In this document: piece after piece, positions 1-64,000 of the stretch | How positions within the stretch are numbered: position 1 is the first letter of the stretch | Layout of the letters: every line of letters starts with the position of its first letter | Source of the DNA: Eledone cirrhosa | Lineage: Eukaryota | DNA length: 64,000 nt | Direction: 5' to 3' | Assembly: GCA_964016885.1 (NCBI GenBank) | Contig: OZ024742.1 | Span: 85,808,001-85,872,000 of the forward strand | Translations under genes and position numbers: made by a program | The notes under the pieces: model-generated | Told to the model about the DNA's origin: nothing | Database searches by the model: none | What the model saw: the letters and a program-made list of their open reading frames with translations, nothing else

Positions 1-702
1 TTACACTTATGTTTTACATATTATTATAATTACTTTTTTTAATTTAGTTAACCTATAATTAGTAATTTACTACAGAGAACTTCATAATTTTATTTCCCTT
101 CTTATAGCTCTCTTTAAATAAAATTAATACTTAAAAGTATACATATAATTTAATTTAATTTCCTGTTATGAATCTAGACTCCTTGTAGTCTATATAAGAT
201 TGGCATTTCTCACTACTACACTTATCCCAACATTTTATTTTCTTTTGTTTTCAACAACATTCTTTAATAACATCTAATTCTTATTTATCACATCCATATG
301 AATTAATATAAATTTATCCCTATAAGTATACCTATCAATTAATTTAATTTCTTGTTATAGATCTAAATTCCTTGTGTTTTAAATAAGATTGGTATTTTTC
401 ACTAATTCCTTTACCCTAAAATTTTACCCTCCTTTGTTTTTAACATTATTCTTTAATGACATCAAATTTTCATGTACCCTTCACCGACTTAACCTCTTTT
501 CATCCTCAAAACATTATTTTCATTCAACGTATTCTTTCCATTCAAAACATAAATCTGCATTCCTCTACCCCTAATTTAAATTTATACTACTACTATTCTA
601 TCAACTTTACCTCTTACTACTTTTCTATTGGTCAATTCAAAACCTGTTCCCAAACAGACCTATTATATTAAATAGTTGTTGTTTTTTTTTCAATAAACAA
701 AT

Positions 703-840
703 TTCATTATTTCTGAAGACAGCATATATATGTGGAGGTATGTATATTTCCTCTGATACTTTGTAATATTTTTATATAGATCTATATGATATACATACCA
801 ACACACATATATATCCTAAAAACGATCGTAATATGATGAA
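703..840 (+). ncRNA. Degenerate type I hammerhead-like motif with a long (~100 nt) stem II, at the end of an AT-rich repeat element
   Basis: TTCATTATTT-CTGAAGA (713-719) ... AAAAC-GATC-GTA (ends 830) followed by ATATGATGAA, which pairs with TTCATTATTT. The related fragment at 22340-22435 (minus) keeps the canonical GAAAC-GATC-GTA. Confidence 0.55.
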
Positions 841-888
841 TTTTTTAATATAGGGAACTTGTTCTTTGTTTTTATTCATTGTTTTTAT

Positions 889-929
<41 letters not shown>

Positions 930-1039
930 CACGCACACACACGCACATACATTTATATAATTATATATATATGTACACACACACGCACAAACGCGCGCAC
1001 ACACACATACACACACACACAAATATATATATATATATA

Positions 1040-1562
<523 letters not shown>

Positions 1563-1772
1563 AATATAAATTAGCGAGAATCGTATTTCGGCTATTGGCA
1601 ATTAGCGAGAAACAACTTCCGAGATGTGTGGTAAGCGCTCAATGAATTCTAACGAACCAGAGCTACAACATACGTTAAAAGGCCAAACACACTGACACGA
1701 TGGTTAAACCATTATCCGCATAGCCATAGAAACGACCAAGTAATTCGGGTCAAACAAATAAAAAAAATGTGT

Positions 1773-1835
<63 letters not shown>

Positions 1836-2660
1836 TCTACCAAAGTAGACATTTTCTCTAGATGAAGCCATTTATCATTGGCTGTCTTTCTTCAGACAGC
1901 TTAATTCTAGACTTACTCGCATCTTTTTTTCCTGAGAAGTAGCACAATGTTAGCTTTTATCACACAACGTTAAGGTTGACCTGTCAAACTTGTTTCTTCA
2001 ATAAAGATCTTTAATATAGAGTGGTGTGTTAAATATATATATAAATATATATATATATACTTATATAAAATTGAAAAGTGAGGTTAAAAACTAAGTTAGA
2101 TCTCCTAGAATTTAGAGAGCTCAACGAATATATATTCCGGGCTCTTGCGGAATCAACGTATAGAGAAAAGTACACATAGAGATAGATGTTCAATCATAGG
2201 GGATCAAAAACCACCATAGTAACGGACATATTAACTACGGAAGGAATGGTGAATATAAATCAATAACAAGAATATATCAAATTATACAAACCATGAGATT
2301 ATAAAAAAAACACCCAAAGATGCTCAAATAAGAGTATTCTCTCCTTTGTTAGCTGGCTGCCAGAAGTGTCAGCCAGCTAGCAGAGAATGATGGACAAACA
2401 TGGACAGAGATATGCACTCTCCTCTCTAATTATGTATGGAAAACTAATCATTTTCTTCCCCTTTTTATTATTCGTATAAATATGCAACATAACTACATTA
2501 TGCATATCCGCAGTTGAAAAAGCATATCCGCTTTATAAGTAAATGTTTTGATATACTGAGAGAACCTCTTCAGCATTTTCTGATGGAATTATATTTTTTC
2601 CTCTCTACTATTTGTTTATATATATATCAACTCGTGTGTTACTTTTCTACATTCCATATG

Positions 2661-2723
<63 letters not shown>

Positions 2724-5163
2724 ACATACGCGTTTGCATATATGTGTGTATTTGTATATATGTGTATACGTATATATGTATGTATATGTATGTGTGTAGT
2801 AAGTTTGTTGGTGCTGAATAATGATAGTAAAGTGCGAACGCTCCGACCCACTCATTTCAAATAAAGAGCAAACTGAATATTCAAAGCATATTAAGAAATA
2901 AGAAAAAAGACTTACAATGAGTTTAATATCAATTGTAATAATTCAAAATTAATAATAATTCAAAATTAACCCAGTCATATTAATGATTTGAGAATCCAAC
3001 GAATGAATTTAAAATAGTTATCTTATCATGCAAATATGTAAGGTGAATCTAGGTGTCCCTATATTAATAATTAAAAGCCACGTGAAATAATCAATCTCTT
3101 CTTCTTAGATATTCATAAAAATCATCATCATATACAGGTGTTAAACCAGGCTAACGAAGTGGTAAAAATCAAACATCAACACAAAAGCAGCAAAAGAATG
3201 TTTCGTTTACTGTGCATAATTTTTTCTGTTTAATATATACTATGATATGCTTCATTATGGATATGATTACGCTTGCAACATTTAAACATTATGAGTCAGA
3301 TGTTTTTTGTTCACTATACATTTTCTAAATATATATCATATGCAATCAACAAAGATAAAATTCATATTTTGTGCAATTTTCGAATCCATAAATGATTTAA
3401 TACGGTCGTATACTAGCATAATTTCCAGAACAGGAATCAACTAAATCAGCTGCATACACAACACGTGATTGTGTCCTTATGACATACACCAGCCCATGAA
3501 ATTCAAATATATTGTCAATGATTACATTCACATACACCATAGAGTTGAAATTCGCCACCATACTATTTGTTGATGAAACTCTCTTCAATAATGTATTTCT
3601 GCGTTAATTGAAGTTTACTTGAACATTATATAGACGATTGGAAATATATTGAACGCGTGATTACTACATATCACAGCATGACATTTGAACATTCCATGGT
3701 ACCATAAATCCCACCTAAATCTCTACGTATAGTAAATTATTGTCTTATAAATTTCTATCATAAATGAATACGTATTGGCATATTCATTAATTATCACTTA
3801 TATATCTCAAATAACCTCATTTTTAGAATAATTTACAAAGATATACGAAAATCGATATGATCAATTCATATACAAATACGTTAAGCAAGTGAGTGATATT
3901 TCTTGTTTCTTATTTAAGTACAGTATATGATCGCAATAAATGTGTGAATCAATTACTAAATAAAGGTTTGTTATTAAGGTAAAAGATCTCCAATTTTTGT
4001 GGATGTGAAGTCTATCACATAAAAGACAAAATTTGATTTCTACTCTATTGTATCGAGTCCAGAACGATGAAAGGGGAAATTAATATGTGCAAGATTTGAA
4101 ATCAGAACTTAAAGGAGAGAAGCAATTGCCGCAAAATTGTATATCCACTACTCTAGATTGTCTTTCAAACAACCGCTTTCAGTCAATTATTAATTAATAT
4201 ATTAGCGTGCGTCTACATACGTTATTTATTAGAAAAATGGATTGTAATCACGCCAAAAATCGCATTTCTATAGTTTCCCAAAGTTATTATATTTATGGTC
4301 GTCTCATTTAAGCATAGATCAATGTCAAATAATGGAATTTGGGTATATTATCTCACGCAGAATCATTATTTGGCAATCATGAATAATATCGGCAATATTA
4401 TGAACATCCAATTGTAATTTGCAAATTATATTTCATGAAACATAAATCAAATATGAACAAAAGACGGAAAATTACGTTTGCTGAATTATAGAATTGTGTT
4501 TCTGTGTTTCTATGCACTTGGATATTTAGGGATTCACATTGAGTCACAAGCAGGCTATATATACATATGCATCGCTATGCATTGACTGCTAATACAAAGC
4601 ATGTGATGAAAGTGTTCGTCTTATATTCATATAAGTTCACCAACTGGCTGTTATCACCGTTGCTCATGTGAGGTGGGGACTGGTAGTTTACTTTCCCAAA
4701 ATAATATAACTCATTTCTCTAATTAACACACATGCCGATAAATTCACACATGTAAAGAGCAGCTCACACGCACACATACATTTATGTTACCACATGTATC
4801 CAAAGACAAAATAATGTTTCAGGGGAATGTATAGAATATCACTCTTACAACCATATTTGTGGATATAACCTTTTATGGATTCATAACAAACTAGTGTAGT
4901 GTCGATACTCATAGAATCCACGGATGGGTATTTCGAGCATGTACTGTTTCCTAACGCATAGACACAGGTCTCTATATTCGTCCATACTCATATTCAGATA
5001 CATACGTATAATCATAACTCTATATGTGCTTACCTAAGGACACACACATATATATATTTATACGTATATACGTACAGTATATACACTCCCAACGCATTTA
5101 CAGCAGCATGCACATATGTATTTGCATACACGCATATACACATGCCCACATTTATATATATAA

Positions 5164-5209
<46 letters not shown>

Positions 5210-5329
5210 GTGTGTGTGTGTGTGTATGTGTGTGTGCGTGCGTGTGCGTGTGTGCGCGCGTGCGCGTGTGTGTGCGTTTGGTTTGTATGTGTGTGTGGTG
5301 TAGTAATTAAATATATACAATTATAGTAG

Positions 5330-6100
5330 GTCTGAATCTGATGGAGGCAAATTCCCATTGTCACTGCATCTGCGTTTCTCGTTCTCCTCATCTCTCACTG
5401 CTATAATCAAATGGTTGTACTATCAGATATAGAAATAGATGTGACCTGCCCTCTTTCGAATCTTGCCTTCAGATCCATATAGAACATCCTTGAGGCAGTT
5501 TTATCAGCAGATTCATGTACTTTAGATTGATTAGCTTAAATCAGCACTCTTTTCCCTTCCTAATTGAAGACGGTCCCTGCTTCTTACCTTCCTTCATTAT
5601 TTGGCTTGATTTTAGTTGTTGATGTTTATCACCAATCCAAATTATCTGTAGTCTTGCATCTCGTTGATAACTTTCAAAACATCTGAGTTAATTTTGAACG
5701 GACCCAGGTGTTTTCTAATTAGAATTCCTAAGACTATTAGGCAGCCTAAATAGGTCAAGGGATGAGTCAAATAAAGTATTTATGCGATGACCTGAAACAT
5801 GTGCCAATCCTTGAATCTAGAATATATTCGTCTTAAGATTTGCAGTTGTTGAAACAAGCTATTAGTGAAAGCAGTTGTAGCACATTGGTGTTCTTCCATC
5901 CAACTTATTTAAACCCAAAGCTGGCTTGCCCTATCTGATAGGCATTCCCAAATCTAGCATTCAAATCTCTCATTATTATATGGTTGCTCTTGTATGGAAC
6001 ATAGGAGAGCAATATGTGAGTGTTATAATAAAATGTTTCGATATTCTGCTCATATGAACAGTGAGTTGGGGCATAACAACATACTAGTTTAACAGATGTT
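5330..6100 (-). pseudogene. Degenerate RTE-type LINE remnant (AP endonuclease region)
   Basis: Minus-strand CYAPT (~6064-6078) and IMRDLNARFG (~5947-5976) match the APE motifs YAPT and GD(F/L)NA. Many stops; boundaries approximate. Confidence 0.5.
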
Positions 6101-6310
6101 CTGTTTGCAAGATAGAAAGAAAGAATCAGAAAACGATAACGGACTCGTTAGTGGAATGATGTTGGGGATTTAACATTGTCACATCTAATGATAGAACCAA
6201 CACAAGTTTGACAGTGTTATTTTTCAATTTTTCCTACGACTTTCATTTGGGATGAGCCAGCCACTCGTGTTTCACTTATGACAAACATATTGATATTATA
6301 TTTTTCTAGA

Positions 6311-6500
6311 GGGCGGTGGATTGGCAGTATCGGTGGAGGGTCGGACGCCATGCTTTCCAGCATGGTTACGTCCCTTTACGATCTGAGTTCAAATCCCGCC
6401 GAGGTTGACTTTGCCTTTCATCCTTACGGGGTCGATAAAATAAAGTACCAGTAATGCACTGGGTAATTGCTGGCCTTGTGCCTAAAGTAGAAACAATTAT
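6311..6500 (+). mobile_element. tRNA-derived SINE, full length
   Basis: Box A TGGCAGTATCGG and box B GAGTTCAAATCC. Central GCCTTTCATCCTTACGGGGTCGATAAAATAAAGTACCAG resembles the Sauria/Meta SINE core. TSD ATTATATTTTTCTAG on both sides. Confidence 0.9.
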
Positions 6501-7267
6501 ATTTTTCTAGTGCATTTCAAATGAGGTGTGATCTTCCTTCCGGATTTAAACTGCTGCTTCGGAATGTTGTAATATTCCACTAGCCAAAACCAAATTCTTT
6601 GTTTTCTTTCGAACTGAATTATAAGCAGAGAGCTGAAGTTGCCTTTCAAGTTAAATGATGCAGCAAGCTTTCGTTTAAAGCCCTTTTTTCGTACCGTCCC
6701 TTTGTCGAGAGAGCGGTGCTATGTCTAAAAGGATCTCATTGTCAACATCAGAGGATAGGAATACCGCAAATTGCTCATTATTTCTGCATGAAAGTCCAGC
6801 AGATGATGGTCGCCGCTGTGTAGAGTTCCAGCTAATACCATTTAGTTGTCCCTGTTGCATTTCATCGCTCCCCAGTGAACTTTGTGTTAATGATGGGGTA
6901 TCAAATAGAGAGATCTGTTAGAGCTGTTGAACTGCCTACGCAAATTAAATATGTATTATTAAGAAGGGTTGATACAGATATAGATAATAGAGGATCGATG
7001 CAAACGTTTGCAAAGAACACACGGAACAACACAACTCAGGTATTACCTTAGAGTACTACTAATAACTTCAAACCCAGTACACATAGTTGTGGCGTTTGTG
7101 ACTGAACCGGCATCCCCACCAAACTTGCTTGATAATGAGGGTTATTTTTGAACATCGTACGGGACGAAAAACAAAGTCTGTTAAAGAGGCTGAAGAACAC
7201 TTGAGAAGCAACGGGCATCATTTTCTGCTTGTCTGTTCCTCTGTCACTTCCCCTCTCTCTCCCCATA

Positions 7268-7335
<68 letters not shown>

Positions 7336-7419
7336 CGTTATTCTGGGTTGAATGGGAGGTAACCACAGTAAGTAAGGTACTCAATACATAGCAAAGTATA
7401 AAAGTTTTAATATATATAT

Positions 7420-7464
7420 GAGATTCTACAGGACTAGAACTGTTTCATTCTTTAGAAATCATCA
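7420..7464 (-). ncRNA. Truncated hammerhead motif of the same type as the 310-bp array HHR
   Basis: Minus strand TGATGA-TTTCTAAAGAAT-GAAA-CAG(ttctagtc)CTG-TA. The 5' side is truncated next to (TA)n. Confidence 0.6.
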
Positions 7465-7467
7465 TAC

Positions 7468-7535
<68 letters not shown>

Positions 7536-7556
7536 GTATATATATATACATACACA

Positions 7557-7618
<62 letters not shown>

Positions 7619-10600
7619 TGTAACAAACAAAATATCTAGAATGTATCGTGTTGAAGTACTTGATAAATCCATATCTATTTCTAACAACTATTTTGGTGAG
7701 ATTGTTAGAGGTCCAGCTATGTTAATTCTTACACTTTACTTCGGGTCAATTAATTTTATTATTGGTCATATTCATTGAAATGTTATTATATGTTATACAA
7801 TTGTAGTTATAGGACTATGTATTTATCAATGTAACGTAGATATTCGTATTTACATATGTTGTTTAAATTTACGTCAAAATTTAAATGATGATTAGTGCTT
7901 ACGTTATAGGCAAGATTAATCTTAATGAATGCATTGCCTTTCCTAATACAATCAGTGATGCGAGAATTTGCATTGGTCAGTGGGATTAAACCTTGTAACC
8001 CTGACACACTCCGAATATATAAATTCTTTCTAGAATTGTATGCAATGTTTATCGGCTAATTAGATCATGTACATGAACCGAGACACTGGGAATCATGCAA
8101 ACATTGAAACGTATGTAAATCCATTTCCGTTTTCAAAGTGACTGTTCAAAATGTCCCATGGCTTTCTCGTCGGATATGCTATTAGTTGGAAATATGGAAA
8201 TATAGGCGTTTAGATGGTTACATCGTTTTGCTTTATTAAGTATATAGAAATTGTTAGATATACTAGCAGAAAAACCACACTTCGGTTGGTTTTCTGCTAG
8301 CATGTGTAGTGTGTATATTGATATTATACCCAGGTATATATGATGTAGATATGGTACATCAAATAAAATCGTAATTGACAATATATAATACATAGAAATT
8401 GACCGAAGCCTGCGTTACACTGTCTTATTTAATCAGTAACGTAATCTATGATACATTAAAAAAGAGATATTTATATATGAACTGCATTAGGAGAAAATTA
8501 GTATGTTTATTTAAGCTAAGGCCAACCGGAAGTGTTGACATTTCAGAAATTTTAAAGATGTGAATCTTTGAAGAAACAAAATATAATTAATCAATAGCCA
8601 CGAAATTTAGTAGATAAATTATGTAATATTCATTCATTATTTATTCAAAGTAATCCAAATTATTTTACTAATGGGATAACAAATTATAAACCGTACGCAA
8701 TCCCGCGTTCCTTACTTTATTATAGTTTAGATTTCGTTCTGTGCCTTTTGTTTGAATAAGGTTGTCTATATAAGACTTACGATGTCTAAACGCCGTTGTT
8801 CTTAATAGGGATCATGCATTTCTTAAAAAGTGAGTGATTAAATTTCCTCATTTTGTCAACGTGGACAATGTATATTTTATTCATACCTCAGTTGGTGAAG
8901 GAAAGCTTTGGACCTGTTTTGAAACGTATCGATTTGATTGAAGTCAAAACAACACTTATAATATTAATGTATTGTATATGTGACAGTGACTTATCCGTTT
9001 ATCATAATTTCATTTAAAATTAATTTCATTTACAACTGAATTATATTTCCTATAGATACATTTATAATATCAATTATTATCGTCTTTATTTAATTACGTG
9101 GTTTTCTTAATAAGTGGTACATTGACAGATTCGAGAGAAGATCGGATCGAAGGCTTTGGGGTATTCTTTCTTGCCACCATGCATTTTGAGTTCAAATCTT
9201 GTTGATTTCAAATATGCCTTTCATAATTTTGAGGTCCATAAAATTGTATCGGTGCAGTAATGGGGTCGATTCTCTCGAAGTATCAGGGATAAATTGGCTG
9301 TGGAATGGTTTGCAACATTTTCAAAATGCCCTAGATAAGCCGTATGTCATTATGGTGTCAAAACAAGAACATCTGGGGTAATATGTCATGTGTATAATCA
9401 TCGTAAATGTATTAGAAAGTTTGCGTGACGGCAAATAGATTTTGGGGTCGGGGTATTCAGGTCATGATTTCGATTCGCCACGGCTCCTTCTGTCATTGAC
9501 TAAAACATTTTATGTTACCTTGCTCCAGTCCACTTTTCTGGGGAAAATGTCATCTATCTACAATTCGGAAGGCATGGCGTGTCACGTTGTGTGTTGCGCC
9601 GAATCTCCTTAAGAACTACGTTAAGTATACACATTGCTTTGGAATGCTCAGCGACTTTCACGTTGATTTTTTATTTCTGAGGAGGCTGATCCGTAGATCT
9701 TTTCAACTTGTACAATCGTCATCGAAACTGTCGGAGTGCCACTTTGTATATCTGGTGGTTTTTAGTTTTTCCTGAATATATATTTCTGTATTTTTATATT
9801 TTCGCATTCACAAAAACTATGTTGAATTGTATTACAAAAAGATTCAGTATCGCAATTAATTACAGGAAATCATTTTATTTGAACATACTCCAGAAATATT
9901 ATCAATGTTTAAGAAATCGAGGTGTAAGGAAATCTCAGGTAGAGAGCAGATGGTTCTCAAAGAAGAAAGCCGCACTCAAGCAAGTGGCCAATACTTAAGT
10001 GTACAAAGATATAACACCATATCGTTTTATGAAATAAGTTAAGTAAGATTAAGTCCAAATAAATGTAAGAAATGGAGTAACTCTATGTTAGCCGGCATGT
10101 GTATGCGGGTATTGATGTAATGTCACATGCCTTGAGGATAGGACCTGACATTTCTGATCCTAAGTTCGCCTGTGAGATATCTGGCGAACCGTGTTGTCCA
10201 TTAGCAAGAAATAGCACAACATGGTCATTGTTCAAAAAGAATGAATTTCACCTTGTCGGATTGGATTTATCTAAGAAGTACGTAAACGTTGCACATGTGT
10301 GTTAAACGCACTGTCACTAGCATGTTAATTTCACGGGAAGACTGATCTGTAGATAAAATAAGTGAAACAGCCATCGCCATCACGTAAAGAGGTCCAACAC
10401 ATGTTTCTGTATATACCTAGATATGTGTGCGTGAGGATAAATATTCCGGTGCTATATTTATAAACCATTACTGCAGATAATTTTAAAATCAACGAAAGTT
10501 CATAAATGAATGACATATTTATTTATATTTCATGCGTTGAATGCTAGTTTAGTTTTAGAACAATGTATTGAAAGCCTTCTACTCTCAACTGACGAATTTC

Positions 10601-10747
10601 TTGAGTTTACCGAGAAATGGTACATAAATAAATATATTCCTTACAGACTTAAAAAAAATATCAATCTGTAGTGAATATCTATTATTAATAAAACTAAGAA
10701 AATGCACGAATACACACTTGCACACACACACACGGATATATATATAT

Positions 10748-11300
10748 AACGAAGGAAGTGTGGTAAGGAACCAGGTGGACCATAATGCACCAGAGTACTC
10801 GATACTTTCGGTTGTACAGTGGGCAATAGGAAAAAAGTCAGAATCCCGACGGCAGAGCTCAAGCCGTTTCGACAGCTATTTCTGGACTAAATTAAAATTT
10901 TAGCGTGGTGTTGATACAACAGATCTCATTGAGGGGTAATTCCATATATGGGCATGCGATAGTCAAGCATTTCTGAAGGTTGTAGTTATCAACAGGTGTG
11001 GTCGAAGTACTTTGTGAAAACAGTTAAATCTTTCATGGCGGCCGTTGTGGGGTGGTACCTGAACTTGCCTGTAGAACAAAGAGGGAGTGGGTGAAGACAG
11101 TCAAGAGTGAATTCTATACAGCTATTTCTAATGAATATGGATAAAGTAGGCTGGCAAAAATCATAGCGAAAATAGAATCATACAGGAATCCTAAAGAAGG
11201 GGATTTATAAAGTTAAAGAACAAGAGTCTAAAGGAAGAACACCGACATTAATAAAATACATCTAATTCAGAACTCCGGTGCTTCGTCTCATAACGGTAAA
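10748..11300 (-). mobile_element. (TA)n-anchored non-autonomous element family; other copies at 26093-26172 and 36631-36790
   Basis: All three copies start AACG(A/G)AGGAA(G/A)TGTGGTAAGGAA right after (TA)n. The minus strand carries GAAA-CGGC...GCCG-TC (HHR stem III and cleavage triplet) at 10848-10871. Far boundary approximate. Confidence 0.65.
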
Positions 11301-12491
11301 TAATCTCCCTTTGTTTGTATATATATATATATATGTATAGAGATACAGACACACATGCACAGACAAACACTCATACACGCACACATAGATGCAGAAAGAT
11401 ACAAATACATTCATTCAGGCACTCAAATATATGTAATTAAATTTTACATTCCTCGTATCTCTGTGTAGCAATTTATATTAACTTCTTAAAAATAACATCA
11501 TTTGATTACCTCTCTATTTGTATATGCTTCAATTAATCATATTCTAAATGCTTAGTGTACTTAAAATACGAGAGTTAGCATCATTCAATTTTGTCTCTGA
11601 ATATTTAATTGCCATATATATAATGCAGAACCATTAAATCTATCTTTATGCATTCCATAAAATATGGTTTTCACTAACCATCTTAATGTAAATATTCCAA
11701 AGAAAGAATGGACAGATACTTATGTCAAAATTACATACAAGTTCGATAATATAACGGAATGAAAGCCTTTCAGGGGACAGTGTTGTATCCTAAAACTAAT
11801 TTATTGTTCTACAAATTTATCACAATGAGCGTAATTATGAGATTTGGAAAACCAAATTCATTTATGGACCTTAAAATTCTAAAAGCACCTGACAAGATAT
11901 ATTGATAAAATAGCACCAACTACTTTAAATAATACAGATTGCATTGGAGTTCGTATTTCAATCCAATTCATAAACCGTAACGTGTGTACGCATTGTAAGA
12001 TCGCATTAGGGAAATTTATTTTACTAATACTTGCATTTATATTATGTTCATTACCAATCTACCTATTTTTTTTTTATTAAGTCACATTAAAATAAAATTG
12101 GATTTTAATCAGGTAAGCCAGAGATTTTTCCATAGCCCTTCTCATGGCCTCTAAACTTGGGGTAGAGGTAGAGGAGTGCATATTGATGCCTTGCTGCAGA
12201 TTCTAATCTTAAACCAGGCGATTGTTTAAATATACCACCCAATTAGATATTAACGATATGTGAACATTTAATGGGAGCATGTGGAAAGAAGAGAGAAATT
12301 ATAGTAATAGAACAAGGGACATGAAAAGGAGGAGGTGGATGAAGAGACAAGAATGGAGGGTGGAAGTGATTGTTAGATGGGATGGGTGAATGAAGGAAAG
12401 GAAAAGGGAATGGGAGGAGAGAGATAATATAAGAGAAATAAAATAACGAAAAGACGAAAAGAGTGGAATAAAATGAAGTAATTGGTGGGAA

Positions 12492-12679
12492 ATAATTGTT
12501 TCTACTTTTTGGCACAAGGCCAGCAATTATCCAGTACATTACTGGTTTTTTGTTTTATCGACCCCGTAAGGATGAAAGGCAAAGTTAACCTCGGCGGAAT
12601 TTGAACTCAGATCGTTAAGGGACGTAACTATGCTGGAAAGCATGATGTCTGACCCTCTACCGATACTGCCGATCCACCA
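12492..12679 (-). mobile_element. tRNA-derived SINE copy
   Basis: Reverse complement of the 6311 SINE, with TSD-like TGGGAAA(A)TAAT flanks. Sits inside a purine-rich tract (~12270-13010). Confidence 0.88.
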
Positions 12680-13259
12680 TGGGAAAATAATGTAAGGAAT
12701 GTTATGAAATCGAAGAAAGAAAGAAAAGGGCGATAAAGAGCGGAGAAAGAACGATAGGAAGTGAGGTACAGGAGGAACTGAGAGAGTTTAAGAAGGGAAG
12801 GAATAAAATGGTTTAATGGGATGATGGGAAGGAATGCGAGTAGGGTGAGAATGTGATGAAAGGAAGGAGTCAGAAGAGAATGAAAATGAAGAAAAGAGGG
12901 AAAGGGAATGAATGTGAGAGACAGGTGGAAACGGGGGTAGGGGAGTAATGAGCGGAAGAGGTAGGAAATGTTAGAATATGAGAAAAGTGGGAAAGGGAAG
13001 TATGAGGGAGGGTCATGAAGGGAGGCGGGAAATAAGGACAGTACGTTTCTTTAACTTGCCTCTTGCTAAACCTAAAGGTGAAATAGAAATGCTTCTACTC
13101 ACTCTAAACACTTACACGGCTAGTGTGTAAACATGAAGTTCCTGCAACTGGTCCAGTCAGTTGATGGGTGTGTGTGTGTGTGGGGGGGGGGGGGGCACTC
13201 TATATGATTTCTTTGACAGCCATCTTCACAGGACTACAATCTCCGTCATGCGCAGCAAG

Positions 13260-15050
13260 AGTTTATTTGTCAGCCTGTTTTTCACCCTCATTCAACAGTG
13301 AGGTGTAAGATGATTTTAGACAGATAGACGTGGCGGGACACATTACCTTCCTAAGCAAACATCTCTCTCTCCCCCATCGCAGGTTGTGGCTCCTATTCCT
13401 ATATGAAAGCATATTTATTACCTTGCTGTTTGACACAACTATTTGTTTTGTGCTCAAGATAGGAAGGCGCATCAGCCTTCTGAAGGTTTTTTTTTGTAAA
13501 TGTCAGTATTCTTCTTTCGAAGTCAGGCTTACCATTTCAAATCTCAATCTGATATGGAAGGAACGAATTTACCAGAGTGTATTAATATCTAATCCATGTT
13601 AAAAAACTGACGGTGATTTTATAATATATAGTGTTCTAATTCGTTATGGTAGACGAGGGAAAACCAAGATTTTCATTACTTCATTTTGAGATCTGACGAT
13701 ATTGTCAGGAGGATTCTTAGATACTTGAAGTTGTCCACTACTTCAGTTTGCTCTCCATTTATTAAGTTGTTGATTGTTGCATTCCTGTTATGACTATGCT
13801 GATGCATTCTTTTAAGACAATTTCGATGTTTACACGGTCAGCCTTTATCCATTTCGTTTGGCTTCCCACATTGTCTTACTAACTATTCTATTAATATCGT
13901 TGTATTGTTTGCTTTACCACCTGATCAGTTAGATTCATTTCTCCCCAAGCCCCATCTTAAATCACAGCAGTCCAAATGCACTCATTGACCCATGATTTAT
14001 TTTCTCTTCTTCTCCCCAGCATTTTTAGAGTTTTTCGCGAACTGCATCGTTGATGTTGTCGGGCAGGGAGTTAATCATTTTACAACTTTGCTAATTGTAA
14101 CCCTGGTACCTTTGCCCGCCTCAAACGTAGCTGCAACCTTAGAATATATATTTTGTTTAAATAATCAAAACTAATACGTGGATATTCTCAGCTTACACAT
14201 CAGCCACATCTTATTCAAATCAGGATTATTGTTGGCATATGCACCAGGTCAAGCCCTTGTTATGGTCTTATTATAATGATTTTGAACGTTTGAAGTGTGA
14301 TGATTAGTTAATTTGGTGGGGAGCTATGTAACGGTTGTTTTTCGCGGCATCATTTGAGGGAAATGTATATTGGTTAGCGTCATTTTGAGGGTGTTAGCAA
14401 ATTCTAGTAGAATTATTTCATGATCGAAGATTTCTCCAATTCCAAATCATTCTACTCTCTCAAACTATCAAACTAGCGTTGGCGCAGATGTTTGTATGAT
14501 GGCAATGTTCTGTGGTCTTACAGTCACACGTATGATGATGAGGCTTCTGGCTACTCCTTTAAAGCTGGTGAGTGAGGTCACTCTTGTCTTGCTATCGGTG
14601 ACGCAAACTCCATATTAATGGTTAGAGTGATCACCGTTGTACTTCAGTTTGTAGCCTTCATCTGTAGTCACCTCACAACCCCGCTCCAACTGATTTCAGC
14701 CAGGCCTATGATATCTCATGTGTAGCTGGCACTTTTATGTACAAGTTCATTCACCCAAAACTCACGTAGCCAAATAGAGTGTTTTTGTATTTTATGTTGA
14801 CGTTTCTCAATATAGATGGCATTTTCATAGTTATTGCCGCCCCAGTGGTACATTAATCGACACCACCTTGGAAATATGTGTGGAGATCTCTGATTTGAAT
14901 CTCTTGGCCTCTTACCATACCACATGTTTTCGGCATTATAGTACGACTTAGTAATACTTGACAGTGTCCAACTCCCCGCCAAGGTTATCGTCCTTTGCTA
15001 GGTTAACTTGCCATCTCGGGCTTTTACCAAGCTTTTGCTAAAGCATGTCT
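13260..15050 (-). pseudogene. Highly degenerate RTE-like LINE remnant
   Basis: Minus strand IIGLAEISWSG near 14680-14712 and NIAIIQTSAPT near 14480-14510 resemble RTE APE N-terminal motifs. Boundaries uncertain. Confidence 0.45.
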
Positions 15051-15510
15051 CAGAAGCAGTAAAGAGAGTCAGGTTTGAATATCTGTAACGGTACATCGCT
15101 TAGACGTTCGCAGCAAGTCGCTAAGTTATTTTTAATACGCGAACAAATTAAGTTAGCGTAGCTAATATAAGATAATAATCACATACATCGTTTGATATGC
15201 TAGGTGTTGAATATATATATGCCTGTTGTCTCCGAAACCACATCCTATCCTAAAATCAGTGCTCCTGTTATTTCTAACCCCGTAATTTGTTGCTCATAAC
15301 ATTAATGCGTCAGTAGATGTTCATTTTGCAGACACCTGTAACTTTAACGGAACTAAAGATTACTGTATACTATATACATAAAATTGATTTCAAGGTATAT
15401 ATTAAAAGTATCGTATGGCATATGGTCGCTTCACATACCTCCCAGGTTTAAACACACACACACACACACTCATATATATATATATATATATATATATACT
15501 TATACATGCA

Positions 15511-15633
<123 letters not shown>

Positions 15634-16273
15634 AAAACAAAAGAAACATAGCGATACAAAAGAACAGTTACATTAGATTCAGTTTGATGAAATTGTGAGT
15701 AGATGATAGAATGGAATGCTTGTGAGATCAAATTTAATACTGACATACCGATAAATTTCACTGACTTTCTTTCATTTCCCTTAATACATAATGGAGATCT
15801 TGATTAAACAGAATTCCAAAGAGCAAAGCACTCCCTACTTTCATTTCATATACGCCATCCGGAAAGAAGCCACTGATCTGATTGACACAGCGCCAATAAG
15901 TGTCCCGCTCCCACCTCTTGCACAGAGTTGTTCTCACTCAATCCTTTGCAATTTCCCCGCTTATAGCAAAAATTATACTCTGCTATTGGTTGTCCACGTG
16001 CGCCTCCTACTATAATGAGGATCTCGCTTCCCTCACACTTATCTCTTCGTTTAATCAAATATATTCTGCTCCGTCACAAATACCCTGCTTTAAAATATAT
16101 ACCCATTGACCCAGAACAATAGGACATTGGGATGCTTTTCCTCCACACGTTTTAGGTGAATGTTTCAATGTGCAAATCTTTAAACTGAATACCTACTGCA
16201 CGAATCTAATCAATAAGGGAGGATCGGCAGAATACCTGAGCACATACACTTCATAAATAATAAATTAAATGTG

Positions 16274-16304
<31 letters not shown>

Positions 16305-17380
16305 ACGAGATGGTGTTGAAACGTTGGTCTCTTGACCCTGGTACAGATGCTTGGTCTGAGGCCCACGTTACCGAGTTTTTTTTAAATGGCTTAGAAAACA
16401 GGACTCCTGGAATAAGCATGTGAATCTGAGAAGAGAATATGATGAATAAAAACATGATTAACTGATCCTCCTGTATTTTATTTTTACCCAAAGCTCTCTC
16501 TCTCTATATATATATATATACAGAGTGAGAGAGAGAGAGAAAGAGAGAGTGGAGATACTACCTCGGCTTAAGACTCACTCTACACATTTTATTATGCGTG
16601 CACGTTAGAATAGAAGATTCTTACCAGTTTTTCCAGCGCATCGTTTTAGATTTTTCTATGGGTTAAACCGTCTAAAGTTGAAAGTAATATGTTGATAGAC
16701 TACATAACTTATATGCATTGTGCATGATTTAATTTGATAACATTCAGCAATGTTTCTTCTAATAATATGCCAAAGTTTATTATGGTCAAGTTCACAAGCA
16801 CTCAGCTTCTGGATATTCAGAGGATGTTGCAAATTGTGAACAAATGTAAACGAATTAATAGTTGATAATCAAATATTAAAAGCAATAAAAGTTAACACAA
16901 TTTATGCACATTCATGAACTTCTTCCCCTTTTTCTTTGTTTTGCACGTGGAGAGAGTAGCTGTTGGGCCGGAAACTACACATTTGCAAAGTGGATGTTTA
17001 TTACAATGTAATTATTGGATTTTGAAGTGTTTTATCGTCCCATGTCGGTAGCGTTAATTTTCCGACATCGGATATCGTTTCGAAGTCAAAACATGTATTG
17101 TGTTCTTATGCTTCCCGATAATTCTCCACGATAAAAATAACATAAAATGTTCGAATAAATATACAAAATTTCACCGATATAATATATACTGTTCGTCAAA
17201 TTTGCTGAACCTTCGCAAAATGAAAAATGAAAAAATAAATTTTACAATTTAAAAAAAAAAGATCTACTGAAATAATAACTTCTTCTTCTTGTTGGATGGA
17301 GCCCTCCACTGAAATGTACTGAAATGGAATTATGACAACGTGAATATAAACCAAATTAAAATAAAGATATATATATATAT

Positions 17381-17480
17381 AATAATTGTTTCTCCTTTTG
17401 GCACAAGGCCAGCAATTACCAGTGCATTACTGGTAATTTATTTTATCGACCCGTAAGGATGAAAGGCGAAGTTAACCTAC
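17381..17480 (-). mobile_element. 5'-truncated SINE copy
   Basis: Matches the 3' half of the 6311 SINE in reverse complement. Confidence 0.8.
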
Positions 17481-17499
17481 CGGTGGTGCCCCATCCGAT

Positions 17500-17860
17500 C
17501 AGATCTCAAGATCGATAGGAAAATCAGCAATAGACTGTGCATTTGGCAGACTGTAATAATCCGTGTAGGACCATGATCATCTGAAGAAGTGTACCAAGAT
17601 CTGAATGTACAGTTCCATGGTTCTTAGCAACATACTATATGACTCGGAATCATATGTCATTTATCATCACCACATACAACTCTTCAAGCGCTTCTATCAG
17701 CGCTGCCTCCGACCCATTCGCTGGGGAGACATTGTCACCAATGCTGAAATACTTGAACGGGTGAAGGTCACCAGCGTCGAGACCATGCTGCTGAAGTCCC
17801 AACTACGCATGAAAAATCACGTCTCCAGGATGGAGGATCCTCACCTTCCCAGATTCACGC
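17500..17860 (+). pseudogene. RTE/BovB-like LINE fragment, region C-terminal of RT
   Basis: ORF 17605: ILYDSESY...FYQRCLR...VTNAEILER...SVETMLLKSQLR...HVSRMED..LPR, typical of RTE ORF C-termini. Confidence 0.8.
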
Positions 17861-18012
17861 AATTGTGTGAACATTTCACTTATAGATTCATTATATATCT
17901 TTTTGAATATCAGTTCTCAAGCTTTCTATGATAAACTCCTCAACTTTCTTGATGTATATCAAAAGCACAAAATATATTATATTTATGAGAACGTGTGACA
18001 AAACTCTATAAC

Positions 18013-18203
18013 ATAATTGTTTCTACTTTTCGCACAAGGCCAGCAACTACCCAGTACATTACTAGTAATTTATTTTATCGACCCCGTAAGGATGAAAGGC
18101 AAAGTTAACCTCGGCGGGATTTGAACACAGACCGTAAAGGGACGTAACTATGTTGGAAAGCATGGCGTCCGACTCTCTACTGATACTTCCAATCCACCGC
18201 CCT
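18013..18203 (-). mobile_element. tRNA-derived SINE copy, full length
   Basis: Reverse complement of the 6311 SINE. TSD AACTCTATAACATAAT at 18002-18017 and 18208-18223. Confidence 0.9.
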
Positions 18204-18639
18204 ACATAACTCTATAACATAATGGACAAAATAGGAAAGAGAAAGAAAAGTAAGGAAAGGAAGACAAAATGAAGAATAAAGAATTGAAACGAAGAAAGCA
18301 ATTGAATTTGGAAAATAGTGACAGACTCTACACACTTTTCTGTGCTGTATGATTCATCTGCTCTCTCCGAAAAGAACATGGTGAAATAATTTCCGCAGGG
18401 AATGGCTAGTGACACTCGATGCGACTACACTCCGTACCTCACAGCAGCTCCTTTCCGAGGTAGGCTCCAGTCTCTCTGCTTTTAGGGTTGGCAAGAATTT
18501 ACTAATCGGAGACCGAGGACACCTGACAACTTGACTTGGACCAGCAATAAAATTAATCAGTCGTTCGATCCCTCGTATATATGATTTTTTTTCCTCTCCA
18601 CAACATTGCAGATGGTGCCCGGGTTTGCGACCGATGTGA

Positions 18640-19290
18640 CAATGAGGAAGCTAGAGAACATGGTGCATCGTGTGGTGTCTCAGATTATGGATTTACCTCA
18701 TTCCTAATTACTATCACCCCGGCTGAATAGAATATGCTCCAGTTATAACACGAACCTGACACATTCGAGACTTCTTCTAATTATTTCGTTCAGAGTGATG
18801 TGTCTTGGGAATTGACCTGCGCTATGGTGGTATGATAGCATATGCAGACCGATGTCTGATTTGCCATTGGTGTAGGCCCAGGTGTATTGGGTCTCTTTAT
18901 ACTGAGGGATAGCGAGTCTGCCACTGTCCGCCATTAATTACTCTAGTTCTCGGGACATGTTAGGCTACTGTCCCGCGGGTGACCTCGCTGGTGAAGGTGC
19001 CGCTGTGGATATCATGTCAGGTCAGAATTGGATCGGAGACCGAGTCTTCCTTATTTCATAGGGAGTCACACCACTTGCTAGTTCACGCAGTCGAAGTTAA
19101 CATTGCAGAATATTTCAGCGCAACTGACACTTACTTGAGTTGAGTTCGGGGATGTTTTTCATGTGAGGGCGATGAGGTGCACAGCACAGCGTGAAGGCCA
19201 CATTGTGATTGACAATGTATTTCTTCAGAAGGAAGAGTGCCGGGTGTGTAAAAATGAGGTGCAATCACCCTGCCATGCTCCTCAGGTCAA
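18640..19290 (-). pseudogene. Degenerate CRE-like non-LTR retrotransposon fragment (zinc-knuckle/RLE region)
   Basis: ORF 18743-18934 contains GLHMLSYHHSAGQFPRHITLNEIIRRSL, resembling the CRE-clade motif H-x-L-x-C...RHxxLNDIIxR. Confidence 0.55.
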
Positions 19291-20998
19291 CATACGAGGG
19301 ATATTTCTAAAGAACCGAACTATATTAAAACCGTATGTGTAGATCCGTTCAGAAAATAATCAAAATTTGATGTGTGATGAAATATGATAAAATTCCACAT
19401 CATTTCTGTGATAAAATGTATCGACATTTGTCACGGCATCTTCTATGCATTTACAGCTTTCATTACAGCGTGGGAATTTTCTTGCAAAAGCTGAAGACCT
19501 ATAATGACGTGGGTTGTAAATTTATCTGGATCTGCTTTTTTTAAAAAAGTGATGAAATATTAAGTTGTTCAGTTAAAAATGGTTTATACGAAATACACTT
19601 ATATATACTGAAATAGCGAAACGAGACGGATAATTGAGTTTCCCTATCACGTAAGATTGCCCCATGACAAATTTCAGTTGTTTTCAAGTTATCAACAGTC
19701 CACATTCCTTTATTAAACTAGATCAAGACCATGCGTCATTTGAGTTTATATCAATTTCCGATGGAATACTAAAACATGCTCTCAAATATTACACATGTTC
19801 ATTCACGATGTAAATATTATATGCTGGCTAAATATTTTAAAATGTAACTATAATGTTTTAATTAATTATATTGATCGAGGCCTAGCATAAAATAACTCTA
19901 AACCGAACGTATCTACTGAAAAAAACGTAACATTATCCAATATATCCGACAAAAGCTTGCAACGAAACATGCTAAACACACTCTACACATGAAATAATGA
20001 ACACTAAATCACACACACATAGGATAACAAGCATCAAGTTACAAGAATTACTGGTATGCTGCCGTTGGACGCCATCTTAAATATGCATGTGCATATTTTT
20101 TATTGAAAAAACTCAATGGAGATATTCTTAACAATTGACTCATTCTATTAAATGAGCAATATTTTGTCAATTGTATAAATATAGTGCATTTTTACAATTT
20201 CCAATATGTCAAGAATATTTTCTATTAATTTGTTATATTTTATTTTATTTGGGATGTAGTACATACGCGCTTTGAAAATGAGGTTAACTGTTTTCATTTA
20301 TATTGAATTTTAACAGATTTCTAAAGGACATCGTCTATTATATTCGTTTTGAATTATTAATCCATGAAAAAATACCAATTGTATTCAACTACATAGAAAC
20401 TTACGATGTTTAATTAAAATTACGTTTCGTGAAAACGTTTGTATCGATAATCATTGATGTTCAAATTATAAATTAAATCGCTATTTTCTATTCATCAACA
20501 ATAATTTAGGCATTAATCAAATCTATACGTTTTTTTATTTTTTTTTAAGATGGGGGTTAACGTTTTAGAAACCCTAGAACGTTACACGAATTGAGCAAGT
20601 TTAAGAGCTTTTTGATGTAAGGAAGAACATTTTAAAAATAATTCCGTTTTGAAATAACGTTCTTAAAGGAAAAAATTTATAAGAAGTTTAGTTGATAATT
20701 GAAATTGTAAATCATAGAATAACAGCCCCAAACAATTAAGCAAGTGAAACATTAAATAAAAACGTTATTAATATTTCCGTGATCACAAGAAGTAAAATTT
20801 GATTGTTATGTGCTGGATATCAATGATTAGAAAAACTGTAAAGACAGAGAATGCATATCCTTAAAGAGTGTTATGAAATCACACATACCAGTGAATCATT
20901 TGCATTCTATGATCCTATGCTGCAGTCTTTCGACTAACGTCTTAATCTCACGTACGATCGCTCAATAAATCTCGTGCCTATGTGCGTACACGCACACA

Positions 20999-22314
<1,316 letters not shown>

Positions 22315-22454
22315 TAATAAAAATAATGAATAAGAACAAAGGAACAGTTCCTTATATATAAAAAAATCATCATTTTACGATCGTTTCTAGGATATATATG
22401 TGTGTGTATATCATATAGATCTATGTAAAATATTTATCTACATATATATATATA

Positions 22455-25400
22455 TATAAAGGACGTAAAATAAGAAAATATTTTTTTAAAAAAATTTAAA
22501 AAAAATTTTTTTCCTTACTTAAATTTTCACTCCAACTAATTAGTTTCTGCAATGGGATAAAGACAGTTACGTAATCCAACTGTCGAGAATTCATTGCGTC
22601 ATCAGGAAGTCTATTCTCAGTTAAGTCTCCAGGCAATGCGCGGACACTGGCGGCTCATATAAAAATAATAATAATTCGGTAGATCGAACAGCTTGCGAGG
22701 ACTGGATTCTATGTACCGAAATTCTCACTGCTTCAAGTCAAATGGCCGATTCTAAAGAATCAATCACGTGACACAGAGGCTAGTTAGAAGGAATGGGATG
22801 GTAAGATGACTGACGCCTACTAACACCCCAAAAAAAATTTTTTTTAGAAGTGGTTTTGACAAGTTTGCTCGACAAATCAGTGATTTGGAGATAAATATAG
22901 ATAATTTAATATATCAACTAACATAAGCGCACAGATGCACGCCCATGCCAGCAAATACACAGGTTATGTCATAGTACCTAGGTGGTTCAATGCAGGAGAA
23001 TGCAGAACAATAATATAAAGGACGTAAAATAAGAAAATATTTTTTTAAAAAAAATTTAAAAAAAATTTTTTTCCTTACTTAAATTTTCACTCCAACTAAT
23101 TAGTTTCTGCAATGGGATAAAGACAGTTACGTAATCCAACTGTCGAGAATTCATTGCGTCATCAGGAAGTCTATTCTCAGTTAAGTCTCCAGGCAATGCG
23201 CGGACACTGGCGGCTCATATAAAAATAATAATAATTCGGTAGATCGAACAGCTTGCGAGGACTGGATTCTATGTACCGAAATTCTCACTGCTTCAAGTCA
23301 AATGGCCGATTCTAAAGAATCAATCACGTGACACAGAGGCTAGTTAGAAGGAATGGGATGGTAAGATGACTGACGCCTACTAACACCCCAAAAAAAATTT
23401 TTTTTAGAAGTGGTTTTGACAAGTTTGCTCGACAAATCAGTGATTTGGAGATAAATATAGATAATTTAATATATCAACTAACATAAGCGCACAGATGCAC
23501 GCCCATGCCAGCAAATACACAGGTTATGTCATAGTACCTAGGTGGTTCAATGCAGGAGAATGCAGAACAATAATATAAAGGACGTAAAATAAGAAAATAT
23601 TTTTTTAAAAAAATTTAAAAAAAATTTTTTTCCTTACTTAAATTTTCACTCCAACTAATTAGTTTCTGCAATGGGATAAAGACAGTTACGTAATCCAACT
23701 GTCGAGAATTCATTGCGTCATCAGGAAGTCTATTCTCAGTTAAGTCTCCAGGCAATGCGCGGACACTGGCGGCTCATATAAAAATAATAATAATTCGGTA
23801 GATCTAACAGCTTGCGAGGACTGGATTCTATGTACCGAAATTCTCACTGCTTCAAGTCAAATGGCCGATTCTAAAGAATCAATCACGTGACACAGAGGCT
23901 AGTTAGAAGGAATGGGATGGTAAGATGACTGACGCCTACTAACACCCCAAAAAAAATTTTTTTTAGAAGTGGTTTTGACAAGTTTGCTCGACAAATCAGT
24001 GATTTGGAGATAAATATAGATAATTTAATATATCAACTAACATAAGCGCACAGATGCACGCCCATGCCAGCAAATACACAGGTTATGTCATAGTACCTAG
24101 GTGGTTCAATGCAGGAGAATGCAGAACAATAATATAAAGGACGTAAAATAAGAAAATATTTTTTTAAAAAAATTTAAAAAAAATTTTTTTCCTTACTTAA
24201 ATTTTCACTCCAACTAATTAGTTTCTGCAATGGGATAAAGACAGTTACGTAATCCAACTGTCGAGAATTCATTGCGTCATCAGGAAGTCTATTCTCAGTT
24301 AAGTCTCCAGGCAATGCGCGGACACTGGCGGCTCATATAAAAATAATAATAATTCGGTAGATCGAACAGCTTGCGAGGACTGGATTCTATGTACCGAAAT
24401 TCTCACTGCTTCAAGTCAAATGGCCGATTCTAAAGAATCAATCACGTGACACAGAGGCTAGTTAGAAGGAATGGGATGGTAAGATGACTGACGCCTACTA
24501 ACACCCCAAAAAAAATTTTTTTTAGAAGTGGTTTTGACAAGTTTGCTCGACAAATCAGTGATTTGGAGATAAATATAGATAATTTAATATATCAACTAAC
24601 ATAAGCGCACAGATGCACGCCCATGCCAGCAAATACACAGGTTATGTCATAGTACCTAGGTGGTTCAATGCAGGAGAATGCAGAACAATAATATAAAGGA
24701 CGTAAAATAAGAAAATATTTTTTTAAAAAAATTTAAAAAAAATTTTTTTCCTTACTTAAATTTTCACTCCAACTAATTAGTTTCTGCAATGGGATAAAGA
24801 CAGTTACGTAATCCAACTGTCGAGAATTCATTGCGTCATCAGGAAGTCTATTCTCAGTTAAGTCTCCAGGCAATGCGCGGACACTGGCGGCTCATATAAA
24901 AATAATAATAATTCGGTAGATCGAACAGCTTGCGAGGACTGGATTCTATGTACCGAAATTCTCACTGCTTCAAGTCAAATGGCCGATTCTAAAGAATCAA
25001 TCACGTGACACAGAGGCTAGTTAGAAGGAATGGGATGGTAAGATGACTGACGCCTACTAACACCCCAAAAAAAATTTTTTTTTTAGAAGTGGTTTTGACA
25101 AGTTTGCTCGACAAATCAGTGATTTGGAGATAAATATAGATAATTTAATATATCAACTAACATAAGCGCACAGATGCACGCCCATGCCAGCAAATACACA
25201 GGTTATGTCATAGTACCTAGGTGGTTCAATGCAGGAGAATGCAGAACAATAATATAAAGGACGTAAAATAAGAAAATATTTTTTTAAAAAAATTTAAAAA
25301 AAATTTTTTTCCTTACTTAAATTTTCACTCCAACTAATTAGTTTCTGCAATGGGATAAAGACAGTTACGTAATCCAACTGTCGAGAATTCATTGCGTCAT

Positions 25401-25842
25401 CAGGAAGTCTATTCTCAGTTAAGTCTCCAGGCAATGCGCGGACACTGGCGGCTCATATAAAAATAATAATAATTCGGTAGATCGAACAGCTTGCGAGGAC
25501 TGGATTCTATGTACCGAAATTCTCACTGCTTCAAGTCAAATGGCCGATTCTAAAGAATCAATCACGTGACACAGAGGCTAGTTAGAAGGAATGGGATGGT
25601 AAGATGACTGACGCCTACTAACACCCCAAAAAAAATTTTTTTTAGAAGTGGTTTTGACAAGTTTGCTCGACAAATCAGTGATTTGGAGATAAATATAGAT
25701 AATTTAATATATCAACTAACATAAGCGCACAGATGCACGCCCATGCCAGCAAATACACAGGTTATGTCATAGTACCTAGGTGGTTCAATGCAGGAGAATG
25801 CAGAACAATAATATAAAGGACGTAAAATAAGAAAATATTTTT
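22455..25842. repeat. Tandem array of 6 near-identical ~559-bp units plus a ~25-bp partial, flanked by (TA)n
   Basis: GGACGTAAAATAAG recurs at 22461, 23020, 23580, 24139, 24698, 25259 and 25818. The unit is homologous to, but diverged from, the 21111 palindrome unit. Confidence 0.97.
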
Positions 25843-25850
25843 ATATAGAG

Positions 25851-25931
<81 letters not shown>

Positions 25932-27023
25932 TATATATATATATATATATACATTTATTAACGGCGATGAATTAGTTTTGCTACCAACCAAACAGTGAGT
26001 GTGTTGGGTTATTAATTCTGGCAATATTACACAAATATGACCCTCCCCAAGTATAACAATATATATATTTATATATATATATATATATATATAACGAAGG
26101 AAGTGTGGTAAGGAAGCAGGTGGACCATAACCCACCAAAGTACTCATTACTTAGCGTAGTAGAGTGGGTAATAATATGTATATATATATATGTGTCTGTG
26201 TATGAAATATATTCATACACACATAAGTGTGCATTAAAATATGTCAAAGCAAAATACCTAGTTTCACCGTTAATAGGTGAAATGTATTCTGATGTTGTGG
26301 AGAATACATATGAGGGTAATATTTTGATGTTTATCAGGTATTTTGTTTTAATTTTTTTAATTAAATTTAATAAGATACTCAACGAATAATGTAATCTTAC
26401 ATTCAGTGCAGATTGTCTCTAGTCATAAGCTTTGATATATCATAATGCACGCTTATATTGTATGAATATATTTAATTCACTTTCTTATAATGATCAAGGC
26501 TCGATTTTATTCTCTGATTTCTATCTTCAGCTGTTTTTAGTGACAGGACATATGTTTGATATGTTTGATTTCGTATCATTCGTGACACCCTTTACTTTGA
26601 ACGTAATAATAATATGTCTGCTCCAGATTTTGTGAGCTGTTTAATATGTCGAGAGGTTGGACTGCTATTGCTAGTGGATGAGAAGCCTTCTTGTCGTTGC
26701 GGGTGCTAAATTCATGAATTGATACCATGTGCGTTTAGCCGCTTTCAACCCTTTAACCCTTTAAAAATCAACTTGGGATAATCTAATAACTAAGGATTTA
26801 GAAAATAGTGAGAAAGCGCGACTCAACAGGGAACATTCGTAAAACGTGAGATATCTTCAAATGACCATTAATTATGATTGTTTCGACTGGGAAGAATGTG
26901 AATGGGAAGGAAGTCAGCAAATCAATTGTAGGCAAAAGCGATGACGCGCTAGAAACAATTAAACTTTCTAGCCTAGCTTCACTCAACGAAAACGGATCAT
27001 AGAATGATTTATCAAAGAGTATA

Positions 27024-27078
<55 letters not shown>

Positions 27079-27522
27079 GATAGTTGCCTATCGGTCACCG
27101 TTTTAGCTCAATGAATGAATAAATTAAGCAAACATAGATCATCCTTGGATATATCACAATTTGAAGGTTTTATAAAAATCAATGATTAAATTTTGACTGT
27201 TGTCATTGAGTTCAAGGAATAGCCACTTATGTGTTTATTAGTCAATGTAATTATGCTCTGGATAAATTAACAACATATTTATGGCACATTGTAACTTCAA
27301 TTTAGTCATACGTTTCTACATATTTCAGACATTTCTACGCATATACAAATATATGCAATCGATGTTAAGCACATCGCTAATACATTGATACTACAGCAAT
27401 GTATTTTATATGAAGAATTTACAGCAATCAATATATTCATAATTACCATTTCTGTACTTTTGAATGTGGCACTGGAGGATTTTACAAATGTCTACAAATA
27501 TATAACAAGAAATCCATAAGAA

Positions 27523-27690
27523 AATAATTGTTTCTACATTTGGAACATTACTGGTACTTTATTTTATCGGACCCGTAAGGATGAAAGGCAAAGTCAACTT
27601 CGGCGGGATTTGAACTCAGACCGTAAAGGGCTGTAACTATGCGAGAAAGCATGGCGTCCGACCCTCTACAGATACTGCCATTCACTGCCC
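27523..27690 (-). mobile_element. tRNA-derived SINE copy with a small internal deletion
   Basis: Same family as 6311. TSD ATCCATAAGAAAATAAT at 27512-27528 and 27697-27713. Confidence 0.88.
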
Positions 27691-28319
27691 TTTTGTATCC
27701 ATAAGAAAATAATAGAATGCAACACATTTCCTCCACATATCCATCATCAGGGTTGTTTAAAGTGTATTTCAGCAAACAAATTCCTGCTGCTTTTCAAATA
27801 ATATTTTGATGCGTGATAACTCGTGAGAAAAAATTACTGTACTCGAAGCATTAGCTATTTCTTCGTATATTACTCAGATATATTGATATTTATTAGAACA
27901 TGGCTTGAGAAGTATTTCATTATTACACAAGAGCACAAGTTTATCATCAATGTTAATGAATCATTCTAGCAGAAAAGTATCACATTATTCATGAATCATT
28001 ATACGCAATGTCTCTATTTTGAATATTTTATAGCAGATACTTTTCATCATTAATGGTTTCTGAAGTGTTCTATTTCAGTATTATTTGATAACGAAGTTAT
28101 TCAAATAACATACCTGAAATTGGATTGATTATTTGTAAATTGTCATTGTATATTCAACTTAATATATCTTGCAACATATACGTTAGACATTTTTACGATT
28201 ATATATGGGGAAGGGAAAAAGAAGACTACAAAAATGTTCCACAGTAATTAAAAAGCCATATCAAATTATGCTTTTTTTCATTATTTTTCATCGATTTAGT
28301 CAGTATTGCTGCTACTAAA

Positions 28320-28325
28320 GTAGTA

Positions 28326-28384
<59 letters not shown>

Positions 28385-28454
28385 AGTAGTAGTAGTGGTA
28401 GTAGTAGTATTAGTGTTGGTCGTGGTGGTAGTTGCGGTGGTGTTGGTGGGGGTG

Positions 28455-28545
<91 letters not shown>
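28320..28545. repeat. Compound (TAG)n/(TGG)n/(TAT)n microsatellite
   Basis: Directly visible. Confidence 0.95.
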
Positions 28546-29357
28546 ATATAACATCAGTGCCAGAACAATTTTAATTAAAAGAGTTTATGACTGAAAAAAT
28601 GAATTGAAATTCCTGTGATATTTGATAAATATTGTTAGTGAAATGACTTTCTCAATTGAATGTGACAGATATATGGTGTTAAAGGCCGGAGGCAGTAAAC
28701 AGTGTAGAATATGTCGAAATATACTGAGCACGCAATAATTGTAAAGTGCTTTGCTTCAGTCCAGTTTAAGAATATTCTTAGATCAAAAGCTTGTCTCGTT
28801 AATAAAATTTGCCTGGAGGTATATTTTACGAGCTAGTATTCAAATTTAATGCCAGATATGTATGTATTATATTATAACAAGGAGCATATGGGAAAGAAAT
28901 ACTGATGATATGAACTTCGTTTATTACATTATGAAGAAACAATTCTAATTGGACGAATAAATGACTTTGGTATATTTCCAAGAATGATGCATATGCTGAA
29001 AGCCTTTCCATAACGTCTTCATGTCAAAAGTACTCCGTACACATCACTGAGTCTGAATATACGTACTAAATATTGTCTTTCTCACTTTCTATCTCTCTAC
29101 CTCTCCATCTTTCTCTTTTTATATATCTCTACCTCTCCGTCTTTCTCTGTTTCACTCTCTCTCTCTCACTCTCGCTTTCTATCTATCTATTTATCTATTT
29201 AACTATCTATCTACTTTTCTATTTTTCTATCTGTCTATCTATATAATTATCTATTTATATATTTGTGTATCTTAATATCCATCCATCTATCTATCTATCA
29301 ATCTAAATAAAGAAAGAAATATATCTATCTATCTATCTATCTATCTATTTATATATA

Positions 29358-29451
<94 letters not shown>

Positions 29452-29899
29452 TGAAGTTGGAAATAGCACGGAAAATATATTTTAGGCTCCGTTTTTCTTT
29501 GTTTATCTTTCGTCAAGGTGCCATTATTGAAAAGATGACATTGTTGAAAAAATGAGAGGGACAATTATTTTTTTAAAAAAAAGTTTTATAATCTATATAA
29601 AGTAGATAAAGTATATAAAGTATTACCGGTTTTTATGTATTATTAACATTCATCTTATCAAAATTAAAAATAATTAATAGAGTTAAAAACTAAAAATTAA
29701 AGATTTAAAATTAAAATTAAGTGTTGGAATAAGTTTTTTTCCCATCTCTCTTTGTCAAACGAGGTCTGGAGAATGAGCTCTCCTTAATAGAGAGAGGTGG
29801 TAGTGAAGATAGTTTCAGCAGTGTTAGTGGCTGTTTTTCGCAGAACAAAGTTGTTTTTTATGGGGTGCCAAGGAAACATCCTGTATATATGTGTGTGTA

Positions 29900-31500
29900 T
29901 ATCTGTTTGTGTTAATTGAGTGGTCAAGATTCAAAGGGGGATGCAAGCAAGAGGCAAATTCCATGGCAGTAGTAGGGTTGTAAAATAAATTCTATTATTG
30001 GAATATGGTTTTAAGGAGTGTGTGTGTATATATAGTTTGAGGGTTATTATATAACAATACACACATACTTGTGTGTGTGTTTCAGCCCTGTCTGTCACAG
30101 GTTCCTTTAGCAATACACATATGTGTGTGTTGGGGGAGGGGGTTAAGCCTGTCTCTCACAGTTCCCTTTGTGGTGGGAAATTAAATAAACATTTTTTTAA
30201 AAATTCAGAAAATTCTCAAACACTAAAAATTCCTAGAATTTAATTTTTGTTTATAATAAAAACAGAGCAGAGTAACAGTAGTGGCTCTCAAACAGGAAAC
30301 TTCTCGAAACAGTAATTTTGTCTCTCTCATTTTGTGGTGTGTGTGTGGAGTGGGGATGGGGGCTAATGGGGTGATTACATATTTAGTTTTGGATTAAGTT
30401 TGTTATTACAAAGTTTTTCCTTATTTATTCTTTGTTGGTGAATCGGGGAACATGTAACGGGGGAAGATTTTAAGTTGTGTAGAGTCATTCCTGCACAATC
30501 TGCAATGTGGCTACTTAAGGGGGCTTTCCTTGCGTTTACGTACAGCCGCCGCATGTGAATACATAGAACATATTCTCCGAGTTGCAAGTGAAGTTGTTTT
30601 TCACTTGAAAGTTTGGCCATCTTTAAACCTGAATTCATGTTCTTCAGTTAAGTATTGACATGTTCGACAGTTTGTTCTTCCGCATCTTGTTACCGTAAGG
30701 TTGGAGATAGGCTTCTGTATCTTTGATGTGAATAGGACGAAATGTTTGGAGTCCGTGGGTTTATAAAAGATGTATGTTTCTATTTTTGCCATCCATTTTT
30801 AGAATGTCTCTCATTCCATTGTGAATTGTAAATTTGAAAAGAGTGAGTGGATGCATGTCTTCCTGCCATAGTATGAAACACTCGTGTAGGTATCTCTTCC
30901 AATTCTTTTTGAGACGTGTAAGGAAAGAGTCTTCGAATAATAGAAGGAATTGGTTGTAGATTTGTTGTTCGTGGAATCCCATGACTAAGCTGTCGTATGT
31001 GGGAGCTATCTTTGTGTCCATTTCAGTCCCTGAGATGTGTCGGTATGCTGAGTCATGGAAAGTAAATAAATCATTTTTTAAGATAAATCGGAGTCCATCA
31101 ATAATGAAGTTTTTGTTGATGCGTGTCGGTATTTCATATTGGTGAGTTTCTAGCCAATACCGGATTGCTGTTATTCCATAGTTATAGGGTATGTTAGTGT
31201 AGAGGTTTACTACGTTAAAGGAGACAAGAGTAGGGTTTTCACTTATTGTTTTGGGTAGGTGGTTCAGCATATCAAGGTCATCTCGTATGTAGCTCTGTAT
31301 ATGTTTTGATGGAATTTTTAAGTTTTAGGAACTTGTTGAATTTTGAAGAAAATATATTTTTCTATTTCCCGGCACAAAGGGACCTGTGACAGACAGGCTG
31401 AAAAGCACCCACTCACACACCCCACCCACCCCACACACATGTGAGACGTGACAGACAGGCTGAGAAGAAAACATACACACACATGTGTGTATTGTTATAT
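29900..31500 (-). mobile_element. Degenerate 5'-truncated Neptune-like Penelope element with inverted 3'-UTR segment
   Basis: ORF pieces 30761-31270 (LVSFNVVNLYTNIP, WKRYLHECF), 30601-30792 (CGRTNCRTC) and 30375-30638 align with the 48038-50388 protein, with an internal deletion. 31325-31500 is a diverged inverted copy of ~30040-30235. Confidence 0.85.
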
Positions 31501-31574
31501 ACTTCACCTTTTCTCTATATCCGCTGTTTTGTGTAGAACCTTACTTCCCTTTTCTAATATATATATATTTGAGC

Positions 31575-32247
31575 ATATCTCGAAGATTGCATTTCGTTTC
31601 GTTTGTGGGCACCGCCAAAATGCGATCTCCCTGAAATAATATTTATATTAATCTCCCGGACCTAGCAATTAATTAGTTAATTCAATTAGACAATTCTATT
31701 GACTAATTAATTGCTTAAGTCAATTCTATTGACTAATTAATTGCTTAAGTTTATTTAAAACAATCCGGTCGAGAGCTTACTTTGAGTTGTGCAGTTTTTT
31801 GCAATTTTTGCAATACATTTACACAATTTGAATGCATCCGCCAAAAACCAGGGTTACCTCTCTTACAGGGTAAACACGTAGGGTAGTCACTCCACCATGA
31901 CTACTGCATTGGAACCCGCTGGCCGGCTGAGAAGAAAATACCTGTTGACGAAATGGCTGCCTTGTTCGATCTTTATACCAAAAGCTTACAACGAAAGCAG
32001 GCAGTATAATTGAATTAAAAGTCACAGAAACATTCCACTGGATTCTACCAACAATTTCCAGGAGGTCCAGGTAAATTCTTTTTTTAACCTGTTTAGCTTA
32101 CTTCGTTTATTTGTTGGCTCCGGTGGCTGATGGCTTCACGACAACTCTTTTCATTTTGTCTGGCGTCTATAACGTATGTTAATTGCGCTGGTCTGCTTTT
32201 AGTCCATTGAGCGCTTGCCGGGTATCTCGAAGATTGCGTTTTGTTTA
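31575..32247. mobile_element. ~650-bp non-autonomous element with terminal redundancy, between (TA)n
   Basis: ATCTCGAAGATTGC at ~31577 and ~32224. The internal part is homologous to 36250-36575. Confidence 0.65.
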
Positions 32248-32264
32248 TATATATATATATATAT

Positions 32265-35200
32265 ATTAGAAATTGGAATAAATGCTCTGAAATAGCGATA
32301 TATATGTGAATATAGACATAGAATATTCGAAAATATTCTGTATGTTTATAATAAACATTTTGAAGACCTAATCGCTATAGAATAGAATACGTCACGTATT
32401 ACAATTAGATTCTCGATAAAAGCAAGGGAAGTAATCTACGCGTTTCATTCTTGTTAGAAATCATCAGGACTACATATCCAGTGCTTTTATCGAGAATGAC
32501 ACAGCTAGAGACTTATAGAATACTTAGCTGTGTACAGGAACTGGTTTGAAAGAGCGGTTGCCGGTCCGGCAGAAATTAGAAATTGGAATAAATGCTCTGA
32601 AATAGCGATATATATGTGAATATAGACATAGAATATTCGAAAATATTCTGTATGTTTATAATAAACATTTTGAAGACCTAATCGCTATAGAATAGAATAC
32701 GTCACGTATTACAATTAGATTCTCGATAAAAGCAAGGGAAGTAATCTACGCGTTTCATTCTTGTTAGAAATCATCAGGACTACATATCCAGTGCTTTTAT
32801 CGAGAATGACACAGCTAGAGACTTATAGAATACTTAGCTGTGTACAGGAACTGGTTTGAAAGAGCGGTTGCCGGTCCGGCAGAAATTAGAAATTGGAATA
32901 AATGCTCTGAAATAGCGATATATATGTGAATATAGACATAGAATATTCGAAAATATTCTGTATGTTTATAATAAACATTTTGAAGACCTAATCGCTATAG
33001 AATAGAATACGTCACGTATTACAATTAGATTCTCGATAAAAGCAAGGGAAGTAATCTACGCGTTTCATTCTTGTTAGAGATCATCAGGACTACATATCCA
33101 GTGCTTTTATCGAGAATGACACAGCTAGAGACTTATAGAATACTTAGCTGTGTACAGGAACTGGTTTGAAAGAGCGGTTGCCGGTCCGGCAGAAATTAGA
33201 AATTGGAATAAATGCTCTGAAATAGCGATATATATGTGAATATAGACATAGAATATTCGAAAATATTCTGTATGTTTATAATAAACATTTTGAAGACCTA
33301 ATCGCTATAGAATAGAATACGTCACGTATTACAATTAGATTCTCGATAAAAGCAAGGGAAGTAATCTACGCGTTTCATTCTTGTTAGAAATCATCAGGAC
33401 TACATATCCAGTGCTTTTATCGAGAATGACACAGCTAGAGACTTATAGAATACTTAGCTGTGTACAGGAACTGGTTTGAAAGAGCGGTTGCCGGTCCGGC
33501 AGAAATTAGAAATTGGAATAAATGCTCTGAAATAGCGATATATATGTGAATATAGACATAGAATATTCGAAAATATTCTGTATGTTTATAATAAACATTT
33601 TGAAGACCTAATCGCTATAGAATAGAATACGTCACGTATTACAATTAGATTCTCGATAAAAGCAAGGGAAGTAATCTACGCGTTTCATTCTTGTTAGAAA
33701 TCATCAGGACTACATATCCAGTGCTTTTATCGAGAATGACACAGCTAGAGACTTATAGAATACTTAGCTGTGTACAGGAACTGGTTTGAAAGAGCGGTTG
33801 CCGGTCCGGCAGAAATTAGAAATTGGAATAAATGCTCTGAAATAGCGATATATATGTGAATATAGACATAGAATATTCGAAAATATTCTGTATGTTTATA
33901 ATAAACATTTTGAAGACCTAATCGCTATAGAATAGAATACGTCACGTATTACAATTAGATTCTCGATAAAAGCAAGGGAAGTAATCTACGCGTTTCATTC
34001 TTGTTAGAAATCATCAGGACTACATATCCAGTGCTTTTATCGAGAATGACACAGCTAGAGACTTATAGAATACTTAGCTGTGTACAGGAACTGGTTTGAA
34101 AGAGCGGTTGCCGGTCCGGCAGAAATTAGAAATTGGAATAAATGCTCTGAAATAGCGATATATATGTGAATATAGACATAGAATATTCGAAAATATTCTG
34201 TATGTTTATAATAAACATTTTGAAGACCTAATCGCTATAGAATAGAATACGTCACGTATTACAATTAGATTCTCGATAAAAGCAAGGGAAGTAATCTACG
34301 CGTTTCATTCTTGTTAGAAATCATCAGGACTACATATCCAGTGCTTTTATCGAGAATGACACAGCTAGAGACTTATAGAATACTTAGCTGTGTACAGGAA
34401 CTGGTTTGAAAGAGCGGTTGCCGGTCCGGCAGAAATTAGAAATTGGAATAAATGCTCTGAAATAGCGATATATATGTGAATATAGACATAGAATATTCGA
34501 AAATATTCTGTATGTTTATAATAAACATTTTGAAGACCTAATCGCTATAGAATAGAATACGTCACGTATTACAATTAGATTCTCGATAAAAGCAAGGGAA
34601 GTAATCTACGCGTTTCATTCTTGTTAGAGATCATCAGGACTACATATCCAGTGCTTTTATCGAGAATGACACAGCTAGAGACTTATAGAATACTTAGCTG
34701 TGTACAGGAACTGGTTTGAAAGAGCGGTTGCCGGTCCGGCAGAAATTAGAAATTGGAATAAATGCTCTGAAATAGCGATATATATGTGAATATAGACATA
34801 GAATATTCGAAAATATTCTGTATGTTTATAATAAACATTTTGAAGACCTAATCGCTATAGAATAGAATACGTCACGTATTACAATTAGATTCTCGATAAA
34901 AGCAAGGGAAGTAATCTACGCGTTTCATTCTTGTTAGAAATCATCAGGACTACATATCCAGTGCTTTTATCGAGAATGACACAGCTAGAGACTTATAGAA
35001 TACTTAGCTGTGTACAGGAACTGGTTTGAAAGAGCGGTTGCCGGTCCGGCAGAAATTAGAAATTGGAATAAATGCTCTGAAATAGCGATATATATGTGAA
35101 TATAGACATAGAATATTCGAAAATATTCTGTATGTTTATAATAAACATTTTGAAGACCTAATCGCTATAGAATAGAATACGTCACGTATTACAATTAGAT

Positions 35201-35668
35201 TCTCGATAAAAGCAAGGGAAGTAATCTACGCGTTTCATTCTTGTTAGAAATCATCAGGACTACATATCCAGTGCTTTTATCGAGAATGACACAGCTAGAG
35301 ACTTATAGAATACTTAGCTGTGTACAGGAACTGGTTTGAAAGAGCGGTTGCCGGTCCGGCAGAAATTAGAAATTGGAATAAATGCTCTGAAATAGCGATA
35401 TATATGTGAATATAGACATAGAATATTCGAAAATATTCTGTATGTTTATAATAAACATTTTGAAGACCTAATCGCTATAGAATAGAATACGTCACGTATT
35501 ACAATTAGATTCTCGATAAAAGCAAGGGAAGTAATCTACGCGTTTCATTCTTGTTAGAAATCATCAGGACTACATATCCAGTGCTTTTATCGAGAATGAC
35601 ACAGCTAGAGACTTATAGAATACTTAGCTGTGTACAGGAACTGGTTTGAAAGAGCGGTTGCCGGTCCG
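32265..35668 (-). repeat. Tandem array of 11 x 310-bp hammerhead-containing units (retrozyme-like concatemer)
   Basis: AATTGGAATA recurs every 310 bp from 32271 to 35371. Copies look identical except for A>G at 33079 and 34629. (TA)n on the left. Confidence 0.97.
32409..32497 (-). ncRNA. Type I hammerhead ribozyme (copy 1 of 11; repeats every 310 bp to 35509-35597)
   Basis: Minus strand GUAGUC-CUGAUGA-U-UUCU(AACA)AGAA-U-GAAA-CGCG-UA/GAUUAC. Stem I is GUAGUC:GAUUAC, extended by a 16-bp helix (ATTCTCGATAAAAGCA:TGCTTTTATCGAGAAT). Stem III is the palindrome ACGCGU. Predicted cut between 32437 and 32436. Confidence 0.88.
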
Positions 35669-35784
35669 TTACTTCCCTTGCTTTTATCGAGAATCTAATT
35701 GTAATACGTGACGTATTCTATTCTATAGCGATTAGGTCTTCAAAATGTTTATTATAAACATACAGAATATTTTCGAATATTCTA

Positions 35785-35793
<9 letters not shown>
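35669..35793 (+). repeat. Inverted partial copy of the 310-bp unit terminating the array
   Basis: TTACTTCCCTTGCTTTTATCGAGAATC...TTCTATGTCTATA is the exact reverse complement of ~32310-32434, then runs into (TA)n. Confidence 0.95.
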
Positions 35794-35847
<54 letters not shown>

Positions 35848-35848
35848 G

Positions 35849-35932
<84 letters not shown>

Positions 35933-35934
35933 AA

Positions 35935-36571
35935 TATAGACATAGGTTATAAAAGCCAAACAAAGTGAGATGGCGGTCAAGAAGCCATCAACCACCTAAG
36001 CCCAAAAAAACGAGGCAAGCGAAACAGGTTAAACAAAATAATTGAAATATTTACCCGGACCCTCGAAAAGATGGTATAATCCAGTCCATAGTTTCTGCGA
36101 CACCTAAATCAATTATACTGGTTGCTTAAAATAATAAGCTTTTGGTATAATGATTGAACAAGGCTGTCACTTCGCCAACAGGTATTCTGTTCTACGCCAG
36201 CATATAGAATCAGGCAGTGGTATGTATGTACTACATACCACTTGTTCAATCATTATAGCAAAAGCTTATTATTTTAAGCAAGCAGTATAATTGATTTAGG
36301 TGTCGCAGAAACTATTGACTGGATTATACCATCTTTTCGAGGGTCCGGGTAAATATTTCAATTATTTTGTTTAACCTGTTTGGCTTGTCTCGTCTTTTTG
36401 GCTTAGGTGGTTGATGGCTTCTTGACTGCCAACTCAGTTTGTTTGGTTTTTATAACCTATGTTTATTACTCTGGCCTTTATCTGCTCCATGGAGCGCTTG
36501 CCAGCATAACTGGGATATTACACTTCGCTTTGTTTTCGACCACAGCCGGAATCCGAATCTCGCTGAAATCA

Positions 36572-36575
<4 letters not shown>
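35935..36575. mobile_element. Fold-back copy of the 31575 element family
   Basis: ~35935-36160 is the inverted copy of ~36240-36465. Flanked by (TA)n. Confidence 0.8.
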
Positions 36576-36632
<57 letters not shown>

Positions 36633-37276
36633 CGGAGGAAATGTGGTAAGGAACCAGGTGGACCATAACGCACCAAAGTACTCAATACTTAGTGTAGTAG
36701 AGTGGGTAATAGGAACGAGTAGGACCCGAGGGCTAAATTAGCCGTCGAAACGGCTTGAGTTCAGCCGTCGGGGTCCTACTCGTTCCTATATATATATATA
36801 TGATGGCATATGCATATACGATGGCATATGCATATATAAATACGTACACACTGATATGGATGAAGTGATTGACAATTATATAGAGAGAGCGAAATGTATA
36901 AATCAATGTTTATATGCATCCCTGATCCTGCCTACATGTGAATAGATATCTGTCTTTTCCCTAACCACTCACATACAGATGCAGATACTCACACTCACCA
37001 AATATGCATGCTTGATGATTTCTTTTGAATGAAACATTTCTAGTACTGCATCAAACTTAATGCTTACACTCAAATAATATCTTGAGTAACTTATTAACTG
37101 CTGTCACCATCGATTGAACCCGGTCTCTCTCTCTCTATATATATATATATACGTGAGTTTGTGTTACTGTTTCCTTTTCTGTGTATATGTATGTATGCAC
37201 GTATATCGATTACCAGATCATACAATGATGTTAACATGGCCATCAACCTATTAAACAGACGTAAAGCACCTGGATC

Positions 37277-38655
37277 AGGTAATGGCTATTTAGCCGATAT
37301 AAGGATATGTAGCCGCGAAAGGCTATAGAGATGGTATGACATTATTTAACCGGTAAAGTCCATGTAGGCGGTAGGCTGCTAAGTAGCAGTTAAAATGGTA
37401 CTTAAGGAGGATCCGATTTTTATTTGTGGGCGTAACCGATTTTTAAGTGGTGGGGGTCAGTTTCATTTATGGAGTGGGGACATCTGTTTTTTATTTGGGG
37501 GGTCCAATTCTTTTTTCTTGGGGGGGGGGTCTGTTTTTTATTTCGGGGTACGATTTTTATTTGGGTGTTCTCTTTTATTTATTTAGGGGTGAAATCCATT
37601 TTTTATTCGTGTAGGGGGGCGTGGTCCACTTTTCATTTCTATATTTCGTTTGTTATTTGGGGGAAGAAATCCGTCTTTTATTTGGAGGGTGGTATGTGTT
37701 TTAGTCGAGGGGATCCATTTATTATTTAGTGGGGATCTGTTTATAATTAGGCGAGGGCGTTTTTCTTATATTAGGGCATTCCGATATCTATTTGGGGGGC
37801 ATTTTTTATATGGATGTTGCTATTTAGTGGCTCTGTACCATATAATACTCCATATAGCCGGTTAAGGTTAAAAAGCCTGTAATGAGCTGTAAAGCCTGTA
37901 CTGTTATATAGCCGGTAAAACCTATGTAGACGGTAAGAGGTTATATATTTGGTAAAGGATATTTAGCAGGTATAGGCTAATTAAACGGTAAGAAGCTGTA
38001 TAGCCAGTAATGGCTATGTAGCAGTTACTGGCTATGTAGACAGTAACAGCTAAGTAGCTGCTAAAGTTTATTTAGCCGGTATAGGTTCTTTACCGGTAAA
38101 TGCTAATTAGCAGCTAAGAAGCTATGTAGGCAGTAAAATGATATTTAACCGGTAAATGTTATGTAGCCGGTAAGTGCTAATATATCTTATAAGAGGCTTT
38201 GTATCAGGTAAATTCTATGGCGCCGGTAAAAATCTATGTAGTCTGTAAACGGCTTTGTAGCCGGTTAGAAGTTGTGTAGCTGGTAAATACTTTGCAACTG
38301 ATAAGAATCTATGTAGCCGCTAAAGTCTATGTAGGTGTTAAGAAACCATATAACCGGCCAGATGCTATGTAGCAGGTTAAATGCAATTTGAGTGGGATCC
38401 GTTTTATGCTTGTGTGGGAAAATGCTGCATATTTTTTTATCGGGGGTCAGTTTTTTATTTGGGAGTAAGTTTTTTATTTGGGGTTCCGTTTTTTAATTAT
38501 TTTTCGCGGGGCTGTGTTTATATTTTGGGGGAGGATCAGCTTGATTTTTTTTCAGGGTGGGGTCCACTTATTATTCGGGTGCTCAGTTTGTTATTTGGGG
38601 TGTCGGTTTTGGATGTAACCTGTAAGAAGCTATGTAGCTGGTGTAGCGTTACTCG
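37277..38655. repeat. Degenerate composite minisatellite
   Basis: ~20-bp GGCTATGTAGCCGGTAA-like repeats (37277-37395, 37850-38380, 38610-38655) alternate with TTTTTATTTGGGGG-like blocks. Confidence 0.7.
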
Positions 38656-38659
38656 CTAT

Positions 38660-40030
38660 ACTTGCCCAATTGAAGGCTTGATAAGTTCTTTGACCCATAT
38701 TCGGATTTGATGTCCGTTGAATCTGTTTATTTGTCTGGCGGGGAGCCAGTTCTGTCGACGTCCTCTCGACCATGAAACATGTTGTACTGCGTTACATGAA
38801 AGAAGCAGCCAGATGTCTCGTCTGAATTTACCTAAACAGCAGCAACAATCCTCAGAAGTAAAATGCCGCCTAAAAACGACGATTTTCAAAGGAGACTAAA
38901 CAACTAAGATAAAATAGACAACGAATGAACAGAGGCAGGACAGGCACACATAATCATGAGTACTCTGATATCTCAATTTCAAAAGACGTTACATGAAAGT
39001 AAACATCACACGACATAGCGAAGAGCGGCAGTTCAAGTACCTGGAATAGAAAATACGATTGTACCCTATCAAAGCGAAGCAGTATCTAGGTACAAATAAC
39101 ATCATCACTATTTTAGAAGAGAATGGCACACTCACTGAGAGTATTAGTCTTATAAAACGATTGGCAGAATTCTTTAGAAGACTATACAGAACTAGACCAA
39201 TAATTCTCCAGTAACAAAACACTCAATACCCTCTACACGAATTTCTTTTCTCATTCCAGCAGAGAGGAAACAGCGAGTATTACACGATTAATGTGAGAGA
39301 ATGTTCCATGCAAATAATACATCACTAGAGGTATAATTCTAAAGAGTGGCGAGACCAACAAGCTCTTTGCAAATGATATAGTCTTTAGACAACAATATGT
39401 GAAGGAGTTGCTCAAGGTTATCTATACTGTGAGCCACCTAGTATGCCCTAACATCCATCTTGTAAAAACCAAGGACATGTTTAACAGCCACACTAATTCA
39501 TCACCAGTTATTGTAAATGGAAAGTGTATAGAGGAAGTAGACTCTTATGAGTATCTTGAAAGGAATATTGCAAAATATTATACTGTACTTCTGGAGGTCA
39601 AACGTTTGATTGTTCACGGTCGGGTTGCTTTTGGAAATGTTTATAAAATCATTAGATGTTCCAAGTCAACAACCGGAGGCCAAATGTAACCTCCTAATGA
39701 ATATGTTCTTCCGGTGATACTTCGTCACCCCGCACTAACACTGAAAAGACACTTGAACAAAATTGAAACAAATCAAACATGACATTTAGTTTCGTAACAA
39801 GAGAAGCACCATTTGGATACGTCAGCAAACTGGAGATAATGTTCTAATTGAGACCGCAGGAAGGGCTAACATGGATAGGCTGCTAGCGCCTCTCGTTTGA
39901 GAAAAAGGCGGATTATTAGAGTGAGAGAATGGTCACCAAGGCAGTGAAGAAGAACATGAAGGTGGCCAAAAGTTAGATCGATTAATGATTCGGCCCAATA
40001 TGACCAGAAATAGGGAGTGGTAGGTGTCGA
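38660..40030 (+). pseudogene. Degenerate RTE-like LINE remnant
   Basis: ORF 39399: VIVNGKCIEEVDSYEYL...EVKRLI..GRVAFG resembles the RT thumb/post-RT region of RTE elements. Boundaries approximate. Confidence 0.6.
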
Positions 40031-40410
40031 CCAGGGAAAGGTTCTTCTATTGAGTGTGAGAATGTCTTCGATTTTGCATATACATATTTCTTCTTCCGTG
40101 CACAATCCAACTACCAAAATACACGTACTTCACTGGATATGTCTAACATACTCCACTCTCATTTTCAGCACTGCCATCTTAGAATGAATGTTTGTAATTA
40201 TTCAGTCATTCGCTGATAAAAGGAATTACAAAACGAGAACCGAACAATTATTTATTCTAAGATGGCCGCACTGATTCTAATTGCGCAGTTAAACACGTAT
40301 ATTCGGAAAATTTACCATTGATTGCATATAAAAAATTCTATACAAAAACAATCGTTCCTCGCATTGACTGCTCTGCCAACTTTGTATATTCATCACCTAA
40401 TTCATCTACG

Positions 40411-40485
<75 letters not shown>

Positions 40486-40999
40486 TATATATATGGGATA
40501 ACAAGTTATCGTTATAGGTAATCTAGTTAGAGGTTGTGAGTACTCTGCATTATGGATAGTTTTAACGTACGGCGAGTTCGCGAGATTTCCTATGCACATT
40601 ATTCTTGGAGTAATAATAGTGAAAGATTGAAGAATAACATGGTCAGCTTTACAAAAAGGCTTTTATTTCAGTATTCCGATGATTTGATCAGAGGTAAACA
40701 TTGTACCTAAGGTCGAGTGACGCAATTTCAAGTGATTAGCGGCCTTTAGACTCACCTGATCAATGAAACGCTTGTAATACTTGAAATAAAACCCTTTTTA
40801 TATAGTCGACCACGTTACTCTTCAATATTTCACTATATATATGTGTATGTGTGTGTGTGTGGGGGGGTATATGTGTGTGTGTGTGTGTGTGTGTGGGTGA
40901 GTGTGTACGCGTGTATGTATAAGTGCAAGTCGATTTTTGTGAAACACAATGTGTAAAGTTCAATGAAATATAAACAAATATTTCCTGTCGTTATTGTGG

Positions 41000-41680
41000 T
41001 AAACATCTGCACGATATTCGAGCTAAATGGGTACACTCAAATGTTTGACTTAAATCAAAGCATAGTGATTTTAAGATAGCTAACCTCTTGAAAGCTGCAA
41101 GGTCGTTTGATGTCATTTAATGTAAAGATCTATAAACTGCCGTGAGGGATTCTGCAGCAATAGCCAAACATGTAACTCAAGCTAAGTCCCTAATACTTTC
41201 AAAACCGCACAGTCTGCATGAAATATGCGGGAATGGACCGATACATCCCCACAAATCAATAAACACCATTTCTAATTAGCTCAAGCTTCGAGACACACTA
41301 TCTGAATTATTGTGCAGGAAGACCTATGATAAAAACAATTTGGCATGTTTACAAAAGAAACAAAAACAACTGCGTGATCTACGCAATTGTGTTGTTAAGC
41401 ATTTACATCATTAAGACACTGGAATACTTTGGTTTTTGCCAGATGAATAAAAACCTTTGTTCAGGGCCAAACAGTCAAACGAATCTATGAGTGATAGTTA
41501 TGCAAAAATGATAAAGTGATTCTACTGATCATGCAGACAAGATATCAGGCAGATATGATGGCTCTGGGAGTTGTGAGCATCGACGGTCTTGAAATGTCGA
41601 CACACTTCTTTTCTCGGAGATAACGGGTGAATGGTCCTCATTGTAAGAATGTGTTGGGGAGTATTGTGAAAGAAACAATC
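41000..41680 (+). pseudogene. Tc1/mariner-superfamily (DD37D/maT-like) transposase remnant
   Basis: 41555-41671 translates MMALGVVSIDGLEMSTHFFSRR*RVNGPHCKNVLGSIVK, with WFLPDE upstream (~41430). Confidence 0.6.
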
Positions 41681-43937
41681 GGTCACAAAAATTCAAAGAA
41701 AAGAAACTTTGAAAATGTTATCAAATTATAGTAAGAGAAGAAAGGAATAAATACAAGGAAGTAAAATACTAGAACAAATACACTTTAGAAAGCAGATATG
41801 ATTTAAATGGCTACATCCTGTGGAATGCAGCATACACACACACACACACACACGCACACACGCGCGCGCGCGTACACACATATACACACACACACATATT
41901 TATATACACATATATATATGTATGTGTGTGTGTATGTGTGTGTATGTGCCTTTGCTCGTACAGAAACGGCACACTCACACATATATACATACACACACAC
42001 ACACATATATATATATACATAATACTTACATATATACATCATACATACATATATACATACATATACGCGAAAACAGCTTCTGTTAGAAGTCTTTTTCATA
42101 TTAAAGAAAAACAACTGTTGTGTTTTTGCTAATAGGCAATTTAATCGAACAGCTAGAGGGAATTAATAGTATTAATGGCCAGTAATATGACAGAAGCGAT
42201 ACAAAACAAGTTTAATGAGCTCATAGTGCTAATAATAATCAATATTGATAAACATTCTGCTGCATTTTAAAATTTAATGACTCATAACATCTTTTAGAAA
42301 CATCAGTGTTGGTGAAAAAAAACTATTCAGGAAATTTGGAGCCATAGTATAGAAGTTTGGAATGCCATGTCTGATGTATTATATTGTCCTGTTTTGTTCT
42401 TTAGAGGGCTGAAGAAGGTCAGTGACTGAAGTCCGTTCAGTACCTCAACGGCCAGAAACCCCGGTACTCATGATTTTCACTTTCAAACAATATTGGGAGG
42501 ACGCTTTGGAAAAAAATGCTTAGTAATTGTTTTTTTTTAATTTGTGATCAACGAACAATTGGATATGGTCTCATGTATTTCATTCATATAACAAGGAAGA
42601 CTATGCAATATGGTTTATTAGTTACAAATCACAATAGTTACAAATTAGTTTATTAGTTACAAATCACACAATATATGAAAAGAAGACTAATTACCAGCCT
42701 GATTTTGTTTGCTCTTAATTTAAACAAAAGTTAATTCACATATTTTTTTTTATAATAGTGTTGTTGCATTTTTATGGACTTCGCTCTAATGGCAGTTAAA
42801 CCTATTCCTTACAGAATGTGAAATACTTTTTTGGTCTAAGTAACATAAGTTTCCGGTTTCAAATACAAAGATTAAGAGTGATATATTTAACGTTTGATAG
42901 AGACTTTTGTTGATCCGACAAAATTACCGTAGACCACATTGACTAATGAAAAGTGTACGGAATAATAATTTTTAAGGGCCTATAGAATAGCATTTGACGC
43001 ACAAATATTTAATAATTGGCATTTTGATATATTACCAATGTGTTGGAAGGATTGTGATAATTATTAATATTACATTTTGTTATGCAGGCAGTCAAAAAAT
43101 GCTGGAAACGTTATTTTTTTACTAAAATATTATACCAAATATAGCGAGGAATTTTCTTTTGACATCTAATGAATGTTCATGTCAAAAACATTTAATAACA
43201 TTGATTAATACTATTGGAAACATGCATAGAAGTATTCTGTCTTAAGTTTAACGAAAATGATCAGGGTTTAACAAAATGTAAGTTTAAAAGGAATGTTCAG
43301 GAATATTGTACACTATATACATTTAATTATTCATCTGACTGAAACCACGCTATAATTAAATCTATGAATACACTTGTAACAACAATTACCAGAAATGTTG
43401 TGTTTCACTCCGATTGACCCAATTAAAACGAGAAATCTATAAAACACTTAATCACAATATATTCATAATTCAAAGCTACATCACAACATTCCTGGGCATT
43501 TTAGCTCGAATATACAATTATAAATACATTTGATATCGATATATTGGTATTTAATAGGTTACAGTTATGTTTTTCATGTAGATAGAGGTCAATGTTGATA
43601 AGCAAGAAATTGACTTGCGCAATTGCTTATTTATTTCATACATTAGATAGAGGGGCGCTTTGTCCTTTTTATTTGCCGGATTGAGCGACACAAGGAAAAG
43701 GACAAGGAAAATGACACTGGTGGGAAGGTCGAGAACATGCTTGACAAATCACTGGTCGCTTCCACGCTCAGAAACCTGCATTTTTGTTTCCCTGATGTTT
43801 CTGAAAAGCTGGAAATGTGCACTTTGTCTGACAATGAAGAGTCGTGGTCTCAAATTTCTCATGTTTGTAACAAATGGAATTTTTTTTTTTATTACGAAAA
43901 GGCTTTCACTGGAACTGATTGTGGAGTTGGAGATTGG

Positions 43938-44103
<166 letters not shown>

Positions 44104-46650
44104 TACATGCATTGCAAAAAACATCAGCAGCCACAGTTTTCAGAAGGACTGCCTGCACTTCAGATATTTTGACATGCAAAGCGTTCACCGCGTGGTCGTA
44201 CCTTATATGGTTAGACGTTCTGTTTTTATGTCTAAATTAGGGTTGTACTATATCAAACTAAACCTCTAGTGACTATTGCCAGATTTCCTGCATTTTCACC
44301 GATAAAGCACTGATATCCTTGTGTTTGATTGAATTCCCTTCCATAATATCACGTCGGGTTCACCAACGTTAAGAATTTGCTTACAATTAACAATGGACGA
44401 GTTGTCTTCAAACATTCTTATTGACATATAATAATAACAACAATGAAATATAATAAACTATGTGTTTTAATTTCATGGTTAGTTAGAGCATTCTATGGCG
44501 TGTGTAAGAATGACAACAAAACGGAAGTTGCATGAATTATCCAACTTGGAATTAAAAATTGGAACTAAAAATATTTTACGAAACGAAATGAAATACAATA
44601 TATTACATATCCCCGAAATTATTTTCCGAATAACAGAATAAATAAAATTCCTCCAAATCAGATATTTAAAAAGGAATATACATGAATGTGGAAATGTATG
44701 TGTATGAGTGTGTGTGTGTTTGTGTGTGTCTTTGTGTCTGTGTTTGTGCGTTTGTGTGTGTGTGTGCATGTGTGTGTCTTTGAGTGTGTTTCTGTGTGTG
44801 CGTGTGTACGTGCGTGTGTACGTGCGTGTGTGTGCATGTGTGTGTTTGTGTGTTTATGTGTGTGTGTATGTGTGTGTACAGACGTGCATGTTTCATTTGT
44901 TGATGCCGATTGACTGTGGGTATGTGTGTGCATGCATCGATAGAAAAAAGGTCTAAGAGAACGAGTGCAGCGAAGATGGTAATAATTCTAATCAATGTTA
45001 TTTATGGAGGTACTTGAACTCATTCATGTAGACCAACATTTGACAAATCGTTGTTGGTGTGCTTGGGATTCTTTGTAAGTATAATGTGAAATATAATGTG
45101 TAGTCTCATGTTAAGCAATTGATGAAGCCTATAAAACATGCTTCTCCACAAATTACTAGCTAGAAATAATGGGCTTTGTTATTAACCAATAAATTAAGGA
45201 ATGGAATCCCACTTAGGTATTCCTAATACACACATTTTACTATAAGATTTTATCACTACCGAAAAGCTAGTTTGTAATCGAAGCTGTGATAAAACGAAAT
45301 CACACATTTATAAATATAAACATGTAAATAAGTCATGTGCGCTTTTATAAATGACGGTGTGTTGACGTTGTCTTTCAGCTTCGGGAATATTCTGGATGGA
45401 CTATTTTCAGATACGAATTTATAGATGGTATTGTTTTATGATATATTGTTTGAAAATAAGCTCGAATGATTATGGCTGCATTACATTGATCAAAAATATT
45501 ATCTATCATTATATAGGACTAATAAAACACTGTGCCTGTATTTCATCCACGAGAAAGAAATTAACTGAAGGTAGGTATTTTAGGATTATACACATAAAGC
45601 AGTAAATTCAGATGAGATCAATAAAATGTTATGGCTTATAATTCTCCATTAGCGGTTTCTATCTAAATAATAGTTTCCGTATAATAACAATACGCCACCA
45701 GATTCAACTTTATGGTATTTTGTAAAAGTAAATTGATTCCGATATCATTAATCCTAACGATTATCGATAGAAACAACAAAAGGCCAAGAGATAATGCTGT
45801 GTAGTGCAAACTATTGAATAGTTTCAAAGTGAATTAAAAAGGTCTACATAATCTACTGACGTTAGATTTACAGTATTGCTCAATGATGCATATATAGCAA
45901 GACCTTCTAAAAGTATATATATCATCGCCCGCATTACCACTGTTACATTAAATACCATTGTTATTCTTCTTCATATTATATTATATTCTTTGTCATGTCC
46001 CTCATTATTAAACATATCACAATGTATTTACCACTCTCACCCACAAGAATATACACCGCCAGTATCCTATAAATTACAACAATTGGTATATTTACTTTCA
46101 TTTGTATCACCAATCTTATCAACGTTGTTTCTACTATTACATTTACTTCCCAATACTATTAATATTTTCTACCTTCTTATATATATAAATAAAAAAAACA
46201 CCACATTTCTTTTAGCACGTATATATCTGAGTATGTGTATATGAAGAGGTACGTGGATTTGTGCCTGTAGCTACGTATACTCTATTTGAGTGTGTATGAG
46301 TGTGTACCGGTGTAGAGGTTAGCCCATATAGTTAGCGTAGAAACTATTTATTTTATCCATTCATATGTTTCTATTCATTTCACACACTGTACACTTTACC
46401 GGTGTATATATTAGCACATATAGTTAGTGTAGCAACTATTTCATATATTAATTCAATTATTTACCTATATTCATTTCACATATCAGCCACACCCTTAATC
46501 CTTTTATTTTCAATCTGTCATTACCATAGTAGATGTCCGACGAAATTTTGATTGCAGAGTCGGGCTAGAACGATACATATCGAACGTTGAGTCGATCGAT
46601 AGCAGAACGCACGTCATTAGTCAATTAACGTAGTGAAGACATAAAAAATC

Positions 46651-46773
46651 GTACTTTTTAACGACCCCGTAAGGATGAACTTTGCCTTTCATCCTTACGG
46701 GGTCGATAAAAGAAAGTACCAGTAAAACACTGGGATAATTGATGGCCTTGTGCCAAAAGTATAAACAATTATT
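46651..46773 (+). mobile_element. 5'-truncated SINE with 5' inversion
   Basis: 46651-46679 is the reverse complement of ~46688-46719, followed by the normal SINE 3' end. Confidence 0.8.
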
Positions 46774-46914
46774 ATTTTAATTACACGTTGCTTAAATCTA
46801 TACATCTTTATCGACTGGAAACTACGCATCGAGTGCTCATTAGGGTGAACCTATGAACGTTACATTCTCTAGATTTATATATATATATATATATATATAT
46901 TATTAATATAGAAA

Positions 46915-46964
46915 AGCTTCTACAGGTCTAGAACTGTTTCATTCGTGAGAAATCATCAAAAGCT
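46915..46964 (-). ncRNA. Type I hammerhead motif with one core lesion
   Basis: Minus strand AGCTTT-TGATGA-TTTCTCACGAAT-GAAA-CAG(ttctagac)CTG-TA-GAAGCT. C3 is lost or mutated. Adjacent to (TA)n. Confidence 0.65.
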
Positions 46965-47474
46965 GACTGTCCAAATAAAATGTGGTGGTATTTATATCTT
47001 TTCGGGTGGTAGTAGAGGTTGGGGATTCGGATGGGTGGAGGTCATTGGTTGATGGATTTTAAAAAAAAAGGGAGTTCATTAAAAGCTAATTCTTTAAATC
47101 TCTTATATTAACAAAGGAAGAGAGAATACTGTAAACAGGTTCAAATTGGAATATCAATCCTTGTTTATCTCTTAAACTAACAATGCCTGTAAGTCAGGTG
47201 TCTACATGGTGGGTGGGGTTCACTTGTTTAAAGAAAACGGACATTCTTTAGAAACTAATTATTTAAGGCTGAGAATAGTGTGACAATCCCAGAAAGATTT
47301 CTATAAACAGGTTCAAATAATGGGGTGCTTCCCCTTATTGTGAAGTTTCTCGTAATTTATATTCCAGGTGTCAAGAGTCACATTCACACACACGCCCACT
47401 TTCACACATACACAGATACACACACACGCACACACAGCCATACACACACACAACAAACATACATATACATACAT

Positions 47475-47505
<31 letters not shown>

Positions 47506-47512
<7 letters not shown>

Positions 47513-50500
47513 TGGTAAACGGAATAGAAAATGCTGACAAATTGTTCACAGTTGAAAAATGGTTTAATTAGGAATAAAAGAGTATTAGTAATTGTATGGG
47601 TTAGTATTCAGTTGTGGTTTTAAGTTTTTAAGATCTTACCGGTTGCGCATTTCTAAATGCTTTTCAAAAATAATTTTGAGATAGAGTGTCCGTGTTGGTT
47701 GCTTTGATCTGATTAGTTTTGGGAATTCTACCTGTTTTTATGTTAAAAAAGTGGCTCCAGCGTTACTTTGGTGTTGCAAAAATTCTTGTGGTCAAAACAA
47801 TTTTGATTGGTCGGTAGAGGTCATGTGAATGTAAAAAATTATTTTGCGCCAAGACAGTTTTTATGTTAAATACAACCAACAACGTAAGCCACTTATAACA
47901 CCACAATACAACATGGCACAGAGAAACACACACCCATGCTCGCAGTACAGTAACACCCCATTCAATCTACAACCACCAACCCGAACCACATTTTACAACA
48001 ACAAGAAATATAACAAACACAGGAGACCACTTAACATTTGCAGACAACCCCTCTACCCCAACCATTTTTTAGACACAGCACACAGATACAGGCAAACAAA
48101 ATAACACAAGACAGGGAGGAGAAACCGATAGTAATAAAAATTATCAATCTTACTAGTGCAGAACCAACACCCAACCTTATCAACTTACTCTCCAAAGGTC
48201 TTAAATTCACACCGACCCCACTACGTCCTAACTACTATGAAATGAAGGAAGACATCACAGACTTCTGTAGAAAGTTACGACTTAGTGAACAACTATTCAA
48301 CCAGTACAATGAGGATGAATCATTAGCCAGAAATAGAAGCAATTACACCCCTTCAAAAGGTAGAAATAAAATCCTGGACGAATTCTGTGAACACATCACA
48401 AACTTCCCTTACCAACACTTGCACAGACAAAAACACAAGCCAAACCTCAACAAGAAAGAATGGGAAGAATTAAATAGATTGAAAACCGACAGAACCATTA
48501 AAATTAAAGAGACTGATAAAGGGGGTACAGTAGTCCTAATGGAGACAGAATTCTATATCAACTTAGCGCTCTCTACTTTGGAAAACGAAACATACTACGA
48601 ACAGGCTGAACACTACAATCAACAGAAAATTATGAGAAAAATAAAAACTCTAATCAACCAATACAAAGAAGGACTCACTAACAAGGAATTCAGCTTCATC
48701 ACAGACTTCACAAGTAAATACAGCCTCTTCTACGGTATCCCTAAAGTACATAAAAGCGAATTAATAAGTAAGGCATGCAAGGAAGCCACAGACATAGTCA
48801 TCAATGTCCCCTCACCCAATGATCTCAAATTAAGATCTATAATAGCAGGCCCTGCTTGCGAAACGCACCGTCTTAGCAACTTCATTGATACCCTTCTCAA
48901 ACCCTTCCTCAAACACATCAAAAGCTATATAAGGGACGACCTAGATATGCTCAATCACCTCCCTAATATGCCACTTTCTGAACAAACCCTACTAGTGACG
49001 TTCGATGTAGTCAATCTATACTCCAACATCCCCCACAACCTAGGAATAGAAGCTATCCAATTCTGGCTGGATAATTTCCACAATGAACTCCCACAACGCA
49101 TGAAAAAAAATTCGTGATAGAGGGACTCAAATTTTTCTTGGAGAACAATTACTTCGTTTTCAATAACAAACCCTACAGGCAGAAATCTGGGACCGCTATG
49201 GGAACGAAAACAGCCCCCACTTATGCCAACCTAGTCATGGGATACCTGGAAATCACCCTCTACACTAAAGTCCTAAACAAATTTGGAAACACCGTCCACT
49301 TACACATTGAAAGGAACTGGAAGCGATATCTAGATGACTGCTTCATCCTTTGGCCCGAAAACATCGAAAAACTTAAAGAAGTTCACACCCTTATAAATGG
49401 GATCAACACGAATATTAACTTCACGATGGAATACAGCCATCAACAACTTCCCTTCCTCGACATCCTCATTAAGATCCATAACAAAAAAATAGAAACAGAC
49501 ATATACTACAAGCCCACAGACTCCAAGCAATATATCCCCTTCAACTCTTGCCACACTAGACACGTTAAAATTAATATTCCCTACAACTTAGCCAAGAGAA
49601 TCTGTACTATAGTCTCCAATAAAAACATCTGCTACTTACGGCTACAAGAACTAAAGGACACACTCATAGGCAGGAACTACCCTGCATCACTAATTGACAA
49701 TGGAATCCAACGTGCCCTAAAACTCAGTTCCCAGGACCTTAGACACCCTAAAGTAAATCAACCGAAACTAAAAGCTCTTCCATACATCTCCACACACAAC
49801 CCTCTCAACAATGAGGCCTTTGACACCATCCTCCAGAACATCCTTGTGCTGAAAAAGGACCATAGAATGAACCAAATTCTACGAACACACGATATCATAA
49901 AGAGCAAAAGACAATCCAAGTCAATGAAAAACATCTTAACACATGCCAAAGTACTGCCAACCACAACAACGAAACCCACAGTAAAAAAATGCGATAGACC
50001 CAACTGTGGCATTTGCATCAACCTAATAGAGGGTTCGGAATTCTATTTCAAAGATGGACAACGTTTTATAGTAAAACACAATTTCACATGTGCATCGGAA
50101 AATCTAATATATGTATTAACTTGCTTAGGTTGTCGAGAACAATACATAGGCCAGACCAAACACAGCCCCCGCCAACGCATGACTGTCCATAGATCCCAAA
50201 TTAAAATACGGGAATACAGGAAAATACCACTGAGTGAACACATTGATACCTGTGCCGCCCAAAATCATCCCAAGTTTAGAATCTTTCCCCTCTACAAATT
50301 TAAAGATAATGCCACCCACACCCAGCGCATCAGCAAGGAATCTTACTTCATTAACAAATACGGACCCCGTCTAAACACTTCTCCCTAAGAGGAACCCACA
50401 ACAGACACACGTTAACATTCATACCTACATCAGCACACATCTCCACCCACATATAAACACAATGACATACGTAAACACACATGCTCTATGGTGCAACACA

Positions 50501-50516
50501 GAAAAATATATGTGTA

Positions 50517-50570
<54 letters not shown>

Positions 50571-51150
50571 ATATATGTATGTGTATATATATGTAGTGAA
50601 TATCATTTCACACCTTTTATTGTTAAGATTTTTGATGTTCTATTAAGAGAACCGATTTTACTGAAAAAATCGAATAATGTACACCATTTTACCAGGGGGG
50701 AAAGATACTGTACTGCGAGCATGGGTGTGTGTTTCTCTGTGCCATGTTGTATTGTGGTGTTATAAGTGGCTTACGTTGTTGGTTGTATTTAACATAAAAA
50801 CTGTCTTGGCGCAAAATAATTTTTTACATTCACATGACCTCTACCGACCAATCAAAATTGTTTTGACCACAAGAATTTTTGCAACACCAAAGTAACGCTG
50901 GAGCCACTTTTTTAACATAAAAACAGGTAGAATTCCCAAAACTAATCAGATCAGAGCAAACAACACGGACACTCTATCTCAAAATTATTTTTGAAAAGCA
51001 TTTAGAAATGCGCAACCGGTAAAAACTTAAAAACTTAAAACCACAACTGAATACTAACCCATACAATCACTAATACTCTTTTATTCCTAATTAAACCATT
51101 TTTCAACTGTGAACAATTTATCAGCATTTTCTATTCCGTTTACCAATATA
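47506..51150 (+). mobile_element. Neptune-like Penelope-like retroelement with ~445-bp inverted pLTR segment
   Basis: 47506-47952 and 50706-51150 are near-identical inverted repeats; the left end abuts (TA)n and the right ends in TATATA. RT-GIY-YIG ORF between them. Confidence 0.92.
48038..50388 (+). CDS. PLE reverse transcriptase + GIY-YIG endonuclease (one frameshift at A8, 49103-49110; probably 5'-truncated)
   Basis: LLSKGLKFTP, ETDKGG, FYGIPKVHK, LVTFDVVNLYSNIP, GTAMG, WKRYLDDCF, PFLD, CDRPNCGIC linker, NLIYVLTCLGCREQYIGQT, RMTVH. Confidence 0.92.
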
Positions 51151-51933
51151 TAATAACTTGTGTGTTACACCTCTATTCTTTTAACTATATATATATATAT
51201 ATATATGTTCAAATCATGTTATTGCCGACAATCGTTTCTTCCAAAATTTCGTTTGGTATCCGCGGGGCACTAGCAAAGTTTGGACATATAATTAACTTCC
51301 TATTCAACTGAACAATCATATAGGCACATGGATATTAATGATGTCATCAACAGTTTCGTATTTCCAGAGTTGAATGGATGTGACAGAGATTACAAGAGAA
51401 TTGTATAATAATTAAAGCAGTATAGAGAGTGCAAATGCGCTAGGCATATACAGGACACTTAGGTAGGAAACAAGCAATGGTACTAGGCATATATAATTAC
51501 TGCATGGCAAAGGTATCACATAAAATAACATAGGTTTACAAGCATATCAAGCAGGCAAAGCTGTTTGTGTATTAAAATTATGCGTTTATGGTGGATGTAG
51601 TGTGATAATTGTTGCTGTAATGTTCAAATGTGCATGTGTTGAGAGTATTATTATTATTGTTTTCTTTTCCATTACATTGGTTATATTTTATTTTGTGAAT
51701 GTTTATAATAAGATACAGCTATGGATTGTATATTGGTCCTATTATACTGTTATCCCGGGTTCGAGTTGTTCTGATTTGAACGTAGTTGCGATTATAGTGT
51801 TATTTATATCCCTGCTCTGTAAAACATCTGATGTTATTTTTCATTGAGCTATTTTTCTTACTGGTAGCAAGATAGTAATAAATTACTGACCATTCCTGTT
51901 TATAGTTGTATATAGTGTATATATAATTATAAA

Positions 51934-52001
<68 letters not shown>

Positions 52002-52148
52002 ACGTAGTTTAGAAAGCCACAACAATGCAGAGGGAAATCTCGAGGTAGGAAGTGAATGATAGATAGGAGAAATAGGATAAAGTGAAAATTGAAAGAGACA
52101 AAGATGAAAACAAAACAAAGGTAGAAGGGTTACCGTAGTGGAGATTTA

Positions 52149-52187
52149 ATCCCAATATTTCGGGCTCACGCCCATCAACGGGGGAAA
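52149..52187 (-). ncRNA. Degenerate minimal hammerhead in the PLE 3' region
   Basis: Minus strand TTCCC-CCGTTGA-T-GGGC(GTGA)GCCC-GAAA-TA-TT-GGGA. Two mismatches to CUGAUGA; same strand as the ORF. Confidence 0.5.
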
Positions 52188-52793
52188 GTTCCAAAAGGGG
52201 GGGAACAGGCTAAGCGGAGAAAGTAGTGATGTCGTTAAAACAGGAATGCCGTTATGGGGAGAAAAATTATTTAAAATTTAAATGAGGGAAAGAATGCGCG
52301 TGCGCGTGATAGGCTGTGGCAAAAGCTACTGACCAAATGGGTTAAATCAAGAGGGTGCGCTAGCGTGTGAAAGCCGTAAAATATGTGTGTGTAAATATAT
52401 ATGTGTGTGTAAATGTGTGTGTATATGTGTAAGTGTGTATATGTGTGAGTGTGTGTGTGTGTGTGAAAGATAGTGGGCTGTAGAAGCTGGAAATCAAAGG
52501 GTGTGAAAGGTGGTAGGTTGTAAAACATGTGTGCGTGTATAAATATAGATGTGTGTGTGTAAGCGTATGGGTATACATGTGTGTGTAACTGTGTGTGTAT
52601 ATGTGTGAGTGCGTGTGTGTGTGAAAGATAGTGGGCTGTAGAAGCTGGAAATCAAAGGGTGTGAAAGGTGGTAGGTTGTAAAAACATGTGTGCGTGTATA
52701 AATATAGATGTGTGTGTGTATGCGTATGGGTATGCATATACGTGCGTGTGTGTGAAAATAGCAGGGCGTAAGGGCTGTGAATGGTCACTATGG

Positions 52794-54473
52794 TTAAGTT
52801 AGCCATGTCAGCTCATTTCTCTCAGCCCGGTTGTTAAGTGGGGGTCTGAGGTTCTTAATAACAAGTGCTTCCTTTATCCTTAAGGATCCGATGCTGCGTT
52901 CAGTCGCTAGGACTGTGACCAAGGGTCTACCCTGTGGGTTTCCGCATTTAAGGATGTGTTTACGGAAGGAAGATGCGTTGGTGTTGATATGTTCCTTGAT
53001 ACGAACATGCAGGGGTCGGATGGTGCTACCTATGTAAAACTTGTTACATTTATCGCATTGAATCTTATATACGACATAGGTGCGTAGGCAATCTGCCCCC
53101 CGTATCGGACAGTTGCTGAGGGAACACGTCCCATCTGACTCGTCGGGTTTGTTGGAGAGGCATCTTCGCAGCGAAGGTCCTGTGTGAGCCAAATGTATGT
53201 CAAGTACCTCCGTCCGTATGGCCCTGCGGATGGCGTTCGTGGTATATTCACTCAGGTGGGGGATTTTAAAGAAGCACCTGCTTTTAGTTAAGTTTCTAGT
53301 GGGAGTCTGTCTATTGGGTCTGGGGTCTCTAATTCCGTTAATCAGTCGCTTGGGATATCCATTAGACCTGAGTAGATTACGGAATTGCGTGGTATGGGTG
53401 AGACCACCCATCGGGTCGCTGCATCTGTTAGTGATCCGTGTCAGTTCATTTAGGACATAGCCTCTCTTAGCGTTGTTGGGGAGGGCTGAGTTGTAAAGCC
53501 CAAATAAGTCCTTGCACGCTGCTTTGCGGTAGAAGGTGGTGTTTATGTCTCCTTCTTCCGAGATGTTGATACGGAAGTCGAGGAGGGCGAGTGACCCGTC
53601 TTCTCCTGGGTGTTCGATGGTGAAATCGACGTGATGGTCAGTATCGTTGAAGATTTGGTGAATTTCATTCGCCATCTCCCGGGAAGAAGTAAGTATCAGG
53701 ATGTCATCAACGTATCTGGAGTAGAAGGCGACGGCGTTGGGTTGGCAGGTATTGAGTGCCTTGCGTTCCAGGTGGTCCATGTACGAGATCGCAAGTATGC
53801 CGGACAGACGAGAGCCCATAGGTAGCCCAGAGATTTGTTTGTACGTGTGGCCGAGGAAATTGAAGAGTGCATTATCCACAACGAAGGAGAGGAGTTGGTG
53901 GATGTCCGTGTGTGTGAGTCCGAAGCAGTGTAAGTTAGATGCTCGGACTCGTTCGGTCAACACGTCGACGGCTGGGGATGCTTGTACGGAGGTATAAAGG
54001 GCGACCACATCAAGACTGAAGGCATAACCGTTGTCCTTTCTGGTGTTGGGCGCCAGATGGTGTAGTCGCTCCAAGACCTCCTTTGAGCTGCAGACGTGGG
54101 CTGGTAGTGTGTGTAGAATAGGTTTCAGTAGTGTGAAGAGCAGCCACGATATTTTGTAGAGTGGGCCCTCCACGCTAGAGACAATGGGCCTGATTTTCAA
54201 ATCGGGTCCTTGTTTATGTGTTTTAACCAGGTGGTAGAAGGTGGGTAGTTTGCTGTTTCGAGTCATTATGTTGTTTTTTACCTTCTTTGGCAGTTTTCGT
54301 TGGACACAGATGTTAGTCCATATGGTGTTAATGCCTTCCTCGATTAGAGTCGAGGAGGTCCCTGTGACTTTCGAGTAGAGGCTGTGGTCGTTAAGATGTT
54401 GGAGAGCTAAGTTGTTGTAGGTCTCTCTCGAGATGACACAGAATTCTTTCCCCTTGTCAGAGGGAAGGTACAC
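52794..54473 (-). CDS. PLE reverse transcriptase + GIY-YIG endonuclease (559-aa open segment; N-terminus frameshifted)
   Basis: PSDKG, FYHLVKTHK, RPIVS, FSLDVVALYTSV, GLPMGS, YSRYVDDIL, VVYKIQCDKCNKFYIGST, RIKEH, KEALVI...LN. Confidence 0.92.
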   Translation of the reverse strand: MYLPSDKGKEFCVISRETYNNLALQHLNDHSLYSKVTGTSSTLIEEGINTIWTNICVQRKLPKKVKNNIMTRNSKLPTFYHLVKTHKQGPDLKIRPIVSSVEGPLYKISWLLFTLLKPILHTLPAHVCSSKEVLERLHHLAPNTRKDNGYAFSLDVVALYTSVQASPAVDVLTERVRASNLHCFGLTHTDIHQLLSFVVDNALFNFLGHTYKQISGLPMGSRLSGILAISYMDHLERKALNTCQPNAVAFYSRYVDDILILTSSREMANEIHQIFNDTDHHVDFTIEHPGEDGSLALLDFRINISEEGDINTTFYRKAACKDLFGLYNSALPNNAKRGYVLNELTRITNRCSDPMGGLTHTTQFRNLLRSNGYPKRLINGIRDPRPNRQTPTRNLTKSRCFFKIPHLSEYTTNAIRRAIRTEVLDIHLAHTGPSLRRCLSNKPDESDGTCSLSNCPIRGADCLRTYVVYKIQCDKCNKFYIGSTIRPLHVRIKEHINTNASSFRKHILKCGNPQGRPLVTVLATERSIGSLRIKEALVIKNLRPPLNNRAERNELTWLT

Positions 54474-54959
54474 AAGGTTCCTGGATCTTAGGTTGGTGAG
54501 AGTATTAAATTGTGCATTGGTGAGGTTGCGTTTATTGTGTGTGTGTGTGTGTGTTGGGAAAGGATGTTAGAGATAGAATGTTTCAACCTGAGTAGTTTAG
54601 TGTCAAGTTCGTGGTTGGTGGGTGGGGGTGGAGTGGGTTGTCGAGGTGGTACGTGGGGAGTGCGGGGTGGGTTGTGGGGTTGTAATCGATCTCGGTGTTG
54701 TTTTGGATGGCGGTTAGCCATTTCAGTTGATATGCTGTCCGACAGAAGTTGGTTTCGATGTCGAGTTTCAGTCTATCATCGAGACGCTGTGTAATGATGA
54801 ACTCGGGTCCGAGGCGCAGAATTTCGAGTTCGTCGTTGGTGAGGGTACCGGTTAGGTATATATATATTAAAGAGTTAAACAAGGTTCAATGAATACACCA
54901 AAGAATGAGTTTTACAATTGATTGGAAGCACTGAACAGTAATAAGGTTTTCCAGAGTTA

Positions 54960-56400
54960 TTAATATTAATTAAAAATATTAACAAAATAGATATTCTTGT
55001 GATCAAATTATATTTTAATATACATATTTCAGAGGTACTGAGTTAAGTTCAACAGTTCGCCTTCATCATATAAAATAAAATGATACATGACATACCCTGA
55101 CATGGTAGATGGTTAAGATTCAATCAAGGTAGTGATTACCTTATGACACAACTCAATATTTATACCCAATATTTATACCCAATATTTATTGAGAACATGA
55201 GATAACTTAATAGAAACAATAGAGAGGGTGCGTATAATAGATTTTAAGAAATACATGGCATCAATATATCAGTTATAATATTGAAGACAGATGAAAGATG
55301 ATTTAAGAGAGAGAAAGATAAGGGGAGTAATTTATGTTCAAGTTTCTATACACACAGATTTCTATATAATATAGTTGGCGGTTAATTTTTAAAATATGTA
55401 ATTTATGTTATTTCAGGGTAAAGAATCATGTTTTAGGTTTTAAAAGTTAATAGGTATTTGCATTAATATTATAATATAACGTTGTTAAATTTCTAACATT
55501 CAAATTTTATGAAAACAAATTTAAAGGATTTACGAAACACGAGAAAGAACATATATATATATAATGTTTTATATCCCCACGAAGGTAATCTTTACCAAAA
55601 TGACTTAAAAATTATAGAAACTGTTGTCAATATTATAAGATAATTAGTTATAATTATTAAAGAATTTATTGTTAAATTGTTTGAGTGCCTAAAGTATCAA
55701 CCAGCCTTATAATTAAACTTAAAGAAGTCAGAATTGTCAACTGTATATATGTATTGATCATAACATACCAATATTATAGTTTATTAGTTGTTCATAGTTG
55801 AGGTGATACGTTTCAAATATAAATAATATATTATTATATTACAATAATGCAATATTGCAATATAGTAAATCATTTCCTGTAGATATTGCTCCAAAGTATA
55901 TATAGTTAAAAATATTGTTAAAGAATTAATGTTTTATTTCAATTATTTTCATTTAGTTGATATATACAATAAAGATATAAGTCAAAACTGAAAGAGTCCT
56001 ATTGATAGGGGCTAGATACAAAATAAATATACAAATAAAAGAAAATGAATTATTTGTGAAACTTAAAGATGCCAAAAATTAGAAATAAATGCTATAGGCT
56101 TTTTAAAAAGTGTAGAAAAGATATCTCTAAAATATTTTGACGAATGTAATACAAAGAAACGCTGAATATTTGAAAAAGCTGAAACGTAATCTAAATTTAA
56201 TTAAAATAAAATAAAAAAAAATAAGTTAAATTAAATTATATTATATCATTTTATATTATATTAACTAAATGATTATATAAGTACGAACTTCCAGGGAATA
56301 CCAAACACTTATAACAGTACGAACTCAGTACCTCCGAAATATGTATAATAAAATATAATTTGATCACAAGAATATCTATTTTGTTAATGTTTTGAATTAA

Positions 56401-56404
<4 letters not shown>
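54960..56404. mobile_element. AT-rich element bounded by ~85-bp inverted repeats
   Basis: 54960-55045 is the reverse complement of 56320-56404. The same sequence recurs across the TA tract at 56430-56496. Confidence 0.65.
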
Positions 56405-56431
<27 letters not shown>

Positions 56432-56642
56432 TAATTCAAAATATTAACAAAATAGATATTCTTGTGATCAAATTATATTTTATTATACATATTTCAGTCG
56501 AGAATGTATATATATATATATACATTCTCGACCCGAAATATACGTATTTCGGGTCGAGAGAGGGTAGGGTGGGAAAGAGGTGGCGGGGGTATTTTGTCGA
56601 TTTTTTTTTTTTTTAAAAGGAAATCTTTTTTAGCCATGGCAC

Positions 56643-56906
56643 CAACACGTTATATTCAAAGACGGGGTATATTTTTTAAACATTATTTTGATAAGTTAAA
56701 TATACTGGCTAAAGATAGAAGAATAAAAGAAGTGGCTCTCCGTCATTGGCTCAGATGTTTAGACATAATTCAAAGCAAATTTTAAACTCCAAAGGCTTAT
56801 TATGAACATTTCTACATTAGTCCTGTTTTAAATCATCAACATATATTGTCGCTTAAATCATCATCCAATTGCAATACCACTTGAACACTCACATACAGAA
56901 TACCCA

Positions 56907-56944
<38 letters not shown>

Positions 56945-57644
56945 ATCAAATGATTCTATGGACATACTTTATTGTATATTGCTCTTATTGTTGATTATTT
57001 AATCAATTAATTCGTCATTGAGCCACATTGTGAATGGTTGCCAAAAATATCTATATATCTATGACTTTCTCTAGTTATATTTGATAATCTCCCATATGGT
57101 TGAGATGCAATTTAGGCAATATTAGGCTGCGCTTTCTAGAAACCAGCCGACTCGCCGTAAGGCACCAATCACATTCTTTCTAACTGGACCACTGCCACGT
57201 CACAGTTCTTAGCCATTTTGAATTCGTTTCTGGCGGGGATCATTTAAGAAAATTCTTCGTCCAAGTGAGTTTGTTTCATGATGATTTCGAAACTCGTGAA
57301 TTAATCGTTGATCGGATATTTCCAAAAGCGAATGAAATGCCATGGGGTAGAAACGTAATTTTGGTATGTTTATATACATTTCTTCTTCTATCTTTGATTT
57401 AATACCTAATTGTGTATGGTTGACGATATATTTAATCGATTCCCACGTGCTATTGGAAATGCTGGGTAAATATTCTATGGCTGTTGATCGCGAATAGATA
57501 GCTGTCGCTTATTTATCTATTATTTCTTCGTAGGTGTCTTTTAATCTTATAGCCTGGTTTAATTGTTTTTTGTGTGGTTGATTATGCTGATTGGGAGAGG
57601 AAATGGTGTATATAGTTTATCAAATGATTCTATGGACATACTTT

Positions 57645-57701
<57 letters not shown>

Positions 57702-58261
57702 ATACTTTGGGACTGTCATGTTGCCAATAAGAAACACACGCACCAGTTGCTTTCACTTCAATTTATTTTAATAAATTTATAAATTTGGATATTTATAAAT
57801 TTCCAGTTGGTTGGTTGGTTCTACAACCAGATGATTGTTTATATATTGTCAAAGTTTTTTCGTCACACATTCTGTGACTTCTTCAGTTACTGTGAATTAT
57901 TTTCTTTGTTTTGTTTGTGCCTCTCCTTTGTTCTATCTTACACCATCAAAAACAAGATGGCGTAGGACAAAACAAAGGAGAGGCACACAAAAACAAAGAA
58001 AATAATCCCCAGTCACTGAAGAGGTCACGTAATGTTTGACGAAAGAACTTTGACAATATATAAACAATCAACTGGTTGTGTAACCCACCAACCAACTGGA
58101 AATTTATAAATTCCTAAATTTATAAATTTATTTTAATAAATTGAAGTGAAACAATTGGTGCGTGTGTGTCTTATTCGCAACATGACCCTGCCACAGTATA
58201 ACAATATCGGTTTCAAAACACGTTTTCAGATAAAGAATCTTACTAAACAAATTCAAAAACG

Positions 58262-58336
<75 letters not shown>

Positions 58337-58530
58337 TCATTTAAAACCGGAATAATATAGAAATGTTCATAATTATCCTTTGGTGATTAAAATTTGCTTT
58401 GAATTATGTCTGAACACCTGAATCAATGATGGAGAGCCACTTCTTTTATTCTTCTGTCTTTAACCAGTATATTTAACTTATCAAAATAATGTTTAAAGAA
58501 TATACCCTGTCTTTGAATATAACGTGTTTT
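56643..58530. mobile_element. Nested composite with ~190-bp diverged outer inverted repeats
   Basis: 56643-56845 is inverted relative to 58330-58530. It encloses a direct-repeat element (56943-57653) and a fold-back (57697-58206). Confidence 0.65.
57697..58206. repeat. Diverged ~240-bp-arm inverted repeat carrying HHR-like motifs
   Basis: Arms 57697-57935 and 57967-58206. 58012-58054 reads GTCA-CTGAAGA-G-GTCA...TGAC-GAAAG-AA-CTT-TGAC. Confidence 0.75.
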
Positions 58531-60471
58531 GCTGAGCCATTATGTACGCTATATGTAACTAGTATAATCCCTATCAGCAATAACACTGCCATCCCAATTT
58601 AGATTGAAAGTGAACATAACATTGAAACTTAAAAGTTTTCGCTTCATTTTTTAATAAATGCTAAATCCAGAATCTTCAAAGTATCCATCGTAAATACCTT
58701 TACAGAAAACACAAAATTGGAAGATACAAGTAGAGGATACGATGATAGCAACATAGGTTCAGAAAAGCAAGGCGAATTGGACGAGTTTATATGGGTTTAT
58801 TTATGAGTATCCTGTCTAGCAATGGTGCTTCTGGCGGGGTGTGGTACATCGTTGTTATGACATACCTATACACATAATTCAATGTTCGTATTCCAAATGT
58901 ACATAAAATATGAATAAATTAAAATTTATGTAATATATGAAAAATGGTAAAATTACTTACGTCATTAGAATTATAAACTATTTACGTGGGTCTATGTTTA
59001 TAATTGAATAGTTACCGTTATATATTAGTATTAAAATTATATGGTTGAGGTAACATTTGCATATATATATATGTATGCATGTGTGTGTGGGGGGGGGGGG
59101 GCGTGTTTCTCTCTCTCTCTCTATGTGTGACACAAACACGCCCAATTATGTATTGCAAACTATAACGCTTAGGTTGGTTGTAGCTAATTAATACTTTTCT
59201 GCTAAATTGTGACATAATAACCAAATCGCAGTTCATGTTTACAGACGCCCATATTTACATCCAGATATTGTCTAAGTTATTACATGCTGAGAATTAAGCA
59301 ATAACGTTCACTCAAATAAACGTGGGTCTGTGTTATTTTCATTTTCTACGAAACTAATGTTATATACATAGGATTGTTTATAGTGTAAAATAAATACAAT
59401 TATTAAAATTGCAGGAATATATATGACCTGATATTACATAGGTTTTTCTGTATATAAAGCTTTGGAAAATCAACTTGATATAATGGAAATAAGCATGATA
59501 AGGGTAGATTATGGGGAGATGAAATTGTAAATATCTCGTTCCATATGAAAAGTGTGTGCTTAAATGTGACTATGTTTACTTGTTGAAGATAAAAACATGA
59601 ACATTCCAAATGTACGTTAAAAATATGCAAATATGCACTTTTCAAATGAAGATATATAAGCACATCCGTTGCGTATGACGATATAGATATTTAAATTGCC
59701 TGCTTGTAAGCGAATACACAAAGGAGCTAACATCGATACAAGATGTTTATACTGTTTTTTTTTTATTATTTTATTTATTCACGGGGAAATACTTAAATAA
59801 AAATGTTCATCATATTCAGATTTCTATTTGCATTTCTACAAATGTGCTATGAAATATCGTTGCATATAAATTGTTTCATATAATCTGTTTAAACATTGGA
59901 ATAATAGTACATAGTAGGAATTAATGTATTCACAAATAATAGAACAATCTCAAATGATACGTAACATATACATCACCTTATCATACATATGCAGTTAGGC
60001 TGTATAAGACTGAATTCAGGGTGAAATTGGCGTGTATAATAATCAAGATTATATGCATTCAAAGTTCAGGAATAAATTGGGAAAAAATTAAATCATATGG
60101 GGTATATTTTGATAATATAAGTAAACGTTCATTTTGTTTGATTGAACAACAACTAATCGGACAATGTGACAATGGGACTATGTTGCAGCAGCAGCAAATG
60201 TGTTGCTAGTGACGCTGATTGTGTCGTTGTTTATTTTTTGTTGTCGTTGTTGTTGACATTATTTTGTTCACATTGCTTTTGTCGCTGTTGTTAACGGTGC
60301 TAGTTTTGTAGTTGTTCATTTGGTTTTCGTTGCTGCTGTTATTATTACCATTGTGGTTATTGTTGTTTGGTAGTTAGTGTTATTGTTGTTGCTTTTGTTT
60401 GTGCTATAGTTATCAATGGTCATATTTAGCCGGGTGTCGTGGTTATCACTGCTGTCGTTGTTGCCGTCGCT

Positions 60472-60613
60472 GAAGAAGAAGAAGAAGAAGAAGAAGAAGA
60501 AGAAGAAGAAGAAGAAGAAGAAGAAGAAGAAGAAGAAGAAGAAGAAGAAGAAGAAGAAGAAGAAGAAGAAGAAGAAGAAGAAGAAGAAGAAGAAGAAGAA
60601 GAAGAAGAAGAAG
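60472..60613. repeat. (GAA)n microsatellite
   Basis: Directly visible. Confidence 0.97.
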
Positions 60614-60914
60614 ATTGCTGAAGCTACTGCTACTGATGATGATGACAATGATATGTGGATGATGAAAGAAGAAACAAAATCTATAATATTTGCTCCGGGA
60701 ATGTTAATAAATAATACACAGATAGAAGCAAAAAAATATACGCTCAATGCATGAAACTATATATAACATATATAAAACAGAAATATGAAGCACTGCACTC
60801 ATTCTACCGAGAATACTCTCAATGCACTAGTTACATTAACAGCACCATTTGTATTGTAAGTATCCGAGGCGTACAGAGCTGAAGTCGTCATACAATGGAG
60901 TGCAGAAGAATTTC

Positions 60915-60934
60915 TACTACTACTACTAATTCTT

Positions 60935-60967
<33 letters not shown>

Positions 60968-60979
60968 ATACTACTACTA

Positions 60980-61024
<45 letters not shown>

Positions 61025-61085
61025 ATAGCAACAATAATAATATTAATAATAATAATAATTATTATTATAATAATAATAATAATGA
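60915..61085. repeat. (TAC)n/(AAT)n microsatellite
   Basis: Directly visible; abuts the LINE 3' end. Confidence 0.95.
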
Positions 61086-64000
61086 TTTCATTTATTAGCC
61101 ACAAGGGCCGACATGTAGATGACAATACAAAGACAGGGACAGTGGGGGTTTACAATTAGGTCAAGTAAAAGTGCACAATGGCAAGACTAATTTAACTATG
61201 AAGATATAAAAATATAAAATAAACTATGCATAAATATAATAAAATAAATTCCTCGATAGGGGGTGGACGACCCTGAGGTGACTCAAGTACCCCACCAATC
61301 CTGAACCACCCTGCGCTTCTAGGGCACCCAGGGAGAGCACCCCTCTCCTCAAGTTAGCTAGCCTATAGGCGCATGGTCAGAGTAGGCCCATTCACACGAG
61401 CCATTCTCGCCACATCCATCCACCTTCTAGCAAATATACTGGGGGGCAGCACTTCTCTCTCCAACCTCACCTTCCTTTCCAGGTGAAACTTGAAGAAGTT
61501 GATGAGTGATTGGCCGAAGAGAAATAGTCTGTCTTCAGTCCTTTTAACCTGGTCCACCATATAACCTCTTTCGCAACTGCCACAAGACAGAGGAAAATTG
61601 CCTGCTCTTCCTGACCTCAGGAAGGCGGCGGGTCGATCTTCACTATGGACTCGGCCGATAGCCGGATTCGTTCCACACGCGACAGTAGCTGTTCGACATA
61701 ACTCCACAATTTAGTAATGCACGGACATTGAACAAGAGTGCGTGCAGAACGGTTTCGTCGTTCTGTGCGCATCTTGGGCAGGTCCGTCTGACAGCAATTC
61801 CGTGCCTGTAGAGTTTATCCCGAACCGGCAGTGCCCCCCGGTAGCATTGCCAAGCGAGGGATTTCTGGAAATTGTCCATCGTCCCCGGCTGAAAACCTCA
61901 GGTACAGACTGGTCAGTTTGACTTCGTCGAGGCCCAAAGCTTCTCCGAGTGCGTCGTCGCACTTGCCCACCACTAATCCTCTATAGAACTCTAGAGTGGA
62001 AGTTGCACTGATCGCATTTCCCACTTGGTAGAGGGCAGTGAATGCCTGGCAACATTCCAAGTGCCAGTCACCCAGTCTCTGTCTCTTCTTGACCCAGTAC
62101 TGCAGCTCAGTCAAAGAAATGGGCTGCGGAAAGACCCGTCTGATAAACGGCGACCACACTTGTTCACCGTTGAGGCAGAATATCTGTAGATGTCGCAGCC
62201 TCAACGCATGTCTGCGCATCATTAGCCACAGCATGCCCAGCCTTCCGCGTAGAGCGTGCTTACCAACGGAACTTGTCCCCTCACAAGAATTTGAAGAGGA
62301 GCCATTCCAACTTGACGAGGCGCGGACGACGGCAAGGCACGACGATCAGGTGGTAGTAGATGGCGGACCCGATGTACGTTTCGCCACCTCCGAGCGACCT
62401 TTCAGTGATAGCTTCCTCCCAGCCCATTCTGGCGTGAGACTGGCAACTCTGCTCGTTACCTCGTCCCAATAATTTTCCACCTGGAGGTCTGGTCCAAACC
62501 AAACCCCGATTACTTTACCGGTCCTTCCGTCCAGCGCCCCAAAACGCTATTGGACGGCATGGGCTTGCCTCTCCAGGTTCCGAGCTGCAAGCCCACCGAC
62601 TTTTCCGGGTTAAGTTTAGCTCCTGTCAACCTTTCATATTCCTTCAATAAGGTACCAATCACCTCGATTTATGAGGTGTTTGACACCATCACGGTGATGT
62701 CGTCCGCATAAGCCGACCCCGCCTTTCCCCGTCCCGTTACGAGCGGGATGCCCTGCAAGTAAAGGCTCGAGAGTCAATACGTACAGAAGCGAGGAGAGAG
62801 GGCACCCTTGACGGACCGATTGGGAGAGCCGAAAAGGTTCCGAGATGTGGCCATTGACTTTCACCACCGAGCGTGTGCCGCTGTGCATTGCAGCGATCCA
62901 ACTTCTAAAGACAGGGCCGAAGCCAGCTGCTTTGAGGACAAACTCCAGATACCGATGGACGACCCTATCGAATGCTTTCGGTTGATCTAAATTGATCAGT
63001 GCCCCACCGAAGCCAGGTTTACACCCTACCCTCTCTATGATGTATCGCATGAGGTGGAGATTGTCGTTTATAGACCTCGCTGGGATTGCGCAAGTTTGCG
63101 CCTCCCCGACCAAATCCTCGACGACAAGCGACAATCTCTTTGCTAGCACGTTGGCTAAAATCTTAAACTCTGTGTTGAGCAGAGTTATGGGCCTGAAGTT
63201 GTCTAATGTATCCCTCTTGTTCTCGTCTTTCCTTATCAGCGTCGCCACTCCCCTGTTCACAGAACTGGGAATACTCCCATCTGCTCCAGTTGCAGTAGAG
63301 TGCTTCGAGGAGTTCGGAGAACAAGTCTGGCATATTTACGTAAAGCTCGTAGGGCAGGCCATCCAAACCGGGTGACTTGCGTCTGATGCAGCCGACAAGG
63401 GCGTTCTGAATTTAGGCTGAAGTAATCGGCCTTTCACAGAGCTCAGCTTCGAGCGTCGAGATACGCGGCAAGCCGTCAAGGTAGGGACTGAAATCCGCTA
63501 CTGTCTCTGACTCGCCACTCTCCACAAAACACCGAGCAAAGTGCTGGCGAAAGACCTCACACATGCGCTTGGAATCGCTTATCTCGTGTCCGTCTCGGTT
63601 CACCAAAGACCTAATTGTGGTTTTATTACCACGCTGTGCCTCCGCCACGCGGACCCATTGAACAGCTCTGGTTCCCTCGTTTCTCAGCGCACGCGCCTTA
63701 GCTCTGACAATGCAACCTTCGTGTTTCGCATTGAAGAAATTGTCTAATGCCATTCTCGCCGCTAGCACGACAGTTGCAATGCCACTACAAATAGCCTCGC
63801 CTAACTTATCTACCAGCTCCCCCTCCTTTCTATTTTTCTCTAACGCTAGTTCTTTGCTGAACTCTATCGAAGTTACTCTAATCTGTCTTTTGAGAGCCCC
63901 CCCCACCATCTGTTGTTGATGATCCCCCATGTCAACTTTTGCTTAACTAAATTGTTGACTCGGTCCCTGTAGACTTTACGTGCCGGAAATGACAGGTTCA
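61086..64000 (-). mobile_element. Tx1/L1-clade LINE, ORF2 disrupted by frameshifts; continues beyond the window
   Basis: DGLPYELY, NFRPITLLNTEFKILA, LINLDQPKAFDRV, VRQGCPLS, AYADD (~62700-62714), LAWQCYRGALPV...CPRC...ETVLH (zf-RVT). Stop at 61363; AATAAA just before the (ATT)n tail. Confidence 0.92.

Follow-up and report, generated by a model that had tools for sequence, protein, structure and literature searches.

The window analysed here is a stretch of 64,000 nt of Eledone cirrhosa DNA (contig OZ024742.1). At 22455..25842 it contains a tandem array, which had been described in a preliminary description as a TA-flanked concatemer of 6 x ~559 bp; six full units of 559, 560, 559, 559, 561 and 559 bp were indeed found from 22456 on, followed by 33 bp of a seventh, with (TA)n on either side. 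The units differ in two homopolymer runs and in one G>T in unit 3 (position 23805), as reported there. CUGAUGA occurs once per unit on the minus strand, the first copy at 22605-22599 where it had been placed, and no reading frame of 130 codons was revealed in the array. The diverged relative beside it (80% identity) retains CUGAUGA-CGUAAU-GAAU, again in agreement. The main features are as follows.

22455..25842, minus strand: one-armed insertion of the proposed retrozyme, holding 6 hammerhead motifs and, between predicted cuts, 5 full monomers of 559-561 nt; the minus strand has the RNA sense
22455..22475, minus strand: end A, the fixed 3' end about 80 nt past the predicted cut, joined to (TA)n
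22765..22773, minus strand: TGTCACGTG, found in 12/12 representative monomers
22888..22900, minus strand: end B site, about 202 nt past the predicted cut, internal here but forming the outer limit of the second arm where a copy has two
25835..25845, minus strand: 5'-truncated end of the array, near unit position 46 and adjoining (TA)n
21099..22260: two-armed insertion of the 80%-identical subfamily, unit 533-540 bp, with end B near 21110, inversion near 21748 and end A at 22260
21358 (minus strand) and 22124 (plus strand): C3 of the hammerheads of this two-armed relative
47512..51150, plus strand: Neptune-type Penelope-like element with RT, Cys linker and C-terminal GIY-YIG, frameshifted here, a candidate helper

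The element TGTCACGTG at 22765-22773 may be an internal promoter element, and we take it to resemble an E-box.

Each array unit carries a complete type I hammerhead motif, which is predicted from its sequence to cut its own RNA. On the minus strand the order is CUGAUGA-C, GCAAUG, CAUUGC 40 nt on, A, GAAA, the palindrome ACUAAUUAGU, U and GGAGU, with the parts of the first copy located as below.

22599..22605, minus strand: core 5' half, C3-U4-G5-A6-U7-G8-A9
23165, 23724, 24283, 24842 and 25403, minus strand: C3 of the further core copies
22598..22598, minus strand: extra base after A9, C here and A in one subfamily
22549..22597, minus strand: stem II domain, GCAAUG (22597-22592) with CAUUGC (22554-22549), from covariation and folding
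22584-22562, minus strand: apical hairpin of stem II, above an internal loop
22548..22548, minus strand: additional A separating C11.1 from G12, a fixed feature of the family
22534..22547, minus strand: core 3' half G12-A13-A14, palindromic stem III ACUAAUUAGU (22544-22535) and H17 = U
between 22534 and 22533, minus strand: predicted cut, GUU/GGAG
22606..22610, minus strand: stem I 5' strand ACUUC, with partner GGAGU at 22533-22529
22614..22618, minus strand: GAGAA, which can pair with UUCUC of the stem II internal loop (possible pseudoknot) or lengthen stem I

The two core halves are thus CUGANGA (22605-22599, C3 at 22605) and GAAA (22547-22544, G12 at 22547), the second belonging to GAAAC-UAAUUAG-UU, 51 nt past CUGAUGA. 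Stem II closes on G10.1-C11.1 (G-C in 113/116 motifs), stem III has A15.1-U16.1 (ACU/AGU) and the triplet GUU, and H17 is U in 116/116 motifs. Stem I is open and 5 bp long, and is paired in 77-85 of 85 motifs per position. By its sequence, stem II covers some 50 nt, roughly five times the usual arm length, which is enough to defeat Rfam and a published search with a 7-17-nt spacer. Rfam covariance models gave no hammerhead match for one unit (E up to 10) or for the window (E up to 5).

In the preliminary description no canonical hammerhead could be folded at this place; a type I hammerhead with all the consensus core bases can be drawn. Stem II, which had been called minimal, consists of 6 bp, the internal loop and, as its tip, the hairpin that had been described as a neighbour. 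The supposed replacement of GAAA by GAAU does not hold, since GAAU is a variable loop (GAAU in 42/85 distinct motifs, GAUU in 11, GCUU in 8, others in the rest) and an intact GAAAC lies at 22547-22543. Of the proposal of a conserved structured RNA and possible variant ribozyme, the structure, the relation to ribozymes and the CUGAUGA strand stood, and the GAAU core and minimal stem II fell. A type III hammerhead with GAGAAU/AUUCUC as stem III was also drawn and rejected, as it leaves a 2-bp stem I and GAAU varies.

The array differs from the textbook hammerhead in the A that stands between 11.1 and G12. It was present in 116/116 motifs, a sample partly selected for A, and in about 97% genome-wide. 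When the extra A and the extra C were freed in the search pattern, the count of matches rose merely from 8,670 to 8,918 (with slightly different spacer ranges), so no large subfamily lacks the extra A. This A could be read either as a base inserted beside G12 or as a C.A mismatch forming the first pair of stem II. Since G12 does not directly follow 11.1, the hammerhead is a variant and not a textbook type I member. With this extra A the core deviates from the consensus, and cutting may be reduced or lost. At the foot of stem II a U-U mismatch has been described (available part of PMC3088659), and such a mismatch makes cutting weaker; the natural core variants which that part names include neither a C.A or A.A apposition nor a base inserted between 11.1 and G12. 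A literature search found no paper on an extra nucleotide at G12 or a G10.1/C11.1 mismatch; Lunse et al. 2017, which lay outside the search, may describe such variants.

The pattern core-C, 30-60 nt and A-GAAAC-palindrome gave 8,670 exact matches in the 3.0-Gb genome (1,796 contigs), and its reversed control gave 0. With the palindrome left free 8,746 matches were obtained, and no other palindrome family appeared; the stem III palindrome is intact including the loop in 111/116 motifs. A search with the unit itself gave at least 234 matches over many contigs, with about 99% identity among the matches listed. About seven subfamilies were distinguished, with units of 521-571 bp. Pieces of several of them were also present in four other sequencing runs of other coded organisms, from which no host range is claimed.

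In order to keep the test of core conservation from circularity, a flank-only pattern was searched, which gave 6,409 matches and a control of 0. Among the 100 matches listed out of these 6,409, examined by eye, the sole subfamily-level change of the consensus core was CUGACGA at the free position N7 (10 rows), and about 20 other rows held scattered single core changes, as is expected from decay following insertion.

Pairing in stem II is kept by changes on both sides. Motifs without the expected 5' flank were left out (32/117), giving 85 motifs; for the covariation alignment 1/46 motifs with a deleted hairpin was left out, giving 45, as was the first of two insertions in L173. Pair 10.2-11.2 is U-A in 21, A-U in 13, C-G in 7 and G-C in 4, and unpaired in 0/45, while another stem II pair is G-C in 26 and U-A in 15. 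In the apical hairpin 5/7 pairs change on both sides, which bears out the covariation that had been proposed for it; its coordinates were also right in the array (22562-22584) and in the relative (21315-21337), whose G-U pair is possible on the CUGAUGA strand only. Overall 93.7% of cells pair in the 45 motifs, versus 38-49% in slid controls. These figures count sequences and not independent events, with about seven subfamilies behind them. Stem I also shifts in length on both strands together, CUCC or CUUC going with GGAG and CUUUC with GGAAG.

The stem I side may form 5 bp with stem II (GAGAA/UUCUC), a pairing that would recall the pseudoknot-stabilised hammerheads in the available part of PMC3088659. 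It is paired in 95%, with a both-side change in 1/45 sequences, and the rival extension of stem I by the GAGAA bases is paired in 92% with no both-side change (45 motifs). Copies at two loci (L095 and L009) have a stem II insert that is short (41 nt) or nearly missing (32 nt). Both keep the lower stem as well as the loop with UUCUC, which suggests that the hairpin at the tip may not be needed.

In folding predictions the stem II domain alone reached a z of -3.4, with 0/200 shuffles as good. The array's own full motif folded no better than shuffles (z -0.8), while the motif of the 80%-identical relative gave z -3.3, and stem I was formed at >= 0.6 in only 2/6 predicted circular monomers. Predicted circles folded better on the hammerhead strand in 5/5 subfamilies (z -3.0 to -6.1, 12 shuffles each). 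The palindrome ACUAAUUAGU was estimated at -9.0 kcal/mol as a self-duplex versus +1.5 as a hairpin. As it would form a stable duplex but no stable hairpin, it fits the dimer cutting known, from the available parts of the sources, for newt and axolotl hammerheads (PMC7229834) and proposed for those of Penelope elements (PMC4209133). A fold in which the palindrome locks CUGAU was also considered and rejected; it is locally 2.5 kcal/mol better than the monomer fold, but exceeded 0.5 in just 2/6 circles.

The insertions end in a regular manner. In the young family the RNA-sense 3' ends fall at two sites, A at +80 and B at +202 from the cut, and in older families at about +57 to +70 and +170 to +190, respectively. 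The 3' ends adjoining (TA)n were plainly at end A in 43/51 cases judged by eye, most others being within a few bases. Among 39 young loci 25 were two-armed, head to head, and 14 one-armed, including the array at 22455..25842; all 25 two-armed loci (25/25) had one end A and one end B. Of 77 loci picked by the pattern 27 were A+B and 1 was A+A, and the others were one-armed, short-armed or broken. The arrays are short (0-10 full units) and dispersed over many contigs.

Eleven rare variants were present in every covering unit of their own locus, at four loci across both arms, and 103 in a single unit. That variants run throughout a locus indicates that one template served both arms, which both a circle and a uniform linear multimer would fit. 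The 5' ends were weakly enriched past the cut (44 vs 25, p 0.015; young family alone 16 vs 10, p 0.16), a count that allows for arms starting just before the cut and includes, among 65 older-family rows, a few AT-rich double matches; a 5' end exactly at the predicted cut was seen in 1/99.

Of 82 copies chosen for a change at the junction, none ended at the cut: 0/41 of those with a changed first base, a set drawn with a pattern one N longer than intended, and 0/41 of those with a changed second base. The first base past the predicted cut, when changed, was T in 22/41 copies versus 7/41 at the next base (p 0.001; L247-L326). This T excess could come either from slippage beside UU or from a scar of RT crossing a ligation junction. 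No scar of A>G editing was found (15 vs 11 T>C, p 0.10).

We consider it likely that the array is a young, protein-free non-LTR retrozyme which carries a variant of the type I hammerhead and was inserted into (TA)n by a Penelope-type enzyme borrowed from elsewhere, and its identity as a non-LTR retrozyme, taken alone, is held with more confidence than this whole mechanism. The family has the marks of a non-LTR retrozyme, its units being non-coding, tandem and dispersed, with a single type I hammerhead in each. It also has those of mobilisation by Penelope, namely an inverted arm, a tail on one side, 3' ends at fixed sites and a microsatellite as target, with A+B in 25/25. In the proposed route the array would be transcribed on the minus strand, and the hammerhead would cut after GUU, probably as a dimer through two paired palindromic stems III, freeing units of 520-570 nt which may be ligated into circles. 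A dimer of a Penelope RT/GIY-YIG enzyme would then cut both (TA)n strands, and cDNA would start at two places within the RNA, some 80 and 202 nt beyond the cut. Each RT would run over as many as ten or so units of a single template before the cDNAs are end-joined; failure of one arm would leave a one-armed array such as 22455..25842.

The candidate helper in the window belongs to a Neptune family (L111-L140) with many near-identical copies and intact 784-aa frames. This family has the two-end (TA)n pattern as in the retrozyme (12 and 14 of 27), with 3' ends about 40 nt apart, and CUGANGA was found in 1/27 of its 3' regions. No hammerhead of the array's kind was found at the 30 GIY-YIG loci examined. 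Among 156 loci, some overlapping, 8 had a Penelope-like match, none of them joined to the unit, and at no locus was the unit linked with a coding frame. As for a terminus shared with an autonomous partner, a weak AT-rich likeness to the Neptune ends was seen, Hydra and Naiad families standing outside this comparison.

Several other elements were observed around these. A stretch of 35 bp, all TA, separates a two-armed copy from a Neptune copy truncated at its 5' end (L059:353-2350); the two have a target in common and are not fused. In the window, a second Penelope-like ORF (RT, GIY-YIG) occurs at 52794-54566 (minus strand), a LINE-like RT at 62634-63942 (minus strand), and a fragment resembling a decayed Penelope RT, without Pfam match, at 30761-31324 (minus strand). 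An array of 11 x 310 bp in (TA)n, with a short inverted arm, occupies 32265-35789; it carries a compact type I hammerhead on the minus strand with stem III palindrome ACGCGU, which Rfam misses too. A single CUGAUGA is found at 27750 (minus strand), and its surroundings resemble by eye the published 3' end of Naiad_Ovul.

More tentatively, and with clearly less than even confidence, the family may represent a new active architecture, in which a two-tier stem II of 50 nt docks through a Watson-Crick pseudoknot and tolerates or needs the extra A next to the general base G12. It would drive RNA circles, each copied twice by the hammerhead-less Neptune, the ribozyme then being the parasite's and not the helper's.

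Among the alternatives, a Penelope route with a slow or silent hammerhead survives best, as an unlikely but serious one. Here the fold would be a signal for binding a protein or positioning the RT, and the template an uncut linear multimer with no circle. It would accommodate the extra A at the core and the lack of sharp 5' ends at the cut, and insertion by the anole Penelope protein in vitro was unaffected by hammerhead mutants in the available part of PMC11167929; a homogeneous parent array would also give variants in all units, 38 of many loci having been sampled. However, conservation tracks catalysis, with N7 alone changing between subfamilies, the triplet remains GUU and the dimer palindrome is fixed. 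Spread at the DNA level, by a satellite or a Helitron-like rolling-circle element carrying a hammerhead by chance, is very improbable: the near identity of the tandem units would suit it, but the arrays are short and scattered, the head-to-head arms have A+B ends in 25/25 with variable 5' ends, and G-U pairs favour one strand. Hardly credible is the first suggestion of a compact ribozyme in which GAAU replaces GAAA and stem II is minimal. In its favour, GAGAAU and AUUCUC are able to pair (95% of cells); against it, GAAU is found in just 42/85 motifs, and a complete and fixed GAAAC, together with stems I and III, follows after 51 nt.

The proposed retrozyme shares many features with metazoan non-LTR retrozymes, as the available parts of PMC7229834 and 10.64898/2026.07.22.740005 describe them: tandem units that are non-coding and hold a single type I hammerhead, a low GC content, copy numbers in the thousands, a well-paired predicted circle, and Penelope-like elements in the genome. 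Its unit is 521-571 bp, versus about 170-400 in PMC7229834 and 51-972 in 10.64898/2026.07.22.740005. The stem II of about 50 nt and the extra A before G12 are features of the array's family, in which it differs from the retrozymes of those parts. No sequence tie to a coding element was found here, whereas 24/57 Xenopus families match known TEs, and of the 22 TEs so matched 21 are Penelope-like; of the dimers predicted for Xenopus retrozymes, only 1/9 was seen to cut in vitro (Li et al., 10.64898/2026.07.22.740005, available part).

With the hammerheads of Penelope-like elements, in the available part of PMC4209133, it has in common an extra base between 9 and 10.1, G10.1-C11.1, a helix I of 4-5 bp, a long helix II and a palindromic helix III. 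There helix II has 6-8 bp with a small loop, while here its 6 bp are followed by an internal loop and another hairpin. The stem III found here is a 10-nt palindrome, and that part describes no additional base ahead of G12. Thus, apart from stem II length and the extra A, the peculiarities of the motif (extra C after A9, G-C pair, short stem I, palindrome) are already known in Penelope hammerheads. In Naiad, by contrast, the GAAA half of the 'HHR_half_core' (Craig et al. 2021, available part) precedes CUGAUGA in Naiad_Ovul, as judged by eye in 1 of 8 cases.

The insertions likewise follow the Penelope signature in the available parts of PMC8557442 and PMC11167929, with an inverted 5'-truncated arm, a tail at one end and a (TA)n or AT-rich target. 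In PMC11167929, so far as available, the Penelope tail arises in vitro from two internal RT starts 3' of the hammerhead, both DNA strands being cut and extended, and two start sites downstream of the hammerhead are also indicated here. The tail is about 122 nt in the young family, versus 30-40 in the Penelope-like elements of these two sources. Unlike those elements, the array's family has no ORF, and its arms are multimers of one unit.

Literature searches found no paper on a long stem II motif of this kind in a retrotransposon, and for octopus or cephalopod with hammerhead or retrozyme found Craig et al. 2021 alone. The hammerhead search of Craig et al. used a 7-17-nt spacer (PMC8557442, available part). 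Since hammerhead searches limit stem II to a few bp, about 9,000 motifs in the Eledone genome are invisible to them and to Rfam, and similar hammerheads with a long stem II may be hidden in other animals. A fixed extra base beside G12 would extend the bounds known for the ribozyme core that has been studied most. The strict rule of one end A and one end B gives genomic support to the two-site start seen in vitro with a Penelope enzyme, and the family offers a short natural template for the copying of retrozyme circles that has long been proposed.

Follow-up and report, generated by a model that had tools for sequence, protein, structure and literature searches.

How did a tandem array of non-coding, hammerhead-bearing repeats come to lie within a (TA)n tract of the Eledone cirrhosa genome, and what kind of enzyme placed it there? 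The array sits in the 64,000-nt stretch of DNA analyzed here (the window), in which 10.98 head-to-tail units of 310 nt fill positions 32265–35668 with the RNA sense on the minus strand. Nine of the 11 units do not differ from one another, and one substitution is shared by the other two, units 3 and 8 (at 33079 and 34629), which bears out the 11 near-identical units of the original prediction. The four hairpins named in that prediction are all present in the sequence, its (TA)n surroundings are found on both sides of the insertion (left (TA)n tract, 32246–32264; right (TA)n/(CA)n tract, 35794–35938), and the array was correctly described as lacking an ORF, as no frame of 110 aa or longer overlaps it in an ORF scan of the array region. 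However, the whole of 32265–35793 had been taken as tandem, and the last 125 nt (35669–35793) turn out to be an inverted second arm on the plus strand. When the monomer is numbered from the first base past the predicted cleavage, the long arm (32265–35668, minus strand) has its outer end at monomer 172 and its inner end at 179, and the short arm contains monomer 3–127, its outer end being the 'short' site. The two arms meet head to head at 35668/35669, where the junction is blunt and microhomology is absent at this locus. Monomer 128–172 (32265–32309, minus strand), which is terminal on the long arm only, is referred to as the 'tail', a label taken from work on Penelope-like elements (PLEs; PMC11167929). 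The flanks at 31980–32245 and 35930–36540 are themselves arms of an older repeat, with direct and inverted matches of ~75%; this repeat also terminates in (TA)n, and the array thus lies within a nest of such insertions.

Every unit carries the full CUGAUGA, GAAA and GUA core on the minus strand (11/11), as had been claimed. The type I hammerhead of unit 1 occupies 32431–32473 and recurs in 11 copies with a 310-nt period; the predicted cleavage falls at 32437/32436 and then every 310 nt to 35537/35536. Stems I and II had both been described as paired, which stands for stem I (6 bp) but only in part for stem II, in which 3 pairs sit above a basal U-U. Helix III is just 2 bp around a 2-nt loop within the palindrome ACGCGU; pairing of this palindrome across adjacent copies is possible (computed duplex energy of −9.5 kcal/mol), and as modeled, the helix III of each hammerhead likely needs a dimer. 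A short palindromic helix is typical of metazoan hammerheads that act as dimers (PMC4209133), and the axolotl HHR_Amex2, whose stem II has the same basal U-U, is reported to be better as a dimer (PMC7229834). The Rfam scan proposed as a check on the ribozyme returned nothing at the gathering score; the best match is a weak Hammerhead_HH9 (E 0.052), with 19.2 bits against a cut-off of 52. One predicted RNA monomer, from cleavage site to cleavage site, spans 310 nt (32437–32746, minus strand) with a circular minimum free energy of −67.8 kcal/mol, and the predicted circular fold is more stable than those of shuffled sequences (z = −4.8, 100 shuffles).

The non-LTR retrozymes of coral, mussel and axolotl are tandem non-coding units of 150–450 nt with a type I hammerhead, for which circles have been shown (Cervera and de la Pena 2020, PMC7229834). 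The array resembles metazoan non-LTR retrozymes in its tandem non-coding units, type I hammerhead, low GC and self-paired circle fold, and it displays the features by which the class is recognized: 310-nt units, a hammerhead in 11/11 of them, a dispersed family and a stable predicted circle fold. The retrozyme-like assignment of the original prediction is therefore supported, and the class is a known one. Plant LTR retrozymes, with LTRs, a type III hammerhead and a 4-bp duplication, are not matched, as the array has a type I hammerhead and no LTR layout. The main text of PMC7229834 does not mention inverted arms, fixed ends or microsatellite targets; circles are demonstrated there, whereas the present array is known from genome sequence alone. 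Two-armed retrozyme insertions, the pairing of long with short ends described below and a cephalopod retrozyme were not found in the full-text literature, a search that covered few subscription papers and had Repbase, Dfam and supplements outside its scope. The array belongs to a class already known; its PLE-type insertion anatomy, which is highly regular, has not been described in the literature searched.

An exact 30-mer of the ribozyme core has 8,317 copies in the 3.0-Gb genome (reversed control, 0), and one long-end junction pattern has 1,301 matches genome-wide, which is a lower bound on the number of insertions. The retrozyme family is very young, because single-unit differences amount to only 80 in 135,328 nt (5.9e-4 per base). 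At least 1,301 insertions, low divergence and (TA)n targets support the prediction of a recent, dispersed hammerhead concatemer made by reverse transcription, and the presence of more than 1,300 loci contradicts the alternative of a single locus.

Three sister families, B (L107), C (L161 and L238–L245) and D (L149), accompany this family (A) in the genome. Family B has a 316-nt unit, 3,330 matches, a U3-A8 core variant and a 4-bp helix III; it aligns with family A over the full length (score 170; shuffles reach at most 45), and its ends fall at homologous positions in 20 of the 27 places scored, which were chosen in a way that favored multi-hit places. Families C and D are older and, in the loci seen, have the two-armed layout of family A, mostly with ~1 unit per arm. 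Because the highest conservation between families surrounds the two end sites, the best-conserved block across families A, B and C (monomer 141–196; 32551–32606, minus strand), which encloses the long-end site, may be a recognition element of the reverse transcriptase. The four related families appear to form a lineage of their own. The ribozyme core covaries from C3-G8 to U3-A8 (11 versus 7 sequences among 18 units of families A, B and C), and all four stem II pairs are altered on both sides across these families; being drawn from three families, this covariation represents few independent events. RNAalifold recovered stem II and the end-region helices from the three-family alignment and did not recover stems I and III, both misplaced by the aligner. 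The invariant catalytic bases are hit by 0 of 23 fixed variants (~1 chance hit is expected), several of which keep or add a pair, and this sparing is weak evidence.

The most informative feature of the insertion is the inverted second arm together with the two fixed outer ends. To characterize this layout, we scored 12 insertions picked by the ribozyme core alone (the first places listed) and 40 loci picked by the long end (the first new ones among 100 listed of 1,301). Two divergent arms, with the RNA 3′ ends outward and with one short and one long end, are present in 9 of the 12 core-picked insertions; two others are single-armed and one is not scorable. Long and short ends are paired in 36 of the 40 long-end loci, and two long ends are paired in none (0/40). 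The rest comprise one single-armed insertion and three loci that run past the fetched region, one of these with an inverted arm. An inverted second arm is present in 37/40 long-end loci and 9/12 core-picked insertions, and three insertions in all among the 12 + 40 scored are single-armed. The short ends lie at monomer 118–139 (mode 130, with some blurring from an internal AT tract) and the long ends at 157–172 (mode 165, in a set largely selected on that end), with the long site ~26–45 nt beyond the short site. The insertions are mostly in (TA)n, which is contacted by 11 of the 12 core-picked ones; the exception (L037) has a 12–14 nt AT-rich target duplication. Dispersed arrays with varying starts in (TA)n had been anticipated, of which the dispersal and the (TA)n targets are found, but not the variation in start, as the outer ends are fixed and only the inner ends vary.

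Across 42 loci, the 84 inner ends are uniformly distributed around the unit (KS p 0.28), with 3 observed near the cleavage site against 5.4 expected. Most arms (62/84) are longer than two units, the longest exceeding 19 units, and the lengths of paired arms are uncorrelated (rho 0.19, p 0.24). Inserts of 1–18 nt occur at 14 of the 38 central junctions scored, and microhomology of at least 2 nt is found in 16 of the 24 insert-free junctions, versus 18.5% by chance. The central junction of L040 has caught 272 nt of unrelated sequence between the arms (1999–2270), for which no match was found among the retrieved loci. An inverted junction with microhomology is also produced by L1 twin priming, in which two cDNAs are primed on one RNA. 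The L1 cDNAs copy adjacent, non-overlapping pieces of a linear RNA, whereas the arms of the array have fixed starting sites separated by ~35 nt and traverse the unit repeatedly.

The haplotypes of the two arms are concordant in 32 of 33 loci in which both arms have at least 400 nt (16 haplotypes), whereas shuffling of the arms gives a mean of 4.4 concordant loci and a maximum of 12 in 10,000 shuffles. Eight loci carry variants that are absent from the other sampled loci yet fixed in every unit of both arms; these private variants were judged against 48 sampled loci and may exist elsewhere. L215 is the sole discordant locus of the 33, and six other loci, including the window array, have a variant in only 2–3 units, which argues against a pure monomer circle. 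For the variant of units 3 and 8, a multimeric circle of constant size was considered and rejected, as no consistent period appears in other loci. The data favor a circle over a linear multimer without proving it, and the earlier proposal that the insertion was made through a circular or multimeric RNA is supported to that extent.

PLEs carry a 30–40 bp tail on one end and an inverted truncated copy and have a bias for (TA)n, traits whose origin is described as unresolved (PMC8557442). The array shows this signature, with a tail on one end, an inverted 5′-truncated copy and an AT-rich or (TA)n target. The tail, the inverted 5′-truncated copy, the (TA)n bias and a type I hammerhead with a palindromic helix III are reported for Penelope/Poseidon, Neptune, Naiad and Hydra PLEs (PMC8557442, PMC11167929) and are also found in the array. 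In vitro, a PLE protein, modeled as a dimer, cuts and extends both strands and initiates at two neighboring sites inside the RNA, between which the tail lies (PMC11167929). Unlike endonuclease-bearing PLEs, the array is without an ORF, has pure multi-unit arms and lacks pLTR homology to any coding PLE examined; as an ORF with reverse transcriptase plus GIY-YIG is absent, the retrozyme is not an autonomous PLE. Vertebrate pLTR-derived retrozymes likewise consist of hammerhead tandem units of ~300 nt and are found together with PLEs. The preprint on them proposes local tandem expansion and mentions neither tail nor orientation in its text (bioRxiv 10.64898/2026.07.22.740005), whereas the concatemers described here appear to be made at insertion. 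The same preprint reports for Xenopus that 24 of 57 retrozyme families have a match among known TEs, with PLEs making up 21 of the 22 (bioRxiv 10.64898/2026.07.22.740005). According to a 2020 review, animal retrozyme repeats contain no motif that points to the mobilizer (PMC7761336).

The window contains two young PLE families. A Neptune-like PLE at ~47,500–51,180 (ORF 48035–50388, plus strand) has a reverse transcriptase, a CxxC linker and a GIY-YIG domain; it is frameshifted here and belongs to a young family in which many copies are intact (784 aa). This PLE has its own inverted short arm, with long and short ends and a tail of ~38 nt, and no canonical hammerhead was found in its family. 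Copies of the second young family (51,996–54,900; ORF 52794–54566, minus strand) are 97–99% identical, and the element adjoins (TA)n and has a tail of ~40 nt. The best named relative of a window PLE protein is from Octopus bimaculoides (53%), and the SINE-like sequence flanking insertions is presumably octopus-like. The window also contains a decayed fragment of a Neptune-like PLE at 30,400–31,324 (minus strand), some 1 kb away from the array, together with a fragment of a LINE reverse transcriptase at 62,634–63,942 (minus strand).

Elsewhere in the genome, a Hydra-like coding PLE with 9,826 core matches and a tail of ~70–75 nt (L163–L167, L141, L159 and L162) combines long and short ends in 10/10 divergent pairs, 9 of them cleanly and one in a composite locus, and it has a canonical hammerhead whose 28-nt core is near-identical to that of the retrozyme. 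No pLTR homology to the retrozyme end region beyond shuffles or (TA)n was found among the ~9 coding PLE families sampled, Naiad not among them. An autonomous partner was found neither in these ~9 families nor at 13 GIY-YIG loci out of 150 listed. Several candidates were rejected: an end similarity above shuffles at L248 is (TA)n, and a weak match at L257 is another hammerhead repeat beside the PLE. The 11 listed of 13 matches to an exclusion pattern are variant retrozyme units, and a profile search among the retrieved loci yielded only further retrozyme families.

The array is probably a young non-autonomous non-LTR retrozyme, whose circular RNA serves a PLE enzyme as template for reverse transcription started at both ends of a single break. 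The arrays would be transcribed, the hammerheads would cut as dimers, and the products would be ligated to 310-nt circles. A PLE protein with reverse transcriptase and GIY-YIG activities, probably a dimer, would nick both strands of an AT-rich target, and each target 3′ end would prime a cDNA at one of two neighboring internal start sites of the same circle. Both enzymes would travel round the circle for 0.2 to more than 19 turns, and the two cDNA 3′ ends would then be joined, by microhomology or short inserts, at variable inner ends. Each cDNA would be the template for the second strand of the other, which would make the inverted layout the normal product. This reading, with a single circle and two starts, is supported by the pairing of long and short ends, the haplotype concordance, the uniform inner ends and the microhomology, and also by the recurrence of the long-and-short rule in family B, the Hydra-like PLE and the Neptune-like PLE, by the private variants fixed in both arms, by the ribozyme covariation, and by the PLE traits and two-site initiation in vitro given above. 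Against it are the lack of an autonomous partner in the PLE families examined, the use of uncleaved RNA as the main template by an Anolis PLE in vitro (PMC11167929), the failure of 8 of 9 Xenopus retrozyme dimers to cleave (bioRxiv 10.64898/2026.07.22.740005), the inserts at 14/38 junctions and the three single-armed insertions. That retrozymes are mobilized by PLEs and that circles are reverse-transcribed into multiple units have both been put forward before as hypotheses (PMC7229834, PMC7761336, PMC4209133, bioRxiv 10.64898/2026.07.22.740005). On balance, we incline slightly towards a broader claim, namely that each insertion is a frozen record of the work of one PLE dimer, whose two subunits, one per start site, copied the same RNA circle from opposite sides of a break. 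Such copying would be a general mechanism for the PLE tail and inverted copy, and the array would be the first direct genomic evidence of rolling-circle reverse transcription of an animal retrozyme, as its own lineage without helper pLTR homology. If this is true, copying by the dimer would supply second-strand synthesis without a separate step.

The same PLE machinery with two-sided priming might instead have used an uncleaved linear multimer from a homogeneous array, circles being rare or irrelevant. An Anolis PLE mainly used uncleaved RNA in vitro (PMC11167929), a linear multimer would likewise yield one haplotype per insertion, and the weak helix III may slow cleavage. Variants in 2–3 units (window units 3 and 8; L203, L215, L230 and L040) also fit a heterogeneous multimer. 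Nevertheless, we consider this template unlikely: variants fixed in all units of both arms would need a one-unit bottleneck followed by re-expansion, arms of more than 19 units would shrink in every round without a circle, and the inner ends are not in excess at the cleavage site.

A short PLE-type insertion might also have grown into a tandem later, by unequal crossover or slippage, with gene conversion homogenizing the arms. A satellite route has been proposed for vertebrates (10.64898/2026.07.22.740005), and the few shared non-fixed variants seen here suggest some later exchange. However, in very young insertions each arm independently has multiple units and the two lengths are uncorrelated, the older families C and D mostly have ~1 unit per arm, which is the opposite of growth with age, and the parent pLTR was not found among the PLE families sampled; we regard later growth as very improbable. 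Inverted repeats can come from chimeric long reads, and the two arms could in principle reflect an assembly artefact of fold-back reads, or the array could be a plain satellite with a chance motif. This explanation is barely conceivable for asymmetric arms with two fixed, differing ends and unique flanks at more than 1,300 loci, and the rule recurs in diverged families in which the ribozyme covaries. The artefact that the original prediction had named as its own possible undoing is contradicted by the asymmetric fixed ends, the more than 1,300 loci and the covariation.

Of the 24 sequencing runs listed, 20 contain 0.76–1.00 of the words of the unit, at low depth; these 20 are filed under 17 coded organisms in 16 studies, and no RNA run containing the unit was found among the runs listed. 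Of the runs X1, X3, X10 and X21, three, each of a different coded organism, contain one closed 340-nt contig (310 + 30) with a depth of 10–34 and 0–1 differences. This contig fits a circle or a collapsed tandem equally, the runs being of unrecorded type. In a Hi-C run of another organism whose runs contain the unit, 0 of 12.8 million reads fall on the stretch, which is no test by itself. We read the presence in several organisms as trace carry-over of an abundant sequence, unproven either way, and the 340-nt contigs are set aside as evidence for circles on the same reading. That the circle also moves between species, with the unit almost unchanged in runs labeled as 17 organisms, is hardly credible.

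The literature names as open questions both the mobilization of animal retrozymes and the way in which PLEs come by their tail and inverted copy (PMC7229834, PMC7761336, PMC8557442). With more than 1,000 near-identical insertions that carry informative variants, the model can be tested purely from sequence; for assays of a PLE reverse transcriptase, the 310-nt RNA, on which two start sites are mapped, offers a ready minimal substrate. The insertion rule can be checked at once in the retrozymes of coral, mussel, axolotl and Xenopus.

Further hammerhead repeats, unrelated in sequence, are present at L135 (2100–3025), L047 (70–330) and L257; one of them has a tandem unit of ~470 nt, and another has a palindromic ACUAGU helix III. 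Within the window, an older inverted pair at 57698–58205, with hammerhead-like cores at 57886 (minus strand) and 58016 (plus strand), lies between two (TA)n tracts and is another two-armed element.

Follow-up and report, generated by a model that had tools for sequence, protein, structure and literature searches.

A young non-coding hammerhead repeat of Eledone cirrhosa, probably inserted by copying one circular RNA from both ends of a TA target

Results

The locus in the window

The window, i.e. the whole stretch of 64,000 nucleotides of Eledone cirrhosa DNA that was analysed, contains a two-armed insertion of a 310-bp repeat. Throughout, the RNA is the minus strand, and the monomer is numbered from the predicted hammerhead cut. 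The long arm (32265..35668, minus-strand RNA sense) is composed of 10.98 tandem retrozyme units running from monomer 179 to monomer 172, where it has a class B outer end (see below). The short inverted arm (35669..35793, plus strand) covers monomer 3-127 with a class A outer end; it is an exact 125-bp reverse complement of the unit followed by (TA)n, and its last 5 nt fit the TA tract as well as the monomer. The two arms meet head to head (5'-5') at 35668..35669 in a blunt junction with a microhomology of 0, monomer 179 standing against monomer 3. A (TA)n tract at 32246..32264 borders the long arm on its outer (3') side and, as read from the sequence, is likely one primer end of the target, while a (TA)n/(CA)n tract at 35789..35938 abuts the outer end of the short arm and is likely the other. 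In these respects the original prediction was accurate: it had placed the end of the array at 35668, followed by an exact inverted 125-bp piece of the unit running into (TA)n, had estimated the array at about 11 units, and had located the breakpoint no more than 2 nt from the predicted cut in a 310-nt unit.

There are two unit differences in all within the array 32265-35668. Both are the variant 288 U>C on the minus strand, at 33079 and again five units on, at 34629; the variant marks units 3 and 8, which may belong to a block duplicated after the insertion. To the right of the TA tract, at about 35935-36470, a further inverted pair of about 240 bp is apparent by eye.

The hammerhead motif and the monomer

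No open frame of at least 120 aa overlaps 32265-35793, and the repeat is non-coding and, without RT and GIY-YIG, not autonomous. With 310 bp and a G+C content of 106/310, the unit is within the range of retrozymes (150-450 bp, GC below 50%), and a terminal repeat is not evident in any of the parsed loci; non-LTR retrozymes have no LTR, primer-binding site or polypurine tract. One of the 11 predicted minimal type I hammerheads lies at 35531..35573 on the minus strand and, judged from the letters, consists of stem I, CUGANGA, stem II, GAAA and a palindromic 2-bp stem III; its GUA cut is predicted between 35537 and 35536. The cut-to-cut monomer, 35227..35536 on the minus strand, is the predicted 310-nt circle. 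It has a folding energy of -72.5 kcal/mol and folds far better than shuffled sequences (z -4.38).

The core and the stems of the hammerhead can be read in all 11 unit copies. Pairing was evaluated over 20 sequence variants, 5 variants with a 1-nt insert being excluded, and was found to be 100% in stem I, 100% in stem III and 82% in stem II, which has one U-U pair. The stem changes across the 20 variants are all one-sided, with 0 compensatory pairs, and the Rfam search returned no hammerhead match at the gathering score. As a weak control of constraint on the core, 17 units are variant at position 293 vs 8 at position 303. Several subfamilies (L031, L103, L121, L129, L151 and others) carry an extra base 2-3 nt past the predicted cut, which is fixed throughout each insertion. 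The extra base is present in 83 of 870 read-throughs of the cut, and it may stem from variation of the ligation site.

The family in the genome

One 25-mer taken from the unit matches the 3.0-Gb genome exactly at 17,942 places. Since the first 100 matches listed fall in 17 loci, we estimate roughly that the family has about 3,000 insertions. For comparison with the window locus, 116 other loci were parsed, namely these 17 and 99 of 118 loci sharing the short-arm end of the window locus; 99 of the 116 were therefore chosen for one A end (127), and most loci thus for one TA end. A head-to-head junction was found by the BLAST parser in 98 of the 116, and three more were added from the k-mer parser (L082, L085 and L144, whose junctions lie at reference edges and were missed by BLAST), giving 101. 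L052 belongs to an older subfamily, its arms starting near 127 and 59, and was excluded. Between the parsers, starts were identical in 191 of 202 cases. The remaining parsed loci are single-armed, gapped, older, or extend beyond the fetched region. The inverted arm is the usual layout of this family and no oddity of the window locus.

Older relatives, about 65-75% identical, were also seen (L217 2433-2864, L140 3206-3785, L040 3354-3732, L184 and L122). By eye, those in L217 and L140 have the head-to-head layout with equivalent ends. The older relatives are best conserved at monomer 59-172, a stretch where the enzyme probably binds. Also, L247 contains at 6632-6826 a short TA-flanked inverted element whose hammerhead stem II is that of the 310-bp family while its other stems differ.

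Inner breakpoints and the predicted cut

According to the original prediction, the short arm of the window locus ran off a 5'-OH end made by the ribozyme, so that the junction would be a genomic record of cleavage in vivo. The start at position 3 and the blunt junction agree with this. If run-off were the rule, the inner arm starts of other insertions should gather at the cut. We evaluated 208 arm starts at 104 other junctions, with the window locus excluded, and found 1, 3 and 5 of them within 2, 5 and 10 nt of the cut, where a uniform spread predicts 3.35, 7.4 and 14.1, respectively; for the distance of 2 nt, the upper 95% bound of the proportion is 2.3%. When the unit is divided into ten bins, the distribution of starts is not clearly uneven (p 0.057). 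The breakpoints are spread along the unit, which is the outcome that the prediction itself had named as refuting this reading. Furthermore, the cut site is crossed 751 times in 202 arms. Only 7 A arms do not cross it, and these start at 11, 14, 27, 30, 37, 59 and 99. In the window, the long arm itself passes 11 predicted cut sites on its way from monomer 179 to 172.

A genome-wide search for the arm-start pattern gave the same picture, with 59 rows in the 16-nt cut window (304-9) vs 109 in a control window at 202-217. Five of the 59 rows belong to one variant array and were set aside, and 30 of the 59 were checked by script. A hand tally of the other 54 rows gives 2, 3, 0, 1, 5, 8 and 2 starts at positions 304-310 and 4, 5, 2, 2, 3, 3, 8, 6 and 0 at positions 1-9. 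Positions 1-3 account for 11 of the 54 rows vs 10 expected; the profile is flat inside the cut window, without a peak at the cut. Arm starts may even be depleted around the cut, at monomer 301-10, to judge from a small sample (5/208 within 10 nt, 14.1 expected, p 0.004). The lower genome-wide count near the cut is suggestive only, since its one control window lies in a bin above the average of the parsed loci (26 vs a mean of 20).

Two other loci have starts like that of the window: in L085 one arm begins precisely at position 1, and in L256, an edited insertion described below, the right arm begins at 2-4. A rare nicked circle is also possible at any single locus. Nevertheless, with two starts per insertion and a chance of 5/310 for each, about 3% of insertions are expected to have a start this close, and with about 3,000 insertions the 2-nt distance at the window locus is no more than chance; it is most likely a coincidence. 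We thus regard run-off from a ribozyme-made end, and with it the reading of this junction as a record of cleavage, as very unlikely. Inner breakpoints are not a map of ribozyme cleavage, and a false lead is removed.

Two fixed outer ends at a TA target

Unlike the inner breakpoints, the outer ends of the arms fall in two classes. Class A ends lie at about 122-130 (mostly 125-130) and class B ends mostly at 165-172 (156-159 in some loci), and the two are about 35-40 nt apart, like the 'tail' of Penelope elements. The 101 junctions comprise 75 A-B pairs, no A-A pair and one B-B pair; a different end occurs in 5, and in 20 an end lies beyond the fetched region. In a second sample of 44 junctions, picked by their inner start, the counts are 17 A-B, 0 A-A, 0 B-B, 4 with another end and 23 open. 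Pooling both samples gives 92 A-B, 0 A-A and 1 B-B. The best internal match to (AU)4 is at 132-139, which is a minority end. Of 79 cases, 60 have a TA tract on both sides and 78 have one on one side or both, most of these loci having been chosen for one TA end. In non-LTR retrozymes a target duplication, where there is one, is longer than 4 bp; inside a TA microsatellite it would not be visible. Microhomology of at least 2 nt is present in 39 of the 74 insert-free junctions, compared with 18% in simulation (p 1.6e-11). In L031 and L124 the junction is duplicated, both breakpoints occurring twice with a short piece between them, which suggests template switching while joining.

Either arm can be the longer one. 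Among the 75 A-B pairs, the A arm is longer by more than 1 unit in 21 and the B arm in 30, and the lengths of the two arms correlate (rho 0.44, n=81). Of 225 variants that are fixed in either arm, 221 are fixed in its partner too. Most unit-specific variants are limited to one arm. The claim that both TA ends of the target primed cDNA synthesis is upheld by the two different fixed arm ends, the freedom of either arm to be the longer, and the one shared template. Twin priming is supported.

These counts also bear on a fold-back, in which a single cDNA was copied back on itself to produce the inverted arm, akin to the self-priming idea in the available text of PMC3846280. Such a step accounts for the shared variants and for the tail at one end, and a few junctions do use the unit's own stem of 14-22 nt. 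A copy cannot exceed its template, yet in 21/75 and 30/75 pairs the A and the B arm, respectively, is longer by more than 1 unit, and the confinement of most unit-specific variants to one arm is likewise not what copying one arm from the other would give. We consider a fold-back extremely improbable; the arm lengths speak against it unless most of the length was gained later than the insertion.

Edited insertions and the shared template

Two insertions allow the template to be followed through both arms. L256 (G000:C2, near 273.396 Mb), read in RNA sense, shows 11 A>G changes that are present in both arms and on every pass; one of the 11 is a common allele. Its changes convert the catalytic GAAA to GGGG, and the ribozyme core is destroyed. 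In L282 (G000:C1, near 380.306 Mb) there are 14 A>G changes, again on every pass and in both arms, besides three subfamily alleles. These A>G sets are identical on 5-6 or 9 passes and in both orientations. By probe search, L256 is the sole locus in the assembly with G at 303, and L282 the sole locus with G at 78. A third A probe found one single change only, so that the hyper-edited insertions found are two. With a mirror probe for T>C there were 88 matches, all of them single changes.

It is known that A-to-I editing followed by reverse transcription leaves clustered, strand-specific A>G changes, and that ADAR avoids a 5' G neighbour. The edited sites show no avoidance of a 5' G (4/24 vs 15/92 for all A), so the enzyme has not left its fingerprint here, and we infer an A-to-I editing enzyme from the changes themselves. 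The recurrence of the same A>G set on every pass in both arms indicates that a single molecule served as repeated template for both primers. Since the GGGG core of L256 is dead, its editing would have come after cleavage and ligation. Taken together, this points to one edited RNA circle that was read round by two reverse transcriptases.

Passage through the cut was also inspected at the sequence level. Ten of the 870 read-throughs differ from the majority of their locus, and of these 8 apparently belong to a second insertion in the locus and 2 are single substitutions; a sporadic indel at the cut occurs in 0 of the 870. This is relevant to a linear template, which might be a multimeric transcript left uncleaved, from a source array of uniform units, or a cut monomer to which the enzyme returned by repeated template jumps. 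A uniform source array would also yield shared variants, and uncleaved RNA is the main substrate of one Penelope protein in vitro according to the available text of PMC11167929. Edits on a multimer should vary by unit, yet all 14 and all 11 changes recur with each pass, and the edits of L282 or L256 are found at no other locus. Had the template been re-entered by jumps, stops and scars would be expected at the cut; neither is seen. A source array lost from the assembly would itself require a step in which a single molecule is repeated. We therefore hold a linear template to be quite unlikely.

Some growth of arrays did occur after insertion. L275 (G000:C28, near 75.81 Mb) is a long, older array in which linked variants are repeated in blocks. 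An alternative origin would be short insertions that lengthened afterwards through unequal crossover or gene conversion, or arrays that are artefacts of the assembly. The blocks of L275 would fit later growth, as may the variant at units 3 and 8 of the window array. Sporadic variants recur at the same site within an insertion in 16 of 123 pairs vs 0.4 expected, which we do not count as evidence because later duplication can produce it. Neither growth nor assembly artefact accounts for the pairing of A with B ends, for the correlation between arm lengths, or for strand-specific A>G clusters that are present in both inverted arms, and every insertion has its own junction and its own variant set. 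As an account of the family, this origin is highly improbable.

Two further observations concern the variants. Those confined to single units comprise 31 T>C vs 10 A>G in RNA sense (p 0.007), a skew that is possibly the error signature of the RT in vivo, with G put opposite U. With units counted from the outer end, both arms of L139 have 229 C>A in units 2 and 3 and lack it in units 0 and 1; here the template may have changed midway, or the circle may have been multimeric.

Helper element candidates

The window also contains a Penelope-like element at 47510-51150 with RT and C-terminal GIY-YIG, a frame broken near 49100, and TA flanks. By eye, it has an inverted segment on its 5' side in the same layout as the retrozyme, and a second inverted copy of its 5' segment is seen at about 50700-51150. 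A second RT/GIY-YIG open frame (590 aa) lies at 52794-54566 and an RT fragment (233 aa) at 62634-63335, both on the minus strand. The genome has 10,596 GIY-YIG candidates. An autonomous partner sharing the 310-bp repeat was found neither in the window nor in 40 loci taken from the 150 candidates scored out of the 10,596, the only matches being TA-tract noise and older relatives of the retrozyme. The helper of the 310-bp repeat is presumed to be a Penelope-like enzyme.

Discussion

Proposed mechanism

The family is a non-LTR retrozyme with Penelope-type integration. For the window locus, we propose with a probability of about 0.75 that it is a copy of this young non-coding hammerhead repeat, made when both ends of the target copied one circular RNA. 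In such a process, the array transcript would cleave itself and the monomer would be ligated to a circle, sometimes undergoing A-to-I editing afterwards. A Penelope-like RT/GIY-YIG enzyme would cut both strands in (TA)n. One 3' end would then start at about 127-130 and the other at about 165-172, the positions at which the outer ends of the arms are found, and both enzymes would travel round the circle, passing the ligated cut site. Each would end at a nearly random point, after which the two cDNAs would be joined via 0-5 nt of microhomology, as found at the junctions, and presumably filled in. At the window locus, one primer would have been extended for about 11 rounds and the other for 125 nt. 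With somewhat less confidence, we lean towards a more specific form of the proposal, where two reverse transcriptases on one double-strand cut start about 35-40 nt apart and circle one closed RNA simultaneously, the editing having taken place after circularisation and in the germline.

Comparison with known systems

Metazoan non-LTR retrozymes are described in the available text of PMC7229834, PMC7761336 and bioRxiv 10.64898/2026.07.22.740005 as tandem, low-GC, non-coding repeats of 150-450 bp with a type I hammerhead in each unit, and the same sources propose that they are copied from circular RNA by a Penelope-type RT. The 310-bp family resembles them in being a short, low-GC, non-coding tandem repeat with a predicted type I hammerhead in every unit and many dispersed copies. 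It differs in its two-armed insertions and in a pair of edited copies that suggest one circle as the template. In the available text, the word 'inverted' occurs in 0 places in PMC7229834 and, in PMC7761336 and bioRxiv 10.64898/2026.07.22.740005, in a reference title only. Searches of the literature outside subscription journals listed no paper on retrozyme insertions with two arms or on edited copies of retrozymes.

Penelope-like elements, as far as the available text of PMC8557442 and PMC3846280 describes them, are accompanied by an inverted 5'-truncated copy lying head to head, have a tail of 30-40 nt at one end and insert in AT-rich or microsatellite targets; the origin of the inverted structures is called open there. 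In vitro, according to the available text of PMC11167929, both strands are cut and extended by a purified Penelope protein, whose two internal RT starts bound the tail; hammerhead cleavage is not required. The 310-bp family shares the head-to-head inverted copy, the 35-40 nt tail at one end and the TA microsatellite target. On the other hand, it has no ORF, and in many insertions each of the two arms holds several copies of one short unit. The strict rule of one A and one B end, together with the shared template, was measured in the 310-bp family.

In the twin priming of L1, both target ends prime cDNA and the products are joined head to head with microhomology. The 310-bp family differs from L1 in that it has no poly(A) tail, both of its start sites are fixed, and its template is apparently circular.

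Significance

The edited insertions serve as molecular barcodes, since edits that recur on all passes of the two arms link both primer ends with one and the same RNA. In the available text of PMC7229834 and PMC7761336, the copying of retrozymes from circular RNA is a hypothesis, and in that of PMC8557442 the inverted ends and the tail of Penelope elements are called unresolved. With about 3,000 natural replicates and a substrate of 310 nt, the family makes both questions testable, i.e. how retrozyme circles are copied and how the inverted ends and tail of Penelope elements arise. If the more specific form of the proposal is true, it would give genomic proof of the circular template that was proposed for animal retrozymes, and it would account for two long-standing puzzles of Penelope elements, the inverted ends and the tail at one end only.
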